DNA of 64,000 bases from Rhodoglobus sp. (GTDB lineage: Bacteria > Actinomycetota > Actinomycetes > Actinomycetales > Microbacteriaceae): assembly GCA_046155245.1 (NCBI GenBank), contig JBJXDR010000113.1:4878-68877 (forward strand). The letters are read 5' to 3'. Below the pieces are notes generated by a model. That model did no database searches and was not told the origin of the DNA. It saw nothing but the letters and a program-made list of their open reading frames with translations. Positions 1 to 64,000 of the stretch are shown here, piece by piece (positions within the stretch are counted from its first letter, which is position 1; the number at the start of each line of letters is the position of its first letter). The translations under genes were made by a program, and so were the position numbers.

Positions 1-9197: not shown

Positions 9198-9557
9198 CTA
9201 GATCGGCCAGTCTTTGTGCAGCTCCGAGCCGATACCAAGGGAACTCAGGTCCGCGGTGACGGCATGCCACAAGTCACTGAAGATCTGGTCGGCGTCGCCC
9301 GTCCAGTCGTTTGGAATCGGGGTCGGCGAATCGACGGTGTACGAGACGACGTATCCCGGAGCCGAGGAGTCGTCCCAAGACAGCGAGACGTTGAGCCTCG
9401 CGTTCTCCAGCTTCACGTCGTCATCACCGTCGCCGAATCTGTCGGCGACGTACTCATAGTCGTATGAGAACTGGTACGAGTCCTCCTGCTTCATCGAACG
9501 CAGGTACTCGTCTTCATCCTCGAACTCTTCGCCGGTCGAGTGGTTCACGAACGACAC
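9198..9557 (-). CDS. Small, highly acidic hypothetical protein
   Basis: GTG start with GAGAGG upstream; 119 aa, about 27 Asp/Glu versus 6 Lys/Arg by hand count. Confidence 0.65.
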   Translation of the reverse strand: MSFVNHSTGEEFEDEDEYLRSMKQEDSYQFSYDYEYVADRFGDGDDDVKLENARLNVSLSWDDSSAPGYVVSYTVDSPTPIPNDWTGDADQIFSDLWHAVTADLSSLGIGSELHKDWPI

Positions 9558-9702
9558 TGGACGACCTACCTCTCGCATTCTCTGCCCAGGCGACGCTCGC
9601 CTCTCAGCACTGTCATCACAGTAGCCGGGCGCGCGGACGGTCGAGCCTGCGCACCTATCGGGTAGCAATCCTCTCTCGGCAGGAGAAGTTAGGAGCATCC
9701 CG

Positions 9703-10143
9703 ATGCGAACCAAAGAATCCCTGTGGGGCTTCTTCGCCAGCGACCCGCAGTTGTCCTTCAACGAGGACGGTGAGGCGCGGCTGTTCGCCTGGATCGGTCA
9801 GGAGCAGTTCGAGCGCAACCCGGACGGCTCGTTCACCCAAGGCGAGACGAAGTTCTACCCGTTCAAGATGTTTCGGCGCAGCGCGGAGCACGCCTACGAG
9901 AAGTTCGCGCGCGGCGAAAACTTCGTCGCCAGCGGCCACGTCCAGATGTTCAGCTACGAGAAGAACGGCGAGACGGTCAGCGGCGAGGAGTTCATCGCCA
10001 CGCACATCGGCCCCGACGCCGCCCGCACGAGCTACGCCGTCGACCGTGGCCGCTCGCGGTCGCAGCAGGTCGAGAGCACGACCATCGAAGCGCCCGACCC
10101 GACCCTCCCGCAGCAGCCGTCGCCCCGTCCGATGACGCTGTGA
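9703..10143 (+). CDS. ssb: Single-stranded DNA-binding protein (ICE type)
   Basis: GFFASDPQLSF...GEARLF OB-fold-like start typical of actinobacterial ICE SSBs; AGGAG RBS. Confidence 0.75.
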   Translation: MRTKESLWGFFASDPQLSFNEDGEARLFAWIGQEQFERNPDGSFTQGETKFYPFKMFRRSAEHAYEKFARGENFVASGHVQMFSYEKNGETVSGEEFIATHIGPDAARTSYAVDRGRSRSQQVESTTIEAPDPTLPQQPSPRPMTL

Positions 10144-10152
10144 GGCCGCGTC

Positions 10153-10767
10153 ATGACCACCGAGACGACGCTGTTCCCGCCAGACGATCCCGACTTCGAC
10201 GTGCCCCCGCCCGAAGAGCCGGAGCCGGAGCCGGTGACCCCTTCGCCGAGGCCGGCCAAGGAGGCGGACCCCGAGACGGAGGACACGCCCGAGCCGCCGC
10301 GCCCGGTGAACTGGAACATCCTGACCGCGGCCGAGGCGCAGGTGGAGTGGCTGGAGCTGAACGCCTTCGTGAACTGGCTGCGCCACGAGTTCGGGCTGAG
10401 CGTGAACGTCGTGCCACCGTATTGGCACCGGCACCCGGAGCTGGTGTGGCCGCTGTCGGCGCTGCGCCAGCACTACCTGAATGCCTACGACAAGAAGCAG
10501 CACGGCTCGGCACCGTTCGGCTGGTGGCGAGATTTCTGGGCCTTCATGCCGCAGCTTCGGGACGCGGTGACCGCGTGCGGCACGAAGCTCAACACGGATC
10601 GCCCGACGCGGCAGGCGGTGTGGCCGGGCGAGGACGAGCACCCCGCTCCCGTGGAGACGGTGATCCCCAACCGGGACGCCGACTTCACGCAGTTCGTCAA
10701 GGAGGACGTGGCGCGCAGGCAGGCGATCGAGGACGAGTTCTACGCCCACCTCGCGGCGGAGCAGTAG
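10153..10767 (+). CDS. DUF4913-like hypothetical protein
   Basis: WLELNAFVNWL...PPYWHRHPELVWPLSAL Trp-rich motif. Confidence 0.6.
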   Translation: MTTETTLFPPDDPDFDVPPPEEPEPEPVTPSPRPAKEADPETEDTPEPPRPVNWNILTAAEAQVEWLELNAFVNWLRHEFGLSVNVVPPYWHRHPELVWPLSALRQHYLNAYDKKQHGSAPFGWWRDFWAFMPQLRDAVTACGTKLNTDRPTRQAVWPGEDEHPAPVETVIPNRDADFTQFVKEDVARRQAIEDEFYAHLAAEQ

Positions 10768-10787
10768 GGCGCGGGCGGTGACGGCGA

Positions 10788-13700
10788 ATGGCGCGGCAGC
10801 GATCCCGGAAGCCCTGGCCGGGGCAACTGGAGTTCGATCTGTGGGGGCTCGACGAGCCTGCGGCCGACGCCGCGCTCACCACCGCTCTGGAGGCTGGGGC
10901 AGGTGATGAACAAGTACGGGCAGATGGCGCTGTCGCATTGGCAGGCGACGGCCCTGAGCCGGGTGGCGGAACTGAACGATCCCGCGGCGTTCTTCGAGGC
11001 GATGGGCCTGGAGATGCAGGCGCAGGTGACGAACCTCGCGTCAATGCTGGCGGGGGGCGACCGGCAGGGGGAGACTTTCTTGCAGAAGGTCGCCCGGCTG
11101 ACAGCGGCCCGGAGGCAGGCGGAGGAGGTCGTGATGTCGCAACTGGCGTGGATCACCGACCCGAGCCTGCCGCTGGATCAGGCGCGGGAGGAATGGGAGC
11201 AGACCCGACCCTCCGACGAGAACCTGATCCTCTGGGCGGAGCGGATGCAGGACTGCCCGGATTCGATGCCCTCCTCCGTGGAGCTGGAGGAACTGGCGAA
11301 GAAGTGGGCGCTCAGCGTCGAGTTCCTGCTGGAGCTCGTGGCGACGGAGCCCCCGCGGGAGTACATGCGGGCGAATCAGGCGGCGCTCGCCGAGGCGGCG
11401 ACGATCCGCTTCTTCCGCGAGCTGCGGTAGCACCCCGGTTCGTTCCCGCCTCCCAGGACGACCTCGGGCCGTCGGGCGCAAAGGCCCGCTATCGGGCGAA
11501 CGTGGAGGCCATCCAGCTCATCCACGATCTGAACTCCACGGGTCGCCCCGCGTCCCGGGACGGACAACGGGTGCTCGCCCGCTGGTCGAGCTGGGGCGCG
11601 ATCCCCGAGGTGTTCGATGACCTGAAACCCGAGTGGGACGCCGAGCGCGCCGAGCTGCGCGAGTTGCTGGGCGATGACGAGTGGGAGGCTGCGGAGCGGA
11701 CGACCATCAGCGCGCACTACACCGACCCGATGATCGCCCGGCAGGTGTGGCGGCTGCTGGACGGGCTGGGGTTCCGCGGCGGTGCGGTCCTCGAGCCCGG
11801 CTCCGGGTCGGGTACGTTCATCGGCCTCGCGCCTGAGTCGGCCCAGATGACCGGGGTGGAACTCGACCCGCTGACAGCGGCGATCTGCGCCGAGCTGTAT
11901 CCGCACGCGACCGTCCGTGCCGAGTCCTTCGCCGACACGCGACTGCCCGAAGGACACTTCGACGCTGCCATCGGCAACGTGCCGTTCAGCAGCGTCACCC
12001 TGCACGATCCGCTGCACAACGCGACCCGGCAGTCGATGCACAACCACTTCATCATCAAGTCGCTACGCCTGACCCGGCCGGGCGGCCTCGTCGCGCTGCT
12101 GACCTCGCACTACACGATGGACGCGCAGAACCCCGGGGCGCGGCGGGAGATGAACGAGCTGGCTGACCTCGTGGGCGCGATCCGCCTGCCCACCGGGGCG
12201 CACCGCCGCGCCGCTGGGACGGAGGTCGTGACCGACCTGCTCGTGTTCCGGCGCCGGCTGCCCGGCGAGCAGATGCGCGACGACGCCTGGGAGACGGTTG
12301 CGCAGGTTCCCATCGACGGCGTGCCGATGCGGATCAACCGCTACTTCGATGAGCACCCGGAGCAGATGCTCGGGGAGGTCGGCGTCGGGCACGGGATGTA
12401 CGACGCGAGCACGCTCACCATCACGACCGATCTGACCGACCTCGAGGCGGAACTCGCGGTCGCCGTCGACCAGCTCGTGTTCTCCGCGCGCCGGGCCGGT
12501 CTGACGATCACGGAGCGCACCGCCGAGCAGCAGGCGCGCCGCGCGGCGTTCACCCCGTCGGCGCCGGAGCTGTGGGACGGCAGCATCGTCGCGGGCGAAA
12601 GCGGCGGGTTCCGCACCGTGGTCTCGGGCTCGCTGGAGCCGCTCGCGGTGCCGAAGTCCGCCGAGCGCGAGCTGCGGGCCCTGCTGCGCCTGCGCGACGG
12701 GGCATCCCGCCTGCTGACCGCGGAGGCAGCGAGCGTGGACGACACGCCTGACATCGTGCTCACCCGCACGACGCTACGTCGCGACTACCTGAAGTACGTC
12801 GGCACCTACGGGGCGCTGAACCGCTACACGCTGCGCCCCACCGGGCGGACGAACGAGGATGGCGAGGAGACCTTCGCCCGCATCGTGCCGACCGCGATCC
12901 GCCTGCTGCGCTCCGATCCGTTCGGTCCCCTGGTGCTCGCACTCGAACAGTTCGATGACGAGGATCAGTCCGCATCGCCCGCTGCAATCATGAGCCACCG
13001 CGTGGTGGTGCCGCGAGCCGAAGTACAAGGCGTAGACAGCCCCGCCGATGCCATCGCCGTCAGCCTCGACCGAACCGGCGGGATCGACCTCCCCCTCATC
13101 GCCGACCTGCTCGGCATGAGCGACCACGACGCCCGCGAGGCGCTGGGAAACCTCGTGTTCGCCGACCCGACGACCGACCAGCTCATCCACGCCCCCGAGT
13201 ACCTATCCGGCGATGTGCGGGTCAAGCTCGAAGCCGCCCGCCTGCGCGCGGAGCAAGACCCGGAGTTCCAGCTCAACGTGGACGCGCTGGCCGAGGCACT
13301 GCCCGCGCCACTCGGCATCCAGGACATCCACGCGAAGCTCGGTGCGGTATGGATCAGCGCCGACGTGCACGAACGGTTCCTGCGGAGCATCCTGCGCGCC
13401 GAAGACGTGCGCGTCGAGAACCCGCTGCCGGGCATGTGGGAGATCCGCGGCGGACGGCAGGGCCTGCCCTCCACCTCGGAGTGGGGCACACCGCGCCGCC
13501 CCGCGCCGGACATCGCCCAGGCCGTCATGGAGCAGCGGACGATGCTCGTCTACGACGAGGAGAAGGACATCGACGGCAAGGTGCGCCGCGTGCTCAACCC
13601 CGTCGAAACCGCCGCCGCGCAGGAGAAGGCCGACGCCCTCCAGGAACGGTTCAGCGATTGGGTGTGGGAAGACCCGGCTCGCGCACAGGCGCTCGTAGAC

Positions 13701-16439
13701 GAGTACAACCGGCGCTTCAACTCCATCGTGCTCCGCGACTACACCGACGCGGGGGCGTACCTGTCGCTGCCCGGCCTGGCGTCGAACTTCGAGCCGCGCA
13801 CGCACCAGCGCGCCGCCGTCGCGCGCATGGTGTCCGAGCCCGCCGCGGGCCTGTTCCACGAGGTCGGCGCGGGCAAGACCGCGGAAATGATCATGGGCGC
13901 GATGGAGATGCGCCGGATGGGGCTCATCAGCAAGCCCGTCGTGGTCGTGCCGAACCACATGCTGGAGCAGTTCGGACGCGAGTGGCTCCAGATCTACCCG
14001 CGCGCCCGCGTGCTCGCCGCATCCAGCCTCGACCTCACGGCAGACAAGCGGCGGCTGTTCGTCGCCCGCGCTGCCGCGAACGAGTGGGATGCGATCATCG
14101 TCACGCAGGGTGCGTTCGCCAAGGTCCCCCTGCGCGCATCGACCCAAGAGCAATACATCCGCGGGCAAGTGGAGGACGTGCGGCGAGTGCTGGGCGAGGC
14201 GACCGGCGAGCAGCGGATGAGCGTCAAGCGCATTCAGCGCAAGCTCCTGGCGATGGAGAACAAGCTCAAGGAGCGCACCGATACCGACCGCGACCGCGGC
14301 GTCTGCTTCGAGGACACCGGCATCGACTACGTCATCGTCGACGAGATGCACATGTACAAGAACCTCGCCACGGAGTCGAACATCCGCGATGCCGCCATCG
14401 AGGGCTCGGATCGCGCGAGCGACCTGCACATGAAGCTCGAATACCTCCGCTCGGCGGGGCGCGAGCGGGTCGTGACCGCGGCGACCGCGACACCCATCTC
14501 GAACTCGATCACCGAGACCTACGTCATGCAGCGATACCTGCGGCCCGACGTGCTGGAGTCGGCGGGGGTCGGCGCGTTCGATGCGTGGGCGGCGACGTTC
14601 GGCGAGCTGGTCACGCAGATGGAGATCTCGCCGACGGGCAGCACGTTCCGCATGAAGACCCGCTTCGCCCGATTCCAGAACGGGCAGGAGCTGCTGCGAA
14701 TGTGGTCGGTGTTCGCCGACGTTAAGACCGCCGACGACCTCGACCTGCCCGTGCCCGCGCTCGTGCAGCGCGACGACGGCAGCCGCGCGCCCTCCACCGT
14801 GCCGGTGCAGCCGACCGTCGAACTGGAGCAGTACGTCGCTTCCCTCGCCGAGCGCGCCGAGAAGGTCGCCACCCGCCAGGTACGGCCCGACGAGGACAAC
14901 ATGCTCCTGATCGCCACCGACGGACGCAAGGCCGCGCTCGACATCCGCATGGTCATCCCCCACGACCCGTCCGGCCCGAGCAAGGTCGACGTCGCCGCCG
15001 ACGCGATCCACCGCATCTGGGAGCGCACCCGCGACAACGAATACCTCGACACGCTGACCGGGCAGCCCTCCACGGTGCGCGGGTCGCTCCAGCTCGTGTT
15101 CTCCGATATCGGCACCCCGAACCAGGACAGGTGGAACGCCTACGACGAGCTGCGGCAGCAGCTCGTGCAGCGCGGCGTCCCCGCCGAGCAGGTCAGGTAC
15201 ATGCATCAGGCGAAGACCGACGTGGAGAAGGCCCGCCTATTCGCCGCGGCCCGCGCCGGCCACGTCGCCGTGCTCCTCGGATCGACGGAGAAGATGGGCG
15301 TCGGCACCAACGTCCAGGCCCGCGCCATCGCACTGCACCACCTGGACTGCCCGTGGCGGCCCTCCGACATCGCCCAGCGCGACGGGCGCATCCTGCGGCA
15401 GGGCAACCAGAACGAGGAAGTGGCGATCGTCCGCTACGTCACCGAGCGATCCTTCGACTCCTACATGTGGCAGACCGTCGAGCGGAAAGCCGCGTCGTTC
15501 GCGCAGCTCCTGCGCGGCAAGATCAACGCCCGCGAGATCGAGGAGATCGACACCTCCGCACTGTCCGCAGCCGAGGCCAAGGCAATCGCCTCCGGCAACC
15601 CGCTCCTGCTGGAGCACTCCGTCATCCTCAACGAGGTGAACCGGCTGCGACGCCTCCAGCGCGCGCACGAACGCAACGAGGACATGCTCGTCCACACCGG
15701 CAATCGCGCCCGGTCAGCCGCCGAGCGCGCCGCCGCGGACATTCGCGGGCTGGAAGCCGCAGCCCCACGGATGATCGACACGAGCGGCGACAGGTTCCGC
15801 ATCACGCTCGGCACGCGCGACTACGACTCCCGCTCCGAAGCCGCGCACGCCCTCGCCGCGTGGATGGGCGACTCCGGGCTGAAGTGGCAGCCGCGGTACG
15901 GGCACAAGGATTTCGGGATCATCGGCCGCATCTCCGGCTTCGACGTCCACGTCGAGGCCCGCTCCGGGCTCGCCGCACTCGATGTGACCGTCTCCCTGCC
16001 CGAGGTGCCCCGCTCGGGCTTCACCATGCCGAAGGAGTCGTTCCTGGACGCCGGGCTCGGGCTCGTGCAGCGCATCGAGAACCGTGTCAGCGGCATCCCC
16101 TCCCTCCTCGACCAGGCCCGCGAAGACCTGAGAGAAGCCGAGCAGACCGTCGCCGACACCCAGCAGCGCCTGGGCCAACCGTTCCGCCACGCTCAGGCCC
16201 TCGCCGACGCCGAGGAAGACCTCGCTCGCGTCGAGTCCCAGCTCGCCGCGATGCACGACGAACCCGCACCCGAGCCCGCCGCGCCAGAGTCTGAGCGCGT
16301 CGAGCTGACCATCGAAGCAGTGCGCTCCTACGAGCCGAACCTGGGATCACGAGAGGGCACGGACGTTCCCGCTGCGGGAGACTGGAACAGTACCGCTGCC
16401 CACAGCCCCGAGAGGGAACCGCCGGGACTGCGACTGTGA
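10788..16439 (+). CDS. DarB-like giant N6-adenine methyltransferase / SNF2-type SF2 helicase fusion
   Basis: MTase motif I VLEPGSGSG and motif IV GNVPF; helicase HEVGAGKT, IVDEMH, TATPISNS, KMGVGTNVQ, QRDGRILRQGN. Confidence 0.9.
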   Translation: MARQRSRKPWPGQLEFDLWGLDEPAADAALTTALEAGAGDEQVRADGAVALAGDGPEPGGGTERSRGVLRGDGPGDAGAGDEPRVNAGGGRPAGGDFLAEGRPADSGPEAGGGGRDVATGVDHRPEPAAGSGAGGMGADPTLRREPDPLGGADAGLPGFDALLRGAGGTGEEVGAQRRVPAGARGDGAPAGVHAGESGGARRGGDDPLLPRAAVAPRFVPASQDDLGPSGAKARYRANVEAIQLIHDLNSTGRPASRDGQRVLARWSSWGAIPEVFDDLKPEWDAERAELRELLGDDEWEAAERTTISAHYTDPMIARQVWRLLDGLGFRGGAVLEPGSGSGTFIGLAPESAQMTGVELDPLTAAICAELYPHATVRAESFADTRLPEGHFDAAIGNVPFSSVTLHDPLHNATRQSMHNHFIIKSLRLTRPGGLVALLTSHYTMDAQNPGARREMNELADLVGAIRLPTGAHRRAAGTEVVTDLLVFRRRLPGEQMRDDAWETVAQVPIDGVPMRINRYFDEHPEQMLGEVGVGHGMYDASTLTITTDLTDLEAELAVAVDQLVFSARRAGLTITERTAEQQARRAAFTPSAPELWDGSIVAGESGGFRTVVSGSLEPLAVPKSAERELRALLRLRDGASRLLTAEAASVDDTPDIVLTRTTLRRDYLKYVGTYGALNRYTLRPTGRTNEDGEETFARIVPTAIRLLRSDPFGPLVLALEQFDDEDQSASPAAIMSHRVVVPRAEVQGVDSPADAIAVSLDRTGGIDLPLIADLLGMSDHDAREALGNLVFADPTTDQLIHAPEYLSGDVRVKLEAARLRAEQDPEFQLNVDALAEALPAPLGIQDIHAKLGAVWISADVHERFLRSILRAEDVRVENPLPGMWEIRGGRQGLPSTSEWGTPRRPAPDIAQAVMEQRTMLVYDEEKDIDGKVRRVLNPVETAAAQEKADALQERFSDWVWEDPARAQALVDEYNRRFNSIVLRDYTDAGAYLSLPGLASNFEPRTHQRAAVARMVSEPAAGLFHEVGAGKTAEMIMGAMEMRRMGLISKPVVVVPNHMLEQFGREWLQIYPRARVLAASSLDLTADKRRLFVARAAANEWDAIIVTQGAFAKVPLRASTQEQYIRGQVEDVRRVLGEATGEQRMSVKRIQRKLLAMENKLKERTDTDRDRGVCFEDTGIDYVIVDEMHMYKNLATESNIRDAAIEGSDRASDLHMKLEYLRSAGRERVVTAATATPISNSITETYVMQRYLRPDVLESAGVGAFDAWAATFGELVTQMEISPTGSTFRMKTRFARFQNGQELLRMWSVFADVKTADDLDLPVPALVQRDDGSRAPSTVPVQPTVELEQYVASLAERAEKVATRQVRPDEDNMLLIATDGRKAALDIRMVIPHDPSGPSKVDVAADAIHRIWERTRDNEYLDTLTGQPSTVRGSLQLVFSDIGTPNQDRWNAYDELRQQLVQRGVPAEQVRYMHQAKTDVEKARLFAAARAGHVAVLLGSTEKMGVGTNVQARAIALHHLDCPWRPSDIAQRDGRILRQGNQNEEVAIVRYVTERSFDSYMWQTVERKAASFAQLLRGKINAREIEEIDTSALSAAEAKAIASGNPLLLEHSVILNEVNRLRRLQRAHERNEDMLVHTGNRARSAAERAAADIRGLEAAAPRMIDTSGDRFRITLGTRDYDSRSEAAHALAAWMGDSGLKWQPRYGHKDFGIIGRISGFDVHVEARSGLAALDVTVSLPEVPRSGFTMPKESFLDAGLGLVQRIENRVSGIPSLLDQAREDLREAEQTVADTQQRLGQPFRHAQALADAEEDLARVESQLAAMHDEPAPEPAAPESERVELTIEAVRSYEPNLGSREGTDVPAAGDWNSTAAHSPEREPPGLRL
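10906..11430 (+). CDS. TnpV-like protein nested out of frame within the helicase gene
   Basis: MNKYGQMA...RLTAARRQAEEVV resembles TnpV; strong GC3 bias in this frame; GCAGGTG upstream. Confidence 0.7.
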   Translation: MNKYGQMALSHWQATALSRVAELNDPAAFFEAMGLEMQAQVTNLASMLAGGDRQGETFLQKVARLTAARRQAEEVVMSQLAWITDPSLPLDQAREEWEQTRPSDENLILWAERMQDCPDSMPSSVELEELAKKWALSVEFLLELVATEPPREYMRANQAALAEAATIRFFRELR

Positions 16440-16521
16440 AACGCTTAGTGCAGGTTCTCGTTCTGGCTTGTAGACTAGACAACCGCAGGTTCTCGTATCC
16501 CGTTGCTGAAAGGAGTGTGTG

Positions 16522-17226
16522 ATGTCGATCTTGCTCGCGCCCCGCCGAAACCGCCAGGGCGCTGCCGCAGCCCGGCGCGCCGTGCTCGCGTCGCGGGGGC
16601 GCTTCTGGGAGCCGGGCGATTTCTCGCTCACTCCGTCGACCGCGCATCATCTGCTCGGCGAGCTGGAGGCTCGCGGCGAGCTGCGGCGCGTGCGACGCGG
16701 CCTGTACTGGCGCGGCACGAAGACGCCGCTGGGCATGGCCCCGCCCCCGACCGAGCGACTGATCGATGCGCTCGCCCCCGGCCCCGGCGTCGGTCCTGCG
16801 GGCCTGTCCGCGGCGAACCTGCTGCGCCTGTCGACGCAGATCCCGCGCCGCGCACTGGTGGCCGTTCCCGAGCGGGCTCCGTCGGATGCTGGGCCGGTCT
16901 CGTTCGTGTCCCGCGCGACGCGCACCGGACGGGCGAAGGCTGGGCTGAACGCCACCGAGGTCGCCGCGCTCGAAGTCCTCGACGACTGGAACGCCGTGCT
17001 GGAGGTCACCCCGGACAAGGCCGCAAGGCGGCTGACCGACCTGCTGCGCAGCGGCGGCCTCCGCGCCGAGCGGCTCACCCAGGCTGCGGCCACCGAGCCG
17101 GGCCGCACTCGTGCGCGCCTCGCCGCGCTGCTCGCTGCGGCCGGGCGGGACGACCTCGCGGCACGGATTACGTCACCGGACCCCCGCACGCGCCAAGCGG
17201 CGCTCGCCACCTTGGCAGCGGCATGA
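16522..17226 (+). CDS. Type IV TA antitoxin (AbiEi/DUF6088-like wHTH)
   Basis: L.RGELRRVRRGLYW motif; AGGAG RBS; ATGA coupling to nucleotidyltransferase. Confidence 0.8.
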   Translation: MSILLAPRRNRQGAAAARRAVLASRGRFWEPGDFSLTPSTAHHLLGELEARGELRRVRRGLYWRGTKTPLGMAPPPTERLIDALAPGPGVGPAGLSAANLLRLSTQIPRRALVAVPERAPSDAGPVSFVSRATRTGRAKAGLNATEVAALEVLDDWNAVLEVTPDKAARRLTDLLRSGGLRAERLTQAAATEPGRTRARLAALLAAAGRDDLAARITSPDPRTRQAALATLAAA

Positions 17227-18212
17227 CCGATTCGACGCTGTGGCGGGACGACGATCCCGAGGTGCTCCGCGGCACGTTCCTCGCCGCCGCGGAACGCCTC
17301 GGCGTGCAGCCGCTCGCAGTCGAGAAGGACTACTGGGTCTGCGAGGCGCTGCGCGCGATGACGACCGCCCATCCGGGCGAGGTTGTCTTCAAGGGCGGCA
17401 CGAGCCTGGAGAAGCTGCGGATCATCCGGCGCTTCTCCGAAGACCTCGACCTGCTCGTCATCGGCCAGTACCCGTCGAAGAACGCCGAGCAGCGCGCGCT
17501 GCGAACCCTGCTCACCACCGCGGCGGAGGCGACCGGCGCGGAACCGACCGGGGTGACAGCGGGCGGCAGCTCCGGCTCGTTCCACCGATCCGGTTACCTC
17601 AGCCCGCCGCTGGAGCACCGCGGCGAGCCCGGCGTGATTGCCGACCCCGCGGCGATCCTCGTGGAACTCGGCCAGTCCGGTGGGCCGAACCCGCACGCCC
17701 CGCACCCGGTCACCTCGCTCCTGGCACGCGAGCTGGCCGACTCGGGCTTCGACACGAGCGCGTGGGATGACCTGGCCTCCTTCGACGTGCCGATCCTGCA
17801 TCCGGGACGCACGCTGCTGGAGAAGCTGCTGCGAGTGAACAACTTCGCCGCCGACCCCGAAGCCGCAGCCTCACCGCACGGCTGGCCGCGCATCGGCCGA
17901 CAGCTCTACGACATCTCCGCACTGCTCCGCGATCCCTCCGTGCGCGAGTTGCTGGCAGACAAGTCACTCGTCGCCGACATCCTCACCAGCGCCCGCGAGG
18001 TCTCCGCGGCGTTCGGCAAGCCCGACCTTCCCACGCCCGCCGGCGGCTTCGCCGCATCACCGGCATTCGACGCGGCATCCCCTTTCGCAGACCGCCTCCG
18101 AGCCGAGCACGACGCAGCCATGCGCGACCTCTACTACGGCACCGACGCACCGCCGAGCTTCGGCGACATACTGGCTCAGGTTCGGGCAGACGCGGCGCTC
18201 CTCGAACCCTGA
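17223..18212 (+). CDS. Nucleotidyltransferase toxin, AbiEii/AbiGii family
   Basis: VEKDYW, VFKGGTSL, RFSEDLD, RTLLEKL, RQLYD motifs. Confidence 0.92.
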   Translation: MTDSTLWRDDDPEVLRGTFLAAAERLGVQPLAVEKDYWVCEALRAMTTAHPGEVVFKGGTSLEKLRIIRRFSEDLDLLVIGQYPSKNAEQRALRTLLTTAAEATGAEPTGVTAGGSSGSFHRSGYLSPPLEHRGEPGVIADPAAILVELGQSGGPNPHAPHPVTSLLARELADSGFDTSAWDDLASFDVPILHPGRTLLEKLLRVNNFAADPEAAASPHGWPRIGRQLYDISALLRDPSVRELLADKSLVADILTSAREVSAAFGKPDLPTPAGGFAASPAFDAASPFADRLRAEHDAAMRDLYYGTDAPPSFGDILAQVRADAALLEP

Positions 18213-18233
18213 GCCAGTTGCCCTCCGTGGTGT

Positions 18234-19556
18234 TCATGCGTCGATGCCCGCGAACGCCTCGTCGAGCGCGTCAGCGGCGACCTCGACGATGAGGTCGGGA
18301 CGCTTCGCGTAGTGCCCTTCCGTGATGTCGGTACTGCTGTGCCCGAGCAGGTCGCGTGCGACCTCGACGCCAGCCGTGTCCGATACCGCCGCAGCGACCG
18401 CCTTGCGGAGGCTGCGGAAGGTGAGATGCTCGGCGTCGACCCCAATAGCCAGCAGTTCCGGCTCGAACTCGCGGCGGAACATCCTGAGCAACTCGCCGAC
18501 CGCGCTGGGGTCGCGCGGACGGCCGCGCTCGGTCGTGAACAGTACGTCGTCTGGATTCCGTTCGGGGTCGGGAACGTGGCTCGCCACGAGTTCGCTCAGT
18601 ACCTTCGCCGCGAACTTCGGAACGCGAACCCAACGCTTCTGCCGCTCCGCTTTGGGCGAGTCCTGGCGAAACAGGCCGCGGGACTTGGTGCGAACCATCG
18701 TCCCGCCGACCCAGACGAGCGCCTCCATCGTGAGGCTTCCATCCGATTGTTCCACCGCCTCGAACCGCACGTCCTGGAGCCGGATCGCAATCGGTTCTGC
18801 GGTCCTCTCGGAGGTGCCGAGCGTGATGAGGATGTAGTCGGCGAGCAGCTTGTAGTTGGGCCGTCGGCCCACCGGATACCGTTTCCGGTGCCGCTCGGGC
18901 CACACCTCGCGGATGAGGTGGAGGATGTACTTGACCTGCACCGCGTCGAGTTCGAAGTACACCGTGTCCGGCTCGTCCGCTCGTCTGGTCGCACGGATCG
19001 GGTTCGCCACGACGACCGCTCCGTACCGTGTGTTCTGGATCGACCCGGCAGCCGAGAAATGCCCCTGCTGGATCGCCCAGTCGAACATGAGCGACATCAC
19101 GTTCCGAACCTTGTTCGCGGTCGTCACCGACTTCTCCCGTGCGATGTCCATAAGCAACCCATCAGCACGGTCGGCGGTGATGTCAGCGATGGCGATGGCC
19201 CCGGCGCGCGGGATGACATGCGCTCGGACCACCGAGGCGTAGCCATCGACGGTCTGCTCGCGGCGCTGGCGCAGCACCCGCGGATCGTCGTCGTGATACG
19301 CCGTCTGAAGCCACGTCGTCGCCAGCTCGGCGACGGTCATGAGCTGTGTTCGTCGCGCCAGGACTCGACCGACTGCGGCATCGGCCGCTTCCTGCAACGC
19401 GGCCAGCGCCTCGGCTTCGGTCGCTCCGCTACCGCTCGGACGACGCTCGTGCCCGTTGCCGTCGTAGACCCGTCCTCGCGCGATGACGAGACCGCTCGGC
19501 TCGACGGTGTAGGTCACCTTGCCGAGTTCGCCGAGCGCACGCTTCGGCCGCGCCAT
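18234..19556 (-). CDS. Tyrosine recombinase / integrase
   Basis: R..E (ERTAE), FRSLRK, LLGHSS...HY catalytic set. Confidence 0.92.
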   Translation of the reverse strand: MARPKRALGELGKVTYTVEPSGLVIARGRVYDGNGHERRPSGSGATEAEALAALQEAADAAVGRVLARRTQLMTVAELATTWLQTAYHDDDPRVLRQRREQTVDGYASVVRAHVIPRAGAIAIADITADRADGLLMDIAREKSVTTANKVRNVMSLMFDWAIQQGHFSAAGSIQNTRYGAVVVANPIRATRRADEPDTVYFELDAVQVKYILHLIREVWPERHRKRYPVGRRPNYKLLADYILITLGTSERTAEPIAIRLQDVRFEAVEQSDGSLTMEALVWVGGTMVRTKSRGLFRQDSPKAERQKRWVRVPKFAAKVLSELVASHVPDPERNPDDVLFTTERGRPRDPSAVGELLRMFRREFEPELLAIGVDAEHLTFRSLRKAVAAAVSDTAGVEVARDLLGHSSTDITEGHYAKRPDLIVEVAADALDEAFAGIDA

Positions 19557-19780
19557 CAGTCGCGCGCCCTGTCCGTCGGGGCCACGATCCGCCCCGCGAT
19601 GAACGCCTCGACATCCTCATCGCGGTAGCGGACGTTGTGCGTCGAGAGTGCGACGAACGGCAACCCGAGACCTCGGCTGCGCGCGCGCTCTGTCCGCCAG
19701 TCAGCGAGCGTCCTGATCGGGATGCCCGTGTACTCGACAAGCTCCTGCGGAGTCCACAGGCGGGGGCGGTCGTCGCTCAT
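19556..19780 (-). CDS. Excisionase-like HTH protein
   Basis: LWTPQELVEYTGIPIRTLADWR...VRYRDEDV MerR/AlpA-type HTH; TGATG overlap with integrase start. Confidence 0.85.
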   Translation of the reverse strand: MSDDRPRLWTPQELVEYTGIPIRTLADWRTERARSRGLGLPFVALSTHNVRYRDEDVEAFIAGRIVAPTDRARD

Positions 19781-19967
19781 ACCAATGAGGTAGGCGGCAC
19801 CACCCGTCGACCTCCAGCGAACCCCGTAGGACGGCCAAGAATCGAGTAAACGGACGGGTTCTCGGACAAGCTTGGTAACGACCCTGGTCATGCTTGGCAT
19901 TGCACTTCCCTGTCTTTCTCGGGAAGTGCGGCCCCAGCGAGCGCCCTGCGGTTCTCAGATCCTCAAG

Positions 19968-19990
19968 CCGAGCTGTACTTCTCGGTGTAG
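19968..19990 (+). other. attR of the ICE: duplicated 3' end of type I glnA
   Basis: GAG CTG TAC TTC TCG GTG TAG = ELYFSV*, matching the glnA1 C-terminus pattern; CCGAG-N8-CTCGG inverted repeat. Confidence 0.75.
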
Positions 19991-20000
19991 TCGCTACACA

Positions 20001-20038
20001 GCACGAACGGCCGTCCCTTCGGGGGCGGCCGTTCGTGC
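20001..20038 (+). terminator. Strong hairpin, probably the glnA1 terminator
   Basis: GCACGAACGGCCGTCCC-TTCG-GGGGCGGCCGTTCGTGC: 17-bp stem with one G-U pair and a C(UUCG)G loop; no long U tract. Confidence 0.75.
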
Positions 20039-20062
20039 GGAGACGGTAGTAGCCGGAGAGTT

Positions 20063-20138
20063 CATTACTTTTGCGTAATGGTCACGTTGTCCACTACGAG
20101 AAAGTAATGAACAGTGCTATCATTACGTTATTGTAATG
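20063..20138. promoter_or_regulatory. Three palindromic operators upstream of hipBA
   Basis: CA(T/C)TAC-N6-GTAATG starting at 20063, 20092 and 20121 (29-bp period). Confidence 0.8.
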
Positions 20139-20146
20139 GAGGGGCT

Positions 20147-20365
20147 ATGAAGGGGATTGCCCGAAGGCCGCAGGACTTGGGCGAGATTGTGCGAACGATC
20201 CGACTCGCACACAAGATCTCGCAGGACGACTTGGCTGCCCAACTAGGGGTCACGCAGCGATACCTCTCCGAGCTAGAACGCGGCAAGCCGAAGATACTTG
20301 ACGACCGCTACTTCACTGTGCTGAGCAGACTCGGAATCACGATCATGTACACGACAAATGACTAA
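20147..20365 (+). CDS. XRE-family HTH antitoxin (HipB-like)
   Basis: ISQDDLAAQLGVTQRYLSELERGK; GGAGG RBS; overlaps hipA start. Confidence 0.85.
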   Translation: MKGIARRPQDLGEIVRTIRLAHKISQDDLAAQLGVTQRYLSELERGKPKILDDRYFTVLSRLGITIMYTTND

Positions 20366-21668
20366 GGTCCTGCCTGCATACCTCTACGGCCGGCACATCG
20401 CTAATCTCCAACGCGGGGCGCGGGGCATAGAGGTCGACTGGTCGCCAGCCAGTTCCCGAGTTCGTGGGAAGGCCGAGATTTCTGCGAGCCTACCGACTGG
20501 AATAGCGCCAGCGGAAGCAGCGGCGGACAACTTCTTTGGGGGGCTCTTGCCGGAAGGGCCATGGCTCGACCGTCTAGCCAATGAGGTGGGTGTTCACCAT
20601 TCCGACATCTTCGGACTGCTGGACAACGTTGGGGGAGACCTTGCCGGCGCTCTAACCATCGGACACACCCGTGATCACAGGCCACCGGAGCGACTAGATC
20701 CGGCTCAGCTCCCACAGCTACTGGAGCAGGCGAGCGGGTACTTCATCGGCGGTGGCGGTTCCGCACTGCCGGGCTACCAGCGAAAGATCACCCTGACCCG
20801 GATGAACGACGAGTGGTGGTTGGGAAATGGAACGCTCCCGTCAACACATATCCTCAAGCCGTCACCCGACTTAAACTCTCGAGTCACCGATTCTGAGGCA
20901 TATCTCCTCACGTTGTCCCGCGCCCTAGGACTGACGACCTTCGATTCCTGGACGGAGAACATTGGCGGATTGAGTGTCGTTGTGATCGAGCGGTACGACC
21001 GCGAACAGTCGATGAGTGACGAGCCAGCAAAACGACTGCATCAGGAAGACGCGGCCCAGGCATTGGGCCTGCCTTGGCTATCGGACGCGAAATTCCAGCG
21101 CAACGACGCCCGCGCAAACCTCGCGGCAATCGCAAATCTACTCGATACTGAACGTACGATTTTCGACACCAGCGAACCAGAACGAATCCGTCTTCTGCGA
21201 TATGTGACCTTCAATTTCGCATCGGGCAACACAGACGCCCACGCAAAGAACTACTCGATACTCCGACCTGACGGATCCCCCGCAAGACTTGCGCCCTTGT
21301 ATGACCTCATGCCTCTCGCCGTACTGTCTGAAGGGCGTCTTGGTCTGCCGTTGTGGATCAACGGCAAACGAATGAGCAACGAAGTCACGGTCAGCGACCT
21401 CATGATGGAAGCTGGAACCTGGGGAGTGGCGTCCGCAGAGGCGGAGCTAGCAATCACCGATACGCTGCAGAGGCTCGCGGCCGCCGTGCGAGACATTCCA
21501 GCGCCGAGATCAATTGCAGCTCTCCTACCTGGCTTTGTTCGCACTCAAGCCAACGCGTTGCTCGACGGGAAGCCAGCACGCATAGAGGGTCCGGTCCCCG
21601 CGTACTTCCGGAACCGGATCGGAACGCCCGGCGGCGAAGTCGCCGCACCAACTCCCTCGCAGCCTTAG
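20358..21668 (+). CDS. hipA: HipA-family serine/threonine kinase toxin
   Basis: LLPEG, SALPGYQRK, RLHQED, GNTDAHAKN, LAPLYD motifs. Confidence 0.92.
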   Translation: MTKVLPAYLYGRHIANLQRGARGIEVDWSPASSRVRGKAEISASLPTGIAPAEAAADNFFGGLLPEGPWLDRLANEVGVHHSDIFGLLDNVGGDLAGALTIGHTRDHRPPERLDPAQLPQLLEQASGYFIGGGGSALPGYQRKITLTRMNDEWWLGNGTLPSTHILKPSPDLNSRVTDSEAYLLTLSRALGLTTFDSWTENIGGLSVVVIERYDREQSMSDEPAKRLHQEDAAQALGLPWLSDAKFQRNDARANLAAIANLLDTERTIFDTSEPERIRLLRYVTFNFASGNTDAHAKNYSILRPDGSPARLAPLYDLMPLAVLSEGRLGLPLWINGKRMSNEVTVSDLMMEAGTWGVASAEAELAITDTLQRLAAAVRDIPAPRSIAALLPGFVRTQANALLDGKPARIEGPVPAYFRNRIGTPGGEVAAPTPSQP

Positions 21669-21762
21669 GCGTCCCCAGGGACTCGGCACGGCACTGGCCA
21701 GACCCGGGCAGCGTCCTATCAGGGACGGCCGCTCGTGGGTTGTTGGGCCGCGGAGTGCTTGT

Positions 21763-24708
21763 CTATCCTGCGCTGGGCCCCCGCCGCGCCCCGTAGAAGC
21801 GCTTCTCGAAGACCTGGCGCGCGAGCCGGGTCGTGCGCAGGTAGTCCTCCTCGAAGACGCTCGCCGAGCCGGGCGGGTATTCGAGCAGGCGTGCCACGCC
21901 TTCGAGCGCTCTTCGATCGGTCGGGAGCACGTCGGAGGTCTTGGCGGTCCAGAGCGTCATCCCCGACCGGGCACGGGAGGCAAGCATCCACGCGTTGTGC
22001 AGCCGCGCGGCGTCAGCAGTCGTGACGAGTCCCGCGCGCTCGGCCGCGGCCAGTGCGCGCAACGTCGACGTGGTGCGCAGCCCCTCGACTCGCGCCCCGT
22101 GCTCGAGCTGCAGCAGCTGCACGAACCACTCGACGTCGCTGAGCGACCCGCGCCCGAGCTTGAGGTGGCGAGCGGGGTCGGCGGCCTGAGGCAGTCGCTC
22201 GGTCTCGACCCGCGCCTTGATGCGCCTGATTTCGCGGAGGTCCTGCTCCGCGATCGTCGACGGGTAGCGTACATCGTTGACGAGCTCCTCCCACGCCGCG
22301 AGCACGGCTCGGTCGCCCACCACGATGCGCGCCCGAAGCAGCGCCTGCGCCTCCCACGTCAACGACCACCGCTCGTAGTACGCGCGGTAGCTGTCGAGCG
22401 AACGCACTATCGCGCCGTTCCGACCCTCGGGGCGCAGGCCGAGGTCAAGATCGAGCGGCACCCGCAGGTCCTCGGTGAGGCGACTGATCGAGTGGACTAT
22501 CGCTTCGGCGCGCTGGTGCGCCTCGTCGTCGGATGCCCCGGCCGCTCGGTACACGTACATGACGTCGGCATCCGACCCGAACCCCAACTCGGCGCCGCCG
22601 TAGCGGCCCATCGCGATGATGCCGAACTCGAGGCCGTCGCCGTACCGGTGAGCCAACGAGAGCACTCCACTGAGGATGACCGTGGTGACATCCGACAGCG
22701 CGACGCCGAGCTCCTCGATCGACACAACGCCGAGCATCGAGCCGAGCGCCAAACGAAGTATCTCCCGCCGGCGGGCCGTGCGCAGTGCGAGAGCCGCGCC
22801 GTCTACATCGCCTTCATGCCGGGCGACTGTCGCAATCGACTCCTCGAGCAGCACCGGATACGGGCGAGGCCGCAGCTCCTCCTCGTTCTCAAGCCATGCG
22901 GCGGCTTCGGGGATGCGTTCGAAGATCGCGCCGACGAACCGTGATCCCGACAACACCTGCGTCATGCGTTGTGCTGCCGCACTCGAGTCACGGAGCATGC
23001 GCAGGAACCAGTACGCCTCACCGAGATCCTCACTGAGGCGACGGAAGGCGAGAAGCCCGTAGTCCGGGTCCGCACCCTCGGCGAACCACTGCAGCATCAC
23101 CGGCAAAAGGTTGCGCTGAATGATTGCCCGACGCGATACCCCCCCGGTCAGCGCGGCGATGTGCTTGAGGGCGCCCCGGGGGTCGCTGAACCCGATAGCC
23201 GCGAGTCGCGCCTCGGCCTGTTCGCTCGAGAGCGTGAGGCCTTCGTCAGGCAAGGCAGCGACCGCCGACAGCAGAGGGCGATAGAAGAGTCGCTCGTGAA
23301 GGCTGCGCACTGCCTGCTTGGTGCGTTGCCACTGTTGGACGAGCTCGTCGGCGGTGGTCACGATGCCGGACGCCCGCGCGAGGATGCGCAGGGCATCCGG
23401 GTCGGTCGGCATGAGGTGCGTGCGGCGTAAGCGGCTCAACTGGAGCCGGTGCTCGAGCAGGCGCAGAAACCGGTAGTCGCCGGAGAACTCGCCCGCCTCG
23501 ACCCGGCCGATGTACCCGTGCTCAGCGAGTGCCTCGAGCGCGGGCAGGGTTGCGACCTGCCGCACGCCGGGATCCGTCTGCCCGTGCACAAGCTGAAGGA
23601 GCTGGATCGTGAATTCCACGTCACGCAGACCCCCGGGGCCGAGCTTGAGTTGCACATCGAGCTCGTTGGCGGGGATGTTGGCGGTGACCCTCTCGCGCAT
23701 CCGCTGCACTGAATCGACGAAGTTCTCGCGGGAGGCGCTCGACCACACCTTCGGCGCCAGAGCGTCGACGTACTGCTGGCCGAGGTCGAGATCACCGGCG
23801 AGCGGACGCGCCTTGAGCAATGCCTGGAACTCCCAACTCTTGGCCCACCGGTCGTAGTAGGCCAAATGTGAATCGAGAGTGCGCACGAGCGCGCCGTCCT
23901 TGCCCTCCGGGCGCAGGTTCGCGTCTACCTCCCACAGGCCGGGCTCGGTCGCCAGGTCGTGGATGCCCCGCATCGTCTGCACTGCCAGCCCAGTGGCGAT
24001 CGTCACGGCCCGGTCGTGCGCAAGGGGGGACTCGTCCTCGAGGGCTCCGCCCTCCCCCACGAAGATGACGTCGACATCGGACACGTAGTTGAGTTCGCGC
24101 GCACCGGCTTTGCCCATTCCGATGATCGCAAGTCGAGTTGCGGCGACCTCGTTCGCCGGGAACTTGACGTCACGTCGCGCGACCGCGAGAGCCGCGTCCA
24201 GTGCAGCACCGGCGAGGTCGGCCAGCGCGGCGGCGACAACAGAAACCGCGGCGATCGGGTCGGCCTGCTCGAGGTCCCACGCGGTCAGTTGCACGAGGTG
24301 TCGGCGGTAGCGCACCCGAAGCGCGACCCATGCCTTGTCACCCTTGAGTCCGTCGACGGCATTCAGGAGATCCGCTCCGTACTCGGAGGCGGGAGCCGAG
24401 ATGGGCTCCGCCAGTGCGTGCAGCTCGCCCGCGTGGCGCGCGAGAAAGTCACCGAGACCCGAGGAGGCACCGAGCACACGAATGAGGCGCTGCGCGGCAT
24501 CCGGAATCTTCAGCAGCGCCGCGAGCTCTGCAGCGGCGTGCTCGTGCAGGGCGACGAGGTAGCGCAACGCCTGGTCGGGATCGGCAGCCAGCGCGAAGTG
24601 CGGTACTAGAGCAGGTGCATCCAGTGCCTCGAGGCGACGCGACGTCTCGTCCAGCTCGGCAAAACCGAGGCGGGCGAGTTCGGTCAGCGTCGTCGGTGGC
24701 CGGGACAT
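21763..24708 (-). CDS. glnE: Bifunctional glutamine synthetase adenylyltransferase/adenylyl-removing enzyme
   Basis: MGKAGARELNYVSDVD and MGRYGGAELGFGSDAD duplicated NTase motifs; LRPEG. Confidence 0.97.
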   Translation of the reverse strand: MSRPPTTLTELARLGFAELDETSRRLEALDAPALVPHFALAADPDQALRYLVALHEHAAAELAALLKIPDAAQRLIRVLGASSGLGDFLARHAGELHALAEPISAPASEYGADLLNAVDGLKGDKAWVALRVRYRRHLVQLTAWDLEQADPIAAVSVVAAALADLAGAALDAALAVARRDVKFPANEVAATRLAIIGMGKAGARELNYVSDVDVIFVGEGGALEDESPLAHDRAVTIATGLAVQTMRGIHDLATEPGLWEVDANLRPEGKDGALVRTLDSHLAYYDRWAKSWEFQALLKARPLAGDLDLGQQYVDALAPKVWSSASRENFVDSVQRMRERVTANIPANELDVQLKLGPGGLRDVEFTIQLLQLVHGQTDPGVRQVATLPALEALAEHGYIGRVEAGEFSGDYRFLRLLEHRLQLSRLRRTHLMPTDPDALRILARASGIVTTADELVQQWQRTKQAVRSLHERLFYRPLLSAVAALPDEGLTLSSEQAEARLAAIGFSDPRGALKHIAALTGGVSRRAIIQRNLLPVMLQWFAEGADPDYGLLAFRRLSEDLGEAYWFLRMLRDSSAAAQRMTQVLSGSRFVGAIFERIPEAAAWLENEEELRPRPYPVLLEESIATVARHEGDVDGAALALRTARRREILRLALGSMLGVVSIEELGVALSDVTTVILSGVLSLAHRYGDGLEFGIIAMGRYGGAELGFGSDADVMYVYRAAGASDDEAHQRAEAIVHSISRLTEDLRVPLDLDLGLRPEGRNGAIVRSLDSYRAYYERWSLTWEAQALLRARIVVGDRAVLAAWEELVNDVRYPSTIAEQDLREIRRIKARVETERLPQAADPARHLKLGRGSLSDVEWFVQLLQLEHGARVEGLRTTSTLRALAAAERAGLVTTADAARLHNAWMLASRARSGMTLWTAKTSDVLPTDRRALEGVARLLEYPPGSASVFEEDYLRTTRLARQVFEKRFYGARRGPSAG

Positions 24709-24726
24709 GGCGGGAGGGGGCACGAG

Positions 24727-26064
24727 CTAAAGGATCTCGAGGTTGCTCTCCAACTCGTACGGCGTGACCTGCGCACGGTACTGGCTCCACTCGCGGCGCT
24801 TGTTCAACAGCACGTAGTTGAAGACCTGCTCGCCGAGGGTCTCGGCGACCAGCTCGGAGTCCTCCATGAGGGAGACGGCGTGGTCGAGGCTCGCGGGCAG
24901 CTGGTTGTAGCCCAGTGCGCGCCGTTCCGCGTCGGAGAGCTCCCAGACGTTGTTCTCGGCCTCGGGCGGCAGCTCGTAGCCCTCCTCGATGCCCTTGAGT
25001 CCGGCCGCAAGCAGCAGTGAGAACGTGAGGTACGGGTTCGCCGCGGAGTCGATCGCCCGGTACTCGACGCGCGCGCTTTGCCCCTTGTTCGGCTTGTAGA
25101 GCGGCACGCGCACGAGTGCCGAGCGGTTGTTGTGTCCCCAGGTCACGAAGCTCGGCGCCTCGTCACCACCCCACAGCCGCTTATACGAGTTCACGAACTG
25201 GTTCGTCACCGCTGTGATCTCGGGCGCGTGGTGCAACAGCCCGGCGACAAACTGCTTGCCGATCTTCGAGAGCTGGTAGTGGCCGGATGCGTCGTAGAAC
25301 GCGTTCGAGTCCCCCTCGAATAGCGACAGGTGGGTGTGCATGCCCGATCCCGGATGCCCCGACATCGGCTTCGGCATGAAGGTCGCGTACACCCCCTGCT
25401 CGATTGCGACCTCCTTGATTACCGTGCGGAAGGTCATGATGTTGTCGGCGGTCGTGAGCGCGTCGGCGTAGCGCAGATCGATCTCGTTCTGCCCAGGCCC
25501 GGCTTCGTGGTGGCTGAACTCCACCGAGATGCCGAGATCCTCGAGCATCCGCACCGACCGGCGGCGGAAGTCGTGGGCCGTGCCACCGGGCACGTTATCG
25601 AAGAAGCCTGCCGCGTCGACAGGCTGCGGCTGTCCGTTCTTCAGCTCGGTCGACTTGAGCAGGTAGAACTCGATCTCGGGATGCGTGTAGAACGAGAAGC
25701 CGCGATCGGCAGCCTTGGCGAGAGCTCGCTTGAGCACGTTGCGAGGGTCGGCGATGGCGGGCTGGCCGTCGGGGGTCGTGATGTCGCAGAACATGCGAGC
25801 GGTCGGGTCCACCTCGCCGCGCCATGGGAGGATCTGGAACGTCGCCGGGTCGGGGTGGGCGAGCATGTCGGCCTCGTAGGCGCGCGTGAAGCCCTCGATG
25901 GCCGAGCCGTCGAAGCCGAGTCCCTCAGCAAATGCGCCCTCGACCTCGGCGGGAGTGATCGCAACGCTCTTGAGGGTACCCACGACATCCGTGAACCACA
26001 GCCGGATGAACTTGACCCCCCGCTCCTCGATTGTGCGAAGAACGAAGTCACGCTGCTTGTCCAT
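24727..26064 (-). CDS. glnA: Glutamine synthetase (GlnA2 type)
   Basis: MDKQRDFVLRTIEER, FDGSAIEG, HHEAGPGQNEI, GSGMHTH motifs; upstream of glnE. Confidence 0.96.
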   Translation of the reverse strand: MDKQRDFVLRTIEERGVKFIRLWFTDVVGTLKSVAITPAEVEGAFAEGLGFDGSAIEGFTRAYEADMLAHPDPATFQILPWRGEVDPTARMFCDITTPDGQPAIADPRNVLKRALAKAADRGFSFYTHPEIEFYLLKSTELKNGQPQPVDAAGFFDNVPGGTAHDFRRRSVRMLEDLGISVEFSHHEAGPGQNEIDLRYADALTTADNIMTFRTVIKEVAIEQGVYATFMPKPMSGHPGSGMHTHLSLFEGDSNAFYDASGHYQLSKIGKQFVAGLLHHAPEITAVTNQFVNSYKRLWGGDEAPSFVTWGHNNRSALVRVPLYKPNKGQSARVEYRAIDSAANPYLTFSLLLAAGLKGIEEGYELPPEAENNVWELSDAERRALGYNQLPASLDHAVSLMEDSELVAETLGEQVFNYVLLNKRREWSQYRAQVTPYELESNLEIL

Positions 26065-26168
26065 CAAGCTCCTCAGGAAGTCACGCTGTTTGACACGCCG
26101 AAGTGGGCCCCGGGCACCGCTCTTAGGCTACCGGGTCGGGCCATCGGGCACGTCACTAGACTCGGCTC

Positions 26169-26984
26169 ATGGCAGAGCAGGCAGTCAAGCGCGTTCGCAC
26201 CCGGCACTTCCAGAGTGCTAAGGAGAACGGCATCAAGATCACCGGGCTCACGAGCTATGACCAGCTCACGGCCGGGATATTCGACGAGGCGGGCATCGAC
26301 TTCCTGCTCGTCGGGGACTCCGCGGGTAACAACGTGTATGGCTACGACACGACGCTTCCGGTGTCGATCGATGATCTGATCCCGCTCGCGCGCGCGGTCG
26401 CGGGGGCCGTGCAGCGCGCCTTCGTCGTTGCGGACATGCCCTTCGGCTCCTACGAGACCGGGCCCGATGAGGCCCTCCACACGGCCTTTCGATTCATGAA
26501 AGAGACCGGGGCACACGCAGTCAAGCTCGAGGGTGGGGTGCGCAGTGCCGAGCAGATCCGGCGGATCGTGAGCGCGGGCATCCCGGTTATGGCGCATATC
26601 GGGTTCACGCCGCAGAGCGAGCACGGGCTCGGCGGGCACGTGATTCAGGGCCGCGGCGCGCAGCTCCCGCAAATGCACGCCGACGCGCACGCCGTGGAGG
26701 ACGCTGGTGCGTTCGCGGTCGTACTCGAGATGGTGCCCAGCGAGGCCGCCGCCAAGGTCACCGAGGAGCTGAAGATTCCGACGATCGGCGTGGGTGCCGG
26801 CCCCCACGTGGATGGGCAGTTGCTGGTGTGGACCGACTGGGCGGGGTTCACGAAGGGGCGCATCCCGAAGTTCGTGAAGCAGTACGCCAACCTGCGCCAG
26901 AACCTCACGGATGCCGTCACCGCCTACCGCGCCGACGTCGAGGGCGGCAGCTACCCGGGGCCCGAGCACTCGTACGAGGACTGA
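26169..26984 (+). CDS. panB: 3-methyl-2-oxobutanoate hydroxymethyltransferase
   Basis: [32 protein letters not shown]. Confidence 0.97.
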
Positions 26985-26985
26985 C

Positions 26986-27093
26986 ATGACCCGCGGGTGG
27001 GCCCACATCGGTATGGCCGGGTGGGTCTACCCCGACTGGCGCGGCGGCTTCTACCTGAAGGGCCTCACGCAGAAGAACGAGCTCGCCTACTCG
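26986..27093 (+). pseudogene. DUF72-family N-terminal remnant
   Basis: HIGMAGWVYPDWRGGFY..GLTQKNELAY resembles the DUF72 N-terminus; similarity stops after about 36 codons. Confidence 0.65.
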
Positions 27094-27121
27094 ATACGCC
27101 CTTGCGGGCTACTCGACCGAC

Positions 27122-27292
27122 CTAGTCTTCCGAAGCGTCCTCGGCCGCCCACTTGCGCGCGCGCTCCGCGATGATCTCCGGAGCTCGCGCGGCCTCCTCG
27201 CGGCTCGCGAACGGGCCATCGCGGTCGGAGGACAGCGACTGCGCGCCCTCCTCGACCTCGCCGGTCTTGTGGTTGTACCACCAGTCGGTCAT
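27122..27292 (-). CDS. Small conserved actinobacterial protein (often labelled SPOR-like)
   Basis: WWYNHKTGEVEEG...GPFASREEA; GGAGG RBS. Confidence 0.75.
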   Translation of the reverse strand: MTDWWYNHKTGEVEEGAQSLSSDRDGPFASREEAARAPEIIAERARKWAAEDASED

Positions 27293-27326
27293 CCAGTGCC
27301 TCCCTCGCGAAACTAGACTCAAGACT

Positions 27327-28211
27327 ATGCCTCGGGACACGCAGGGACACCTCGTTCCCGGGCTGGTTTCCCCCCGCCGCCCCGTGCCGCAGGCCATCTC
27401 GCGGCCTGAGTACGTGGATCGGCCGGAGCCCGCGCGATACACCGGGACGAACGTCTACACTTCCGCCGAGGTCGAGCGCATCCGCACCGCGGGCCGCATC
27501 GCCGCGCTGGCTGTCGAGGCGGTGGGCGCGAGCATCAGGCCGGGCGTCACGACCGAGCAGTTGGATGCGATCGCCCACGAGTTTCTCGTCGCCCACGACG
27601 CCTACCCCTCGACTCTCGGCTACCGCGGGTTCCCTAAGTCGTGCTGCACGAGCATCAATGAGGTCGTGTGTCACGGAATCCCGGATGACACCGTGCTCGT
27701 CGAGGGCGACATCGTGAACGTCGACATCACGGCCTTTGTGGATGGCATGCACGGCGATCTGAACCGAACCTTCGCCGTTGGTGACGTCGCCCCGGAGGTG
27801 GCGGCGTTGGTCGAGCGCACCGAAGAGGCGCTGAATCGGGGAATCAAGGCGGTTGCGCCGGGCCGTGAGGTCAATGTGATCGGTCGCGCGATCGAGTCCT
27901 ATGCGCGTCGTTTCGGCTACGGCGTGGTTCGTGACTTCACGGGGCATGGCGTGGGGTCTGCCTTCCACACCGGCCTGATCGTTCCGCACTACGACTCTGC
28001 GCCGGCCTTCACCGACGTGATGGCGGCCGGCATGGTCTTCACGATCGAACCGATGCTCACGATCGGAACCCCCGCCACACCCGGGACCATTGCCTGGGAC
28101 CAGTGGCCCGACGACTGGACCGTCACCACCCGGGACAAGTCACTGACCGCCCAGTTCGAGCACACCCTCGTGGTGACCGAGCGAGGCGCAGACATTCTCA
28201 CCCTCCCCTAG
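27327..28211 (+). CDS. map: Methionine aminopeptidase type I
   Basis: CTSINEVVCHGIP, GDIVNVDIT, GHGVG, FTIEPM, AQFEHT. Confidence 0.97.
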   Translation: MPRDTQGHLVPGLVSPRRPVPQAISRPEYVDRPEPARYTGTNVYTSAEVERIRTAGRIAALAVEAVGASIRPGVTTEQLDAIAHEFLVAHDAYPSTLGYRGFPKSCCTSINEVVCHGIPDDTVLVEGDIVNVDITAFVDGMHGDLNRTFAVGDVAPEVAALVERTEEALNRGIKAVAPGREVNVIGRAIESYARRFGYGVVRDFTGHGVGSAFHTGLIVPHYDSAPAFTDVMAAGMVFTIEPMLTIGTPATPGTIAWDQWPDDWTVTTRDKSLTAQFEHTLVVTERGADILTLP

Positions 28212-28225
28212 GAAAGTAGCGACAT

Positions 28226-28972
28226 ATGGCAAAGGCGCTTGGCATCGACATCGGCGGCACCGGGATCAAAGGTGCTCTCGTGGACACCGACACCGGTCAG
28301 CTACTCAGCGACCGCATCAAACTACCGACCCCCGCGGGTGGCCTGCCCAACGACATCGTCAAGACCGTCATCGAGCTGATCGCGAAGCTCGGCGGAGCAG
28401 ACGCGAGCGTGCCGGTGGGGATTTGCTTCCCGGCGATCGTCAAGCACGGGCGCACGATGTCGGCGGCGAACGTGTCTAAGAACTGGATCGGTCTGGAGGC
28501 CGAGAAACTCTTCGAGACGGCGCTCGGTCGAAACATCCATTTCGTCAACGATGCGGATGCCGCGGGCTACGCCGAAACCCGCTACGGTGCAGCCAAAGGG
28601 GTACCGGGCCTCGTCATACTTGCGACCCTCGGCACCGGAATCGGAACCGCGCTGATCTACAACGGTGTTCTGATCCCCAACGCCGAGCTCGGACACATCG
28701 AAATCCGGGGTCGCGATGCCGAGAGTCGCGCTTCATATTCTGCCAAGGAGCGCGGCCGCCTCAGTTGGAAACGGTGGGCAGCACGACTTCAGATCTACTT
28801 CACACGACTTGAGGCGCTGTTCTCTCCCGACCTCTTCATAGTGGGCGGTGGCGTCTCCAAGAACTACCAGGAGTTCCTGTCGATGCTGTCGCTGAAGACA
28901 CCGATAGTCCCCGCGGTGCATCGCAACAACGCGGGGATTCTCGGTGCGGCAGCCCTGGCCGTGGCCGACTGA
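28226..28972 (+). CDS. ppgK: Polyphosphate glucokinase (ROK family)
   Basis: Read on the + strand: GIDIGGTGIKGA, NDADAAG, TLGTGIG, NAELGH. Confidence 0.93.
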   Translation: MAKALGIDIGGTGIKGALVDTDTGQLLSDRIKLPTPAGGLPNDIVKTVIELIAKLGGADASVPVGICFPAIVKHGRTMSAANVSKNWIGLEAEKLFETALGRNIHFVNDADAAGYAETRYGAAKGVPGLVILATLGTGIGTALIYNGVLIPNAELGHIEIRGRDAESRASYSAKERGRLSWKRWAARLQIYFTRLEALFSPDLFIVGGGVSKNYQEFLSMLSLKTPIVPAVHRNNAGILGAAALAVAD

Positions 28973-28978
28973 GCCTGA

Positions 28979-29374
28979 CTACTCCTTAGTCAGGGTGAGC
29001 GTCCAGGTCGCGTCGCCCTGAACGCCGTCGAGGTCAATGGTGGAGGCGCCGTCAGAGTACGGTCCGGTCATCGTCGACGTGCCGTCCGTGAACTCGATCA
29101 CGATCGTGAGCTGGCCGCCTGAGAGAGCCCAAGTATCGGTCGCGTCGTCAAACTGGCTGTCGTTGTATGTGAAACCGACCGTGTTGTCGGCTTGGAAATC
29201 CATGAGCCAGACGTCACCATCGGAATCGGTTCCTCCCCAGGTCGTTCCAGCGAGGGAGGTGTCAGTGGCGGTGCTGCCACCACCTGTGATGGACGGGAGG
29301 CCGAAGCATCCAGTCAGGCTCACGAGGAGGGTCAGGACGACGGCAGCAAGGGCTGCGGGGCGGAGAGTTTTCAA
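28979..29374 (-). CDS. Putative lipoprotein
   Basis: TTG start, basic + hydrophobic signal, lipobox LTGC, beta-rich Thr/Asp mature part. Confidence 0.65.
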   Translation of the reverse strand: MKTLRPAALAAVVLTLLVSLTGCFGLPSITGGGSTATDTSLAGTTWGGTDSDGDVWLMDFQADNTVGFTYNDSQFDDATDTWALSGGQLTIVIEFTDGTSTMTGPYSDGASTIDLDGVQGDATWTLTLTKE

Positions 29375-29474
29375 AAGGCACAGTAGCGACGGCGGCCGGG
29401 CCGCCGCAACAGGCACCCAAGCCAAGGCTTGCCTGACTGGCAGGGATGCCCGAGGGGGGTGTTAGCTTGTCCGC

Positions 29475-30203
29475 ATGAGCATCCCTGACTCCCCCACCGG
29501 CCACGCCAACGAAGCTCACGGAAATGGGATAGCTCAGAAACTCAATTGGTTGCGTGCGGGCGTCCTCGGCGCGAATGACGGAATCGTGTCGGTCGCAGCC
29601 ATCGTGGTGGGTGTCGCTGGTGCTACGAGCGCCCTCGCACCGATTCTCACCGCCGGCGTCGCGGGACTCGTTGGTGGGGCTATATCAATGGCTCTCGGCG
29701 AGTATGTGTCGGTATCGAGCCAGAAGGACACCCAGCGCGCCCTGATCGCGAAGGAACGCCGCGAACTGGCCGAACAGCCCGAGGAGGAGCTCGCCGAGTT
29801 GGCGGGGCTGTTCGAGAGGAAGGGCCTGTCGGCGGCGACCGCACAACAAGTGGCCGTCGAGCTGACGGCTCATGACGCGCTCAGCGCCCATCTGGAGGTC
29901 GAGCTCGGCATCAACGAGCGAGATGTGGTGAGCCCGTGGCAGGCGGCCGGGGCATCCGCACTCGCCTTCTTCGTCGGCGCGCTGCTGCCGCTCGCCGCGA
30001 TCCTGCTGCCGCCGGAGGGCGCGCGCGTGCCCGTAACCTTCGCAGCAGTGCTGATCGCACTCGCCGGAACTGGCGCCCTGAGCGCGTGGGTTGGCGGCAG
30101 CCCGTGGCTTCGGCCCACCCTGCGCGTCGTCATCGGCGGCGCGATCGCGCTTGCCGCGACCTTCCTCATCGGAACATTGCTCGGTACCACCGGCGTGGTC
30201 TAG
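29475..30203 (+). CDS. VIT1/CCC1 family iron/manganese transporter
   Basis: LRAGVLGANDGIVS, SMALGEYVSVSSQ. Confidence 0.93.
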   Translation: MSIPDSPTGHANEAHGNGIAQKLNWLRAGVLGANDGIVSVAAIVVGVAGATSALAPILTAGVAGLVGGAISMALGEYVSVSSQKDTQRALIAKERRELAEQPEEELAELAGLFERKGLSAATAQQVAVELTAHDALSAHLEVELGINERDVVSPWQAAGASALAFFVGALLPLAAILLPPEGARVPVTFAAVLIALAGTGALSAWVGGSPWLRPTLRVVIGGAIALAATFLIGTLLGTTGVV

Positions 30204-30205
30204 CC

Positions 30206-30886
30206 ATGGCGAAGATCCTCGTCGTCGAGGACGATCCGACAATGGGGGCGCTCGTGCAGCGCGGCCTAACCGAGGAGGGGTATGAGGTGTCCCTCGTGGG
30301 CAACGGGGTCGACGCCCTCATCGCCGCAGCCAATGAGGATTTCAGTGCGGCAGCAATCGACGTGATGCTCCCCGAGATGACGGGATTCGAGATCTGCCGT
30401 CATCTGCGCCAGCGCGGCAGCACCCTTCCCGTGCTGCTGCTCACGGCCCGTGACGCCGTGGAGGATCGTGTGTTCGGCCTCGACTCAGGAGCGGACGACT
30501 ATCTCACGAAGCCGTTCGCGTTCGCCGAGTTCAGCGCGCGCATCCGGGCCCTCGTGCGCCGCGATGCCGCGACCGCCAAGATCGCGCTCAAGGTGGGGAG
30601 GCTCGAACTCGACCCCATGTCGGTACGCGCGGTCGTCGCCGGGCGCCCTGTCGCCCTCAGCACCAAGGAATTCGCGCTGCTCAGCCTGCTGGTCTCCCGG
30701 GCGGGTGAGTCGCTGAGCCGCGTCGAGATACTGCAGGAGGTCTGGGGCACGACGAAGCACATCGACCAGACCATCGTCGACCAGTACGTCAGCTACCTCA
30801 GGCGCAAGCTCGACCCGGCCGACTCCGGCGTCACGATCGTCACAGTGCGGGGCGTGGGCTACCTGTTGCGCGAGGATGCGCCGTGA
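30206..30886 (+). CDS. OmpR-family response regulator
   Basis: ILVVEDD, DVMLP, LTAR, GADDYLTKPF, VRGVGY. Confidence 0.95.
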   Translation: MAKILVVEDDPTMGALVQRGLTEEGYEVSLVGNGVDALIAAANEDFSAAAIDVMLPEMTGFEICRHLRQRGSTLPVLLLTARDAVEDRVFGLDSGADDYLTKPFAFAEFSARIRALVRRDAATAKIALKVGRLELDPMSVRAVVAGRPVALSTKEFALLSLLVSRAGESLSRVEILQEVWGTTKHIDQTIVDQYVSYLRRKLDPADSGVTIVTVRGVGYLLREDAP

Positions 30887-32235
30887 TGTCCCGATTGTCG
30901 ATTCGTGCGCGCATCACCATCGGGAGCGTTCTGGCGGCCGCCGTACTTCTCTCGGTCGGGCTGTGGCTGGTGCGCGCGCAGGTCAACAGCATTCTGACCG
31001 GAACTAACGCCGTGCTCGCCGAGGGCGACCTGGTCTCGTTCGAGAAGGACATCCTTGCGAACCCGGACGAGCCCGTCGACGACCCGGGCACGGGCGTACT
31101 CGTGTTCGTTCGGGCACCCGACGGCGAGCGGCAGGTGGACACGCTTCCCGAGTTCCTGCACGGTGTCGTGGAGCGCCGGGACGGTGCCGACGAGCAGTTC
31201 ACGGCGCAGGACGACGGTGAGTCCTTCGTTGTCGTGGGCCGCGTGGTTACGACGAGCGCGGGCGACTGGTCACTGTGGGCCGCTCGCAGCGAAACCGCGA
31301 GTCAGCTCGCGCTCGAGTCTCTCGACCGCCTGCTCGTGATCGGCGGCCTCGTGCTGCTAACGGGCTTTGGGATCGCGTCGTGGTTGCTGGCCTCGGCTGC
31401 CTTACACCCGGTGCGGCAGATGCGCGAGCGGGCCGAAACTCTGGGAGCCCAGAACAGCGACGACGGGCTGCCGGTCGGGCCCGCTCAGGATGAGTTGGCC
31501 AAGCTCGCGACTACCCTCAACGAGTTCATCCGGCGCGTGCGGTCCTCGGCCGCTCGGGAGAAACGAATGGTGTCGGATGCCGCGCACGAGTTGCGCACCC
31601 CGCTCGCGGCGCTGCGCACCCAGCTCGAACTCGCGCACGACGACTTCGGCGACGCGGAGGCCCTCGCCGCTCAGGTGACGGCGGCCGAGGCATCCGTCGC
31701 GCATCTCTCGTCGCTCGCGACCAATCTGCTCGAGCTCTCCCGCCTCGAGTCCAGCGAGCGTACGGCCGGATCCGCGACGACTCGCGAGCTTGTCGAGCAA
31801 CTCATGGGCTCGATCGACCGGGCACGGATGCTCGGCCTCGCCAAGCACGCCGACATCGGTTTCGAGCTGCTCGACACCGACCAGCAGCAGCACTACGCCC
31901 TCGATCCGCAGGGCTTCGGACGCATCGCCGACAACCTGCTCGCGAATGCCGTCGCGGCCATCGATCCCGGGGGAAGCGTTACCGCGACTGTGCAGCAAAC
32001 AGCGTCAGGCATCGTTCTGCAGGTAAGCGACTCGGGGCACGGTATGGACGAGACGTTCCTCCCGCGCGCGTTCGAGCGGTTCACGCGACCCGACGACTCC
32101 CGGAGCGCGGCGACCGGAGGCAGCGGACTGGGACTGGCTCTCGTGAAGGCGATCGCGTCGGCGGCGGGCGGAACAGCAGCGGCCGAAAACACGCACCCGG
32201 GCCTTACCGTGAGCGTGAGCATCCCGAGCATGTGA
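30883..32235 (+). CDS. Sensor histidine kinase (HAMP, HisKA, HATPase)
   Basis: DAAHELRTPL, NLLANA, DSGHG, GGSGLGL. Confidence 0.95.
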   Translation: MMSRLSIRARITIGSVLAAAVLLSVGLWLVRAQVNSILTGTNAVLAEGDLVSFEKDILANPDEPVDDPGTGVLVFVRAPDGERQVDTLPEFLHGVVERRDGADEQFTAQDDGESFVVVGRVVTTSAGDWSLWAARSETASQLALESLDRLLVIGGLVLLTGFGIASWLLASAALHPVRQMRERAETLGAQNSDDGLPVGPAQDELAKLATTLNEFIRRVRSSAAREKRMVSDAAHELRTPLAALRTQLELAHDDFGDAEALAAQVTAAEASVAHLSSLATNLLELSRLESSERTAGSATTRELVEQLMGSIDRARMLGLAKHADIGFELLDTDQQQHYALDPQGFGRIADNLLANAVAAIDPGGSVTATVQQTASGIVLQVSDSGHGMDETFLPRAFERFTRPDDSRSAATGGSGLGLALVKAIASAAGGTAAAENTHPGLTVSVSIPSM

Positions 32236-32300
32236 GAACTCTCACGCTGGGGGGCGCGCACTCAGAGCAACCGCATAGCTCGCCGGAGCACTGTTGTGAC

Positions 32301-33731
32301 ATGACCACTCAGGCCCCGGCGTCGACGATCCCGGCAGCAACCCGCTCAGCTGGATCGCGCCCGCCGCGCATCGACCGCCGGCTCCAGTTCGCGCGACGGT
32401 CTCGCCGCGCCGACTTGCTCGTGACTCTGCTCTGGGCGTCGGGTGCCGCGGCCGCGGCCCTGTACCTCGCATCGGGCGGAGCTGCCCTGCTGACCTCTCC
32501 CGCCGCGATTGTCACGGGACTCGGCATCGTTCTCGGCCTGATCGGCACCGACTTCATCCTCGTGATGCTCGTGCTTGCCGCGCGCATCCCGCTGTTGGAT
32601 AGTACGATCGGCCACGATCGAGCGGTTGCCATCCACCGCAGACTCGGAAAGCCCGCCCTGTACCTGATTCTTGCCCACGCCGTGCTGCTGCTGATCGGCT
32701 ACGGAATGAGCACCGGCCTTAATCCGATCGCCGAGATCGGTCCCATGCTCACCCTGCCCGACATGCCGCTCGCCTTCATCGGCACCGGTCTGCTGATCGC
32801 GGTGGTGGTGACCTCGCTCGTCGCCGTGCGCCGCAAGTTCAGCTATGAGGGCTGGCACCTCGTGCACCTGCTGAGCTATGTGGCGGTCGCCTTCGCACTA
32901 CCCCACCAGCTCAGCGTCGGCGGAGTTCTCGCGGAAGGCACGGCGCAGCGCGTGTACTGGATCGCCCTCTACGTGCTCGCATTCGGGTCGATCCTCACCT
33001 TCCGTTTCGTCGAACCGATCGTCGCGAGCCTGCGTCACCGCATCACGGTTACCGGGGTCACTCAGGTCGCACCCGGCGTGACCTCGATCCACCTCCGCGG
33101 CTCGAAGTTGCGCTCGCTGGTCACAGCAGGTGGCCAGTTCTTCATCTGGCGCTTCTGGACCGGTCGCACCTGGTGGCACTCGCACCCGATCTCGCTCTCC
33201 GCAGTACCGACCGACACGACCGCGCGTATCACCGTGCGCGATCTCGGGGCCGGTAGCCGGCGTATCAGCACCGTGCCCGCGGGCACGAGGGTGTCGATCG
33301 AGGGACCTTACGGACTGTTCACGGATGCCGCCCGCACTGCCCCGAAGATGGCCATCGTGGCCGCGGGTGTCGGAGTCACCCCGGTGCGAGCTCTCCTCGA
33401 GCACGCCAACATCGCTCCTGGAGAGGCGACGGTGTTGCTGCGCGCAAGCAACGACGACGAGACCTACCTGTGGGACGAAGTGCGGGCCATCGCGGCAGCC
33501 AAGGACGTGCGTCTCTACACGATGGTGGGCCGACGATCACCGGTTGGTCCGTCGTGGATGCCCGAAGAGGATGCTCGGCGCGGCGTCACGCTGCGCAACA
33601 TCTTGCCCGACCTCGCCGACTCCGACCTCTACCTCTGTGGCCCGACAACATGGCTTGACCTCGTCGAGGACGACGCCCGAGTTCTCGGGCTGCCAGAGCA
33701 CCAGATCCACGCAGAAAGGTTCGACTGGTGA
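32301..33731 (+). CDS. Ferric-reductase-like transmembrane flavocytochrome (heme TM + FAD + NAD(P)H domains)
   Basis: Four TM His (IHRR, AHAV, VHLL, PHQL), HPISLS, AAGVGVTP, YLCGP. Confidence 0.9.
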   Translation: MTTQAPASTIPAATRSAGSRPPRIDRRLQFARRSRRADLLVTLLWASGAAAAALYLASGGAALLTSPAAIVTGLGIVLGLIGTDFILVMLVLAARIPLLDSTIGHDRAVAIHRRLGKPALYLILAHAVLLLIGYGMSTGLNPIAEIGPMLTLPDMPLAFIGTGLLIAVVVTSLVAVRRKFSYEGWHLVHLLSYVAVAFALPHQLSVGGVLAEGTAQRVYWIALYVLAFGSILTFRFVEPIVASLRHRITVTGVTQVAPGVTSIHLRGSKLRSLVTAGGQFFIWRFWTGRTWWHSHPISLSAVPTDTTARITVRDLGAGSRRISTVPAGTRVSIEGPYGLFTDAARTAPKMAIVAAGVGVTPVRALLEHANIAPGEATVLLRASNDDETYLWDEVRAIAAAKDVRLYTMVGRRSPVGPSWMPEEDARRGVTLRNILPDLADSDLYLCGPTTWLDLVEDDARVLGLPEHQIHAERFDW

Positions 33732-34204
33732 GAACACGCGCCGTGATCGGAAGCATCTTCGCGTCGCTCGGCGTGCTGGTGGTGGGCTGGCAGGCCGGCA
33801 ACTCCGCGGTGACGTCAACGACGGTGACCCAGCCCCCGTCGACGACAACCACGACCACGAGCGGGACGGGCACCTCGAGCGGGGCGACCACGCCGACAAC
33901 TCCTGCGGCTCCCGCCGCGGGAGCGGCAGACGGCACCTATACCGGATCGACCGTCAACACGCGATTCGGTCCGGTGCAGGTGCAGGTCACTCTCTCGGGC
34001 GGCACGATCACCGATGTGACAGCACCCCAGCTGACCAACGCGGATGGCCGCTCGGTGCAGATCAGCAATTACGCGGCTCCCATTCTGGCGAGCGAGGTGA
34101 AGGCGTCGCAGTCCGCACAGGTGTCCACCGTAGGTGGAGCCACGTACACGACCCGCGCGTATCTGCAGTCCCTGCAGTCCGCGCTAGACCAGGCCGGGTT
34201 CTGA
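33728..34204 (+). CDS. Exported FMN-binding domain protein
   Basis: N-terminal anchor, Thr-rich linker, TRFGPVQVQV, VSTVGGATYT flavinylation-like motif. Confidence 0.88.
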   Translation: MRTRAVIGSIFASLGVLVVGWQAGNSAVTSTTVTQPPSTTTTTTSGTGTSSGATTPTTPAAPAAGAADGTYTGSTVNTRFGPVQVQVTLSGGTITDVTAPQLTNADGRSVQISNYAAPILASEVKASQSAQVSTVGGATYTTRAYLQSLQSALDQAGF

Positions 34205-34926
34205 TGCGCCGCACCTTCGAGACCATGGGAACCGTGGCATCCGTCGACGGCATCGACGAGCCCACCCTCGCAGCCGTGCGCGACATCTTCACCACGGCAG
34301 ATGAGCGCTTCAGTCTGTACCGCCCGGACTCCGAGTTGAGCCGAGTCGCCTCGGGAGAGTTGACCTTGCCCGAGTGCTCCGTCCAGGTGCGCGACGCCTA
34401 CGCTGATGCCCTCGCATTCAGTTCTCTCACGTCGGGAGCCTTCACCCCTCACCGCTGGGACGGCGTCATCGACCTCAACGGCATCGTGAAGGCGCAGGCG
34501 ATGCAGAAGGCGGGTGGTCTGATTCACTCGAGCGGATGTCGCGACTGGAGCCTCAACGTCGGTGGTGACATCCTCGTCGGTGGGCACGCGCCGCACACGA
34601 CCGGAATCGTGGATCCCTTCGATTCGGGAACCCTGCTGTGTGCGATCGACTTCATCGCGCCGCGCGTTGCGATGGCGACCTCCGGTAGTGCCGAGCGTGG
34701 TGATCACATTTGGCTTGCGGGTGCGACCGGTCCAGCCGAGTACGTCCAGGTGAGCGTTGTCGGCAACGACATCATCACGGCCGACGTTCTCGCGACGGCG
34801 ATAGTCGCGGGCGGGCGATCCGCCCTCGACGAGGTGACGGCGCGGTGGGACGTGGACGTGATCGCGGTAGCTCGCGACGGCTCCATGCTCGCGACCCCGG
34901 GCATCCGAACCGCTCTGGCCGCGTAA
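34204..34926 (+). CDS. apbE: FAD:protein FMN transferase
   Basis: MGT, FSLYRPDSELS, DLNGIVK, GGDI, ATSGSAERG.H, ADVLATA. Confidence 0.9.
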   Translation: MRRTFETMGTVASVDGIDEPTLAAVRDIFTTADERFSLYRPDSELSRVASGELTLPECSVQVRDAYADALAFSSLTSGAFTPHRWDGVIDLNGIVKAQAMQKAGGLIHSSGCRDWSLNVGGDILVGGHAPHTTGIVDPFDSGTLLCAIDFIAPRVAMATSGSAERGDHIWLAGATGPAEYVQVSVVGNDIITADVLATAIVAGGRSALDEVTARWDVDVIAVARDGSMLATPGIRTALAA

Positions 34927-34933
34927 TCAGTTG

Positions 34934-35494
34934 CTACTGAGCGACGCTGATCGAGCCGATCACGCTCGCAATGCTGCCGATGAGAGCGACCAGCCCCACG
35001 AGCACTGACAGTGATCCGGTGCCGAGACCGATCAGTGCCATGGTCATGAGCGTCGTTGGCGCGCCCTGGGCCTTGAGTTGGCGGGCTCGCGCGATTCCCA
35101 TGATCGAGAAGACAATGGCGAGGGGCGCGAGCAGGAATAGCAGGTTGAAGAACACCGAGATGATGCCGGTGATGAACCCATAGAACGCGTACTTGTTGAC
35201 CTGTACGTCGACGTTGCGGCCGGGTGTCGCGTTGATGACCGCCCCGGTCCAGACCACGGAGCGTGCCGCGCCGTAGGGATCAGGACGCTGTGGCGCGGGG
35301 TTGGCCGCGGAGTAGATCACTGGCGCCGGCACTGGCGCCGGCACTGGCACCGGCACTGCCACGGGCGCGGGCACTGCCACCGAAGCTGCTCCGCCCCGAC
35401 GCGAGTCGCTCCAGCCCGCGCCGTTCCACCAGCGCTCGCCCGATGCGCCATCGGGGTCCGCATACCAGCCCGCTCGCTTGCTCTCGTCGGCCAT
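34934..35494 (-). CDS. DUF2510/DUF4190 membrane protein
   Basis: AGWYADP...RWWNGAGWS N-terminus, VPAP repeats, two C-terminal TM helices. Confidence 0.85.
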   Translation of the reverse strand: MADESKRAGWYADPDGASGERWWNGAGWSDSRRGGAASVAVPAPVAVPVPVPAPVPAPVIYSAANPAPQRPDPYGAARSVVWTGAVINATPGRNVDVQVNKYAFYGFITGIISVFFNLLFLLAPLAIVFSIMGIARARQLKAQGAPTTLMTMALIGLGTGSLSVLVGLVALIGSIASVIGSISVAQ

Positions 35495-35520
35495 GCGCAT
35501 CAGTCTAGGGAGGCGAAGGA

Positions 35521-35910
35521 GGAATGGGCCGGCTGATACGCCGGGTTCTGTCCCGGTGCCAGTGGCACCATCGACGGCCATCTATCTGGGGACTACGTTG
35601 CCGCAGCCCTCTAGCGGTCTACCCGGGAACTTGGCGAGCAGCCTTTATAACGTTCCCTGTCTGACCTTGCTCCGGACGAGGTTTGCCTAGCCGACCACGT
35701 CACCGCGGCCGCTGGTGGTCTCTTACACCACCGTTTCACCCTTACCTCCGAACCGCGCGTCTTTCGACGACAGTCCGACGGCGGTCTGCTTTCTGTTGCA
35801 CTGTTCTCGCGGGTTGCCCCGGGTGGGTGTTGCCCACCGTCCTGCTCTGCGGAGCCCGGACGTTCCTCGACGCTCTTGCGAGCGCCGCGACCGTCTTGCC
35901 GACCCATTCG
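35521..35910 (-). ncRNA. rnpB: RNase P RNA (type A)
   Basis: Minus strand has GAGGAACGTCCGGGCTC near the 5' end and ACAGAACCCGGCGTAT near the 3' end; ends pair (GAATGGG..CCCATTC); TAGGCT -10 upstream. Confidence 0.97.
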
Positions 35911-35920
35911 ACTGGTAAGC

Positions 35921-36349
35921 CTACTCCGGCGTGCCAATGTCCGAGCGCATGTCCATCGCGAGGTTGGCGAGCTTGTCGGCGCGCGAGTTCTGCAGCCGAG
36001 GAATCCACTCGAACTTCACCGGCGTTCCGATGAGGAGTTCGCGAGCCTGAGCCGCAAGGTCGGCCATATCGGGATGCTTGATCTTCCAGCGCCCCGACAT
36101 TTGCTCCACGACGAGCTTCGAGTCCATGCGGATGTGCAGCTCGGCGTCTGGGTCAATCCTGAGGGCTCGCCGCACACCGGCGATCATCGCCTTGTACTCG
36201 GCGACGTTATTGCTCGCGATTCCCCCGTACAGCCCGATCTCGGCGAGGATCTCGCCTGTGATGGGGTCGATGACCACGGCGCCGCTGCCCGATTGGCCGG
36301 GGTTACCGCGAGAACCGCCATCGGCCTCGATGAGCAATTCGCGGGCCAT
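35921..36349 (-). CDS. Ribonuclease HI domain protein (stand-alone)
   Basis: ADGGSRGNPG, NNVAEY, MDSKLVVEQM, NSRADKLAN. Confidence 0.93.
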   Translation of the reverse strand: MARELLIEADGGSRGNPGQSGSGAVVIDPITGEILAEIGLYGGIASNNVAEYKAMIAGVRRALRIDPDAELHIRMDSKLVVEQMSGRWKIKHPDMADLAAQARELLIGTPVKFEWIPRLQNSRADKLANLAMDMRSDIGTPE

Positions 36350-37089
36350 CACAGTCCCGACTCGTCGGTGCGTACGAGTATCGCGTCGCTCGACGGGCAG
36401 ATAAGAACGTCGTCGGGGGCGGCGTTACGAATCGTCGCGAGCTCGTCCTCGAGCAGTTTCACACCGGAGGCCAGCGATACGCCGCCGCGCAACAAGGATG
36501 CTCCCGTGCCATAGCGAGCGCGCTGCTTCTCGTACAGCGCCAGCAGGTCGCCGGGCACCTTGCTCTCGATCGTGCGCCGGCCCGCGGCAGCCGTAGTGCG
36601 CTCGGCCTCGAGGGCGGCCAGCGCGGCATCCCGGTCGCTCTCGACCGAACTCTGGCGGGCCAGCGCCTCATCCAGCTGCGCGACAGTCGCTGTGAGGGTG
36701 TGCTGGTGTTCGTCAAGCTTTTCCATCACGCTCAACTCGATCTCCTCGAGGTCGTCGAGCCGCTTGCGCAACGCTGCGAGCTCCTGCTCAAGGGCAGCGA
36801 CATCCTTCACCGATGAGCTCGCCTGCAGGCGCTCGCTGTCCCGGGTGATTCGCGCCTCAACGACCTGCACGTCGCTCTCGACCCGGCTGAGCTCAATCTG
36901 CACGTTCTCGACCAGGCCCTGCTGCTCAAGCCTGGCGCGGCGCAGCACGTCAACCTCCGTGGCGAGACCGCCCAGCGTCGCAAGCTCCGGCAGGCTCCGC
37001 GCCCGATGATCGAGCTGAGCGAGCTTGGTGTCGAGCGCTTGCAGGTCCAGCAGCAGTGTCTGGTGCTCGGGAGAAGCTTTCAGTGCCAT
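36349..37089 (-). CDS. Coiled-coil / C4 zinc-ribbon family protein (Rv2229c-like) with degenerate ribbon
   Basis: Long coiled coil, position between Nif3 and RNase H, only one Cys left in the ribbon. Confidence 0.85.
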   Translation of the reverse strand: MALKASPEHQTLLLDLQALDTKLAQLDHRARSLPELATLGGLATEVDVLRRARLEQQGLVENVQIELSRVESDVQVVEARITRDSERLQASSSVKDVAALEQELAALRKRLDDLEEIELSVMEKLDEHQHTLTATVAQLDEALARQSSVESDRDAALAALEAERTTAAAGRRTIESKVPGDLLALYEKQRARYGTGASLLRGGVSLASGVKLLEDELATIRNAAPDDVLICPSSDAILVRTDESGL

Positions 37090-37104
37090 CGTGTCCTCTG
37101 TTGG

Positions 37105-37149
37105 AGTGCTACCGCGTGCAGTGCTACCGCGTGCAGTGCTACTGCGTGA
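37105..37149. repeat. 15-bp tandem repeat x3 spanning the Nif3 stop codon
   Basis: AGTGCTACCGCGTGC x2 then AGTGCTACTGCGTGA. Confidence 0.9.
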
Positions 37150-37957
37150 CCGTGAAATCCCACGGGTCGGTTCTCAGGTCGCTCACCGCGACGCTCACCC
37201 CGGGGAGGGCGCGGCGCAGTTCGCCTGCCGCGGCATCCAGCCAGAGCCATTCGCTCGCCCAGTGTGAGACGTCGATGAGCGCTGGTCCCCGCGAGAGGCG
37301 TGCGTTCTCGCGGGCCTCCGACGCCGGGTGGTGACGCAGGTCGCTCGTGATGTACACGTCGGCGCCCAGGACCGCCGGGTCGGAGAGCAGCGAGTCACCG
37401 GCACCCGCGCACAGCGCGACCGTCGAGACCGGGGCGTCGAATTCACCCGACACTCGGATGCCGGTGGCGGTCGCCGGCAGAATCTCACCGAGTGTTCGCG
37501 CTAGTCGCCCCAGCGTCGTCGGTGCCGCAAGACGCCCGATGCGACCAATGCCTCGCCCAGGATCCGGCCCAACAGCGAGCGGCGTCGTATCCACTAGGCC
37601 GAGTGCCATTGCCAGGGCTCCTGAGGTTCCGGTCTCCACGACATCGGCGTTCGTGTGGGCTGACAGCAGGGCAATATCTGCCCTGATCAGACGAGTCAGC
37701 ACCGCGCCCTTGTACTTGTCGGCCGCGACGGAGGTCACCCCGCGCAAGAGTAGCGGGTGATGCACCAGCAGAAGGTCCGCTCCGGATGCGACGGCCTCGT
37801 CGACCGTGTCGAGCACCGCGTCAACCGCGAGGAGGATGGATTCGACCGACGACTCGGGGTCCCCTGCGATCAGGCCGACAGCATCCCACGACTCTGCGCC
37901 GGCAACAGGCCAAAGTTGTTCGACCACCGCGGCGACATCGGCAAGGGTGGGTGACAT
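37139..37957 (-). CDS. Nif3-like dinuclear metal-centre protein
   Basis: AESWDAVGL, HHPLLL, HTNAD, TSDLRHH, HWASE. Confidence 0.93.
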   Translation of the reverse strand: MSPTLADVAAVVEQLWPVAGAESWDAVGLIAGDPESSVESILLAVDAVLDTVDEAVASGADLLLVHHPLLLRGVTSVAADKYKGAVLTRLIRADIALLSAHTNADVVETGTSGALAMALGLVDTTPLAVGPDPGRGIGRIGRLAAPTTLGRLARTLGEILPATATGIRVSGEFDAPVSTVALCAGAGDSLLSDPAVLGADVYITSDLRHHPASEARENARLSRGPALIDVSHWASEWLWLDAAAGELRRALPGVSVAVSDLRTDPWDFTVTQ

Positions 37958-38003
37958 GGGCTTCAGTCTATTTGGACCGCCCCTGACCGGCGCGCGTCAC
38001 AAC

Positions 38004-40811
38004 TCAGAGTTTGGTCTGCTCCTGACGGCGGATTGCCGGCACGCCGATCACGATCGGCAGGAGGATGCCGAGCCCGAGGGCGACAAGGACTCCAAGGTCG
38101 GTTCCCGCGAGGTCGCTGTCCAGCGGCACCCCGAGCAACCCGAACAGGTAGCCCTGCCATCCCAGCCACGTCACGGTCGCCGTTGTGAGGCCGAATCCGA
38201 TGGCGCTGATCACGCTGAATCCGATGAGGTTGCCCCAGCGCACGGTCTCGTAGACACCGCCACGTCGCAGGAGCGATTCGCTCTCGAAGCGCCGATTACG
38301 AATCATCATCTCCGCCGCGAAGATTCCTGCCCAGGCAGCTGTCGGCACGGCTAGGGTGGTCGCCACGTCACGGAAGAGCTCGAGAATCCCCGTCACCGCA
38401 AAGCTCAGGACGAGCGCGATTACCGCCAGTAGCGCCGCGACGATGAGCACCGACCACTGCCGAGACACCCGCACGCCCACGGACTGGAGAGCAAACCCGC
38501 CCGAGTACATAGTGATGACGATGCCCGAGAGCAAACTCAGCACGGTGGCCGCGAGGAGAGGGATCGGGTACCACAGGGGCAGCATAAGGGCGAGAGTGTC
38601 GAGTGGCGACTGAACGAAGCCGCTGGCGATGCCCTTATCCGAGGCCGCGAGCAGTGCGCCATATCCGATCAGCACGAAGCTCGGCAGCGTCGCCCCGATC
38701 GTCGACCAGAGCATGGATGCCGCGCCGCTCGAGTCCGGCCGCTGGTAGCGCGCCAGCTCTGCGCCGCTGTTGGCCCACACGAGTCCGACGAAACTGAATA
38801 CCAGCACCGCACCGGTCACCGTCAGCACCCAGGGACCGTCGGGGATCGTGAGCGCGGCAGCGATATCCACGTACTGCGCCGTCATGACAATGAGGCCCAC
38901 CACGAGTACCCCCGATAGCACTGTGAGCACGAGTTGGATTCGCGCGATCAGGTGGTAGCCCGCAAATGCGATGAGCACGGCGAGAACAAAGGCACCAGCG
39001 AGGGCGACGAGAAGCAGAAGCCGCTCCCCCATACCGCCATCCAGTTCCGCCCCGACCAACACCACGGCGACAGACGATGCGAGCAGCCAGAGCAGCACCG
39101 CGCCCCAGAATACGCGGGTCAGAAGCGCGAGAAGGGCCGGCACCACGTTGCCGACGACCCCGAACGTGGCGCGGGAGACGATCATCGTCGGCTGGCCGCT
39201 CCGCTTACCCGCGAGTGTGGATAGACCCAGCGGGATGAATGACAGTGCGACGCCCGCGAGCACCGAAACGATCGACTGGCGCAGGCTCATCCCTACAGCG
39301 AAAACCGCCGCCCCGAGCCCGAGGCTCAGAATGCTGGAGTTCGCGGCGAACCACATCCAGAAGAGGCGTGCCGCTCGCCCGACCCGGTGGTCGAGTGGAG
39401 TCGGCTCGACTCCACTGGCCTCGATGCTGAATGCCCGCTGACGAACGGGCTCGTTGTCGATGAGAACGACCTCGTCTTCGGGAATACGCACTGTGGAGAT
39501 GGGCCCAGACGGAGGCGAGATCACGGCTGCTCCCCCGACGAGGCCCGCGAACGCGCGGTCCGTGTCGTCCACGTCGTCGTCGAGTTCCTCGTCGTACGCG
39601 CGGTCGATGACAGAGATGGAGCCCGTGTCGAGCGGAACCCCCTGACTCGCCGTCACGGGGGTAGGTTCCTCGAACAGCGTCTGCGCCGCCGAGAATGGGC
39701 GACCGTCGTCGACGTCGGGGCGAATGTCTTCGTCAGCGGGCCCCGTGAGCAGGTCGTCGAAGCTAGAGGAGGATGCCGGCTGGCCGGTCTCGTCTTCGAC
39801 GACCTCAGCCTCGATGACCTCCTCGTAGTCGGGGATCGGCTCGACGGGAACGGGTGGATGCCCGGCAGCCTGTGACGGCAAAATGGGCGGGCCGCCCAGG
39901 GGCGGCGGTTCCACGAGCGGCGGCGGCTCGACCGGGAACACGATCGTGGGGGCCATCGGCTCTGGCTCGGAGTCGAGCAGCGCCTCGGGCTCCGCTTCCC
40001 ATCCCACCTCAGGCTCACCGAGAGTAGACGCCCATCCGGGACTGGGCGGCGGAACCTCCCATGCCGGCAGCACTGGCGGCGCGACCGGCGCCTCGGGTTC
40101 CTGAGGTTCCTGAGGCCCCTGAGGTTCCTGAGGCTCCTCAGGCTCGGGCTGTGCGGGCCATTCGGCGACCGGCTGGTTGTCGACTGCAAATCGATCGACG
40201 GGCAGCGGGGGCACAGCGGGGGGCACAGCCGACGGCACAGCCAAGGGCATGTCAACCGCCCCCTGTGCCTTGAGCTGCGCCTCAAGCTGCTCGATCGCGC
40301 TGAGGGTGCCGCCGCCCGTAGCAAGTCCCGCCTGCTCGAGCAAGCTGAGGAGTTCCGGATCGCGCACCGTCGGTTCCGGCGGGCCCTCGGGAAGATCGAC
40401 CGCCTGCGAGGGATCAGGCGCGGGGAGCGAACTCCACGCGGGTAGCTCGGCAACGGGCGCCGGCGGTTCCGGCGCACGGCGCTCGTCGGTCGGTGGCGGC
40501 TCGGCAGGAATCTCGTGTACAACAGGAATCTCGTGAACGACCGGGTTTTCGGGCTCGACGTGGTCGTCGTCGTTGCCGAATGACTCCGGCTCGCGGATGC
40601 TCGACCCGACGATGGGGATCGAACCCGACGACAACCTTCCCAAGTCGGCCGCGAGGGCGTTCGCGAGTTCATCGTCGTCGTGCTCGGACTGTTCGGCCGA
40701 GCCCACGGGAACGCTTCCAGTGGGCGGCGTGAAGGTCGACCTGCGGGGACCGGGCGTGGCGACGTTCGGTTCGAATGAGGTTTCGTCAAAAACCTCGTCG
40801 TCGCTTGCCAT
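38004..40811 (-). CDS. Purine-cytosine permease (NCS1-like) with long Pro/Glu-rich N-terminal extension
   Basis: C-terminal ~450 aa polytopic (WFAANSS, SRATFG); N-terminal ~460 aa low complexity. Confidence 0.8.
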   Translation of the reverse strand: MASDDEVFDETSFEPNVATPGPRRSTFTPPTGSVPVGSAEQSEHDDDELANALAADLGRLSSGSIPIVGSSIREPESFGNDDDHVEPENPVVHEIPVVHEIPAEPPPTDERRAPEPPAPVAELPAWSSLPAPDPSQAVDLPEGPPEPTVRDPELLSLLEQAGLATGGGTLSAIEQLEAQLKAQGAVDMPLAVPSAVPPAVPPLPVDRFAVDNQPVAEWPAQPEPEEPQEPQGPQEPQEPEAPVAPPVLPAWEVPPPSPGWASTLGEPEVGWEAEPEALLDSEPEPMAPTIVFPVEPPPLVEPPPLGGPPILPSQAAGHPPVPVEPIPDYEEVIEAEVVEDETGQPASSSSFDDLLTGPADEDIRPDVDDGRPFSAAQTLFEEPTPVTASQGVPLDTGSISVIDRAYDEELDDDVDDTDRAFAGLVGGAAVISPPSGPISTVRIPEDEVVLIDNEPVRQRAFSIEASGVEPTPLDHRVGRAARLFWMWFAANSSILSLGLGAAVFAVGMSLRQSIVSVLAGVALSFIPLGLSTLAGKRSGQPTMIVSRATFGVVGNVVPALLALLTRVFWGAVLLWLLASSVAVVLVGAELDGGMGERLLLLVALAGAFVLAVLIAFAGYHLIARIQLVLTVLSGVLVVGLIVMTAQYVDIAAALTIPDGPWVLTVTGAVLVFSFVGLVWANSGAELARYQRPDSSGAASMLWSTIGATLPSFVLIGYGALLAASDKGIASGFVQSPLDTLALMLPLWYPIPLLAATVLSLLSGIVITMYSGGFALQSVGVRVSRQWSVLIVAALLAVIALVLSFAVTGILELFRDVATTLAVPTAAWAGIFAAEMMIRNRRFESESLLRRGGVYETVRWGNLIGFSVISAIGFGLTTATVTWLGWQGYLFGLLGVPLDSDLAGTDLGVLVALGLGILLPIVIGVPAIRRQEQTKL

Positions 40812-40820
40812 GCAGAAATA

Positions 40821-41738
40821 CTACGGTGACTGGTCCCATGAGCGCGGTTGCCGAGCCGTGGCGAGCACAGTTACCGCGCCGAGAATGAGCGCCAATCCGA
40901 CCCACCCGAGGGGTGCGAGGCGCTCACCCACGACCGCGACCGCGAGGATCGTCGCAACCACGGGCTCCAAAAAAGTGATGGTCGTCGCGGTGCTGCTGCG
41001 GAGGGTGCGCATCCCGATGCCGAACAGCAGGTAGGCCAGGAACATAGGCCCGAGGGCAAGGTAGAGCGTGATTCCGGTGGTCTGCGGTGACTGGAACAGC
41101 GGCGCGCCCAGCACGAGGAATACGGGCAGCAGGGCTACCGCGCCCACACCGAACATGCCGCCCATTACGCCGCGGGGCGATTGACCTGAGCCGATCGCGC
41201 GACTCGATGCGTAGGTGTAGAGGGCATACGCGAGCCCCGCTATGACCCCGAGGCCGATGCCGATGAGGATCTCGGAGCCGCCGCCCGACGCAGCCCGATC
41301 ACTGCCGACCGCCAGCAGCACGACGCCGACGATCGCGACAGCTGTACACGCGGCCCATCGCGCGGAGAGCCGTCGGCGTTCGACGATCCATTCGATCAGC
41401 GCGGCGAACACGGGCCCCGTGCCCAGAGAGACCACGTTGCCGATCGCCACGCCCGCGAGATTCATCGACGTGTAGAACGCAAGCGGATACACGAAAACGC
41501 CGGCGGCCCCGATCAGCAGCCAGCGACGACTTGCCGCGTTGCGAAGCGCCGCAACCGAACCACGGGCGGAGACTGCGAAGAGGAGCGCGCCGCCGAGGGT
41601 CATGGTGCTGGCCCCGACGGCCAGCGGGCTGACCGCGCCGGGCAGGAAGCTCGCCGCAGTGCCGGTCGTGCCCCAGAGTAGCGATGAGAGTACGAGCGCC
41701 CAGGCACCCGACGACTGGAAACCCGAACTGCTATCCAC
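40821..41738 (-). CDS. EamA/DMT family transporter
   Basis: LWGTTG, two repeats of five TM helices, LEPVVA; exact start uncertain. Confidence 0.88.
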   Translation of the reverse strand: MDSSSGFQSSGAWALVLSSLLWGTTGTAASFLPGAVSPLAVGASTMTLGGALLFAVSARGSVAALRNAASRRWLLIGAAGVFVYPLAFYTSMNLAGVAIGNVVSLGTGPVFAALIEWIVERRRLSARWAACTAVAIVGVVLLAVGSDRAASGGGSEILIGIGLGVIAGLAYALYTYASSRAIGSGQSPRGVMGGMFGVGAVALLPVFLVLGAPLFQSPQTTGITLYLALGPMFLAYLLFGIGMRTLRSSTATTITFLEPVVATILAVAVVGERLAPLGWVGLALILGAVTVLATARQPRSWDQSP

Positions 41739-41963
41739 TCAACGAGGCTAGCGGCCCCACTCTGTTTGTCATGCGCGCACGAGTCCCCGTCATTCTGAGC
41801 ACGACATACTACGAGCACGACCCGGACTTCGGCACGGAGGATGCCCGTGGCCGCGAGCCAGGCCTCGGAGCCTCCGACGAGACGGGTAACTACGACCGGG
41901 CACCCGGGCTGCTTATGGCGGGGATCGCGGCGCGCGCGGCCATCTCGTCCCGCGGGTACGGCT

Positions 41964-42332
41964 CTAGAAGAAAAGCGCGACGATCAGCGCGACGAACACG
42001 CCCACGAAGATCAGAGGCGTGACGAATTTCGCAACCCAGAGCCACCGGGCTGACGCCGCGATCCGCGCTGCTACCGCCGATGAGCCGGCGCCCCGAAGGT
42101 CGCGACCGGCGGCCTCGGCCTCGCTCGCCGCCGAGAACTGGGCCAGCACGCCGAGCACGCCCGATGCCAGAAGGATTCCCGCTGTGGCGATGCGCACCGG
42201 CAGGTCCGCATCGGCCAACCCGAAGATGAGCAGCAGGATGGAGAACCCGAGCAACGCGGTCGGAGCGAGCTGCGAGAGGATCAGGTCACGGCGGGCGCGA
42301 TTCCAGACGGCGATGAGTTCTGACTGCGACAC
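41964..42332 (-). CDS. Hypothetical membrane protein
   Basis: GTG start with GGAGG RBS, three hydrophobic segments, directly downstream of tRNA-Val. Confidence 0.7.
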   Translation of the reverse strand: MSQSELIAVWNRARRDLILSQLAPTALLGFSILLLIFGLADADLPVRIATAGILLASGVLGVLAQFSAASEAEAAGRDLRGAGSSAVAARIAASARWLWVAKFVTPLIFVGVFVALIVALFF

Positions 42333-42351
42333 GATTGTCCTCCCCGTCTCG

Positions 42352-42424
42352 TGGGCCCTACCGGGCTCGAACCGATGACATCCACGGTGTAAACGTGGCG
42401 CTCTACCAACTGAGCTAAAGGCCC
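42352..42424 (-). tRNA. tRNA-Val(TAC)
   Basis: GGGCCTTTAGCTCAGTTGGTAGAGCGCCACGTTTACACCGTGGATGTCATCGGTTCGAGCCCGGTAGGGCCCA folds as a cloverleaf; anticodon TAC. Confidence 0.98.
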
Positions 42425-42477
42425 GTCGCCCGGCATGGCGGGACAACGCGTGTCAATGGTACAGGCATACTTCCGCC

Positions 42478-43143
42478 ATGGCTGCTGCTCCCCCCTCGTT
42501 ACCCCAGCCCGAGACCGAGCATCGCTTTCCTGTCTTCGTTGCAGCAGCGATCGCTCTCACACTCTTTGCGATGCTCCCCAGCGAAGTTCAGTTCCTGCCG
42601 AACTGGCTTGTGCCTTCGATCGCGGCCGTCGTGCTCATCCCTCTTATTGCCATCAACCCGCGCCGTCTCAACAACGAGACCAGATGGTCGCGGTGGATCG
42701 GGATCGGCTTCGCACTCGGACTGACCGCCGTCAACCAGGTCTACGTCGTGTTGCTCGTGATCGAGCTGATCTCGGGTCAGGCCCGCGGGCCCATCGTGCT
42801 CATCACCGCGCTCTACGTCTGGATCACCAACATCATTGCGTTCTCACTGGTGTACTGGGAACTCGACCGCGGCGGGCCGGTCGCCCGGCGGGTAGAGGGA
42901 GTCAATGACAACGCGCGGCAGGACTTCCGATTCCCGCAACAGGACAACCCGGCCGGAGTCGAAGGCTGGCAGACTGCCTACCCCGACTATGCCTACCTGT
43001 CGATGACCAACATGATGGCCTTCAGCCCCACTGACGCCATGCCCCTGACTATTCGAGCCAAGGGGCTCATGGCCTACCAGGCTTTCACGGGCTTTGTGTT
43101 GCTCGCCCTCGTGATCTCGCGGGCCGTCAACATCCTCACGTGA
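42478..43143 (+). CDS. DUF1345-like membrane protein
   Basis: YWELDRGGP, DFRFPQ, DYAYLS..N.MAFSPTD. Confidence 0.85.
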   Translation: MAAAPPSLPQPETEHRFPVFVAAAIALTLFAMLPSEVQFLPNWLVPSIAAVVLIPLIAINPRRLNNETRWSRWIGIGFALGLTAVNQVYVVLLVIELISGQARGPIVLITALYVWITNIIAFSLVYWELDRGGPVARRVEGVNDNARQDFRFPQQDNPAGVEGWQTAYPDYAYLSMTNMMAFSPTDAMPLTIRAKGLMAYQAFTGFVLLALVISRAVNILT

Positions 43144-43166
43144 GACTCTCGGTGAGCCAGGCGGGA

Positions 43167-43640
43167 TTAGACGCGCGCCGACTTCAGGTCGCGCAGCGCC
43201 GCGGTGTACTCCTCGAGCGACCGCGCCTGACCTGGCGCCGTGGTGAAGCTGGCCCGGATGACCCCGTCGATGTCGATGAGGAAGGTCGCGCGGTTCGCGA
43301 AACCCTTCTCCTCGACAAACACGCCGTATTCCTTTGCGACCGCGCCGTGCGGCCAGAAGTCTGCGAGCAAAGTGAAGTCATAACCTTCGTGCTCAGCCCA
43401 CGCCCGCAGACTCGCCTTGGAGTCCACGGAGATGCCGATGAGCTCGACACCGTCGTCGGTGAAGAGCGTGAGGTTGTCGCGCAGCTCGCAGAGTTCGGTC
43501 GTGCACGTGCTCGAAAACGCGAGTGGGAAGAATACGAGAGCGACCGCTCGCTTGCCCCTGAATTCGCTCAGGCGGATGTGCTCACCGAACTGATTCGGGA
43601 GTTCGAAGTCGGGCGCGGTGATGTCATTGATAAGAGCCAC
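43167..43640 (-). CDS. ahpE: Peroxiredoxin (AhpE type)
   Basis: [25 protein letters not shown]; divergent from aceE as in other actinobacteria. Confidence 0.88.
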
Positions 43641-43779
43641 GAGGGGCAATTGTACGCCCGTTCCAGACAGTACCTATCCCACAACTAGAATCGACAGGCG
43701 TAGTCGATCACGGCACGTTCTGCACATTCGTCGTAACCCGGCGGGCGTGGAAGTTATCTCTCTACAAGACAAGAGGTCA

Positions 43780-46509
43780 ATGGTGACGGTAAACGATCAG
43801 GACCCCTATTCGGTGCATCACACCGATCAGGATCCGGAGGAGACAGCGGAGTGGCGTGAGTCGCTCTCCAGCCTCGTGGCCACCCACGGGCACGGCCGCG
43901 GTCGCGAGATCATGCTGAGCCTTCTCAAGCACTCCAAAGACCTCCACCTCGGTGTTCCCATGGTGCCGACGACCGACTACATCAACACGATTGCCCCGGA
44001 GAACGAGCCAGAGTTCCCCGGCAACGAGGAGATCGAGCGTCGCTACCGCGCGTGGATCCGCTGGAACGCCGCGATCACCGTGCACCGGGCACAGCGACCC
44101 GGGATCGGAGTCGGTGGTCATATCTCGACCTACGCGTCATCCGCCGCCCTCTACGAGGTTGGCCACAACCACTTCTTCCGTGGCGCGGACCACCCCGGTG
44201 GCGGCGACCAGATCTTCTATCAGGGTCACGCCTCCCCCGGTATGTATGCTCGCGCCTACCTCGAGGGTCGCCTGAGCGAAGACCAGCTCAAGGGCTTCCG
44301 TCAGGAGAAATCCCGGTGGCCCAACGGCCTGTCGAGCTACCCCCACCCCCGACTCATGCCGGACTTCTGGCAGTTCCCGACGGTCTCGATGGGGCTGGGC
44401 CCGATCAACGCGATCTACCAGGCCCAATCCAACCGCTACCTCACCAATCGCGGTATCAAGGATGCGAGCGACCAGCAGGTCTGGGCGTTCTTGGGCGACG
44501 GCGAGATGGACGAGGTCGAGAGTCGCGGCGCACTCCAGTGGGCCGCCAACGAGGGACTCGACAACCTGAACTTCGTCATCAACTGCAACCTCCAGCGCCT
44601 CGACGGTCCGGTGCGCGGCAACGGCAAGATCATCCAGGAGCTGGAGAGCTTCTTCCGCGGCGCCGGCTGGAACGTCATCAAGGTCATCTGGGGCCGAGAG
44701 TGGGACGAGTTGCTCGTCAGGGATCACGAGGGCGCTCTGCGCGATCTCATGAACCGCACGCCCGACGGCGACTACCAGACTTACAAGGCCGAGAACGGCG
44801 CCTACGTGCGTGAGAACTTCTTCGGCCGTGACCCGCGTACCCTCGCGATGGTCGAGGGCTACACCGACGACCAACTCTGGGGGCTTAAGCGGGGCGGGCA
44901 CGACTACCGCAAGGTATATGCGGCCTTCCGCGCGGCATCCGAGCACAAGGGGCAGCCGACGGTCATCCTCGCGAAGACGGTCAAGGGCTACGGCCTGGGT
45001 CCGTCGTTCGAGGGCCGCAACGCGACACACCAGATGAAGAAGCTGACCCTCGACAACCTCAAGCAGTTCCGCGACGTCATGCAGATTCCGATCTCTGACG
45101 CGCAGCTCGACGCCGATCCGTACCAGCCGCCGTTCTACCACCCGGGCGATAACGACGAGGCAATCCAGTACCTGCAGGAGCGTCGTCGCGAACTCGGCGG
45201 CTACGTGCCGGAGCGACGCTCGAAGTACACCCAGATCGATCTGCCCGACAGCTCCGCCTACGAGGTCGTGAAGAAGGGATCCGGAAAGCAGGAGATCGCG
45301 AGCACCATGGCCTTCGCGCGCCTGCTCAAGGATCTGCTGCGCGACAAGGGCCTCGGTCACCGGATCGTGCCGATCATCCCGGATGAGGCGCGCACCTTCG
45401 GAATGGATGCCTACTTTCCGACCGCGAAGATCTACAACCCCGCGGGCCAGCAGTACACCTCCGTCGACCGCGAGCAGCTTCTCGCCTACAAGGAGAGCCC
45501 GCAGGGTCAGATCATCCACGTCGGCATCAATGAGGCAGGCGCGTTCGCTGCATTCACTGCGGCCGGAACCCAGTACGCGACCAACGGCGAGCCGCTGATT
45601 CCCGTGTACGTGTTCTACTCGATGTTCGGTTTCCAGCGCACCGGTGACGCGATGTGGGCGGCCGGCGACCAGATGGCGCGCGGCTTCATCATGGGCGCGA
45701 CCGCGGGGCGCACGACGCTCACCGGCGAGGGACTGCAGCACGCCGACGGCCACTCGCTGCTGCTCGCGTCGACCAACCCGGCGGTGATCACGTACGACGC
45801 TGCCTACGGGTATGAGCTCGGGCACATCGTGCACGCGGGACTCGACCGCATGTACGGGGGCACGCACCCGAACCCCAACGTCATGTACTACTTGACCCTC
45901 TACAACGAGCCGATCGTGCAGCCTGCCGAGCCGGAGAACCTCGATGTCGACGGCGTGCTTCGCGGCATTTACCACCTCGCGACCGCTCAGGTGCAGGGCC
46001 CACGCGCCCAGTTGCTCGCGTCGGGTGTCGCGGTGCCCTGGGCTCTCGAGGCCCAGCACCTTCTCGCGCAGGACTGGGGCGTTTCTGCGGATGTCTGGTC
46101 GGTCACATCCTGGACCGAGCTGCGTCGTGACGGCCTTGCCGCCGAGGAGCACAACTTCCTCAACCCGAGCGCCGAGCCCCGCGTGCCCTACGTCACGCAC
46201 AAGCTCAGCGGATCCGACGGTCCGTTCATCGCGGTGACCGACTTCATGCACGCCGTACCCGATCAGATCCGGCAGTTCGTCCCCGGTGACTTCGCGACGC
46301 TTGGAGCCGACGACTTCGGCTTCTCCGATACGAGGGCTGCCGCCCGACGCTACTTCAAGATCGACGGACCGTCGCTCGTGGTACGCACCCTCGAAGCTCT
46401 TGCCAAGCGCGGCCTTGTCGACCGAGCAGTGATCGGGCAGGCGATCGAGAAGTACAGCCTGCTGGATGTGACCGCGGGCACCACCGGATCGGCCGGCGGC
46501 GAGAGCTAG
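43780..46509 (+). CDS. aceE: Pyruvate dehydrogenase E1, homodimeric type
   Basis: [29 protein letters not shown]; start 43780 or 43783. Confidence 0.97.
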
Positions 46510-46522
46510 GAGCCGACCTCCC

Positions 46523-47707
46523 GTGGCGAAGACCAAGGAGCAAACTCTCGCGTGGCTGCGCACGATTTCGGGTCAGCTCGCGACGGCGACCCTCAAGCGC
46601 TTAGATGACACGCTCCCGTGGTACGGCGACATGCCGCCCGGACGACGCTCCGCCGTGGGGCTCGTCGCCCAGGCGGGCATCACGAGCTTCATCTCCTGGT
46701 TCGACGACCCGAAGTCGATCCCGTGGATCGCCGCTGACGTCTTCGGCGCTGCGCCGCGCGAGTTGCTGCGCTCGGTCTCGCTTACGCAGACCCTTCAGCT
46801 CATCCGCATCACGGTCGAGGTGGTCGAACAGCGCGTCAAGGACGGCGACGATGTGCTGCGCGAGGCGATCCTGCTCTACTCGCGGGAGATCGCATTTGCG
46901 GCCGCCGACGTGTACGCACGTGCCGCCGAGGCGCGTGGCCTGTGGGACGCGCGCCTCGAGGCCCTCGTGGTCGACTCGATCCTCAGCGGCGAGTACGACA
47001 ACGAATTACCCTCCCGCATTGCAGCGCTCGGGTGGAACGGGCACGGCGAGGTCTGCGTGCTCGTCGGCACCGCTCCGAAGATGCTCGATGTGGACCAACT
47101 GCGCCGCACCGCGCGCCACCTCGACGCCGACGTGCTGATCGGCGTACAGGGCAGCCGACTGGTGCTCGTGATCGGCAGGGCAAGTCCCCGCAACGATGAC
47201 GCCGACGCGCCAGCGCCGCTGCCGTTCCTCAGCATTGCTGAGCAACTCGAGCCGGGTTTCGGACCCGGCCACCTCGTGCTCGGACACGAAGTCCCGAGCC
47301 TCGTCGACGCATCCAAGAGCGCCAAGGCGGCACTGGCAGGCTTCGCGGTCGCGCGTTCGTGGCGCAACGCACCGCGGCCGACCCTCGCAGACGATCTTCT
47401 GCCCGAGCGCGCCTTCGCTGGAGACCCGCTGGCCCGCGCGACCCTGATCAACAAGATCTATCGGCCGCTCCGGGCCCACTCGACAGACCTGCTCGCGACC
47501 CTCTGGTGCTACCTCGACAACGGCCGTTCGCTCGAGGCCACCGCGCGCGAATTGTTCGTGCATCCCAACACCGTGCGGTACCGCCTCAAACGGGTCAGCG
47601 ACGTGATCGGGTGGGATGCCACGGGCGCCCGCGAGGCTCTGATTCTGCAAGCTGCCCTGATAGTTGGCTCAATCGCCGATCCGGACGGGTCAAAACGCCG
47701 CGGATGA
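46523..47707 (+). CDS. PucR-family regulator (FasR-like)
   Basis: C-terminal HTH TARELFVHPNTVRYRL; upstream of the fab operon. Confidence 0.9.
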   Translation: MAKTKEQTLAWLRTISGQLATATLKRLDDTLPWYGDMPPGRRSAVGLVAQAGITSFISWFDDPKSIPWIAADVFGAAPRELLRSVSLTQTLQLIRITVEVVEQRVKDGDDVLREAILLYSREIAFAAADVYARAAEARGLWDARLEALVVDSILSGEYDNELPSRIAALGWNGHGEVCVLVGTAPKMLDVDQLRRTARHLDADVLIGVQGSRLVLVIGRASPRNDDADAPAPLPFLSIAEQLEPGFGPGHLVLGHEVPSLVDASKSAKAALAGFAVARSWRNAPRPTLADDLLPERAFAGDPLARATLINKIYRPLRAHSTDLLATLWCYLDNGRSLEATARELFVHPNTVRYRLKRVSDVIGWDATGAREALILQAALIVGSIADPDGSKRRG

Positions 47708-47780
47708 GAACAAGGGTTGGCGTAATTCTTAGTGCCCATGCCACAGGACCGCACCAGTCACGAGAAAGCAGACTAGATCA

Positions 47781-48701
47781 GTGATCGTCATCGTCGCCCC
47801 TGGCCAGGGCTCCCAGGCCCCCGGATTCCTTGAGCCGTGGCTTGAGCTGGAGGGAGCCAGCGAACAGCTCGCTACCATCTCGGATGCCGTCGGCATCGAT
47901 CTTGCCGCCCACGGCACGACCTCAGACGCTGACACGATCCGCGACACGAAGATTGCGCAGCCGCTCATCGTCGCGGCCGGGCTCCTGACCCTCAGCTCGC
48001 TGTTTGCCGACGGCCGACGGGAGAAAGTGGGCGGCGTCGCGGGACATTCAGTGGGCGAGGTCACGGCGTCGGCCGCGGCGGGCATCCTGAGCGACACTGA
48101 TGCGGTGGCATTCGTGCGTGAGCGCGGGCGGGCGATGGCGGATGCCGCGGCCCTCGAGCCGACCGGCATGTCCGCGGTTCTGGGCGGCGACGAGGCGGCC
48201 CTACTCGAGCGTCTCGCCGAGTTGGACCTCTACCCAGCGAACTACAACGGCGGCGGGCAGCTCGTGGTTGCGGGCGCGCTACCCGCGCTCGAGCAGCTGG
48301 CGGAGAACCCCGTGGCGGGCACCCGGGTGATCCCGCTTCAGGTGGCTGGCGCGTTTCACACCCGGTACATGCGACCGGCCGTCGCGCACCTCGAAGCATT
48401 CGCGGCGACGCTGGAGACCCACGACCCAACACTGCCGATCTGGACCAACCGCGACGGCTCTGCCGTGACTTCGGGGGCCGAGTTCATGACGCTTCTCGTC
48501 GGTCAGGTGTCGTCGCCGGTACGGTGGGACCTGACGATGGAGGCCTTCGCGGCCTCCGGAGTCAGCGGAGTCATCGAACTCGCGCCCGCGGGCGCCCTCG
48601 TGGGTCTTGCGAAGCGCGGCCTCAAGGGCGTGCCGAGTGTGGCCGTGAAGACGCCGGATGACCTGCAGGCAGCGTTCGATTTGATCGATGGGAACTCATG
48701 A
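47781..48701 (+). CDS. fabD: Malonyl-CoA:ACP transacylase
   Basis: PGQGSQ, GHSVGE, GAFHT. Confidence 0.96.
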   Translation: MIVIVAPGQGSQAPGFLEPWLELEGASEQLATISDAVGIDLAAHGTTSDADTIRDTKIAQPLIVAAGLLTLSSLFADGRREKVGGVAGHSVGEVTASAAAGILSDTDAVAFVRERGRAMADAAALEPTGMSAVLGGDEAALLERLAELDLYPANYNGGGQLVVAGALPALEQLAENPVAGTRVIPLQVAGAFHTRYMRPAVAHLEAFAATLETHDPTLPIWTNRDGSAVTSGAEFMTLLVGQVSSPVRWDLTMEAFAASGVSGVIELAPAGALVGLAKRGLKGVPSVAVKTPDDLQAAFDLIDGNS

Positions 48702-49696
48702 TCACCCTCAAGCAGTCCCACGGCGCCGAGTTCACCCGCATCTACAGCTATGGTGCCGCGCGCGGTGACCGCGTCGTCGGCAACGACGAACTCGTGGCGG
48801 CCATCGACTCGAGTGATGAGTGGATCCAGCAGCGCACCGGCATCGTGACGCGCACCCGGGCATCCGCGGGGCTCGGCGCGGTCGATCTCGCGACCGAAGC
48901 AGCGACCGAGGCGATCGCCAAGTCGGGTGTCCCGCCCGAGAAGATCGACCTCGTGATCGTCGCGACCATCAGCAACGTGCAGCAGACGCCCTCCATCGCC
49001 GCGGTGGTGGCCGACCGAGTCGGCGCGAACCCCGCGGCAGCCTACGACGAGAACGCGGCGTGCGCGGGCTTCAGCTACGGCGTGACCCAGGCCGACGCGC
49101 TCATCCGCTCCGGGGCTGCGCACTACGCACTCGTGATCGGTGCCGAAAAGCTGTCCGACGTCGTCGACCCCACCGACCGCTCGATCTCGTTCCTGCTCGG
49201 TGACGGCGCGGGCGCGGTGGTGATCGGGCCGAGCGATTTCCCGGGAATCGCGGCCGCGGTCTGGGGCTCCGACGGCTCCAAAGCAGATGCAGTGGGCATG
49301 GATGGCACGCTCACCGAGTACCGCGACGGCAGCTCGCCCTGGCCGACCCTGCGCCAAGACGGGCAAGCCGTCTTCCGCTGGGCCGTGTGGGAGATGGCCA
49401 AGGTTGCGAAGCAGGCACTTGAGGTCGCTGGGGTGACGGCAGACGATCTGGCCGCCTTTATCCCGCATCAGGCGAACATGCGCATCATCGACGAGTTTGC
49501 CAAGCAGTTGAACCTGCCCGACACCGTGATGATCGCCCGTGACATCGCGACCACCGGCAACACGAGCGCTGCCTCAATCCCGCTGGCGACGCACCGGCTG
49601 CTCGCCGAGCATCCCGAACTGAGCGGCGGCCTCGCCCTCCAGATCGGTTTCGGTGCCGGGTTGGTCTTCGGTGCTCAAGTGGTCGTACTGCCGTAG
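48698..49696 (+). CDS. fabH: Beta-ketoacyl-ACP synthase III
   Basis: AACAGF, PHQANMRI, GNTSAAS, GFGAGL. Confidence 0.96.
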   Translation: MITLKQSHGAEFTRIYSYGAARGDRVVGNDELVAAIDSSDEWIQQRTGIVTRTRASAGLGAVDLATEAATEAIAKSGVPPEKIDLVIVATISNVQQTPSIAAVVADRVGANPAAAYDENAACAGFSYGVTQADALIRSGAAHYALVIGAEKLSDVVDPTDRSISFLLGDGAGAVVIGPSDFPGIAAAVWGSDGSKADAVGMDGTLTEYRDGSSPWPTLRQDGQAVFRWAVWEMAKVAKQALEVAGVTADDLAAFIPHQANMRIIDEFAKQLNLPDTVMIARDIATTGNTSAASIPLATHRLLAEHPELSGGLALQIGFGAGLVFGAQVVVLP

Positions 49697-49746
49697 CCCC
49701 CCTAAACTTGCACACGGTCATATCAACCCCTCAAGGAGAGCACACA

Positions 49747-49995
49747 ATGGCATTGTCCACAGAAGAAGTCCTGGCCGGCCTGGCCGAGCTCATCAACGAC
49801 GAAACCGGCATCGCGACGGACACGGTCGAGCTGGACAAGTCGTTCACGGACGACCTAGACATCGACTCCATCTCGATGATGACCATCGTCGTCAACGCAG
49901 AAGAGAAGTTCGACGTGAAGATCCCGGACGAAGAGGTCAAGAACCTCAAGACCGTCGGCGACGCCGTCAGCTTCATCACCAGCGCACAGGCCTAA
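49747..49995 (+). CDS. acpP: Acyl carrier protein
   Basis: DLDIDSISM phosphopantetheine site; AAGGAG RBS. Confidence 0.96.
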   Translation: MALSTEEVLAGLAELINDETGIATDTVELDKSFTDDLDIDSISMMTIVVNAEEKFDVKIPDEEVKNLKTVGDAVSFITSAQA

Positions 49996-50067
49996 CACCC
50001 TAGGTTCGCGGCCGGCCCAAGGTCGGTCGGCCGCGGAGTGTGTTCCCTCTCACAACAGGACGTTGAC

Positions 50068-51306
50068 ATGACCCCGAAGAAGATTGTCGTCACCGGCATC
50101 GGCGCCACCTCACCGCTGGGCGGTACCGCACTCAAATCCTGGGCGGCCCTCCTGGCCGGGGAGTCTGGCGCGCACACGCTCGAGCACGACTGGGTCACCA
50201 AGTACGACCTCCCCGTGACCTTCGCCGCCGAGGCAAAGGTACGCCCGGAAGACGTGCTCGATCGAGTCGAGTACAAGCGCCTCGACCCGTCGAGCCAGTT
50301 CGCACTGATCTCAGCGCGGGAAGCATGGGCGGACGCCGGCACTCCCGACGTGGATCCGACCCGGGTCGGAGTCGACTACTCGACGGGTATCGGCGGCCTC
50401 TGGACGCTCATCGATGCGTGGGACACCCTGCGCGAGCGCGGAGCCCGACGGGTGCTCCCCATGACCATCCCGATGCTCATGCCCAACGCGGCCGCCGCCG
50501 CGATCAGCATGTCCCTTGCGGCTCGGGCCTTCGCCCGCACGGATGTCTCGGCTTGCGCGTCAAGCACAGAGGCGATCGCCAACGCCTACGACCACCTGCA
50601 GGCTGGGCTCGCCGATATCGTTCTAGCAGGCGGAACCGAGGCGGTCGTGCATCCGCTGCCGATCGCGTCATTCGCGGCCATGCAGGCCCTCTCGAAGCGT
50701 AACGACTCGCCGTCGACGGCCTCACGCCCCTACGACAGCACTCGTGACGGCTTCGTGCTCGGAGAGGGCGCTGGAACCATCGTGCTCGAGACCGAGGAGC
50801 ACGCACTCGCCCGCGGGGCGCGCATCTACGCCGAGCTCGCCAGTGGTTCCGTGACGAGCGATTCGTACCACATCACCGCGCCAGATCCTGAGGGCTCCGC
50901 GGCCGCTCGAGCGATGCTCGCGGCGATCGCTCAGGCGGGCGCGACGCCGACCGACGTGGCACACATCAATGCCCACGCGACCAGCACACCGGTCGGCGAC
51001 ATCGCCGAGTACAACGCGATGTTGCGAGTCTTTGGGGATCACCTGCCGAACATCGCCGTCTCGGCTACGAAGGCCTCCACGGGCCATCTGCTGGGCGGCA
51101 CGGGCGCTCTCGAGGCGATCTTCACCATCCTTGCCCTGCACAACCGCACGGCGCCGCCGACAATCAATCTCACGGAGCAGGATCCGGAGATCCCTCTGGA
51201 CGTCGTGACGTCTCCGCGCACGCTCCCAGAGGGGCCGTTGCTAGCGCTGAGCAACTCGTTCGGCTTCGGCGGCCACAACTCCGTCGTGGCGTTCCGCAGC
51301 TACTGA
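50068..51306 (+). CDS. fabF: Beta-ketoacyl-ACP synthase II
   Basis: SACASS, NAHATSTP, GHLLGG, NSFGFGGHN. Confidence 0.96.
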   Translation: MTPKKIVVTGIGATSPLGGTALKSWAALLAGESGAHTLEHDWVTKYDLPVTFAAEAKVRPEDVLDRVEYKRLDPSSQFALISAREAWADAGTPDVDPTRVGVDYSTGIGGLWTLIDAWDTLRERGARRVLPMTIPMLMPNAAAAAISMSLAARAFARTDVSACASSTEAIANAYDHLQAGLADIVLAGGTEAVVHPLPIASFAAMQALSKRNDSPSTASRPYDSTRDGFVLGEGAGTIVLETEEHALARGARIYAELASGSVTSDSYHITAPDPEGSAAARAMLAAIAQAGATPTDVAHINAHATSTPVGDIAEYNAMLRVFGDHLPNIAVSATKASTGHLLGGTGALEAIFTILALHNRTAPPTINLTEQDPEIPLDVVTSPRTLPEGPLLALSNSFGFGGHNSVVAFRSY

Positions 51307-51494
51307 ACCGGTAAGCAGCCTGGGTGCACGTAGCACTCGCCGTCGAACTTCAGCAGGTCGTCCTCGGTGACGAGTCGCTCAAGTTGGGCGAGATCGAGCA
51401 GCGGCGGCGCAATCTGGTCGACGAGTTCGTCGAGTTCCCTGTTCAGCGTGTCCATAATTACCCTTCGTTGATCGACCGTGAGCCGGGCGACGAG

Positions 51495-52013
51495 TCACCC
51501 GACCTTGTGAAGCCAGACCACTGCCGAGTCCTGCCCCGCGTGGCGGAAGACCTCAAGCTCGTCGTCCCACGCCTGACCCAGCGCGAGCCGCAACTCTCGG
51601 TGCAACTCGATCGCATTGGCGCCCGCGAGTTCCATCGCGTAACGCACGCGATCCTCGGGGATGACGACGTTGCCCACGGTGTCAGTCTGCGCGTAGAAGA
51701 TCCCGAGGTCCGGGGTGTGCATCCATCGGCCGCCGTCGGTGCCGAGCCCGGCATCCTCGGTCACCTCGAAGCGCAGGTGCTCCCAGCCGCGCAACGCTGA
51801 AGCGAGCTTGGCACCGGTGCCACGCTCGCCCTCCCAGTAGAACTCGGCTCGCTGCGAGCCCTTGAGCACGGGCTGCTGTTCCCACGCGAAATTGACCGCA
51901 CGGTCGAGGGCTCGACCCGCGGCCCATTCGATGTGCGGGCACAACGCACGAGGAGCGGAGTGCACATAGAGCACTCCGCGAGCAGTTGGTGCAGTCACAT
52001 GCAGTGCAGACAC
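51495..52013 (-). CDS. DUF3145 family protein
   Basis: GVLYVHSAPRALCPHIEWA, LRFEVTE, WDDELE.FR. Confidence 0.88.
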   Translation of the reverse strand: MSALHVTAPTARGVLYVHSAPRALCPHIEWAAGRALDRAVNFAWEQQPVLKGSQRAEFYWEGERGTGAKLASALRGWEHLRFEVTEDAGLGTDGGRWMHTPDLGIFYAQTDTVGNVVIPEDRVRYAMELAGANAIELHRELRLALGQAWDDELEVFRHAGQDSAVVWLHKVG

Positions 52014-52166
52014 ATCGGCCTCCGTTCATTGTTTGGGTGCGACTTCCCCATCGACCCAGTGAACGGATGCCCGTAACGGCACATCATGCGTGTGAAATTG
52101 TGTGCGGCGAACCGCTGCAGTAATTATTGCCGATATCGAGGGCGAATCACAAGCGTGTAACTCGTG

Positions 52167-53807
52167 TCATTTTGCGTCGCCATAGTTGTCGACCACGGCG
52201 ATAGTCACCGGAAACTCGGCCGGTAGGGCTCCGAAGAGCAGCTGTCCGGCCTCAATGGCGGCCAGCCGCACCTGCTCAGTGACGGCATCGGAGAGCTCGG
52301 CGGGGCAGTGCACGACGACCTCGTCATGGAGGAAGAACACGAGGTGCGGGGCATCCGTGAGCCAGGTGCCATCGGCCATCGCGTGCAGGCGACGGCGGAT
52401 GCTCGCCATCCAGCACAGCGCCCATTCGGCCGCGGTGCCCTGCACGATGAAGTTGCGAGTAAATCGGCCCCACGCACGCGCACGGCCGCGTGCGCGAACG
52501 ACCTCGGACTCCGACGCGATCTCGTCGTACCCAGCGCCCTGACCCCGCGGCGAACTGCGACCAAGGCGGGTGGTCACCACCTCGCCGCGTTCGCCTGCAC
52601 GCGCCGCTTCCTCGACCATCGCAATCGCCTTGGGATACGCGCGTTCGAGACGCGGCATGAGCCTGCCGCTCTCGCCGGTCGTCGCGCCGTACATCGCGCC
52701 GAGCATCGCGACCTTCGCCTGATCCCGCGTCTCGACCGCGCCACTGGCCACGATGCCCGCGTAAAGATCGCCCTCGGCCCCGGCCTGCACCATCCCCCGA
52801 TCACCTGAGATAGCAGCAAGGATGCGCGGTTCGAGTTGCGAGGCATCCGCGACTACGAGCTTCCACCCCGGGTCAGCGATCACGGCGCTGCGGATCTGCC
52901 GGGGCAGTTGCAACGCTCCCCCGCCGCTCGCCGCCCACCGCCCGGTCACGACACCGCCGGGCAGATAGCCGGGACGGAAGCGGCCGTCGCTCACCCAAGT
53001 ATCGAGCCACGTCCAGCCGTTTGCCGACAGCAGCCGGGCGAGCTTCTTGTACTCGAGCAGGGGTGCGATCGCCGGGTGCTTCAGTTGCTTGAGCTCCCAC
53101 GAGCGGGTCGAGGTCACCTGGAGACCCACCCGGCCGAGGGCACGCAAGAGGTCGCCCGGCGAGTCGGGGTTCAAGTCGGGCGCTTCGAGGAGTTCGCGCA
53201 CCCGCTCGAGCAACGCCGTGAGCACCGCGGGACGCTCGCCCTCTGGCGGCCGGGGACCGAGCAGTTCGGCAAGGATCTCCTCGTGGCGGGCCGTATCCCA
53301 CGGCAGCCCGGCGTACTCAAGTTCCGAGGCAATCAGCGCACCAGCGGATTCCGCTGCGAGCAGACGGTCGATCCGCCCAGGCTGAGCGGATGCGGCAACC
53401 GCCTCCCGCTGCGCCATGAGCTCCGCGACGGGGTCGGCATTCACAGACGCATCATCGGCGTCGAGGTCGAAGAGGGCGCCGCTGGGCGGACGCTCCTGAC
53501 CCCGCGGCGAATCCCACGAACTCTTCGGGGCCGTCGCGAGCGGGGAACCAGCAGTCAGTTCCGAGTTGCGCAGGATCGCGTGGCACAGCCGCAGGTCGTA
53601 GCACCGGTCGACGCGCACCCGCGCGGCGAGCAGCTGCGGATACCAGTGGGACGTGTCATCCCACACCCAGCGTGGCGTCGAACGCTCCTCGGCTGCGACG
53701 AACGACGGCAGATCCTTGACGTACTCGATTCCGAACGACGCGCTCTCGTCGGTGCGGCGGGCCGCCATGACGCGGTCCCCGGCAACCCTGGCGAGAACGA
53801 TGAGCAT
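52167..53807 (-). CDS. Family A DNA polymerase-like protein (3'-5' exo/polymerase, no 5' nuclease)
   Basis: Motif A DASQLEPRIL, motif B RDQAKVAMLGAMYG, motif C FFLHDEVV. Confidence 0.9.
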   Translation of the reverse strand: MLIVLARVAGDRVMAARRTDESASFGIEYVKDLPSFVAAEERSTPRWVWDDTSHWYPQLLAARVRVDRCYDLRLCHAILRNSELTAGSPLATAPKSSWDSPRGQERPPSGALFDLDADDASVNADPVAELMAQREAVAASAQPGRIDRLLAAESAGALIASELEYAGLPWDTARHEEILAELLGPRPPEGERPAVLTALLERVRELLEAPDLNPDSPGDLLRALGRVGLQVTSTRSWELKQLKHPAIAPLLEYKKLARLLSANGWTWLDTWVSDGRFRPGYLPGGVVTGRWAASGGGALQLPRQIRSAVIADPGWKLVVADASQLEPRILAAISGDRGMVQAGAEGDLYAGIVASGAVETRDQAKVAMLGAMYGATTGESGRLMPRLERAYPKAIAMVEEAARAGERGEVVTTRLGRSSPRGQGAGYDEIASESEVVRARGRARAWGRFTRNFIVQGTAAEWALCWMASIRRRLHAMADGTWLTDAPHLVFFLHDEVVVHCPAELSDAVTEQVRLAAIEAGQLLFGALPAEFPVTIAVVDNYGDAK

Positions 53808-53811
53808 GGTC

Positions 53812-54633
53812 TCAGCCGTGCAGCAGTGTGCCGTCCTTGGCGAGGACGTTCTTCTCTCCGGCCTCGATGCGCACCCCGAACCGGTTCTGCTTGGGCGGCA
53901 GCGGGCAGTTGAAGTTGTAGCTGAAAGCGCACGGCGGAAGAATGGCGCGGTTGAAGTCGAGGGTGATCGTGCCGTCGGGATTCGGCGCCACGAACAGGAA
54001 GCGACCCACGCTGTAGGTGTCGTCTCCGTTGGTCGCGTCAGCGAAGACGAGCTGGAGGGCACGGCCGGCCTTGAAGGCAGCGAGGTTGTAGTCGACACCG
54101 TGCTTGGTGAACGTGATCTCCCCGGGGATGACCTCCTCGCGCGTTTGACCGTCGTCTTTGAGGTGCTCGAACCCGAGGGTGGTGCCGGCCGCGTTCTCGC
54201 TGAACTTCGCGGTGATGACCCACTCGGGGTTGTAGCCGTACGCGTCGATGCCGCCGAACTGCCGGATGCCCTGCGAGTTCGAGTCCCACACCCGCAGGGC
54301 GTAGGTGCCCTCGGAGGCGATGACGAAGCCGGTGACGGTGTCGCTGAACACGATGGTGCTCGGGTTCGGGTCATCCTTGCCGCGCACCACCACGGTGCCG
54401 TCAACGAGCTGGCCGTCGACGACGATCGCGTCGGATGCCTCGGCCGTGAGCATGAGCCCGCCGCCCGGGTTAGGCGCCCATCGCCCAGGAACACCGTAGA
54501 TCGTCTGCTCGGAGTCCACCCACTGGGTGTTCACGAGGGCCAGGCTGCCGAGCGGCTGCACGACGCTCAGTTCGCGCCGCTCGTGATAGGTGGCGAGCTG
54601 GCTCTCGGGCGTTTCGGTGGCGGTGTCGGTCAT
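53812..54633 (-). CDS. DUF1684 family protein
   Basis: LVFADATNG..TY..GRFL, LDFNRA..PPCAFS..FNCPLPP.QN; start may be as far up as 54657. Confidence 0.9.
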   Translation of the reverse strand: MTDTATETPESQLATYHERRELSVVQPLGSLALVNTQWVDSEQTIYGVPGRWAPNPGGGLMLTAEASDAIVVDGQLVDGTVVVRGKDDPNPSTIVFSDTVTGFVIASEGTYALRVWDSNSQGIRQFGGIDAYGYNPEWVITAKFSENAAGTTLGFEHLKDDGQTREEVIPGEITFTKHGVDYNLAAFKAGRALQLVFADATNGDDTYSVGRFLFVAPNPDGTITLDFNRAILPPCAFSYNFNCPLPPKQNRFGVRIEAGEKNVLAKDGTLLHG

Positions 54634-54725
54634 GGGTTCCATCCTCGTGTGATCCACCGACTAAACCGGCGACGACACGGGTTTATGCCGCGCCGCCACC
54701 GGCAGTCGATCCACGGAGACCTAGC

Positions 54726-55403
54726 TCAGCAGTCGCCAAAGATGTAGACGGGTGCGAAGAAGCTCACCAAGGTGCCGCCGTCGTTGTAGCCGGCGACACC
54801 GTTGATGTCCGGCCCCGTGCCGCCGAGCAGCTGCAGGGTGAGCAGCGTGGAGTCGATGTCGTCGGCCGACGGGATCGCCGCGATGACGTCCGCCGCCGAC
54901 TGACCGACCTGCACGCCCGCCGGTCCGGTGATCGCGACGCCAGCAGTGGTGCTTGCGGCCCTCGCTGTGACACTGAATACGGCTGGGGGCACCATGGTGA
55001 TCGTCCCAGCACCGTCCAGCTCGAAGCCGCCGAAGTCGTAGATCGTGCCCGCGCGGCGGCAGCTGCCACCGGTGGCCACGGTTGTCGCGGGGGTCGCGCC
55101 GAGAGCCTCAGCCAGTTGGACTGCCGCGGCATCCCCGTTGGTGGTGAACGGGATGTCGATGATGACGGCCGCGGTTTCGTCGAGAACCGTGATGCTCGTC
55201 GCAGACACCGTAAGCGTCGTGGGCACAGGCGCCGCGACGGTCGGTTCGGGAGTGGGGGTGGCCGACGGGGTGGGGCTCGCGGATGCGCTCCCGCTCGGCG
55301 TCGGGTCGGGAGTGGGATCGGGTTCGCCGGGGGTGCACCCCGACAGTGCGACGACGGCTGCGACGGCGAGCGCGAGCATTGCTGTGCGTGAGCGAGTTCT
55401 CAT
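54726..55403 (-). CDS. Putative lipoprotein
   Basis: Signal peptide with lipobox LSGC, Pro/Thr linker. Confidence 0.75.
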   Translation of the reverse strand: MRTRSRTAMLALAVAAVVALSGCTPGEPDPTPDPTPSGSASASPTPSATPTPEPTVAAPVPTTLTVSATSITVLDETAAVIIDIPFTTNGDAAAVQLAEALGATPATTVATGGSCRRAGTIYDFGGFELDGAGTITMVPPAVFSVTARAASTTAGVAITGPAGVQVGQSAADVIAAIPSADDIDSTLLTLQLLGGTGPDINGVAGYNDGGTLVSFFAPVYIFGDC

Positions 55404-55581
55404 GGTGCGTCCTCTCTCTGAGTTCTGGGTTCTCGGCGTTCTACCCCTCCGACGAACGAGAGCACCATTCAGGTTGACTGCTCCCCCACGCTACTGGCCC
55501 ACGGGTCCACCCGGTAGGTCCGCCGTCGTATGCCGGCGCGGCGGCGGCCGACGTCACATCCCCTCGCGCGACGAGCGTCGG

Positions 55582-56796
55582 CTACCATGTCGGATGCTCG
55601 TGCCGGTCGCCGCGCGGCTGCGCGAGCAACTCGTGCGCAACCCTCGCAAGGGAGGTCTCGACGAGCCAGGATCCTCCCTCGTCGATGCGCCGCCGTAGAG
55701 CGGACGTGATGCCAGCTGCGAGCAGGTACCCCGCGCTGTGGTCGAGGGCCTGAGCAGGCAGGGCTCCCGGACGTTCACCGTCGGTGCTCTCGAGCCACGC
55801 TATGCCGGTGGCCGCCTGAACTATGCTGTCGAAACCGCGTCGCTCGGCCAGCGGGCCGGTGCCGTCCCACGCGCTCAGCCGCGCAACGACGAGTCCAGGT
55901 CGCCGGGCCACGAGATCCTCGACCCCGAGCCCGTGCCGGTCGAGTGCGCCCGGGCGGTAGCCGGTGATCACCACGTCGGCAGCGTCGAGCAGTTCACCGA
56001 ACCGGGGATCGTCGACGCTAAGGATCGTCGATCGTTTGCCGGCGCCGGTGTCGAGGTGCTGCCACTCGAGCTCCGGTAACTCGGGCGGGTCGACCCGAAG
56101 CACGTCGGCGCCCCACAGGGCAAGCGTGCGGCTCGCGACGGGGCCCGAGATGACGCGTGTGAGGTCGAGCACGCGGATGCCCGCGGCCGGAGCATCCCAC
56201 TCGACGCGGCCGCGCGGCGCGTGTGCCCCTTCGCCCGCCCGCACCACGCGGATCAACGGCTCGGCGTCGACGGCCGCGGACTGGGGGTGCTCGCGCCACT
56301 GCGCCTCCGAACGCACCACGGTCGCGATGCCGCCCGCCGCCGTCACGGCCTCCTCGACGTCGGCCGCCGAGCGCCCCAGGAGGGTCGCCCGCAGAGCCGC
56401 GGTGTCCGCGGCGTCGGTGAGGTCGAGCGCCTCGATCAGCCGAGCGCGGTGGTGTGGGTAGTTGGCGTGGGTGCGCACCCAGCCATCAGCGGTCGGCCAA
56501 AAGCCAGACAGTTCCGCCCACGCGTTCATGGGCTCTCCGCGGAGTCGGAAGTGCCGCTCGCTCGTCACGGCTGTCGCGACCCGCACGGGGTCGAGTGAAA
56601 CGGCAGGGACGGCGGCATCCGATCGCCGAGCGACGAGCAGGCCCGCCGACAGCGACGAGGCCGCGACCGCGTCATGGACGAGCTGACCGACGGGCAGCGC
56701 CGAATCGAGCGGCACCTGATCTCCGTGGGGGCTGACGAGGGCGAGCACGGCGGGATCCTCGCCCAAGGCGTGCCACGCGGCATCCAAGATGCTCAT
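55582..56796 (-). CDS. CoA-transferase family III (CaiB/BaiF)
   Basis: VLDLTRVISGP, GADVLRVD, GYRPGAL, GFDSIVQ, ALDH. Confidence 0.9.
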   Translation of the reverse strand: MSILDAAWHALGEDPAVLALVSPHGDQVPLDSALPVGQLVHDAVAASSLSAGLLVARRSDAAVPAVSLDPVRVATAVTSERHFRLRGEPMNAWAELSGFWPTADGWVRTHANYPHHRARLIEALDLTDAADTAALRATLLGRSAADVEEAVTAAGGIATVVRSEAQWREHPQSAAVDAEPLIRVVRAGEGAHAPRGRVEWDAPAAGIRVLDLTRVISGPVASRTLALWGADVLRVDPPELPELEWQHLDTGAGKRSTILSVDDPRFGELLDAADVVITGYRPGALDRHGLGVEDLVARRPGLVVARLSAWDGTGPLAERRGFDSIVQAATGIAWLESTDGERPGALPAQALDHSAGYLLAAGITSALRRRIDEGGSWLVETSLARVAHELLAQPRGDRHEHPTW

Positions 56797-56852
56797 GGCC
56801 GATTTTCGCACCCCGACCGGTCCCCTAGGCTACTTTCGCGCCCCTCGGCGCC

Positions 56853-57278
56853 TCACGCGAAAGGCAGCACATGGACCCGATCACCATCAGCGGCGGCATC
56901 ATCGGCCTGATCATCTTCATCGTCACCGTCGTGTCGATCGTCAACAACCCGAACCACGGCGGTCTGGGCAAGTTCATCTGGATTCTGGTCGCGTTCTTCC
57001 TGTCGATCATCGGATCGATCCTGTGGCTGATCTTCGGGCGCGGCCGCGTCGCCAAGCGCTGAGCCTCGGTGCCACTCCCACAGGCGGTCACAAGCCTGTT
57101 CGAGCGTCCACGCGTAGCCGAGCAGCTGCCCGGTCGCGCTGATCCCCCGCAGGCCCGCGCGGCGGTTGATGCGCCCATACTGGATGATCCCGACCAGCGT
57201 GCCGCGGTCGTAGAGACGCCACTCGCCCGACCGGAACGAGTGCTCGAGGTTGTCGCTCGCGCGCCAGTGATGCACCAT
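56853..57278 (-). CDS. Hypothetical protein; 3' part overlaps the opposite gene and may be a stop-loss extension
   Basis: TATCTT-N6-ATG leaderless start; first ~65 aa look globular (GEWRLYD...LLGYAWTLEQAC). Confidence 0.5.
   Translation of the reverse strand: MVHHWRASDNLEHSFRSGEWRLYDRGTLVGIIQYGRINRRAGLRGISATGQLLGYAWTLEQACDRLWEWHRGSALGDAAAPEDQPQDRSDDRQEERDQNPDELAQTAVVRVVDDRHDGDDEDDQADDAAADGDRVHVLPFA
56871..57062 (+). CDS. PLDc N-terminal-like small membrane protein
   Basis: Two TM helices, KFIWILVAFFLSIIGSILWLIFGR; GAAAGG RBS. Confidence 0.85.
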   Translation: MDPITISGGIIGLIIFIVTVVSIVNNPNHGGLGKFIWILVAFFLSIIGSILWLIFGRGRVAKR

Positions 57279-57357
57279 GTATAGAAGATATCTTCGAATG
57301 GTGCTCCCTGTGAATAGCCCGGCGCATCCCGAGTAACACTCGACATAGGCTGTGGCT

Positions 57358-60300
57358 ATGTCGAGCCAATGGACCGAGACCGCCGCCCAGTACGTCACGA
57401 GCACAACTTCGTGCCCGCGCTGTGACACCACTCTCGCCCAACCCGGACGATGCAGCGAGTGCGGCGCGGATCTGGCAAGTGCCCAGGCCAAGGAGGTGTG
57501 GAACTCGTCGCTCGCCGTTGCTGCTGCCCTCCGCCAACGGCAGACGCTCATCGATGGGCTGCCGAACTTCGCCGACGCAGCGGTCGCGAGCACGGTGCCG
57601 GCGCCGACCGCAGCACCGGCGGTCGCAGCCGCCGTCAGCCCGGCAGTCGCAGCAGCGGCCGCTACCGCCGGTGTCCCGGCGCTGGCGCAGCCAGTCGCGC
57701 GACGCACCAGCTCGCAGCTGAGCGTGCAGTCGGTGCTCGCGGTGGCCGGTGCCGGCCTGTTCGCTGTGGCGGCCATCGTCTTCACGTTCTTCAACCCCGA
57801 CCTCACCGATCTGGCAACGCGGTCGGCGATCATCGCTGGCATCAGCGCCGTCTTCATCGGCGGGGCGTGGCTGCTTTCCTGGCGTGGACTCACGTTCTCC
57901 GCCGAGGCGGTTGGCGCCCTCGGTGCGGTGTTCCTCGGGCTCGACGTGTGGGCCTTCTCGCAGGCGGCGCCCGACGGCGTGAGCGAGTGGTTGTTCGGCG
58001 GCATAGGGATGCTCGTGGCCGCGGCATCCCTGCTCGCACTCGCTGCGCTCGTGCGGCTGCGCACGTGGCTCTGGGCCGCGTTGGTGGGTATCGCGCTGAC
58101 CCCCGCACCGTTCGCCTACGCCGTGGATTCCGCGTGGGCCCCCGTGGTGGGGCACCTCGCGGTGGGCTTCGCCGCGCTCGGCGTTCATCTGATCGCACGG
58201 CGGTTCTCCAGTCGTTTCGCGAGCCCGCTCGCGGCCGACCACGGCACGGCGACCGTGATCACCCTGCTCGTGCTCGCCGTCGTTCCCCTGCAGCTCGTGC
58301 TGCTGCCGGTCGCGGGGTCGCCCGTCCGGGTCGGCCTCAGTTCTGCGGTGCTGGCTGCACTCGCCCTGATCGCTTGGCTCGCCGCGCGGGAGCAGCTGCG
58401 GCGGTTCTGGTTGTTCGCGTCGGGGGCGCTGATCACAACCGCGGTCGCGCTTCTGCCGCTCGTTGCCGACCTGTATGACTGGACTTGGTACCTCGCGTAC
58501 GTGCCGGCGGCCGCCGCAGTCGCCCTCATCGGGATAGCGCTCATCCGTCGGCCGCCCTTCCAGGCGGGCGCCCTCACGATCGCCCTGATCGTGTCGACAC
58601 CTGCGGCCGGAACCGCGGCGAGCCGGCTGGCGGCAATGCTCCTCGGCGGTGGTGAGTTCACCGGCAACGCGACCACCGAGCTTGCTGCGCTGTTCGGGCT
58701 TGCTGCGACCGCTCTCGCCTGCGGATTCCTCGCGTGGCGCACCCGAGGCGTGCGCACTCTCGCGCTCGCTCTGTGGATTGCGTGCCTCGCACTGCTCGCT
58801 CTCACCGTCTGGTCGGCGCTCGCTCTGCCCGCTCAGATCGTCGCGACCCTCGCGCTGGCCGTCGTTCTCAGCGCCGTGGTCGTGCGGGTGCCGATGCCGG
58901 TCGTCGCCCGCGTGCCGCTCATCGTGACGGCTCATGTCGGTGTGCTCATGGCCGCCGTGATCTCGTGGAGCGATCCGGCCAGCCGCGTGCTCGCCGGGGC
59001 GGCTGCGGTCGCCGCACTGTTCGCCGTCGCTCGCACGGTGCCCCTGAAGGTGCGGCCGGTGCACGTCGGTGTTGGCTACGCCTATGCACTCGTGATCGTT
59101 GCGGCGGCCTTCGATCTCGCCGGATTCGAGACGATCACAGTGCTTTGCCTCACCACGACCGTCGGCTCGCTCGCGGCCCTCGTGGTCACTCTGGTCGGCC
59201 GTTTCGGGCCGGGGACGTGGTACGCAGTTCTGATCGTCACTGCTGTGCCCTTCGCGATCGGCATCGTGTCGGTGCTGCTCGATCGCAGCGGCTGGACCGC
59301 TCTGTCGACCGGTGTCACCTTCGCGCTGCTTCTAGCGATCATGCTCACCCGCCGCCCCGGCCTGACGCTGGTCATCAGGGCCGGTGCGGCAGCGTTGCTC
59401 GTGCCCGCCCTCGCCGTCGTCGTGATCAGTCTGGGCGCGCAGGTGCTTTCTGTCAGCGCATCCCCCATCACGCTGCCGGTCATTGCCGTGATCGTCGCGT
59501 GCACCCTGCCCGCGACGGGCCTGATCGCGGCGGCAGTCGCCGCACAGGGCGTCTCCGAGGCGGATGCCGCGGTCGTGCGGGTCTGGATCGAGATCTCCTC
59601 GCTCGTCACCGGTGCGATCGCGGTGGTGCTCGCGCTGGTGCGGTCGGCAGCTGGCATCCCGACCACGTTCCTCGTGCTGGTGATTCTCGGGATCGGCGCC
59701 ATCGCGACGGCGGTCTTCGCGAAACGCCGTTACGGGTGGCCGGTTGCGGGCATCGCCTTCACCGGCGCGCTGTGGTGCGTGTGGTGGCTCGCCGGTATCA
59801 CTGTGCTCGAGCCGTACCTGTTGCCGCCAGCGCTCGGCACGGCTCTGGTCGCCGCGATTCTTGTCGCCCGCGATCGTCCCGGCATGGGGCTGTCCGCGCT
59901 CGGCCTCTACTGGACTGGGCTCGGAGTGGCGGCCGTACCCACCCTCGTTCTCCTCGCCCTCTCCGGATCCGACCAGGCGAGCCTGCCGTGGCGTTCGCTC
60001 GGGCTGCTCGGCTCCGCACTCGTGCTCATGGTCTTCGCCGCGCTCATCCCGCGCTTCGTGAAGGTCGGCGCCCTACGGCGAATCGGCCCGCTGCGCACCC
60101 CCACCCTCGTGGTGGCTATCGGTGCGGCATCCGCTGGGGCAATTCAGGGCATCCGCTACGGGCTCGGGCTCGACGCCGTGGCGGTCGCCAGCCGCGAACT
60201 CGTGATGCTGCCGGTGCTCGGATTCGCCGTCGCGGCGACAGTTCTCGCCGTGATCGCGGCCCGGATGCTCGGCTCGCGATCACGCTGGAGCTACGTGCCC

Positions 60301-60996
60301 GCCACGGTCTACCTCGTGGCGGGGCCGATCGCGGCGATCCGGGAGGGCTGGTTCCCGATCCTCACGGTGCTCGCTCTGGCCCTGCTGCTGCTCGCGCTCA
60401 TGATCGTGTCCACGGTGCGCGCGCGCTCCCGCGCCGTGACGCTGCCGCCGGTCTGGTTGACGTTCGCTCTCGCCTGGTGCACGGCCGTCGCCAGCTGGAG
60501 CCAGCGCGAGCTGCGGGTCGAGGCCTACTCGCTGCCTCTTGGGCTCGCACTGCTGGCCGTGGGCATCATCGCGATGCGTCCGCTGCCCGCTCAGACGGCG
60601 GATGCGGGCCCGACGCTCACCTCCTGGCCGATCGGTTTCAGCGGCTCCTGGCGCCTGCTCACGCCCGGCATCGTGGTCACACTGCTGCCGTCGATTCTCG
60701 CGACGGGAACCGATCCGCGCACCGAGCGCGCCATCCTCGTGATCGCGCTCGCCCTGATCGCCATCCTCATCGGCTCGATCCGTCGGTTGGCGGCCCCGTT
60801 CATCCTCGGCATCATCGCTCTGCCGATCGAGAATATCGTTGTGTTCGCCGTGCAGATCGGTCGCAACATCGGTGCGCTGCCGTGGTGGATCACCCTTGCG
60901 ACGGCGGGCGCCGTGCTGCTGGTGATCGCCGTCGGGTCGGAGCGCCGCACCGGCAAGGACAAGGGCACTGCGGCGCGGCTGCGGGATCTGCGGTAG
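57358..60996 (+). CDS. Large polytopic membrane protein (SCO7613-like C-terminus)
   Basis: N-terminal CPRC...CSEC, many TM helices, VEAYSLP and LPWWITLATAG motifs. Confidence 0.8.
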   Translation: MSSQWTETAAQYVTSTTSCPRCDTTLAQPGRCSECGADLASAQAKEVWNSSLAVAAALRQRQTLIDGLPNFADAAVASTVPAPTAAPAVAAAVSPAVAAAAATAGVPALAQPVARRTSSQLSVQSVLAVAGAGLFAVAAIVFTFFNPDLTDLATRSAIIAGISAVFIGGAWLLSWRGLTFSAEAVGALGAVFLGLDVWAFSQAAPDGVSEWLFGGIGMLVAAASLLALAALVRLRTWLWAALVGIALTPAPFAYAVDSAWAPVVGHLAVGFAALGVHLIARRFSSRFASPLAADHGTATVITLLVLAVVPLQLVLLPVAGSPVRVGLSSAVLAALALIAWLAAREQLRRFWLFASGALITTAVALLPLVADLYDWTWYLAYVPAAAAVALIGIALIRRPPFQAGALTIALIVSTPAAGTAASRLAAMLLGGGEFTGNATTELAALFGLAATALACGFLAWRTRGVRTLALALWIACLALLALTVWSALALPAQIVATLALAVVLSAVVVRVPMPVVARVPLIVTAHVGVLMAAVISWSDPASRVLAGAAAVAALFAVARTVPLKVRPVHVGVGYAYALVIVAAAFDLAGFETITVLCLTTTVGSLAALVVTLVGRFGPGTWYAVLIVTAVPFAIGIVSVLLDRSGWTALSTGVTFALLLAIMLTRRPGLTLVIRAGAAALLVPALAVVVISLGAQVLSVSASPITLPVIAVIVACTLPATGLIAAAVAAQGVSEADAAVVRVWIEISSLVTGAIAVVLALVRSAAGIPTTFLVLVILGIGAIATAVFAKRRYGWPVAGIAFTGALWCVWWLAGITVLEPYLLPPALGTALVAAILVARDRPGMGLSALGLYWTGLGVAAVPTLVLLALSGSDQASLPWRSLGLLGSALVLMVFAALIPRFVKVGALRRIGPLRTPTLVVAIGAASAGAIQGIRYGLGLDAVAVASRELVMLPVLGFAVAATVLAVIAARMLGSRSRWSYVPATVYLVAGPIAAIREGWFPILTVLALALLLLALMIVSTVRARSRAVTLPPVWLTFALAWCTAVASWSQRELRVEAYSLPLGLALLAVGIIAMRPLPAQTADAGPTLTSWPIGFSGSWRLLTPGIVVTLLPSILATGTDPRTERAILVIALALIAILIGSIRRLAAPFILGIIALPIENIVVFAVQIGRNIGALPWWITLATAGAVLLVIAVGSERRTGKDKGTAARLRDLR

Positions 60997-61001
60997 GCAC
61001 G

Positions 61002-61676
61002 TCAGAGCGCGGTGTAGACGACGACCTGTGACCCTGCCAGAGCACCCCACGCCAGCACGCTGAGCGTCAGAGTCGTGAGGATCGTGTGGGCGCGCTCGGC
61101 GATGATCAGCCGGCCCTTCACTCGCGCGAGTCGCGCGTCGTACCAGTAGGCGGAGGCGAGCAGCAGGAGCGCGATCGTCAGAACCCTGACGAGCAGGGGC
61201 GGATCGCCCCCGACGACGATCGCTCCCACCTGGTAGAACGCGATCACGCCCCACGGAACGATCGCCACCGCCGCACCGAAGGAGAACGGCCACGTCGACT
61301 CCGCCGCCCGTTCGTGCAGCACGAGGAAGAGACTCGAGCCTGCAGTGATCGCGTAAAGCGCGACGAGTGCCGCGGCATCCGTGACCCCGTTGAGTTGTGC
61401 CACGAGGAACACCACTACGCCCGACACCTGCGACCACTCCACCCAGCGGATGACCGGGCTCGGGCGCACCGCGTCGATGGCACGGCACAGCGCCGAGAAC
61501 ACGAGGAGCGTCACTGCGGCGCCTCCCAGGTTGACGGCTGTGAGCTGGATGCCGCCGCCGAAGTCGGCCGAGACCGGCAGTAGCACGGGGGCGGTGCCGC
61601 TGAGCAGGATGCCGACGGTGATGGCTTGGGCGGCGAGGAGGGCTGCCGCCACGATGTTCAGCGTGCGAGGGTTCAC
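61002..61676 (-). CDS. Heliorhodopsin-like 7TM protein lacking the retinal-binding Lys
   Basis: RWVEWS...LVAQLNG..D..AL, PF.FG....IVPW and ERA...L....LSVLAW match the heliorhodopsin pattern; GTG start with GGAG. Confidence 0.8.
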   Translation of the reverse strand: MNPRTLNIVAAALLAAQAITVGILLSGTAPVLLPVSADFGGGIQLTAVNLGGAAVTLLVFSALCRAIDAVRPSPVIRWVEWSQVSGVVVFLVAQLNGVTDAAALVALYAITAGSSLFLVLHERAAESTWPFSFGAAVAIVPWGVIAFYQVGAIVVGGDPPLLVRVLTIALLLLASAYWYDARLARVKGRLIIAERAHTILTTLTLSVLAWGALAGSQVVVYTAL

Positions 61677-61685
61677 AACTCCACA

Positions 61686-61721
61686 GTAGGGCGGACGGGA
61701 CTTGAACCCGTGACCGACGGA
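61686..61721 (-). other. att site: 3' half of a tRNA (probably Ile2/Met CAT type)
   Basis: TCCGTCGGTCACGGGTTCAAGTCCCGTCCGCCCTAC = anticodon 3' stem, T-arm and acceptor 3' strand; no 5' half present. Confidence 0.8.
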
Positions 61722-61843
61722 GTGTGCGCCCTTCACCACAACCCACACTCGCATGAACCGGTCCCCCGTCGACAGAAGCCGACGGTCCCCCCACGATCAC
61801 CTCAGAGGTAGATGTCTGTGAAGCCGCCCCGGGGCTCAGAGGC

Positions 61844-62230
61844 TTACGCCACTTCCCCATCGATCGGGTCGAATTCCCAAGTGCCGGGACGGGCGGCGCG
61901 CCCAGTGGCGTGGTCGATACGCAGGCCGGTCCTGATGGCCCCGCTCCTACGCCCGTCCGCGTTGAAAACAATCCGATTCGGCACCCCACACGCTGTCGCG
62001 AACTCGTGAACGTCAAAGTTGGGATCGGCGTGCAGGAGCACCTGAGCCATCACCCACATGACGTTTGTCCTCACGTTGTCGGTTTCTCGGCTGTCCAGGG
62101 GGTCGGCGATCTGCTTGCCCCTGTCCTGTGCCCACTGGTGTCCGGCACGATCCAACCTCCACGGGGAGTCGGACCAGTCATGCCCGCGCACTTCATCCGC
62201 GAGCTCCTGCGCAAAACGGCTCAACGCCAT
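61844..62230 (-). CDS. Hypothetical protein
   Basis: ATG with GAGAGG RBS; 128 aa; no family recognised. Confidence 0.7.
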   Translation of the reverse strand: MALSRFAQELADEVRGHDWSDSPWRLDRAGHQWAQDRGKQIADPLDSRETDNVRTNVMWVMAQVLLHADPNFDVHEFATACGVPNRIVFNADGRRSGAIRTGLRIDHATGRAARPGTWEFDPIDGEVA

Positions 62231-62464
62231 GATCGTTCCTCTCATAGAACTTCCACTTCCCACCGGATAGGGAATGAACGCCGTCTCCCCATGTTGGAGA
62301 CCGCTCATCTATTGTACGTCGCGCACCCCTTTGCGTCGAGGAGCGGGGCCGTTACCTTCCGCAGGGGGTTTGGCCCGCTCAGGTAGCAGTCACGTTTCAC
62401 CGAGCGGGTTGGAACCGCTTATTCCGGCACCGGGGCCGGCGCGGCGCGTGTGAGTTCTGGCGAC

Positions 62465-63340
62465 TCAAGCGATCCAGCGAGCCTGTCCACCCTTGATGAT
62501 CTGGAGGTCGGGGACCGACAACCCGTCTGAGTACACCGCGTACTCAGCACCAACGTGCTGGGTCTGAGCGGTGTGCGAGATGTCGAACGCCGCGCATCGA
62601 AGCCCTTCGTAGAGATCAGCCGTGATGCGCTCGTCGGCGTCGTAGGTCATGAACCACCGAAGGTCCGTGCGCCGAAGTTGGTCGGCCAGCTCCCGATGGT
62701 CCTTCAGGCTGAGAGAGTCGAGGTACAGGTGCTCTCCCTGCACGAGATATGGCGGGTCCACATACACGAGCACATCATGTCCGTACGTCTGCATGTCATC
62801 GAGGAAGACGCGGGCGTCAAGTTCCGTCAGACGTACCCGGTTGCGAAAGGCACCTAGATAACGAATCTTGTCAGCGAGGTCGTCCCGGTTGAACCGGGCG
62901 TCGATCTTCCAGTTTCCAGTTTGGTTGAGTCCCCCGATAGGACCGGCGTTCAAGATGCCTGACCGGTTGCATCGGTTGAGGAAGAAGGTTGCGAAACCGA
63001 GTTCTAGATCGTCGTGGCCCTCCGGGTTCATGTAGATGGCCTTCGCCTCATGCCAGGCATCCATGGTGATGGGATGGCCCAGGAGGAGCTTCGTGAAGGC
63101 GTCCGTCTGTGTGAACATCGCGCGCCAGAATGCAGCGATGCCGGGGCTCAGGTCGTTGATGTGAGCGGTGCGGACTTCCTCGTTCACCAGCAGACGGAGA
63201 GCGGCCCCCGCCCCCCCGGCGAACGGCTCGGCGTATTGTCGTGGGCGTGGCGCTTGTGCCGCCACCAGCCGAGCCAGGTAGTCGGATAGCCGACTCTTCC
63301 CGCCTGGGTAGCGGAGTGGGCTCAGGGATTTGAATCTCAC
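62465..63340 (-). CDS. DNA adenine methyltransferase (Dam/D12 class)
   Basis: PLRYPGGKS, EPFAGGAG, FFLNR, YVDPPY; GTGA overlap with the upstream gene. Confidence 0.93.
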   Translation of the reverse strand: MRFKSLSPLRYPGGKSRLSDYLARLVAAQAPRPRQYAEPFAGGAGAALRLLVNEEVRTAHINDLSPGIAAFWRAMFTQTDAFTKLLLGHPITMDAWHEAKAIYMNPEGHDDLELGFATFFLNRCNRSGILNAGPIGGLNQTGNWKIDARFNRDDLADKIRYLGAFRNRVRLTELDARVFLDDMQTYGHDVLVYVDPPYLVQGEHLYLDSLSLKDHRELADQLRRTDLRWFMTYDADERITADLYEGLRCAAFDISHTAQTQHVGAEYAVYSDGLSVPDLQIIKGGQARWIA

Positions 63341-63999
63341 GTTACGGGGTTCTCTCCTGCGTAGTCGTCCAAGCGCTGCAGGAACGGTTTGAATGCCGAT
63401 GATAGCGCGCGCACGTTGGCCGGACCGGGATCCGCTAGGTAGCTGTGCACATAGGCGTTCATCTGATCGACGCCGAGACCACTGCCGCTCGCGTCCGCCT
63501 GGCTGTTTATCCACGCCATCGCGAGGGCCCGGTCTCGGTCGACTGTGTGCTCGATGTTCGGATCAAGCTTCTTGAGGGCGATCTTGAATTTGGACCTGAG
63601 TTTTGCGCCGTCCTCAAACCATCCTCGCTCGACTCCCACCTCGGTCACGGCCATCTCAAGGATCACGCGAAGCATCACAGCGCAGACCCCCGGTGCGGTG
63701 TCTATCTTGACTTTCTGAGCATCGACAAGGAGCGAGCTCGTGCGAAGGCTTACGTGCCGAAGAGTCACCGTCTGGTAGATCTTTGTGTCCGGACGCGGTG
63801 TTCTTCGTCCACCTCGACCTCCCGTGGCCGTGCCGCCGGAGGTGGTTCCTCCTCCTGATGTACCGCCGCCTGATCCGCCGCTAGGCCCTCCGCCGGTTCC
63901 TCCGGTGCCACCCCCACCGGACTGACCACCACCGGGCTGGCTACCGCCGGGCTGCCCGGCCGGGAACCGCTCCCGTGCCAAGGCAACCACGTCATTGAT
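63337..63999 (-). CDS. Methylase-coupled protein, C-terminal part: Gly-rich linker + possible HEPN-like domain (5' truncated)
   Basis: Frame open to the window edge; MLRVILE and MNAYVH motifs. Confidence 0.6.
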   Translation of the reverse strand: MNDVVALARERFPAGQPGGSQPGGGQSGGGGTGGTGGGPSGGSGGGTSGGGTTSGGTATGGRGGRRTPRPDTKIYQTVTLRHVSLRTSSLLVDAQKVKIDTAPGVCAVMLRVILEMAVTEVGVERGWFEDGAKLRSKFKIALKKLDPNIEHTVDRDRALAMAWINSQADASGSGLGVDQMNAYVHSYLADPGPANVRALSSAFKPFLQRLDDYAGENPVT

Positions 64000-64000
64000 G

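What the first reader, a model, noticed from the sequence alone, without database searches (positions are those of the whole stretch)
10788..11502. Dual-coding DNA: a TnpV-like gene nested in the +1 frame of the methylase-helicase N-terminus
Seen: the ORF at 10906-11430 has strong GC3 bias and a TnpV-like sequence. The helicase frame has GC3-rich codons at 10788-10900 (including QLEFDL), reads as Gly/Ala/Asp-rich filler through the overlap, and resumes a domain-like sequence (FVPASQDDLGPSGAKARYRAN) right at 11430. The first in-frame start after the nested gene (GTG 11502) would cut that motif, and the other starts I found (11193, 11304) also overlap. Caveat: this alternative frame often stays open by chance in high-GC genes, so the argument rests on the start constraint. 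Inference: about 525 nt encode two proteins, one as a disordered linker. I saw no canonical slippery heptamer at the junction.
Basis: partly seen in the sequence, partly recalled or inferred. Interest (0 to 1): 0.65.

Follow-up and report, generated by a model that had tools for sequence, protein, structure and literature searches.

The report
Gene nested inside helicase's disordered linker
A conserved 174-residue gene lies entirely inside, and out of frame with, the start of a 1883-residue methylase-helicase gene of a conjugative element, and comparison with about 80 related elements indicates that both reading frames are kept for translation, which is rare in bacteria and is missed by most public annotation.

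Summary

- **Nested gene:** ATG 10906 to TAG 11430 encodes a real, conserved 174-aa all-helical protein. It is distantly TnpV-related and lies in the +1 frame of ORF 10788-16439, a DarB-like methyltransferase/SNF2 helicase on an ICE.
- **Open helicase frame:** In 71 of 71 distinct homologous loci (49-99% protein identity) the helicase frame has no stop across the nested gene. About 16% would be expected from synonymous shuffles and from control windows of the same genes. The joint probability over 17 diverged clusters is about 1e-14.
- **N-terminal peptide:** Upstream of the nested gene, in the helicase frame, lies a conserved peptide, MAR(R/Q)R..PGQLE[F/L]DLWG. It shows synonymous codon variation and has its own Shine-Dalgarno in many loci. 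The polypeptide therefore most likely starts at 10788.
- **Own initiation signals:** The nested gene has its own GGAGG plus ATG/GTG in 60 of 63 distinct upstream sequences.
- **Linker:** AlphaFold predicts helicase residues 37-216, essentially the overlap, to be disordered.
- **Wider relatives:** In eight more distant actinobacterial plasmids examined, a TnpV-like gene sits in the same relative frame inside the helicase-frame ORF. In one, a primase domain lies upstream.
- **Annotation:** Most public gene calls start the helicase downstream and cut a conserved motif.
- **Limits:** The clamp-binding role of the N-terminal motif is inference only.

The parts
10153..10767 (+). Upstream ICE gene (204 aa, weak DUF4913-like). 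Its stop lies 20 nt before the long ORF's start.
   Evidence: PF16259, E 0.0022, below cut-off. In Thermobifida pTH1 the gene at the same position is annotated as DUF4913.
10788..16439 (+). Long ORF of 1883 aa: a DarB-like N6-adenine methyltransferase / SNF2 helicase. ATG 10788 is the proposed true start.
   Evidence: Pfam: SNF2-rel_dom at residues 1006-1267, Helicase_C at 1463-1539, methyltransferase at about 334-435. PHROG 'DarB-like antirestriction' E 1e-12. The start is conserved as ATG/GTG before M-A-R-R in all loci, with SD-like sequences in many.
10821..10847 (+). Conserved N-terminal short linear motif G-Q-L-E-F-D-L-W-G (residues 12-20). It resembles beta-clamp-binding motifs.
   Evidence: Q13, D17, L18, W19 and G20 are invariant in 24 diverse sequences. 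Third-position synonymous variation accompanies conserved residues. It resembles QLxLxL / QLxLF (PMC4564189) and ImuB QLPLWG (PMC10421592). It is the only such motif in the host genome.
10889..10893 (+). GGAGG Shine-Dalgarno-like sequence for the nested gene, 12 nt before its ATG. It lies inside the helicase reading frame.
   Evidence: an SD-like core is present at -16 to -4 in 60 of 63 distinct upstream sequences.
10906..11430 (+). Nested gene in the +1 frame relative to the helicase. It encodes a 174-aa all-helical protein, a distant TnpV relative.
   Evidence: 148 homologues of 174-182 aa, with 47 invariant columns. AF2 mean pLDDT 83 with 10 helices. GC3 is 0.92. The TnpV link is shown. It is single-copy in the host genome.
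10896..11435 (+). Helicase-frame residues 37-216: a Gly/Ala/Asp/Pro/Arg-rich predicted disordered tether, encoded almost wholly by the overlap.
   Evidence: AF2 pLDDT is about 30 with no secondary structure over residues 37-216. About 85% of residues are disorder-promoting and about 13% hydrophobic. Helicase-frame GC3 here is 0.43.
11439..11501 (+). First conserved segment of the helicase body, FVPASQDDLGPSGAKARYRAN, starting 8 nt after the nested stop.
   Evidence: F218, P228, G230, A233, R234, A237 and N238 are invariant. The AF2 confident region begins around residue 230.
11502..11504 (+). GTG, the first canonical in-frame start after the nested gene. The 1644-aa public call for a 95%-identical orthologue has the length expected from this start, which removes the conserved motif.
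   Evidence: +72 from the nested stop. P0125 from Microbacterium paludicola is 1644 aa, and most other calls are 1610-1690 aa.

Best explanation
About 525 nt (10906-11430) are read in two frames from one operon mRNA.

**Frame A (helicase).** Translation starts at ATG 10788 and makes the 1883-aa DarB-like methyltransferase/SNF2 helicase. Its first about 20 residues are a conserved short linear motif, MARQRSRKPWPGQLEFDLWG. Residues about 37-216 form a flexible, disordered tether whose sequence is dictated by the other frame. The folded enzyme begins at FVPASQDDL.

**Frame B (+1, nested gene).** Translation starts independently at its own GGAGG-N12-ATG (10906) and makes a folded 174-aa helical protein distantly related to TnpV.

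**Likely origin (inferred).** The nested gene 'owns' the sequence: GC3 is 0.92 in its frame and 0.43 in the helicase frame. Its family is large, with about 1000 representatives, many of them short one-domain proteins. The tether is therefore probably the younger, overprinted frame. It would have arisen when the helicase ORF extended upstream across tnpV and captured an N-terminal docking module: a clamp-binding-like peptide here, a primase domain in a Micromonospora plasmid.

**Likely function of the motif (inferred, about 30-35%).** It may dock the enzyme to the beta sliding clamp (DnaN) on element DNA that is being replicated or newly transferred.

**Shown versus not shown.** Shown: both ORFs are conserved, stops are excluded from frame A, the N-terminal peptide is under protein-level selection, both starts have initiation signals, and frame A is predicted disordered in the overlap. 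Not shown: translation of either product, and any function of TnpV or of the motif.
For: 1. Frame A is stop-free across the nested gene in 71/71 distinct loci at 49-99% identity. The expected open fraction is 0.02-0.47 per sequence from synonymous shuffles and 16% (51/314) in control windows of the same helicase genes. The product over 17 clusters below 75% aa identity is about 1e-14. Other alternative frames are mostly closed: f+1 0/70, r1 2/70, r2 2/70.
2. The N-terminal peptide upstream of the nested gene is conserved at the amino-acid level with synonymous variation: four Gly codons, CAA/CAG, CTG/CTC/CTT/TTG, GAT/GAC (alignments).
3. SD-like sequences precede the long ORF's start in many loci and the nested start in 60/63.
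4. No canonical start lies between 11304 and 11502 in the window's clade, and 11502 cuts the invariant motif.
5. Four-fold synonymous differences are 0.13 in the overlap and 0.25 in the adjacent helicase, while amino-acid differences are higher in the overlap (0.087 against 0.049).
6. AF2 gives the nested protein pLDDT 83 and helicase residues 37-216 pLDDT about 30 with no secondary structure.
7. Eight more distant plasmids show the same relative frame. P. aurescens pTC2 has an annotated helicase that covers the TnpV-like ORF. A Micromonospora plasmid has a DnaG_N domain (E 9e-8) upstream in the same ORF. A Streptomyces giant ORF starts 2.7 kb upstream. Thermobifida pTH1 retains a truncated remnant.
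Against:
- Most public gene callers start the helicase downstream.
- In the more distant clades (about 60% identity or less) several loci have GTG/TTG starts between the nested stop and the conserved motif. A short isoform is therefore possible there.
- In the window's own clade the SD before ATG 10788 is weak (GGGCGGTGA).
- The lower synonymous divergence could partly reflect recombination mosaics.
- Loci share ancestry, so 71 is not the number of independent trials.
- In one Streptomyces plasmid (L086) the upstream extension is short and lacks the motif.
Confidence: 0.82

Rival explanations
1. Only the nested gene is translated in the overlap. The helicase starts downstream, at GTG 11502 or a non-canonical codon near 11430. 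The upstream conserved peptide would be a separate leader or regulatory peptide, or a nucleic-acid element, whose frame merely runs on.
For: Most public gene calls are 1610-1690 aa. Several distant loci have GTG/TTG starts just before the conserved motif.
Against: - A leader peptide would need a stop, and none exists in 71/71 loci although 84% of control windows contain one.
- GTG 11502 removes an invariant motif.
- The upstream peptide varies synonymously, so it is protein and not an RNA or DNA element.
- A primase domain lies upstream in-frame in a relative.
Confidence: 0.08
2. The open helicase frame across the nested gene is a by-product of high GC content (GC3 about 0.92 makes stops rare) and carries no function.
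For: Shuffles give a 14% chance for the window alone. The antisense frame r0 is open in 24/70 loci.
Against: - The frame is open in 71/71 loci against a 16% baseline, with a joint probability of about 1e-14 over 17 diverged clusters.
- The frame also continues to a conserved start and peptide upstream.
Confidence: 0.01
3. The products are joined by programmed ribosomal frameshifting. One version is a -1 shift at the end of the TnpV-like frame that makes a TnpV-helicase fusion. Another is a +1 shift from the N-terminal peptide into the TnpV frame. Under this reading there is no true dual coding of the whole overlap.
For: The two frames are always in the same relative register. Frameshift fusions are common in mobile elements (general knowledge).
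Against: - I saw no slippery heptamer near 11400-11435 when reading the sequence.
- A fusion model does not require, and so does not explain, a stop-free helicase frame over all 174 codons.
- The nested gene keeps its own start codon, SD and stop everywhere.
Confidence: 0.04
4. The nested ORF is not a gene. Its apparent conservation would be a shadow of constraint on the helicase frame.
For: No Pfam, NCBIfam or PHROG hit and no structural match.
Against: - GC3 is 0.92 in the nested frame and 0.43 in the helicase frame.
- There are 47 invariant columns and a conserved start and stop.
- AF2 predicts a confident helical fold.
- The family has about 1000 representatives, including short one-domain relatives that reach Pfam TnpV.
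- The helicase-frame product is predicted disordered.
Confidence: 0.03

Closest known systems
Embedded same-strand gene pairs such as phage lambda Rz/Rz1, phiX174 B-in-A and E-in-D, and Bacillus subtilis comS inside srfAB (from my own knowledge)
   Same: A complete gene with its own start lies out of frame inside a larger gene on the same strand, and both products are made.
   Different: The nested gene here is long (174 codons). The host gene is a roughly 200-kDa enzyme of conjugative elements in high-GC Actinobacteria. The overlapped part of the host protein is a disordered tether between a docking motif and the enzyme. Expression is not yet shown.
Overprinting in viruses, where the de novo frame tends to encode disordered protein (Rancurel et al. 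2009, from my own knowledge)
   Same: One frame looks ancestral, being folded and having normal codon usage. The other is compositionally odd and predicted disordered.
   Different: This is a bacterial plasmid/ICE context. The novel frame is not a new protein but a linker that joins an N-terminal module to an existing enzyme.
Phage P1 DarB and plasmid-borne methyltransferase-helicase antirestriction proteins
   Same: A methyltransferase plus SNF2/DEAD helicase architecture. The PHROG 'DarB-like antirestriction' profile matches residues 189-271 at E 1e-12. It is carried on a mobile element next to T4SS genes.
   Different: No nested gene or N-terminal QLxxDLWG tether is described for DarB, as far as I know and as far as the paper searches showed.
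TnpV (Pfam PF14198) of Tn4451-type and other Gram-positive mobile elements
   Same: The N-terminal about 87 residues are homologous to short proteins, one of which passes the TnpV threshold. NCBI names actinobacterial relatives 'TnpV protein'.
   Different: The window protein itself does not hit PF14198, has an extra C-terminal helical domain, and is nested in another gene. TnpV function is unknown.
Beta-clamp-binding motifs: QLxLF / QLxLxL, and mycobacterial ImuB 352-QLPLWG-357
   Same: GQLE[F/L]DLWG fits QLxLxL in many orthologues (QLELDL) and ends in LWG as in ImuB. It sits at a disordered terminus, as the N-terminal motif of E. coli Hda does (my own knowledge).
   Different: The window has F at position 4, the motif is 8 residues long, and no binding has been tested.

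Membership tests
Functional nested (dual-coding) gene pair | Both reading frames stay intact in diverged homologues beyond chance expectation. | tested here: met
   71/71 open against a 16% control and 2-47% in shuffles; about 1e-14 over 17 clusters. The nested ORF is intact, with a conserved start and stop.
Functional nested (dual-coding) gene pair | Each ORF has its own translation-initiation signals. | tested here: met
   SD-like sequence plus ATG/GTG before M-A-R-R and before M-N-x-Y-G in 60/63. This is sequence-level evidence only.
Functional nested (dual-coding) gene pair | Reduced synonymous variation in the overlap. | tested here: met
   Four-fold site differences are 0.13 against 0.25 in the adjacent non-overlapped gene. 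Recombination could contribute.
Functional nested (dual-coding) gene pair | Both products detected (proteomics, Ribo-seq, tags). | not testable with these tools
No proteomics resource was available.
TnpV (PF14198) | Scores above the Pfam gathering threshold (27 bits). | tested here: not met
   The window protein has no hit even at E 10. Relatives score 19.9-23.9 bits. A distant relative, P0328, scores 30.2 bits. The homology is therefore transitive and covers the N-terminal domain only.
DarB-like methyltransferase-helicase | Methyltransferase domain followed by SNF2-type helicase domains in one polypeptide. | tested here: met
   Pfam SNF2-rel_dom and Helicase_C are above cut-off. The methyltransferase is weak (19.6 bits, below cut-off). 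PHROG DarB-like is E 1e-12. JGI names homologues 'N12 class adenine-specific DNA methylase'.
Beta-clamp-binding motif proteins | Peptide matching QLxLF or QLxLxL in a disordered, terminal or exposed position. | tested here: inconclusive
   QLELDL in many orthologues matches exactly. The window's QLEFDL has F at position 4. The position is N-terminal and low-pLDDT.
Beta-clamp-binding motif proteins | Physical binding to DnaN. | not testable with these tools
   No complex prediction or binding assay was available.
Programmed ribosomal frameshift site | Slippery heptamer with a downstream stimulator at the frame junction. | tested here: not met
   I saw no X XXY YYZ motif when reading 11400-11440. 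No formal scan was run.

The most novel reading that the evidence does not exclude
In a whole lineage of actinobacterial ICEs and plasmids, the DarB-like methylase-helicase gained its N-terminal docking module by extending its reading frame backwards through the pre-existing tnpV gene. Here that module is a beta-clamp-binding peptide; elsewhere it is a primase domain. This would make tnpV's alternative frame a roughly 180-residue disordered tether. The tether would let the enzyme ride on the sliding clamp while element DNA is replicated after transfer. The nesting would also lock the two products' expression together.
Probability: 0.28. Interest if true: 0.85.

Novelty: new variant of a known kind. 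Interest (0 to 1): 0.72.

Why it matters
- **Rarity.** Well-supported long same-strand nested genes are rare in bacteria. High-GC genomes are where such claims are usually dismissed as chance open frames. Here the comparative signal is strong and spans many genera, so it offers a clean test system with cultured carriers.
- **Evolution.** It gives a concrete example of overprinting that creates a linker rather than a new protein.
- **Annotation.** It points to a systematic error: most deposited helicase models of this family are cut at the N-terminus and lose a conserved motif.
- **Biology.** It suggests a testable recruitment mechanism, clamp docking, for a common but poorly understood conjugative-element enzyme.

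Tried and rejected
- **Family searches for the nested protein.** Pfam, NCBIfam and PHROGs gave no hit.
- **Fold searches.** Foldseek of its AF2 model against PDB and BFVD gave nothing below E = 1. Function stays unknown.
- **Literature.** Searches for nested or overlapping genes in actinobacterial ICE helicases, and for TnpV, found no description of this arrangement.
- **Motif in the host genome.** A six-frame search for other QLx[FL]DLWG-type motifs found only this one. No shared docking motif on other ICE proteins was seen.
- **Earlier scan notes.** None concern this sequence.
- **Non-overlapping arrangement.** I looked for one in Thermobifida pTH1. It turned out to be the same nested layout with a truncated helicase remnant.
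- **Rejected readings.** A chance open frame, a frameshift fusion and a spurious nested ORF are covered under the rival explanations.
Full report
**What is there.** The window carries an integrative conjugative element. A VirD4/TraG-type coupling protein lies at 7345-9156 and an SSB at 9703-10143. A weak DUF4913-like gene lies at 10153-10767. Next comes the large ORF 10788-16439, followed by an AbiEii-domain gene at 16503-18212 and an integrase at 18234-19556 (-). The chromosomal glnE and glnA follow.

The large ORF is 1883 aa. It has a weak methyltransferase match at about residues 334-435, an SNF2 domain at 1006-1267 and Helicase_C at 1463-1539. A PHROG 'DarB-like antirestriction' profile matches residues 189-271 at E 1e-12.

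Inside it, in the +1 frame, lies ATG 10906 to TAG 11430, 174 aa. Every coordinate in the finding is correct. The in-frame helicase starts are 10788, 10938, 11148, 11193, 11304 and then 11502.

**The nested gene is real.**
- It has 148 homologues at E <= 1e-3. Nearly all are 174-182 aa, come from Actinobacteria, and are unnamed or 'hypothetical'.
- There are 47 invariant columns among 21 sequences down to 55% identity.
- AlphaFold gives a confident all-helical two-part fold, mean pLDDT 83. It has no structural match in PDB or BFVD.
- Its GC3 is 0.92.
- It has no Pfam, NCBIfam or PHROG hit.
- A profile search of 1.8 billion representatives finds about 1000 relatives. Many are 90-140 aa and match only positions 1-87. 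One of these passes Pfam TnpV's threshold and others come close. NCBI calls such plasmid relatives 'TnpV protein'.

'TnpV-like' is therefore a fair but indirect description of the N-terminal domain.

**The helicase frame is kept open on purpose.** I fetched 80 genomic loci that encode a relative of the nested protein.
- In all 78 loci that also matched the helicase query, it lies immediately downstream in the same relative frame. Its frame runs without a stop across the whole nested gene, to an ATG/GTG 100-200 nt upstream of it.
- Synonymous-codon shuffles of each nested gene leave that frame open in only 2-47% of trials, typically about 15%, with about 1.5 stops expected per sequence. The observed count is zero stops in 70 of 70 distinct sequences.
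- As an empirical control, 174-codon windows of the non-overlapped part of the same helicase genes have the equivalent frame open in 51 of 314 cases (16%). The nested gene is open in 71 of 71.
- Taking one representative from each of 17 clusters below 75% identity, the joint probability is about 1e-14.
- The other alternative frames are mostly closed.

**The polypeptide starts upstream of the nested gene.**
- Between the upstream gene's stop and the nested start, the helicase frame encodes M-A-R-(R/Q)-R...P-G-Q-L-E-[F/L]-D-L-W-G. Q13, D17, L18, W19 and G20 are invariant across 24 diverse sequences.
- The codons vary synonymously: all four Gly codons, CAA/CAG, four Leu codons, GAT/GAC. The conservation is therefore at the protein level.
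- Many loci have a good SD before this start, for example GGAGGTGATCGCTG-ATG and GAAGGAGACCACT-ATG. The window's own SD is weaker.
- In the window's clade no canonical start exists between 11304 and 11502. Position 11502 lies just after an invariant segment (FVPASQDDLGPSGAKARYRAN), so a protein started there lacks it.
- The nested gene also keeps its own GGAGG-type SD in 60 of 63 distinct upstream sequences, and an ATG or GTG start everywhere.

**What the overlapped part of the helicase looks like.**
- It is about 85% Gly/Ala/Pro/Asp/Glu/Arg/Ser/Thr/Gln and about 13% hydrophobic.
- Helicase-frame GC3 is 0.43 here, against 0.91 elsewhere in the gene.
- With a 24-sequence alignment, AlphaFold gives pLDDT of about 30 and no secondary structure for residues 37-216. 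Confident helices start at about residue 231. The nested gene spans helicase residues 40-214, so the predicted disordered tether coincides with the overlap.
- Among close relatives (86-99% identity), four-fold synonymous differences are about half as frequent in the nested gene as in the adjacent helicase (0.13 against 0.25). Amino-acid differences are higher (0.087 against 0.049). This is the expected signature of a second constraint. Recombination is a caveat.

**The arrangement is widespread.** Eight more distant actinobacterial plasmids were inspected.
- Arthrobacter pA19BH1 and Arthrobacter sp. U41 have the same layout.
- P. aurescens TC1 pTC2 has an annotated 1829-aa 'putative helicase' that covers a 118-aa TnpV-like ORF in the +1 frame. 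Its N-terminus is MAGRKKQIDGQLSFEALW.
- Nocardioides JS614 pNOCA01 has the N-terminal peptide ...DQLALWDLG.
- A Micromonospora plasmid has an annotated 2502-aa helicase with a DnaG-primase domain (PF08275, E 9e-8) upstream of the nested gene in the same ORF.
- A Streptomyces chartreusis linear plasmid has a giant annotated ORF that starts 2.7 kb upstream of the nested gene.
- Another Streptomyces plasmid has only a short upstream extension.
- Thermobifida pTH1 keeps the same layout, but the helicase is truncated after its first about 45 conserved residues.

In all eight, the TnpV-like gene has no stop in the helicase-type frame.

**Public annotation.** Most deposited or predicted helicase proteins of this family are 1610-1690 aa. 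These lengths fit a start after the nested gene. An example is the 1644-aa 'SNF2-related protein' of Microbacterium paludicola. A few gene calls use the long form, at 1883-1909 aa.

**Mechanism proposed.** One mRNA is read in two frames, each from its own start.
- Frame A yields the enzyme with an N-terminal docking peptide on a tether of about 180 residues.
- Frame B yields the TnpV-like protein.
- The nested frame has normal codon usage and a folded product, and it belongs to a large family. The helicase frame is compositionally a 'shadow'. The tether is therefore most likely the younger frame, made by extending the helicase ORF across tnpV. This is inference.
- The docking peptide fits the bacterial clamp-binding consensus QLxLxL / QLxLF (PMC4564189). 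It ends like mycobacterial ImuB's QLPLWG (PMC10421592). Docking to DnaN is a reasonable but untested idea, at about 30%.

**Limits.**
- The loci are related, so the statistics rest on the cluster-level estimate.
- A shorter helicase isoform may co-exist in clades that have starts just before the conserved motif.
- The functions of TnpV and of the motif are unknown.
- I found no description of this arrangement in the paper library or in earlier notes of this scan.

Noticed in passing
window 16503-18212 (+): A 569-aa ORF lies directly downstream of the helicase. It has an AbiEii nucleotidyltransferase toxin domain (E 1.5e-21) only in residues 288-558, and the N-terminal about 280 residues are unassigned.
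   Followed up: no
L085 (Thermobifida halotolerans pTH1) 6922-7698: The helicase-type frame spans the TnpV-like gene and reaches FRPASQDDLAQSGTKTRVRANIAAIRMLRRLQDEQRP, then ends. This is a truncated remnant of the methylase-helicase. PGAP annotates only the small gene.
   Followed up: partly
L088 (Streptomyces chartreusis linear plasmid) and L086 (Streptomyces sp. NBC_00470): Giant annotated 'UvrD-helicase domain-containing' genes span 32.7 kb and 26.2 kb. Each has a TnpV-like ORF nested in, or abutting, its 5' part in the same relative frame.
   Followed up: partly
L083 (Micromonospora sp. NBC_00821 plasmid) 4746-12254: A 2502-aa helicase has an N-terminal DnaG-primase domain, then a linker that overlaps a TnpV-like ORF, then the methylase-helicase body. 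The same tether position joins a different N-terminal module.
   Followed up: partly
Public protein models of the family: The precomputed Pfam families PF28553, PF28554 and PF28555 are listed for all homologues but are absent from the local Pfam copy, so their names and extents could not be checked.
   Followed up: no
window 10896-10903 and equivalent sites in the related loci: The helicase-frame residues just before the nested start are rich in Glu and Gly (for example EGEA, QEDR) because those codons spell the nested gene's Shine-Dalgarno sequence.
   Followed up: partly

Follow-up and report, generated by a model that had tools for sequence, protein, structure and literature searches.

Evidence that a T4SS-type ICE of Microbacteriaceae integrates into the 3′ end of glnA1

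That an incoming element can enter a protein-coding gene at its 3′ end and restore the gene is well known; such targets include fda for ICESt3 and rplL, rpsI, and guaA for streptococcal ICEs. PAISt of Streptomyces turgidiscabies lies at bacA, at an 8-bp palindrome (PMC4057263), and the SPbeta-like prophages of Bacillus use a tyrosine integrase, reported to be related to the Int of ICEBs1, at glnA, where they leave a 106-bp duplication and an intact gene (bioRxiv 10.1101/2021.11.22.469490). The actinobacterial elements typed as carrying a tyrosine recombinase (AICEs) are found almost exclusively in tRNA genes (Ghinet et al. 2011; PMC3218068). A term search of that paper found no glutamine synthetase target, and our literature search returned no description of an ICE at glnA in Actinobacteria.

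Here we analyze a stretch of 64,000 nucleotides from Rhodoglobus sp. (hereafter the window), which corresponds to positions 4878–68877 of contig C113 of a MAG. At window positions 19969–20038 lie the seven final codons of the glnA1 that the host originally had, along with its terminator, and we are confident that this segment represents the attR of a T4SS-type actinobacterial ICE of about 52 kb, inserted by its tyrosine integrase into the last codons of glnA1 (Table 1). The original prediction, made from the window by itself, was of an attR at a glnA1 3′ end, and it is borne out by a matching attL at the genome's only type I glnA1 and by the empty sites of two relatives, G012 and G036. The locus resembles the PAISt-type 3′-end elements in its tyrosine integrase, in the short identity in the last codons, in the replacement of the gene end, and in the intact host gene; it differs from PAISt in integrase clade and target, and the identity here is 11–13 bp around CTGTAC. 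The SPbeta-like prophages likewise target the glnA 3′ end and leave the gene intact after integration, but they are phages, they belong to Firmicutes, and their duplication is 106 bp rather than 13 bp. In contrast to the tRNA targets of the AICEs described by Ghinet et al., the present element uses the glnA1 3′ end.

Table 1. Coordinates of the features discussed (window positions unless contig C26 is given)
Feature	Position	Strand	Basis
Right-hand ~20 kb of the ICE	1–19968	.	Pfam and NCBIfam matches; backbone 91–94% identical to the G062 ICE
VirB4-like ATPase	5272–6756		VirB4-like models at 2e-16, far below curated cut-offs
TraG/T4CP coupling protein	7345–9156		T4SS-DNA_transf 5e-28, TraG-D_C
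Tyrosine integrase (int), 440 aa	18234–19556	-	PF00589 and PF22022; phrog_1 5e-31
Excisionase-like HTH protein (xis), 74 aa, start at 19780	19556–19780	-	phrog_66 5e-7; weak HTH_17 match
P arm of attR, non-coding element DNA	19781–19968	.	Near-invariant in aligned attR copies
Candidate arm-type site AGTAAACGGACGGGTTCTCGGAC in P arm	19845–19867		
Inverted repeat in P arm	19902–19929		Hairpin z = -4.2
13-bp core CGAGCTGTACTTC	19969–19981	+	Identical in attL, C26:12254–12266
Original glnA1 tail ELYFSV*, orphan	19970–19990	+	Same as intact glnA1 ends of relatives
Original glnA1 terminator hairpin, 17-bp stem	20001–20038	+	Fold; conserved after intact glnA1 in G012, G036
hipB-like HTH gene	20114–20365	+	Pfam HTH_3
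hipA-like kinase toxin gene	20358–21668	+	Pfam HipA_C, Couple_hipA
Degenerate second copy of glnA1 terminator 3′ half, right edge of hipBA insert	21711–21737	+	Alignment
glnE	21763–24723	-	Pfam GlnE, GlnD_UR_UTase
glnA2	24727–26067	-	Pfam Gln-synt_C, Gln-synt_N
TrwC relaxase	C26:14735–18280		TrwC 2e-89 and AAA_30

The element extends from C26:12267 to the end of that contig and, beyond a small gap, on to window position 19968; with ~26.6 kb on the one contig and 24.8 kb on the other, the island would measure about 52 kb. Its backbone is 88–94% identical to that of the ICE in genome G062. The T4SS-type actinobacterial ICEs (PMC3218068) have the same TrwC-type relaxase, TraG-like coupling protein, candidate VirB4-like ATPase, and SSB, as well as the same ParB-like protein, Prim-Pol, M23 peptidase, tyrosine integrase, and Xis, and this gene set has also been noted in Propionibacterium freudenreichii (PMC5644110). 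On C113 the order is the Prim-Pol C-terminal region, the ParB-like protein, the M23 peptidase, DUF6112, SCO6881 and SCO6880 family proteins, the VirB4-like ATPase, the T4CP, the SSB, DUF4913, a 1883-aa SNF2-methylase, AbiEii, int, and xis. The neighbor of the VirB4-like ATPase matches the SCO6880 family at 3e-133, and several further T4SS parts likewise score far below the cut-offs of the curated models that they match. On C26, downstream of glnA1, the element carries besides the relaxase an ArsR regulator, signal peptidase II, defence genes, and the N-terminal half of Prim-Pol. The whole is identified as an ICE by its relaxase, its type IV coupling protein, and an integrase whose attL and attR bound it at one specific site of the chromosome.

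The defence genes form an island in the left half of the ICE (C26:19004–34949; L078/L079), which encodes a DpdE-like SNF2 helicase, HmaC (HEPN and DUF499), HmaB (a DUF1156 methylase), a CBASS-type cyclase, and HmaA (a helicase). The AbiEii-containing protein of the right half is 569 aa long (window 16503–18212).

The integrase and its small partner have the general makeup of lambda-type Int/Xis systems: a large integrase with a core-binding domain (PF22022) at its center and a catalytic domain besides, a small Xis of the HTH type, arms that measure 170–190 bp and bear repeated motifs that putatively act as arm sites, and putative core sites in imperfect inverted repeat. The present system is set apart from that type by an integrase that is only ~28% identical to actinophage integrases and has no PDB relative by sequence. 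The match to PF00589 (3e-7) is above the cut-off, no NCBIfam model matched, and, when distant homologues are aligned, residues R251, K302, R384, H406, and Y416 do not vary. The His of the HxxR motif is replaced by Arg in the clade that targets glnA1; box II (residues 381–384) here reads RSLR, a form seen also in one homologue associated with tRNA-Gly. The family phrog_66, which Xis matches, is annotated as "excisionase and transcriptional regulator."

It is unlikely, in our judgment, that the element is a fossil, integrated at glnA1 and past excision or transfer, with attR remaining as a scar. An arrangement of that remnant-like kind is found at another locus, L053, where attL lies ~3 kb from an integrase match covering only residues 63–440. 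The present element, by contrast, has an undamaged int and xis, an integrase with all its catalytic residues (R, K, R, H, and Y), and two conserved arms; the relaxase, the T4CP, and the VirB4-like protein are likewise all in place, the last with a match far below curated cut-offs. Moreover, integrases are 96–98% identical in hosts where GlnE is only 55–63% identical, and this speaks for a lineage that has spread recently. In the reading that we prefer, excision would presumably depend on Xis, and the element may be mobile at present.

The counterpart of attR was found on C26. Four Gln-synt_C matches occur in the genome, and the best of them, which is also the sole one with an ELYF tail, is the glnA1 at C26:10803–12275. 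It ends in ELYFGV*. An intact glnA1 with its attL had been expected to the left of the window; both exist, but on C26 rather than on the window's own contig. A duplication of the last ~21 bp of the gene had also been expected, and this did not hold: only the 13 bp of CGAGCTGTACTTC are common to the two ends, after which they diverge (GGGGTCTGA versus TCGGTGTAG), and the element replaces the last two codons and the terminator. It provides GGG GTC TGA at attL, which changes SV* to GV*, a Ser-to-Gly substitution of the penultimate residue, together with a hairpin of its own (16-bp stem, -42.8 kcal/mol, z = -9.5 on folding). In this way integration would have carried the gene's own final two codons, with stop and terminator, ~52 kb away, to a position beside xis and int, and GlnA1 would stay full length, with Gly for Ser and with a terminator kept behind the gene. 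A scripted join of the C26 left flank to the window right flank restores ...HPFEYELYFSV* and the terminator, and the joined sequence matches that of G012 at 383 of 400 positions on the left and 60 of 70 on the right; the actual C26 sequence after glnA1, on the P′ side, has no alignment to G012.

Because the two junctions lie on separate contigs, an assembly or binning artefact has to be weighed, in which C26 (attL) and C113 (attR) come from different strains. The assembly is a MAG in 191 contigs with 2.4% contamination, and the end of C26 and the start of C113 have no sequence overlap. Against this, the bin holds a single glnA1 of the matching type, both contigs are 67% GC, and C26 ends in the N-terminal half of the Prim-Pol that C113 resumes, in frame, with the C-terminal half. 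The ICE of G063 is contiguous, and its homologues of the two contig ends, that of C26 and that of C113, are collinear with this arrangement, ~620 bp apart and in the same order. We consider the artefact highly improbable, and even if strains were mixed each junction alone would still show integration at glnA1. Taken together, the Prim-Pol halves and the collinearity suggest that C26 and C113 carry one ICE, joined across a gap of ~0.1–0.3 kb within the Prim-Pol gene.

The identity of the stranded tail rests on a DNA search of 60 relatives, with inspection of the matches. A search of the window finds GAGCTGTACTTCTCGGTGTAG, which encodes ELYFSV*, at the place given in Table 1; the same frame has a stop 47 codons upstream with no GlnA-like residues in between, so the motif is, as originally described, an orphan gene tail beside xis and int with no GlnA-like frame before it. 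In at least 10 genomes of the same genus an intact glnA1 ends in ...RPHPFEYELYF(S/G)V* and is followed by a terminator, and CGAGCTGTACTTCTCGGTGTAG (22 nt) is identical to the intact glnA1 end in several same-genus relatives. Similarity of the window to intact glnA1 3′ ends begins exactly at 19969 (CGAGCTG...). The best tail match, to G012 and G036, is 92% over 64 nt and includes non-coding bases of the terminator, whose hairpin has a CUUC loop and a folding energy of -42.1 kcal/mol (z = -7.2). In G004, of the same genus, the element side matches as well, which indicates a related element at the same site in that genome. When the 161-bp region was searched across the whole genome, no second long copy appeared; the 13-bp duplicate was found by k-mers.

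That ELYFSV* is a chance match, or what remains of a deleted glnA1 paralogue, with no relation to the integrase, can be regarded as refuted: twelve-mers of the region do recur by chance genome-wide and a MetH-like gene on contig C131 also ends in YFSV*, but the homology takes in the non-coding terminator as well, and its first base is the one at which it begins in at least 36 other int loci, where the P arm is conserved up to that very base. The C131 sequence was also considered as an att copy, on the strength of a 17-nt match, and was rejected, the match being the end of the MetH-like gene (…ARYFSV*) plus an 18-bp tandem repeat. At C131:740–830 this gene, ending in ...HHPEARYFSV*, shares TACTTCTCGGTGTAG with the glnA1 tail and is followed by three or four tandem 18-bp units of TTGGACTTCTCGGTGTAG; the units may belong to a gene that converges on the MetH-like one and ends in repeats, read as YTEKSN on the opposite strand.

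The comparison of many attachment sites bears on the position of the crossover. The layout is B-core-P′ at attL and P-core-B′ at attR. In an alignment of 28 attR copies, those of the window and of 27 other loci, conservation is near-total over the P arm and collapses just past the core. The P arm contains a single conserved AAACGGACGG and the P′ arm, on C26, two more; these repeats are candidate arm-type sites. Recombination would take place inside the 13 bp that encode the conserved ELYF. The right limit of the exchange is informed by six genomes in which the host codon that covers core position 12 (window 19980) is TAC: in all six, attL has the T of the element and attR the A of the host, so position 12 lies to the right of the exchange and the exchange to the left of window 19980. 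At core position 7 (window 19975), which is G or C, attL and attR disagree in two genomes, Microbacterium paludicola and Compostimonas, in opposite directions, which leaves the left limit ambiguous; this position may be either inside the overlap region or derived from different parental alleles. The core of attP, as reconstructed, reads GCCGAG-CTGTAC-TTCGG(G/C) and forms an imperfect inverted repeat centered on CTGTAC. It seems likely that the near-palindromic CTGTAC (window 19973–19978) is the overlap region and that exchange occurs within it, with GCCGAG and TTCGG(G/C) as the imperfect inverted sites that would flank it in attP. Another inverted repeat, CCGAG-N8-CTCGG, had been singled out in the original prediction and is indeed present at window 19968–19985, but it needs this host's TCG Ser codon and is therefore host specific; it is not conserved elsewhere, most attR sites having no such repeat.

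The chromosome to the right of attR only partly follows the expected plan, in which glnA1 converges on glnE and glnA2. That convergence is seen in G012 and G036, which have no ICE and in which the glnE 3′ end lies ~125 bp beyond glnA1, and glnE and glnA2 do follow in the window; here, however, a foreign 1.7-kb hipBA insert with a hipB/hipA-like toxin–antitoxin pair (window 20114–21770) separates the stranded glnA1 terminator from glnE. Homology to relatives resumes at 21778. The two hipBA genes are low in GC3, below the 0.72 cut-off used in gene calling, and none of the relatives and none of the 48 int loci has hipBA at the corresponding position. We considered the possibility that hipBA is a CIME, added by accretion, and rejected it. 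At its right edge there is only the degenerate half of a terminator (21711–21737 against 20011–20037, 21 of 26 positions identical, a score reached by 3 of 1000 shuffles) and no CGAGCTGTACT core. No close relative of HipA was present in the genome contigs searched; its family homologues are at most 49% identical, and the nine loci fetched have neither glnA1, nor glnE, nor the tail motif in flanks of ~1.5 kb, which also speaks against the CIME reading. We therefore treat hipBA as what is probably a separate small insertion, outside the ICE and not a CIME of its integrase.

The arrangement at attR recurs widely. Integrase homologues 82–98% identical to that of the window occur at 48 loci, mostly in genera of the Microbacteriaceae, among them Microbacterium, Cryobacterium, Salinibacterium, Rhodoglobus, Homoserinimonas, Compostimonas, Leifsonia, and Ca. 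Lumbricidophila. A survey of their neighbors, proposed along with the original prediction, came out in its favor, with the same glnA1-tail junction in at least 36 of the 48. At 27 of these loci a P arm ending in ...CTCAGATCCTCAAGC runs into CGAGCTGTACT(T/A)C, after which come codons specific to the host, a stop, and a hairpin; at nine more the core of the junction differs by one or two bases. At 33 of the 48, glnE comes next. We looked for glnA1 in 15 genomes with an integrase homologue and recovered both ends in 14, with glnA1 pointing into the element. The tail is followed in 12 of the 14 by a conserved P′ arm, GG(G/C)GTCTGATTCCG..., a hairpin with a 16-bp stem, and AAACGGAC repeats; attL has a variant P′ arm at L127 and a different sequence at L126. 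Integrases are 86–98% identical in genomes whose GlnE is only 55–82% identical to that of the window, which indicates that the element has moved horizontally.

The distance from glnA1 to int is 32–97 kb in the five genomes measured. The upper value belongs to M. humicola W4 (L023/G061), where ~97 kb is roughly double the usual ICE size, and the element there may be tandem or expanded by cargo. At two loci of a Homoserinimonas MAG (L036/L100; G063/G264) the sequence ~420 bp upstream of int consists of the P arm, CGAGCTGTATTAC, and then GGGGTCTGATTCCGAG..., which is P′ arm and not host tail, with glnE ~3 kb beyond; a second small element has apparently accreted there in tandem, at the att site already in use.

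Beyond this group the integrases fall off sharply. A family sample of 300 genomes of other species contains eight with an integrase at least 91% identical, from several genera (three of the eight matches are partial), and a ninth with an 81%-identical integrase fragment at the same junction. All other matches in that sample are 31–34% identical. They come from 18 loci, of which 14 are beside a tRNA gene (tRNA-Gln in 11, and tRNA-Gly, tRNA-Asn, and tRNA-Thr in one each), and the glnA tail motif is missing from all 18. Among 400 genomes sampled at class level, no integrase match reached E <= 1e-50. The nearest other integrase clade (L104–L121) lies ~380 bp from a tRNA gene, mostly tRNA-Gln(CTG), and a lineage that targets tRNA genes and one that targets glnA1 thus coexist in the family.

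The core that encodes ELY is conserved in the glnA1 tails examined, and GlnA of more distant bacteria ends similarly. These observations bring to mind a broader proposal, for and against which we see the balance as even: that the elements form an undescribed, family-wide ICE lineage of Microbacteriaceae, which switched from the tRNA targets of its relatives to the ELY-coding end of glnA1, and that the glnA tail has been used convergently, the SPbeta-like phages of Bacillus being another case. If this is true, and given the conserved ELY core, the int-attP module could be an integration tool of broad host range. Int-attP is in any case a candidate integration vector for Microbacteriaceae, a family with few genetic tools. 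Cultured carriers are at hand in M. enclense ZYFD042, M. testaceum FXH-28, M. schleiferi JCM 9175, M. paludicola JCM 14308, M. ginsengisoli DSM 18659, and Compostimonas suwonensis DSM 25625. Because the glnA1 tails of the hosts differ slightly, the many natural attL/attR pairs amount to a ready-made mutational map of the crossover. For the family itself, the analysis provides exact boundaries and the att-site anatomy of an ICE that is widespread in Microbacteriaceae and equipped with defence systems (Hma, a CBASS-type cyclase, and AbiE). An essential gene of nitrogen assimilation would serve these bacteria as the anchor of a mobile element and yet remain unbroken, since the element brings along a spare gene end and a terminator.

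What the first reader, a model, noticed from the sequence alone, without database searches (positions are those of the whole stretch)
61002..61676. Heliorhodopsin homologue without the Schiff-base lysine or either conserved histidine
Seen: TM3 RWVEWS, LVAQLNG..D..AL, PFSFG...IVPW and TM7 ERAHTILTTLTLSVLAW. Known (heliorhodopsin 48C12 sequence recalled from memory): RWVEYS, LIAQICG.AD..AL, PFWFG...IVPW and ERAYIVLSLVAKSALAW, with K241 binding retinal, E107 as counterion, and H23/H80 important for the photocycle. Aligned by eye, K241 is Leu (CTC at 61062-61064, not one step from a Lys codon), H23 is Leu, H80 is Arg, and E107 is kept. The ORF is intact with host-like codons, and no retinal biosynthesis genes occur in the window. 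Inference: a light-independent 7TM sensor or scaffold derived from heliorhodopsin, which could hint at the still-unclear non-photochemical role of the family.
Basis: partly seen in the sequence, partly recalled or inferred. Interest (0 to 1): 0.8.

Follow-up and report, generated by a model that had tools for sequence, protein, structure and literature searches.

The report
Lysine-less heliorhodopsin relative in Microbacteriaceae
This intact, selected gene encodes a membrane protein with the heliorhodopsin light-sensor fold that cannot attach retinal, and it belongs to a large, single-origin, apparently undescribed pigment-less branch whose lysine-bearing sister group offers a natural comparison for working out what heliorhodopsins do.

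Summary
Window 61002-61676 (-) encodes a 224-aa protein that matches Pfam Heliorhodopsin (E 1e-13) and 48C12 (PDB, E 2e-12). Its AlphaFold model (pLDDT 88.7) superposes on 48C12 (TM 0.85).

Key positions, in 48C12 numbering:
- K241 is Leu (CTC, 61062-61064), H23 is Leu and H80 is Arg.
- E107, R104 and W105 are kept.
- The only Lys lies in a cytoplasmic loop.

It is not an isolated mutant. About 60 clusters at 50% identity lack the lysine, nearly all from Microbacteriaceae. In a careful tree they form one clade (100/94). That clade is sister to a lysine-bearing heliorhodopsin subfamily that shares a conserved polar cluster in the extracellular half (N123, Y135, R196, T199).

The gene is under purifying selection (dN/dS 0.23-0.27), though more relaxed than its neighbours (0.02-0.11). 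The same genome also has a canonical heliorhodopsin and a type-1 rhodopsin.

In 301 family genomes, 17 of the 24 carriers lack a canonical heliorhodopsin, but 19 of 24 have a type-1 rhodopsin (odds ratio 17).

Best reading: a protein that cannot form a Schiff base with retinal, in which Arg at position 80 probably replaces the Schiff-base charge opposite E107. Its cellular role is unknown. I found no publication describing it; one heliorhodopsin survey filtered such sequences out.

The parts
61002..61676 (-). CDS of the Lys-less heliorhodopsin-like protein (224 aa, GTG start, stop at 61002-61004)
   Evidence: ORF list and sequence. Pfam PF18761 at 51.6 bits. The called protein is identical to P0001, 224 aa. 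AF2 predicts 7 TM helices plus an A-B beta-hairpin, pLDDT 88.7.
61062..61064 (-). CTC, Leu205, at the position of the Schiff-base lysine K241 of 48C12
   Evidence: HMMER and MAFFT alignments; codon coordinates. The clade has V, T, A or L here.
61482..61484 (-). CGT, Arg65, at the position of H80. I propose it replaces the Schiff-base positive charge opposite Glu80 (E107).
   Evidence: Alignment and codon. Arg at 80 occurs with E107 in 143 Lys-less sequences. It occurs in 3 of 29 Lys-less sequences without E107 and in none of 45 Lys-bearing ones.
61437..61439 (-). GAG, Glu80, the retained counterion E107 within RWVEWS
61635..61637 (-). CTC, Leu14, at the position of H23
61684..61721 (-). 38-nt copy of the 3' end of tRNA-Met, ending 7 bp before the GTG start codon. 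It is the attachment-site scar of an element integrated just upstream.
   Evidence: 100% match to the 3' end of the complete tRNA-Met gene on contig C136:291-365. ARAGORN finds no tRNA here.
61800..64000 (.). Low-GC (about 60% against about 70%) foreign island upstream of the gene. It includes a D12-class adenine methyltransferase (62465-63514, -).
   Evidence: Composition profile. Pfam PF02086. Upstream DNA is not homologous to relatives right up to the start codon.
57352..60996 (+). Convergent neighbour: a 1214-aa polytopic membrane protein with an SCO7613 C-terminal domain. Its stop codon lies 5 bp from the stop of the heliorhodopsin-like gene.
   Evidence: NCBIfam NF047321 at 159 bits. The pairing is conserved in L004, L005 and L007.

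Best explanation
**Shown**
- The gene encodes an intact heliorhodopsin-fold 7-TM protein under purifying selection.
- It lacks the Schiff-base lysine and any substitute lysine, so it cannot bind retinal covalently.
- It belongs to a clade that lost the lysine once. That clade arose from a lysine-bearing actinobacterial heliorhodopsin subfamily, here called 'RT-type'. The subfamily is marked by N123, Y135, G174, R196 and T199 in the extracellular halves of helices C to F.
- The family occurs mostly without a canonical heliorhodopsin in the same genome.

**Inferred**
- The protein keeps the heliorhodopsin topology (N-terminus inside) and probably the dimer. The dimer-contact residues D127 and Y179 are kept.
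- Arg at position 80 replaces the protonated Schiff base as the partner of Glu107, fixing the cytoplasmic cavity in one state.
- The working part is the polar cluster in the extracellular half (N96, Y108, Q149, R164, T167 in this protein). This is the most conserved feature of the whole clade and was inherited from lysine-bearing ancestors.
- The protein therefore performs constitutively, or in response to a non-light signal, whatever output the RT-type heliorhodopsins perform under light. Most likely this is binding or regulating a membrane or envelope partner, or a small hydrophobic ligand.
For: - **Family and fold.**
- **Residue states.**. There is a single loop Lys and no conserved TM Lys.
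- **Clade size.** 88 of 98 close homologues lack K. About 60 Lys-less clusters appear among the representatives. 70 loci were found, almost all in Microbacteriaceae.
- **Single origin.** The careful tree gives Lys-less monophyly at 100/94, and RT-type K-bearing plus Lys-less at 100/99.
- **Shared extracellular cluster.**
- **Selection.** dN/dS is 0.23-0.27 at dS 0.20-0.26.
- **Arg80 and Glu107.** Co-occurrence is 143/28/3/26, naive Fisher p 1e-14. Arg80 is never seen in K-bearing sequences.
- **Topology.** K+R count is 7 on predicted cytoplasmic loops and 0 outside.
- **Independence from canonical heliorhodopsin.** 17 of 24 carrier genomes have none.
- **Vertical inheritance.** The gene sits in a conserved chromosomal slot, between a GT4 glycosyltransferase and DUF1684 / PolA-like / fabF, across genera.
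Against:
- dN/dS is 2-3 times that of neighbouring genes.
- Distribution is patchy: 24 of 301 family genomes, and 1 of 5 in the same genus.
- A few copies are disrupted (L009, L070, G126).
- The native upstream region is replaced by an island ending 7 bp from the start codon, so expression in this strain is uncertain.
- The Arg80-Glu107 link did not reach significance in a phylogenetically independent test, which had only 3 usable pairs.
- No partner gene is consistently adjacent across subgroups.
- The strong co-occurrence with type-1 rhodopsins may mean the function is still tied to retinal or light.
Confidence: 0.6

Rival explanations
1. The protein is still a light-related accessory. It binds retinal, a carotenoid or another hydrophobic pigment non-covalently in the remodelled pocket. 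It then works with the cell's type-1 rhodopsin, for example as chromophore carrier or chaperone, antenna holder or regulator.
For: - Carriers are enriched for type-1 rhodopsin: 19/24 against 50/277 genomes, odds ratio 17. At genus level it is 11/13 against 16/88.
- Summed side-chain volume at 22 pocket positions is unchanged (3234 against 3233 A3 for 48C12) or lower across the clade (3099 against 3206). The space retinal would occupy is therefore not filled.
- Pocket residues W105, F162 and W173 are kept, and the new ones (L145, A206, W210) are themselves conserved.
Against: - There is no lysine, and H23, H80, S111, N138, M141, I142, F206 and Q213 are all replaced.
- Five carrier genomes have no rhodopsin at all.
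- The gene is never adjacent to the type-1 rhodopsin gene; the two lie 70 kb or more apart where both are on one contig.
- The co-occurrence may only reflect a shared sunlit or cold-water habitat and shared ancestry.
Confidence: 0.2
2. The protein is a dark partner that forms heterodimers with the canonical heliorhodopsin of the same cell and modulates it.
For: - Heliorhodopsins are dimers (10.1101/767665).
- The dimer-contact residues D127 and Y179 are mostly kept.
- This genome has a canonical heliorhodopsin.
Against: - 17 of 24 carrier genomes have no canonical heliorhodopsin.
- The association is weak (odds ratio 2.8, p 0.06).
- The two genes are on different contigs.
Confidence: 0.07
3. 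The gene is a slowly decaying relic of a heliorhodopsin paralogue with no remaining function in this strain.
For: - Constraint is relaxed relative to neighbours: 0.23-0.27 against 0.02-0.11.
- Presence is patchy even within the genus.
- Disrupted copies occur elsewhere.
- The promoter region is displaced by an island.
Against: - dN/dS is far below 1.
- The ORF is intact in every one of more than 30 variants at 87-93% identity.
- The clade is deep and diverse, with invariant motifs.
- Codon usage matches the host.
Confidence: 0.05

Closest known systems
Canonical heliorhodopsins (HeR 48C12, PDB 6su3/6uh3; TaHeR 6is6; Pfam PF18761)
   Same: - Significant sequence homology.
- Same 7-TM fold with an A-B beta-hairpin (TM 0.85).
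- R104, W105, E107, E149, E230, P172 and W173 are kept, as are the dimer residues D127 and Y179.
- The positive-inside pattern fits the inverted topology.
   Different: - No Schiff-base lysine.
- H23 is Leu and H80 is Arg.
- Pocket positions S111, N138, M141, I142, G145, F206, A210 and Q213 are all changed.
- The A-B and B-C loops are shorter.
- It scores below the NCBIfam HeR equivalog cut-off (54.8 against 100 bits).
- A conserved polar cluster sits in the extracellular half, which is described as fully hydrophobic in 48C12 (10.1101/767665).
Lysine-bearing 'RT-type' heliorhodopsin subfamily (P0091, P0129; loci L045, L048, L054, L056, L068; my own label)
   Same: - Sister clade in the tree (100/99).
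- Shares F117, Q121, N123, Y135, L145, G174, R196, T199 and L203.
- Found in the same bacterial family.
   Different: - Keeps K241, H23, H80 and F206.
- Sits at a different chromosomal locus.
- Presumably binds retinal.
Type-1 opsins without the lysine: Rh-noK, haloarchaeal opsins lacking the retinal site (Becker 2016), freshwater FArhodopsins (as reviewed in PMC10308929)
   Same: Paralogues of retinal proteins that lost the Schiff-base lysine, are retained by selection, and often coexist with a functional rhodopsin in the same genome.
   Different: They belong to a different rhodopsin family (type 1) with the opposite membrane orientation. Rh-noK lies in tandem with its pump, whereas this gene is not next to any rhodopsin.
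Gluopsins (animal opsins without the retinal lysine; PMC9368030)
   Same: The lysine that defines the family is absent, and such sequences are routinely discarded from surveys.
   Different: They are animal GPCRs and are not homologous at the sequence level.
Lys-less heliorhodopsins of Saccharibacteria noted earlier in this scan (e.g. e1-2743298, e1-2124510)
   Same: They have the heliorhodopsin fold without the lysine and are under selection.
   Different: They belong to a different phylum and, according to those notes, arose by many independent losses, often also losing E107 or taking Arg at K241. Here there is a single loss, E107 is kept, Arg sits at position 80, and the residue at 241 is hydrophobic. 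Those notes were not checked here.

Membership tests
Heliorhodopsin (Pfam PF18761 / type-3 rhodopsins) | Significant match to the family profile | tested here: met
   PF18761 scores 51.6 bits against a cut-off of 26.7, E 1.1e-13, but covers only profile positions 92-240.
Heliorhodopsin (NCBIfam NF038020 equivalog 'HeR') | Score above the equivalog cut-off (same function as characterised members) | tested here: not met
   54.8 bits against a cut-off of 100.
Heliorhodopsin | 7-TM fold with a long A-B beta-hairpin, closest to solved heliorhodopsin structures | tested here: met
   AF2 gives pLDDT 88.7, pTM 0.86, seven helices and two strands. The ten best Foldseek hits are all heliorhodopsins, TM 0.81-0.86; type-1 rhodopsins have E values of 4e-3 or worse.
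Heliorhodopsin | Schiff-base lysine in helix G (K241) | tested here: not met
   Leu205 (CTC, 61062-61064). There is no other TM lysine.
Heliorhodopsin | Counterion glutamate in helix C (E107) | tested here: met
   Glu80 within RWVEWS.
Heliorhodopsin | His23 and His80 lining the Schiff-base cavity | tested here: not met
   Leu14 and Arg65. Across the clade the residues are L (126/180) and R.
Heliorhodopsin | Inverted topology (N-terminus cytoplasmic) | tested here: inconclusive
   The K+R census gives 7 on loops that would be cytoplasmic and 0 on the others. This is consistent with the inverted topology but is only a sequence rule.
Heliorhodopsin | Binds all-trans retinal and shows a photocycle | not testable with these tools
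   This needs expression with retinal and spectroscopy.
Rh-noK / lysine-less type-1 opsins | Homology to type-1 rhodopsins (PF01036) | tested here: not met
   There is no PF01036 hit. Type-1 structures are only distant fold matches. This is an analogue, not a member.

The most novel reading that the evidence does not exclude
The RT-type heliorhodopsins and their Lys-less descendants may share an output function. It would be seated in the conserved polar cluster of the extracellular half (N123, Y135, Q180, R196, T199), a region that is purely hydrophobic in 48C12. In the lysine-bearing members light would gate this site. In the Lys-less clade the site works without light, with Arg80 paired to Glu107 mimicking one photostate. 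If so, this natural pair of sister clades in culturable Microbacteriaceae would be a direct handle on the long-unresolved question of what heliorhodopsins do. It could also reveal a new ligand-binding or transport activity of the rhodopsin fold.
Probability: 0.25. Interest if true: 0.8.

Novelty: new variant of a known kind. Interest (0 to 1): 0.62.

Why it matters
The cellular function of heliorhodopsins is still disputed. Proposals include glutamine synthetase, photolyase and ABC-transporter regulation, proton transport in viral forms, and carotenoid antennae.

This clade bears on that question in several ways:
- A large, single-origin, selected clade has discarded the chromophore but kept the fold. 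It also kept the counterion and a conserved polar site on the extracellular side. So part of the family's function does not need a covalently bound retinal.
- Its lysine-bearing sister group and several cultured carriers make the question testable. Carriers include Frigoribacterium, Salinibacterium, Microcella alkalica, Microbacterium schleiferi and Agromyces tardus.
- At least one published survey required the lysine and so removed exactly these sequences (10.1101/2021.02.16.431466). In the literature I could search, this branch is undescribed.
- Lysine-less opsins are already known in the type-1 and type-2 families. This supplies the type-3 counterpart in Actinomycetota.

Tried and rejected
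- **Longer ORF (ATG at 61754).** Rejected. It overlaps a tRNA-Met fragment, and homologues start at the GTG or ATG equivalent.
- **Another lysine in the pocket.** Rejected. The single Lys is in the F-G loop, and no TM Lys is conserved in the clade.
- **'Pocket filled by bulky residues'.** Not supported. G145L and A210W are offset by M141S, I142S, F206A and Q213A, so the net side-chain volume is unchanged.
- **Retinal synthesis.** PF15461 and TIGR03753 found no Blh in the 95%-complete assembly. For PF15461 the control genomes were also silent, so absence is not proven.
- **Arg80/Glu107 coupling by independent pairs.** Underpowered.
- **Operon partner.** Neighbours differ between subgroups:
  - SCO7613-like protein in this subgroup;
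  - GNAT-AAA protein in some Salinibacterium;
  - ABC transporter plus TagF-like and PMT-like genes in the Frigoribacterium group;
  - HNH and antitoxin genes in Microbacterium.

  No consistent partner emerged, only a loose cell-envelope theme.
- **Promoter scan.** It found a sigma-70-like site only upstream of the island's last ORF (62339-62311, -), and no terminator.
- **Literature.** Four full-text searches found no description of lysine-less heliorhodopsins.

Full report
**1. The observation**

The minus-strand ORF ending at 61002 is intact. The credible start is the GTG at 61676, giving 224 aa. This is the length of the called protein P0001 and of more than 30 homologues at 87-93% identity. 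The longer ATG ORF to 61754 would read through a 38-nt copy of the 3' end of tRNA-Met.

Homology evidence:
- Pfam Heliorhodopsin: 51.6 bits, E 1.1e-13, covering profile positions 92-240.
- NCBIfam HeR equivalog: 54.8 bits, below its cut-off of 100.
- 48C12 in the PDB: E 2.1e-12.

I recovered the 48C12 sequence (residues 7-257) from tool alignments and aligned it with the window protein. This confirmed every residue claim:
- K241 is Leu205 (CTC, 61062-61064).
- H23 is Leu14.
- H80 is Arg65.
- E107 is Glu80. R104, W105, E149, E230, P172 and W173 are also kept.

The protein has a single lysine (K187), in the cytoplasmic F-G loop. GC3 is 0.85, like its neighbours.

**2. Fold**

An AlphaFold2 model built on a 24-sequence alignment has pLDDT 88.7 and pTM 0.86. 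It shows seven helices and a two-stranded hairpin between helices A and B. The ten best Foldseek matches in the PDB are all heliorhodopsins (48C12 TM 0.85-0.86; TaHeR 0.81-0.83). Type-1 rhodopsins follow with E values about five orders of magnitude weaker. Lys plus Arg number 7 on the loops that are cytoplasmic in heliorhodopsin topology and 0 on the others. This fits the inverted orientation.

**3. It is one member of a large Lys-less clade**

- Of 98 homologues found by the word-indexed search, 88 lack the lysine. They carry V 59, T 16, A 8 or L 3 at that position.
- A profile search of 1.84 billion cluster representatives gave 706 hits at E <= 1e-3. Roughly the 60 best-scoring full-length clusters lack the lysine, and canonical heliorhodopsins follow at lower scores.
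- A scan of one genome per species returned 70 loci. Almost all are from Microbacteriaceae: Rhodoglobus, Salinibacterium, Leifsonia, Cryobacterium, Frigoribacterium, Glaciihabitans, Microcella, Microbacterium, Agromyces, Herbiconiux, Subtercola and others. Several are cultured strains.

**4. Origin**

- In a careful IQ-TREE analysis of 88 sequences (LG+C20 PMSF), the 41 Lys-less representatives form one clade (UFBoot/SH-aLRT 100/94).
- Their sister (100/99 for the union) is a small lysine-bearing group: P0091, P0129, L045, L054 and L068.
- Both sit next to actinobacterial canonical heliorhodopsins, including the one from this genome.
- The lysine-bearing sister, which I call RT-type, already carries F117, Q121, N123, Y135, L145, G174, R196, T199 and L203. 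It keeps K241, H23, H80 and F206.
- The lysine was therefore lost once in this lineage. The loss came with H23L, H80R, F206A, G/A210W and V180Q.
- A few further Lys-less sequences are scattered among canonical clades (P0185, P0215, P0220, P0230, P0241). These are separate events.

**5. What is conserved**

I looked across 104 Lys-less sequences thinned to under 70% identity. The best-conserved positions lie in the extracellular halves of helices C to F:
- F117, L118, A120, Q121, N123, G124
- L131, Y135, A136
- V171, P172, W173, G174, A177, Q180
- R196, T199, L203

Kovalev et al. describe this half of 48C12 as completely hydrophobic (10.1101/767665). In the window's own subgroup the cytoplasmic-cavity residues R104, W105, E107, E149 and E230 are also kept.

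Arg at position 80 is a hallmark of the clade:
- It accompanies E107 in 143 Lys-less sequences.
- It is present in only 3 of 29 Lys-less sequences that lost E107.
- It is absent from all 45 lysine-bearing sequences (naive Fisher p 1e-14).

This suggests that Arg80 supplies the positive charge formerly given by the protonated Schiff base. A test on phylogenetically independent pairs had only three usable pairs and is uninformative. This step is therefore inference.

The summed side-chain volume of 22 pocket-lining positions is unchanged. It is 3234 A3 against 3233 for 48C12, and the clade mean is 3099 against 3206 for lysine-bearing sequences. The former retinal space is remodelled, not filled. 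I could not compute a cavity because model coordinates are not exposed.

**6. Selection**

| Gene | Genomes compared | dN/dS |
|---|---|---|
| Heliorhodopsin-like gene | window, L004, L005 (dS 0.20-0.26) | 0.23-0.27 |
| SCO7613-like neighbour | same genomes | 0.11 |
| DUF1684 neighbour | same genomes | 0.06-0.08 |
| Small membrane protein | same genomes | 0.02 |

More distant pairs of the heliorhodopsin-like gene give 0.21-0.40. The gene is clearly under purifying selection but evolves two to three times faster than its neighbours.

Disrupted copies exist:
- an in-frame stop in Salinibacterium xinjiangense (L009);
- a frameshift in one Microbacterium schleiferi strain (L070), while two other strains are intact;
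- a TGA in G126.

**7. Genomic context**

The gene sits in a conserved core region. In Microcella-type genomes the order is def, a DMT-like permease, a GT4 glycosyltransferase, this gene, DUF1684, a PolA-like protein, PadR, DUF3145, fabF and acpP.

The window shows the same backbone:
- fabF at 50038-51306;
- an ORF at 51324-51800 in the DUF3145 position. It had no Pfam hit; the DUF3145 label comes from my reading of the syntenic family;
- PolA-like at 52167-54494;
- DUF1684 at 53812-54657. Searches cover these four genes;
- a CoA-transferase and the SCO7613-like membrane protein inserted between this backbone and the gene.

Other subgroups have other neighbours (see Tried and rejected). No consistent partner emerges.

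Upstream of the gene the DNA differs between the window, L004 and L005 right up to the start codon. tRNA-Met, or fragments of it, lie 0.9-5.8 kb upstream in relatives. In the window a 38-nt tRNA-Met 3' copy ends 7 bp before the GTG, and a 60%-GC island with a D12 methyltransferase follows. The promoter in this strain is therefore uncertain. The only sigma-70-like site lies upstream of the island's last ORF, with no terminator in between.

**8. Co-occurrence**

The window's genome (2.47 Mb, 95% complete) also encodes two other rhodopsins:
- a canonical heliorhodopsin with K, H23 and H80 (308 bits, contig C102);
- a type-1 rhodopsin with its lysine (contig C95).

No Blh-type retinal-forming enzyme was found.

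In 301 Microbacteriaceae genomes the Lys-less family is present in 24, from 13 genera.

| Comparison | Carriers | Non-carriers | Odds ratio | p |
|---|---|---|---|---|
| Canonical heliorhodopsin present (genomes) | 7/24 | 36/277 | 2.8 | 0.06 |
| Type-1 rhodopsin present (genomes) | 19/24 | 50/277 | 17 | 1e-9 |
| Type-1 rhodopsin present (genera) | 11/13 | 16/88 | 25 | 4e-6 |

So 17 of 24 carriers lack a canonical heliorhodopsin, which argues against an obligate heterodimer with it. The enrichment for type-1 rhodopsin is not corrected for phylogeny and may reflect habitat. Even so, it cautions against calling the protein unrelated to light biology.

**9. Literature**

- Lysine-less type-1 opsins (Rh-noK, haloarchaeal opsins, freshwater FArhodopsins) are known (PMC10308929).
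- Lysine-less animal opsins, the gluopsins, are also known (PMC9368030).
- For heliorhodopsins I found no description. [quoted passage not shown]
- The structural classification of Kovalev et al. does not mention such members in the passages I searched.
- Earlier notes of this scan report Lys-less heliorhodopsins in Saccharibacteria. That is a different phylum with, per those notes, many independent losses. I did not check them.

**10. Verdict**

It is a homologue of heliorhodopsins by sequence and fold. It fails the defining chemical features (lysine and both histidines), so it should not be filed as a heliorhodopsin in the functional sense.

- The best-supported reading is a protein with no retinal Schiff base that kept the scaffold. 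It also kept the polar site on the extracellular side, inherited from a lysine-bearing subfamily.
- The charge-replacement role of Arg65, and any regulator, scaffold or ligand-binding role, are inferences.
- I rate it a new variant of a known kind, of solid interest to rhodopsin biologists.

Noticed in passing
window 61684-61721 (-), with contig C136:291-365 of the same assembly: A 38-nt exact copy of the 3' end of tRNA-Met ends 7 bp before the start codon. The complete tRNA-Met gene is on another contig. This marks an integrative element inserted into tRNA-Met. tRNA-Met or its fragments also lie upstream of the gene in relatives (L004, L005, L007, L010), so this is a recurrent integration hot spot.
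   Followed up: partly
window 61800-64000: An island of about 60% GC (the genome is about 70%) carries a D12-class N6-adenine methyltransferase (62465-63514, -). It also carries a 154-aa ORF (61844-62308, -) and a Gly-rich protein with no Pfam match (63337-63990, -).
   Followed up: partly
window 57352-60996 (+): A 1214-aa polytopic membrane protein has an N-terminal Cys-rich zinc-ribbon-like motif and an SCO7613 C-terminal domain (NF047321, 159 bits). It is convergent with the heliorhodopsin-like gene, with stop codons 5 bp apart. The pairing is conserved in L004, L005 and L007.
   Followed up: partly
own genome: C102:4426-5163 (L001) and C95:13816-14499 (L003): The same genome has a canonical heliorhodopsin (K, H23 and H80 present) and a type-1 rhodopsin with its lysine. 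Neither PF15461 nor TIGR03753 finds a Blh-type retinal-forming enzyme. The source of retinal is unclear: another enzyme, uptake, or a gap in the assembly.
   Followed up: partly
L045, L048, L054, L056, L068; proteins P0091, P0129: A lysine-bearing heliorhodopsin subfamily has an unusual conserved polar cluster in the extracellular half (N123, Y135, R196, T199) and Leu at G145. It is sister to the Lys-less clade. I know of no characterisation of this subfamily.
   Followed up: partly
proteins P0185, P0215, P0220, P0230, P0241: Isolated members of otherwise canonical heliorhodopsin clades carry A, N, Y, E or I at the lysine position. These are separate, independent losses outside the main Lys-less clade.
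   Followed up: no
L014, L015, L017-L021 (Frigoribacterium, Glaciihabitans, Lacisediminihabitans): In this Lys-less subgroup the gene is flanked upstream by an ABC ATPase and an ABC-2 permease. Downstream lie large TagF-like (CDP-glycerol glycerophosphotransferase-like) genes and a PMT-like membrane glycosyltransferase. These labels are by my reading of the sequences and were not run against Pfam. The arrangement recalls the reported heliorhodopsin-ABC transporter link.
   Followed up: no
window 47781-51800 and 52167-54657: A fatty-acid synthesis cluster (acyltransferase, KAS III, a 95-aa ORF in the acpP position, KAS II) is followed by an ORF in the DUF3145 position. The 775-aa PolA-like ORF (52167-54494, -) overlaps the DUF1684 gene (53812-54657, -), so its real start must lie further downstream.
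   Followed up: no
L009, L070, G126:C7:93379-94125: Disrupted copies of the Lys-less gene occur in single strains. Salinibacterium xinjiangense has an in-frame stop, Microbacterium schleiferi FXH-192 has a frameshift while two other strains are intact, and G126 has a TGA.
   Followed up: partly
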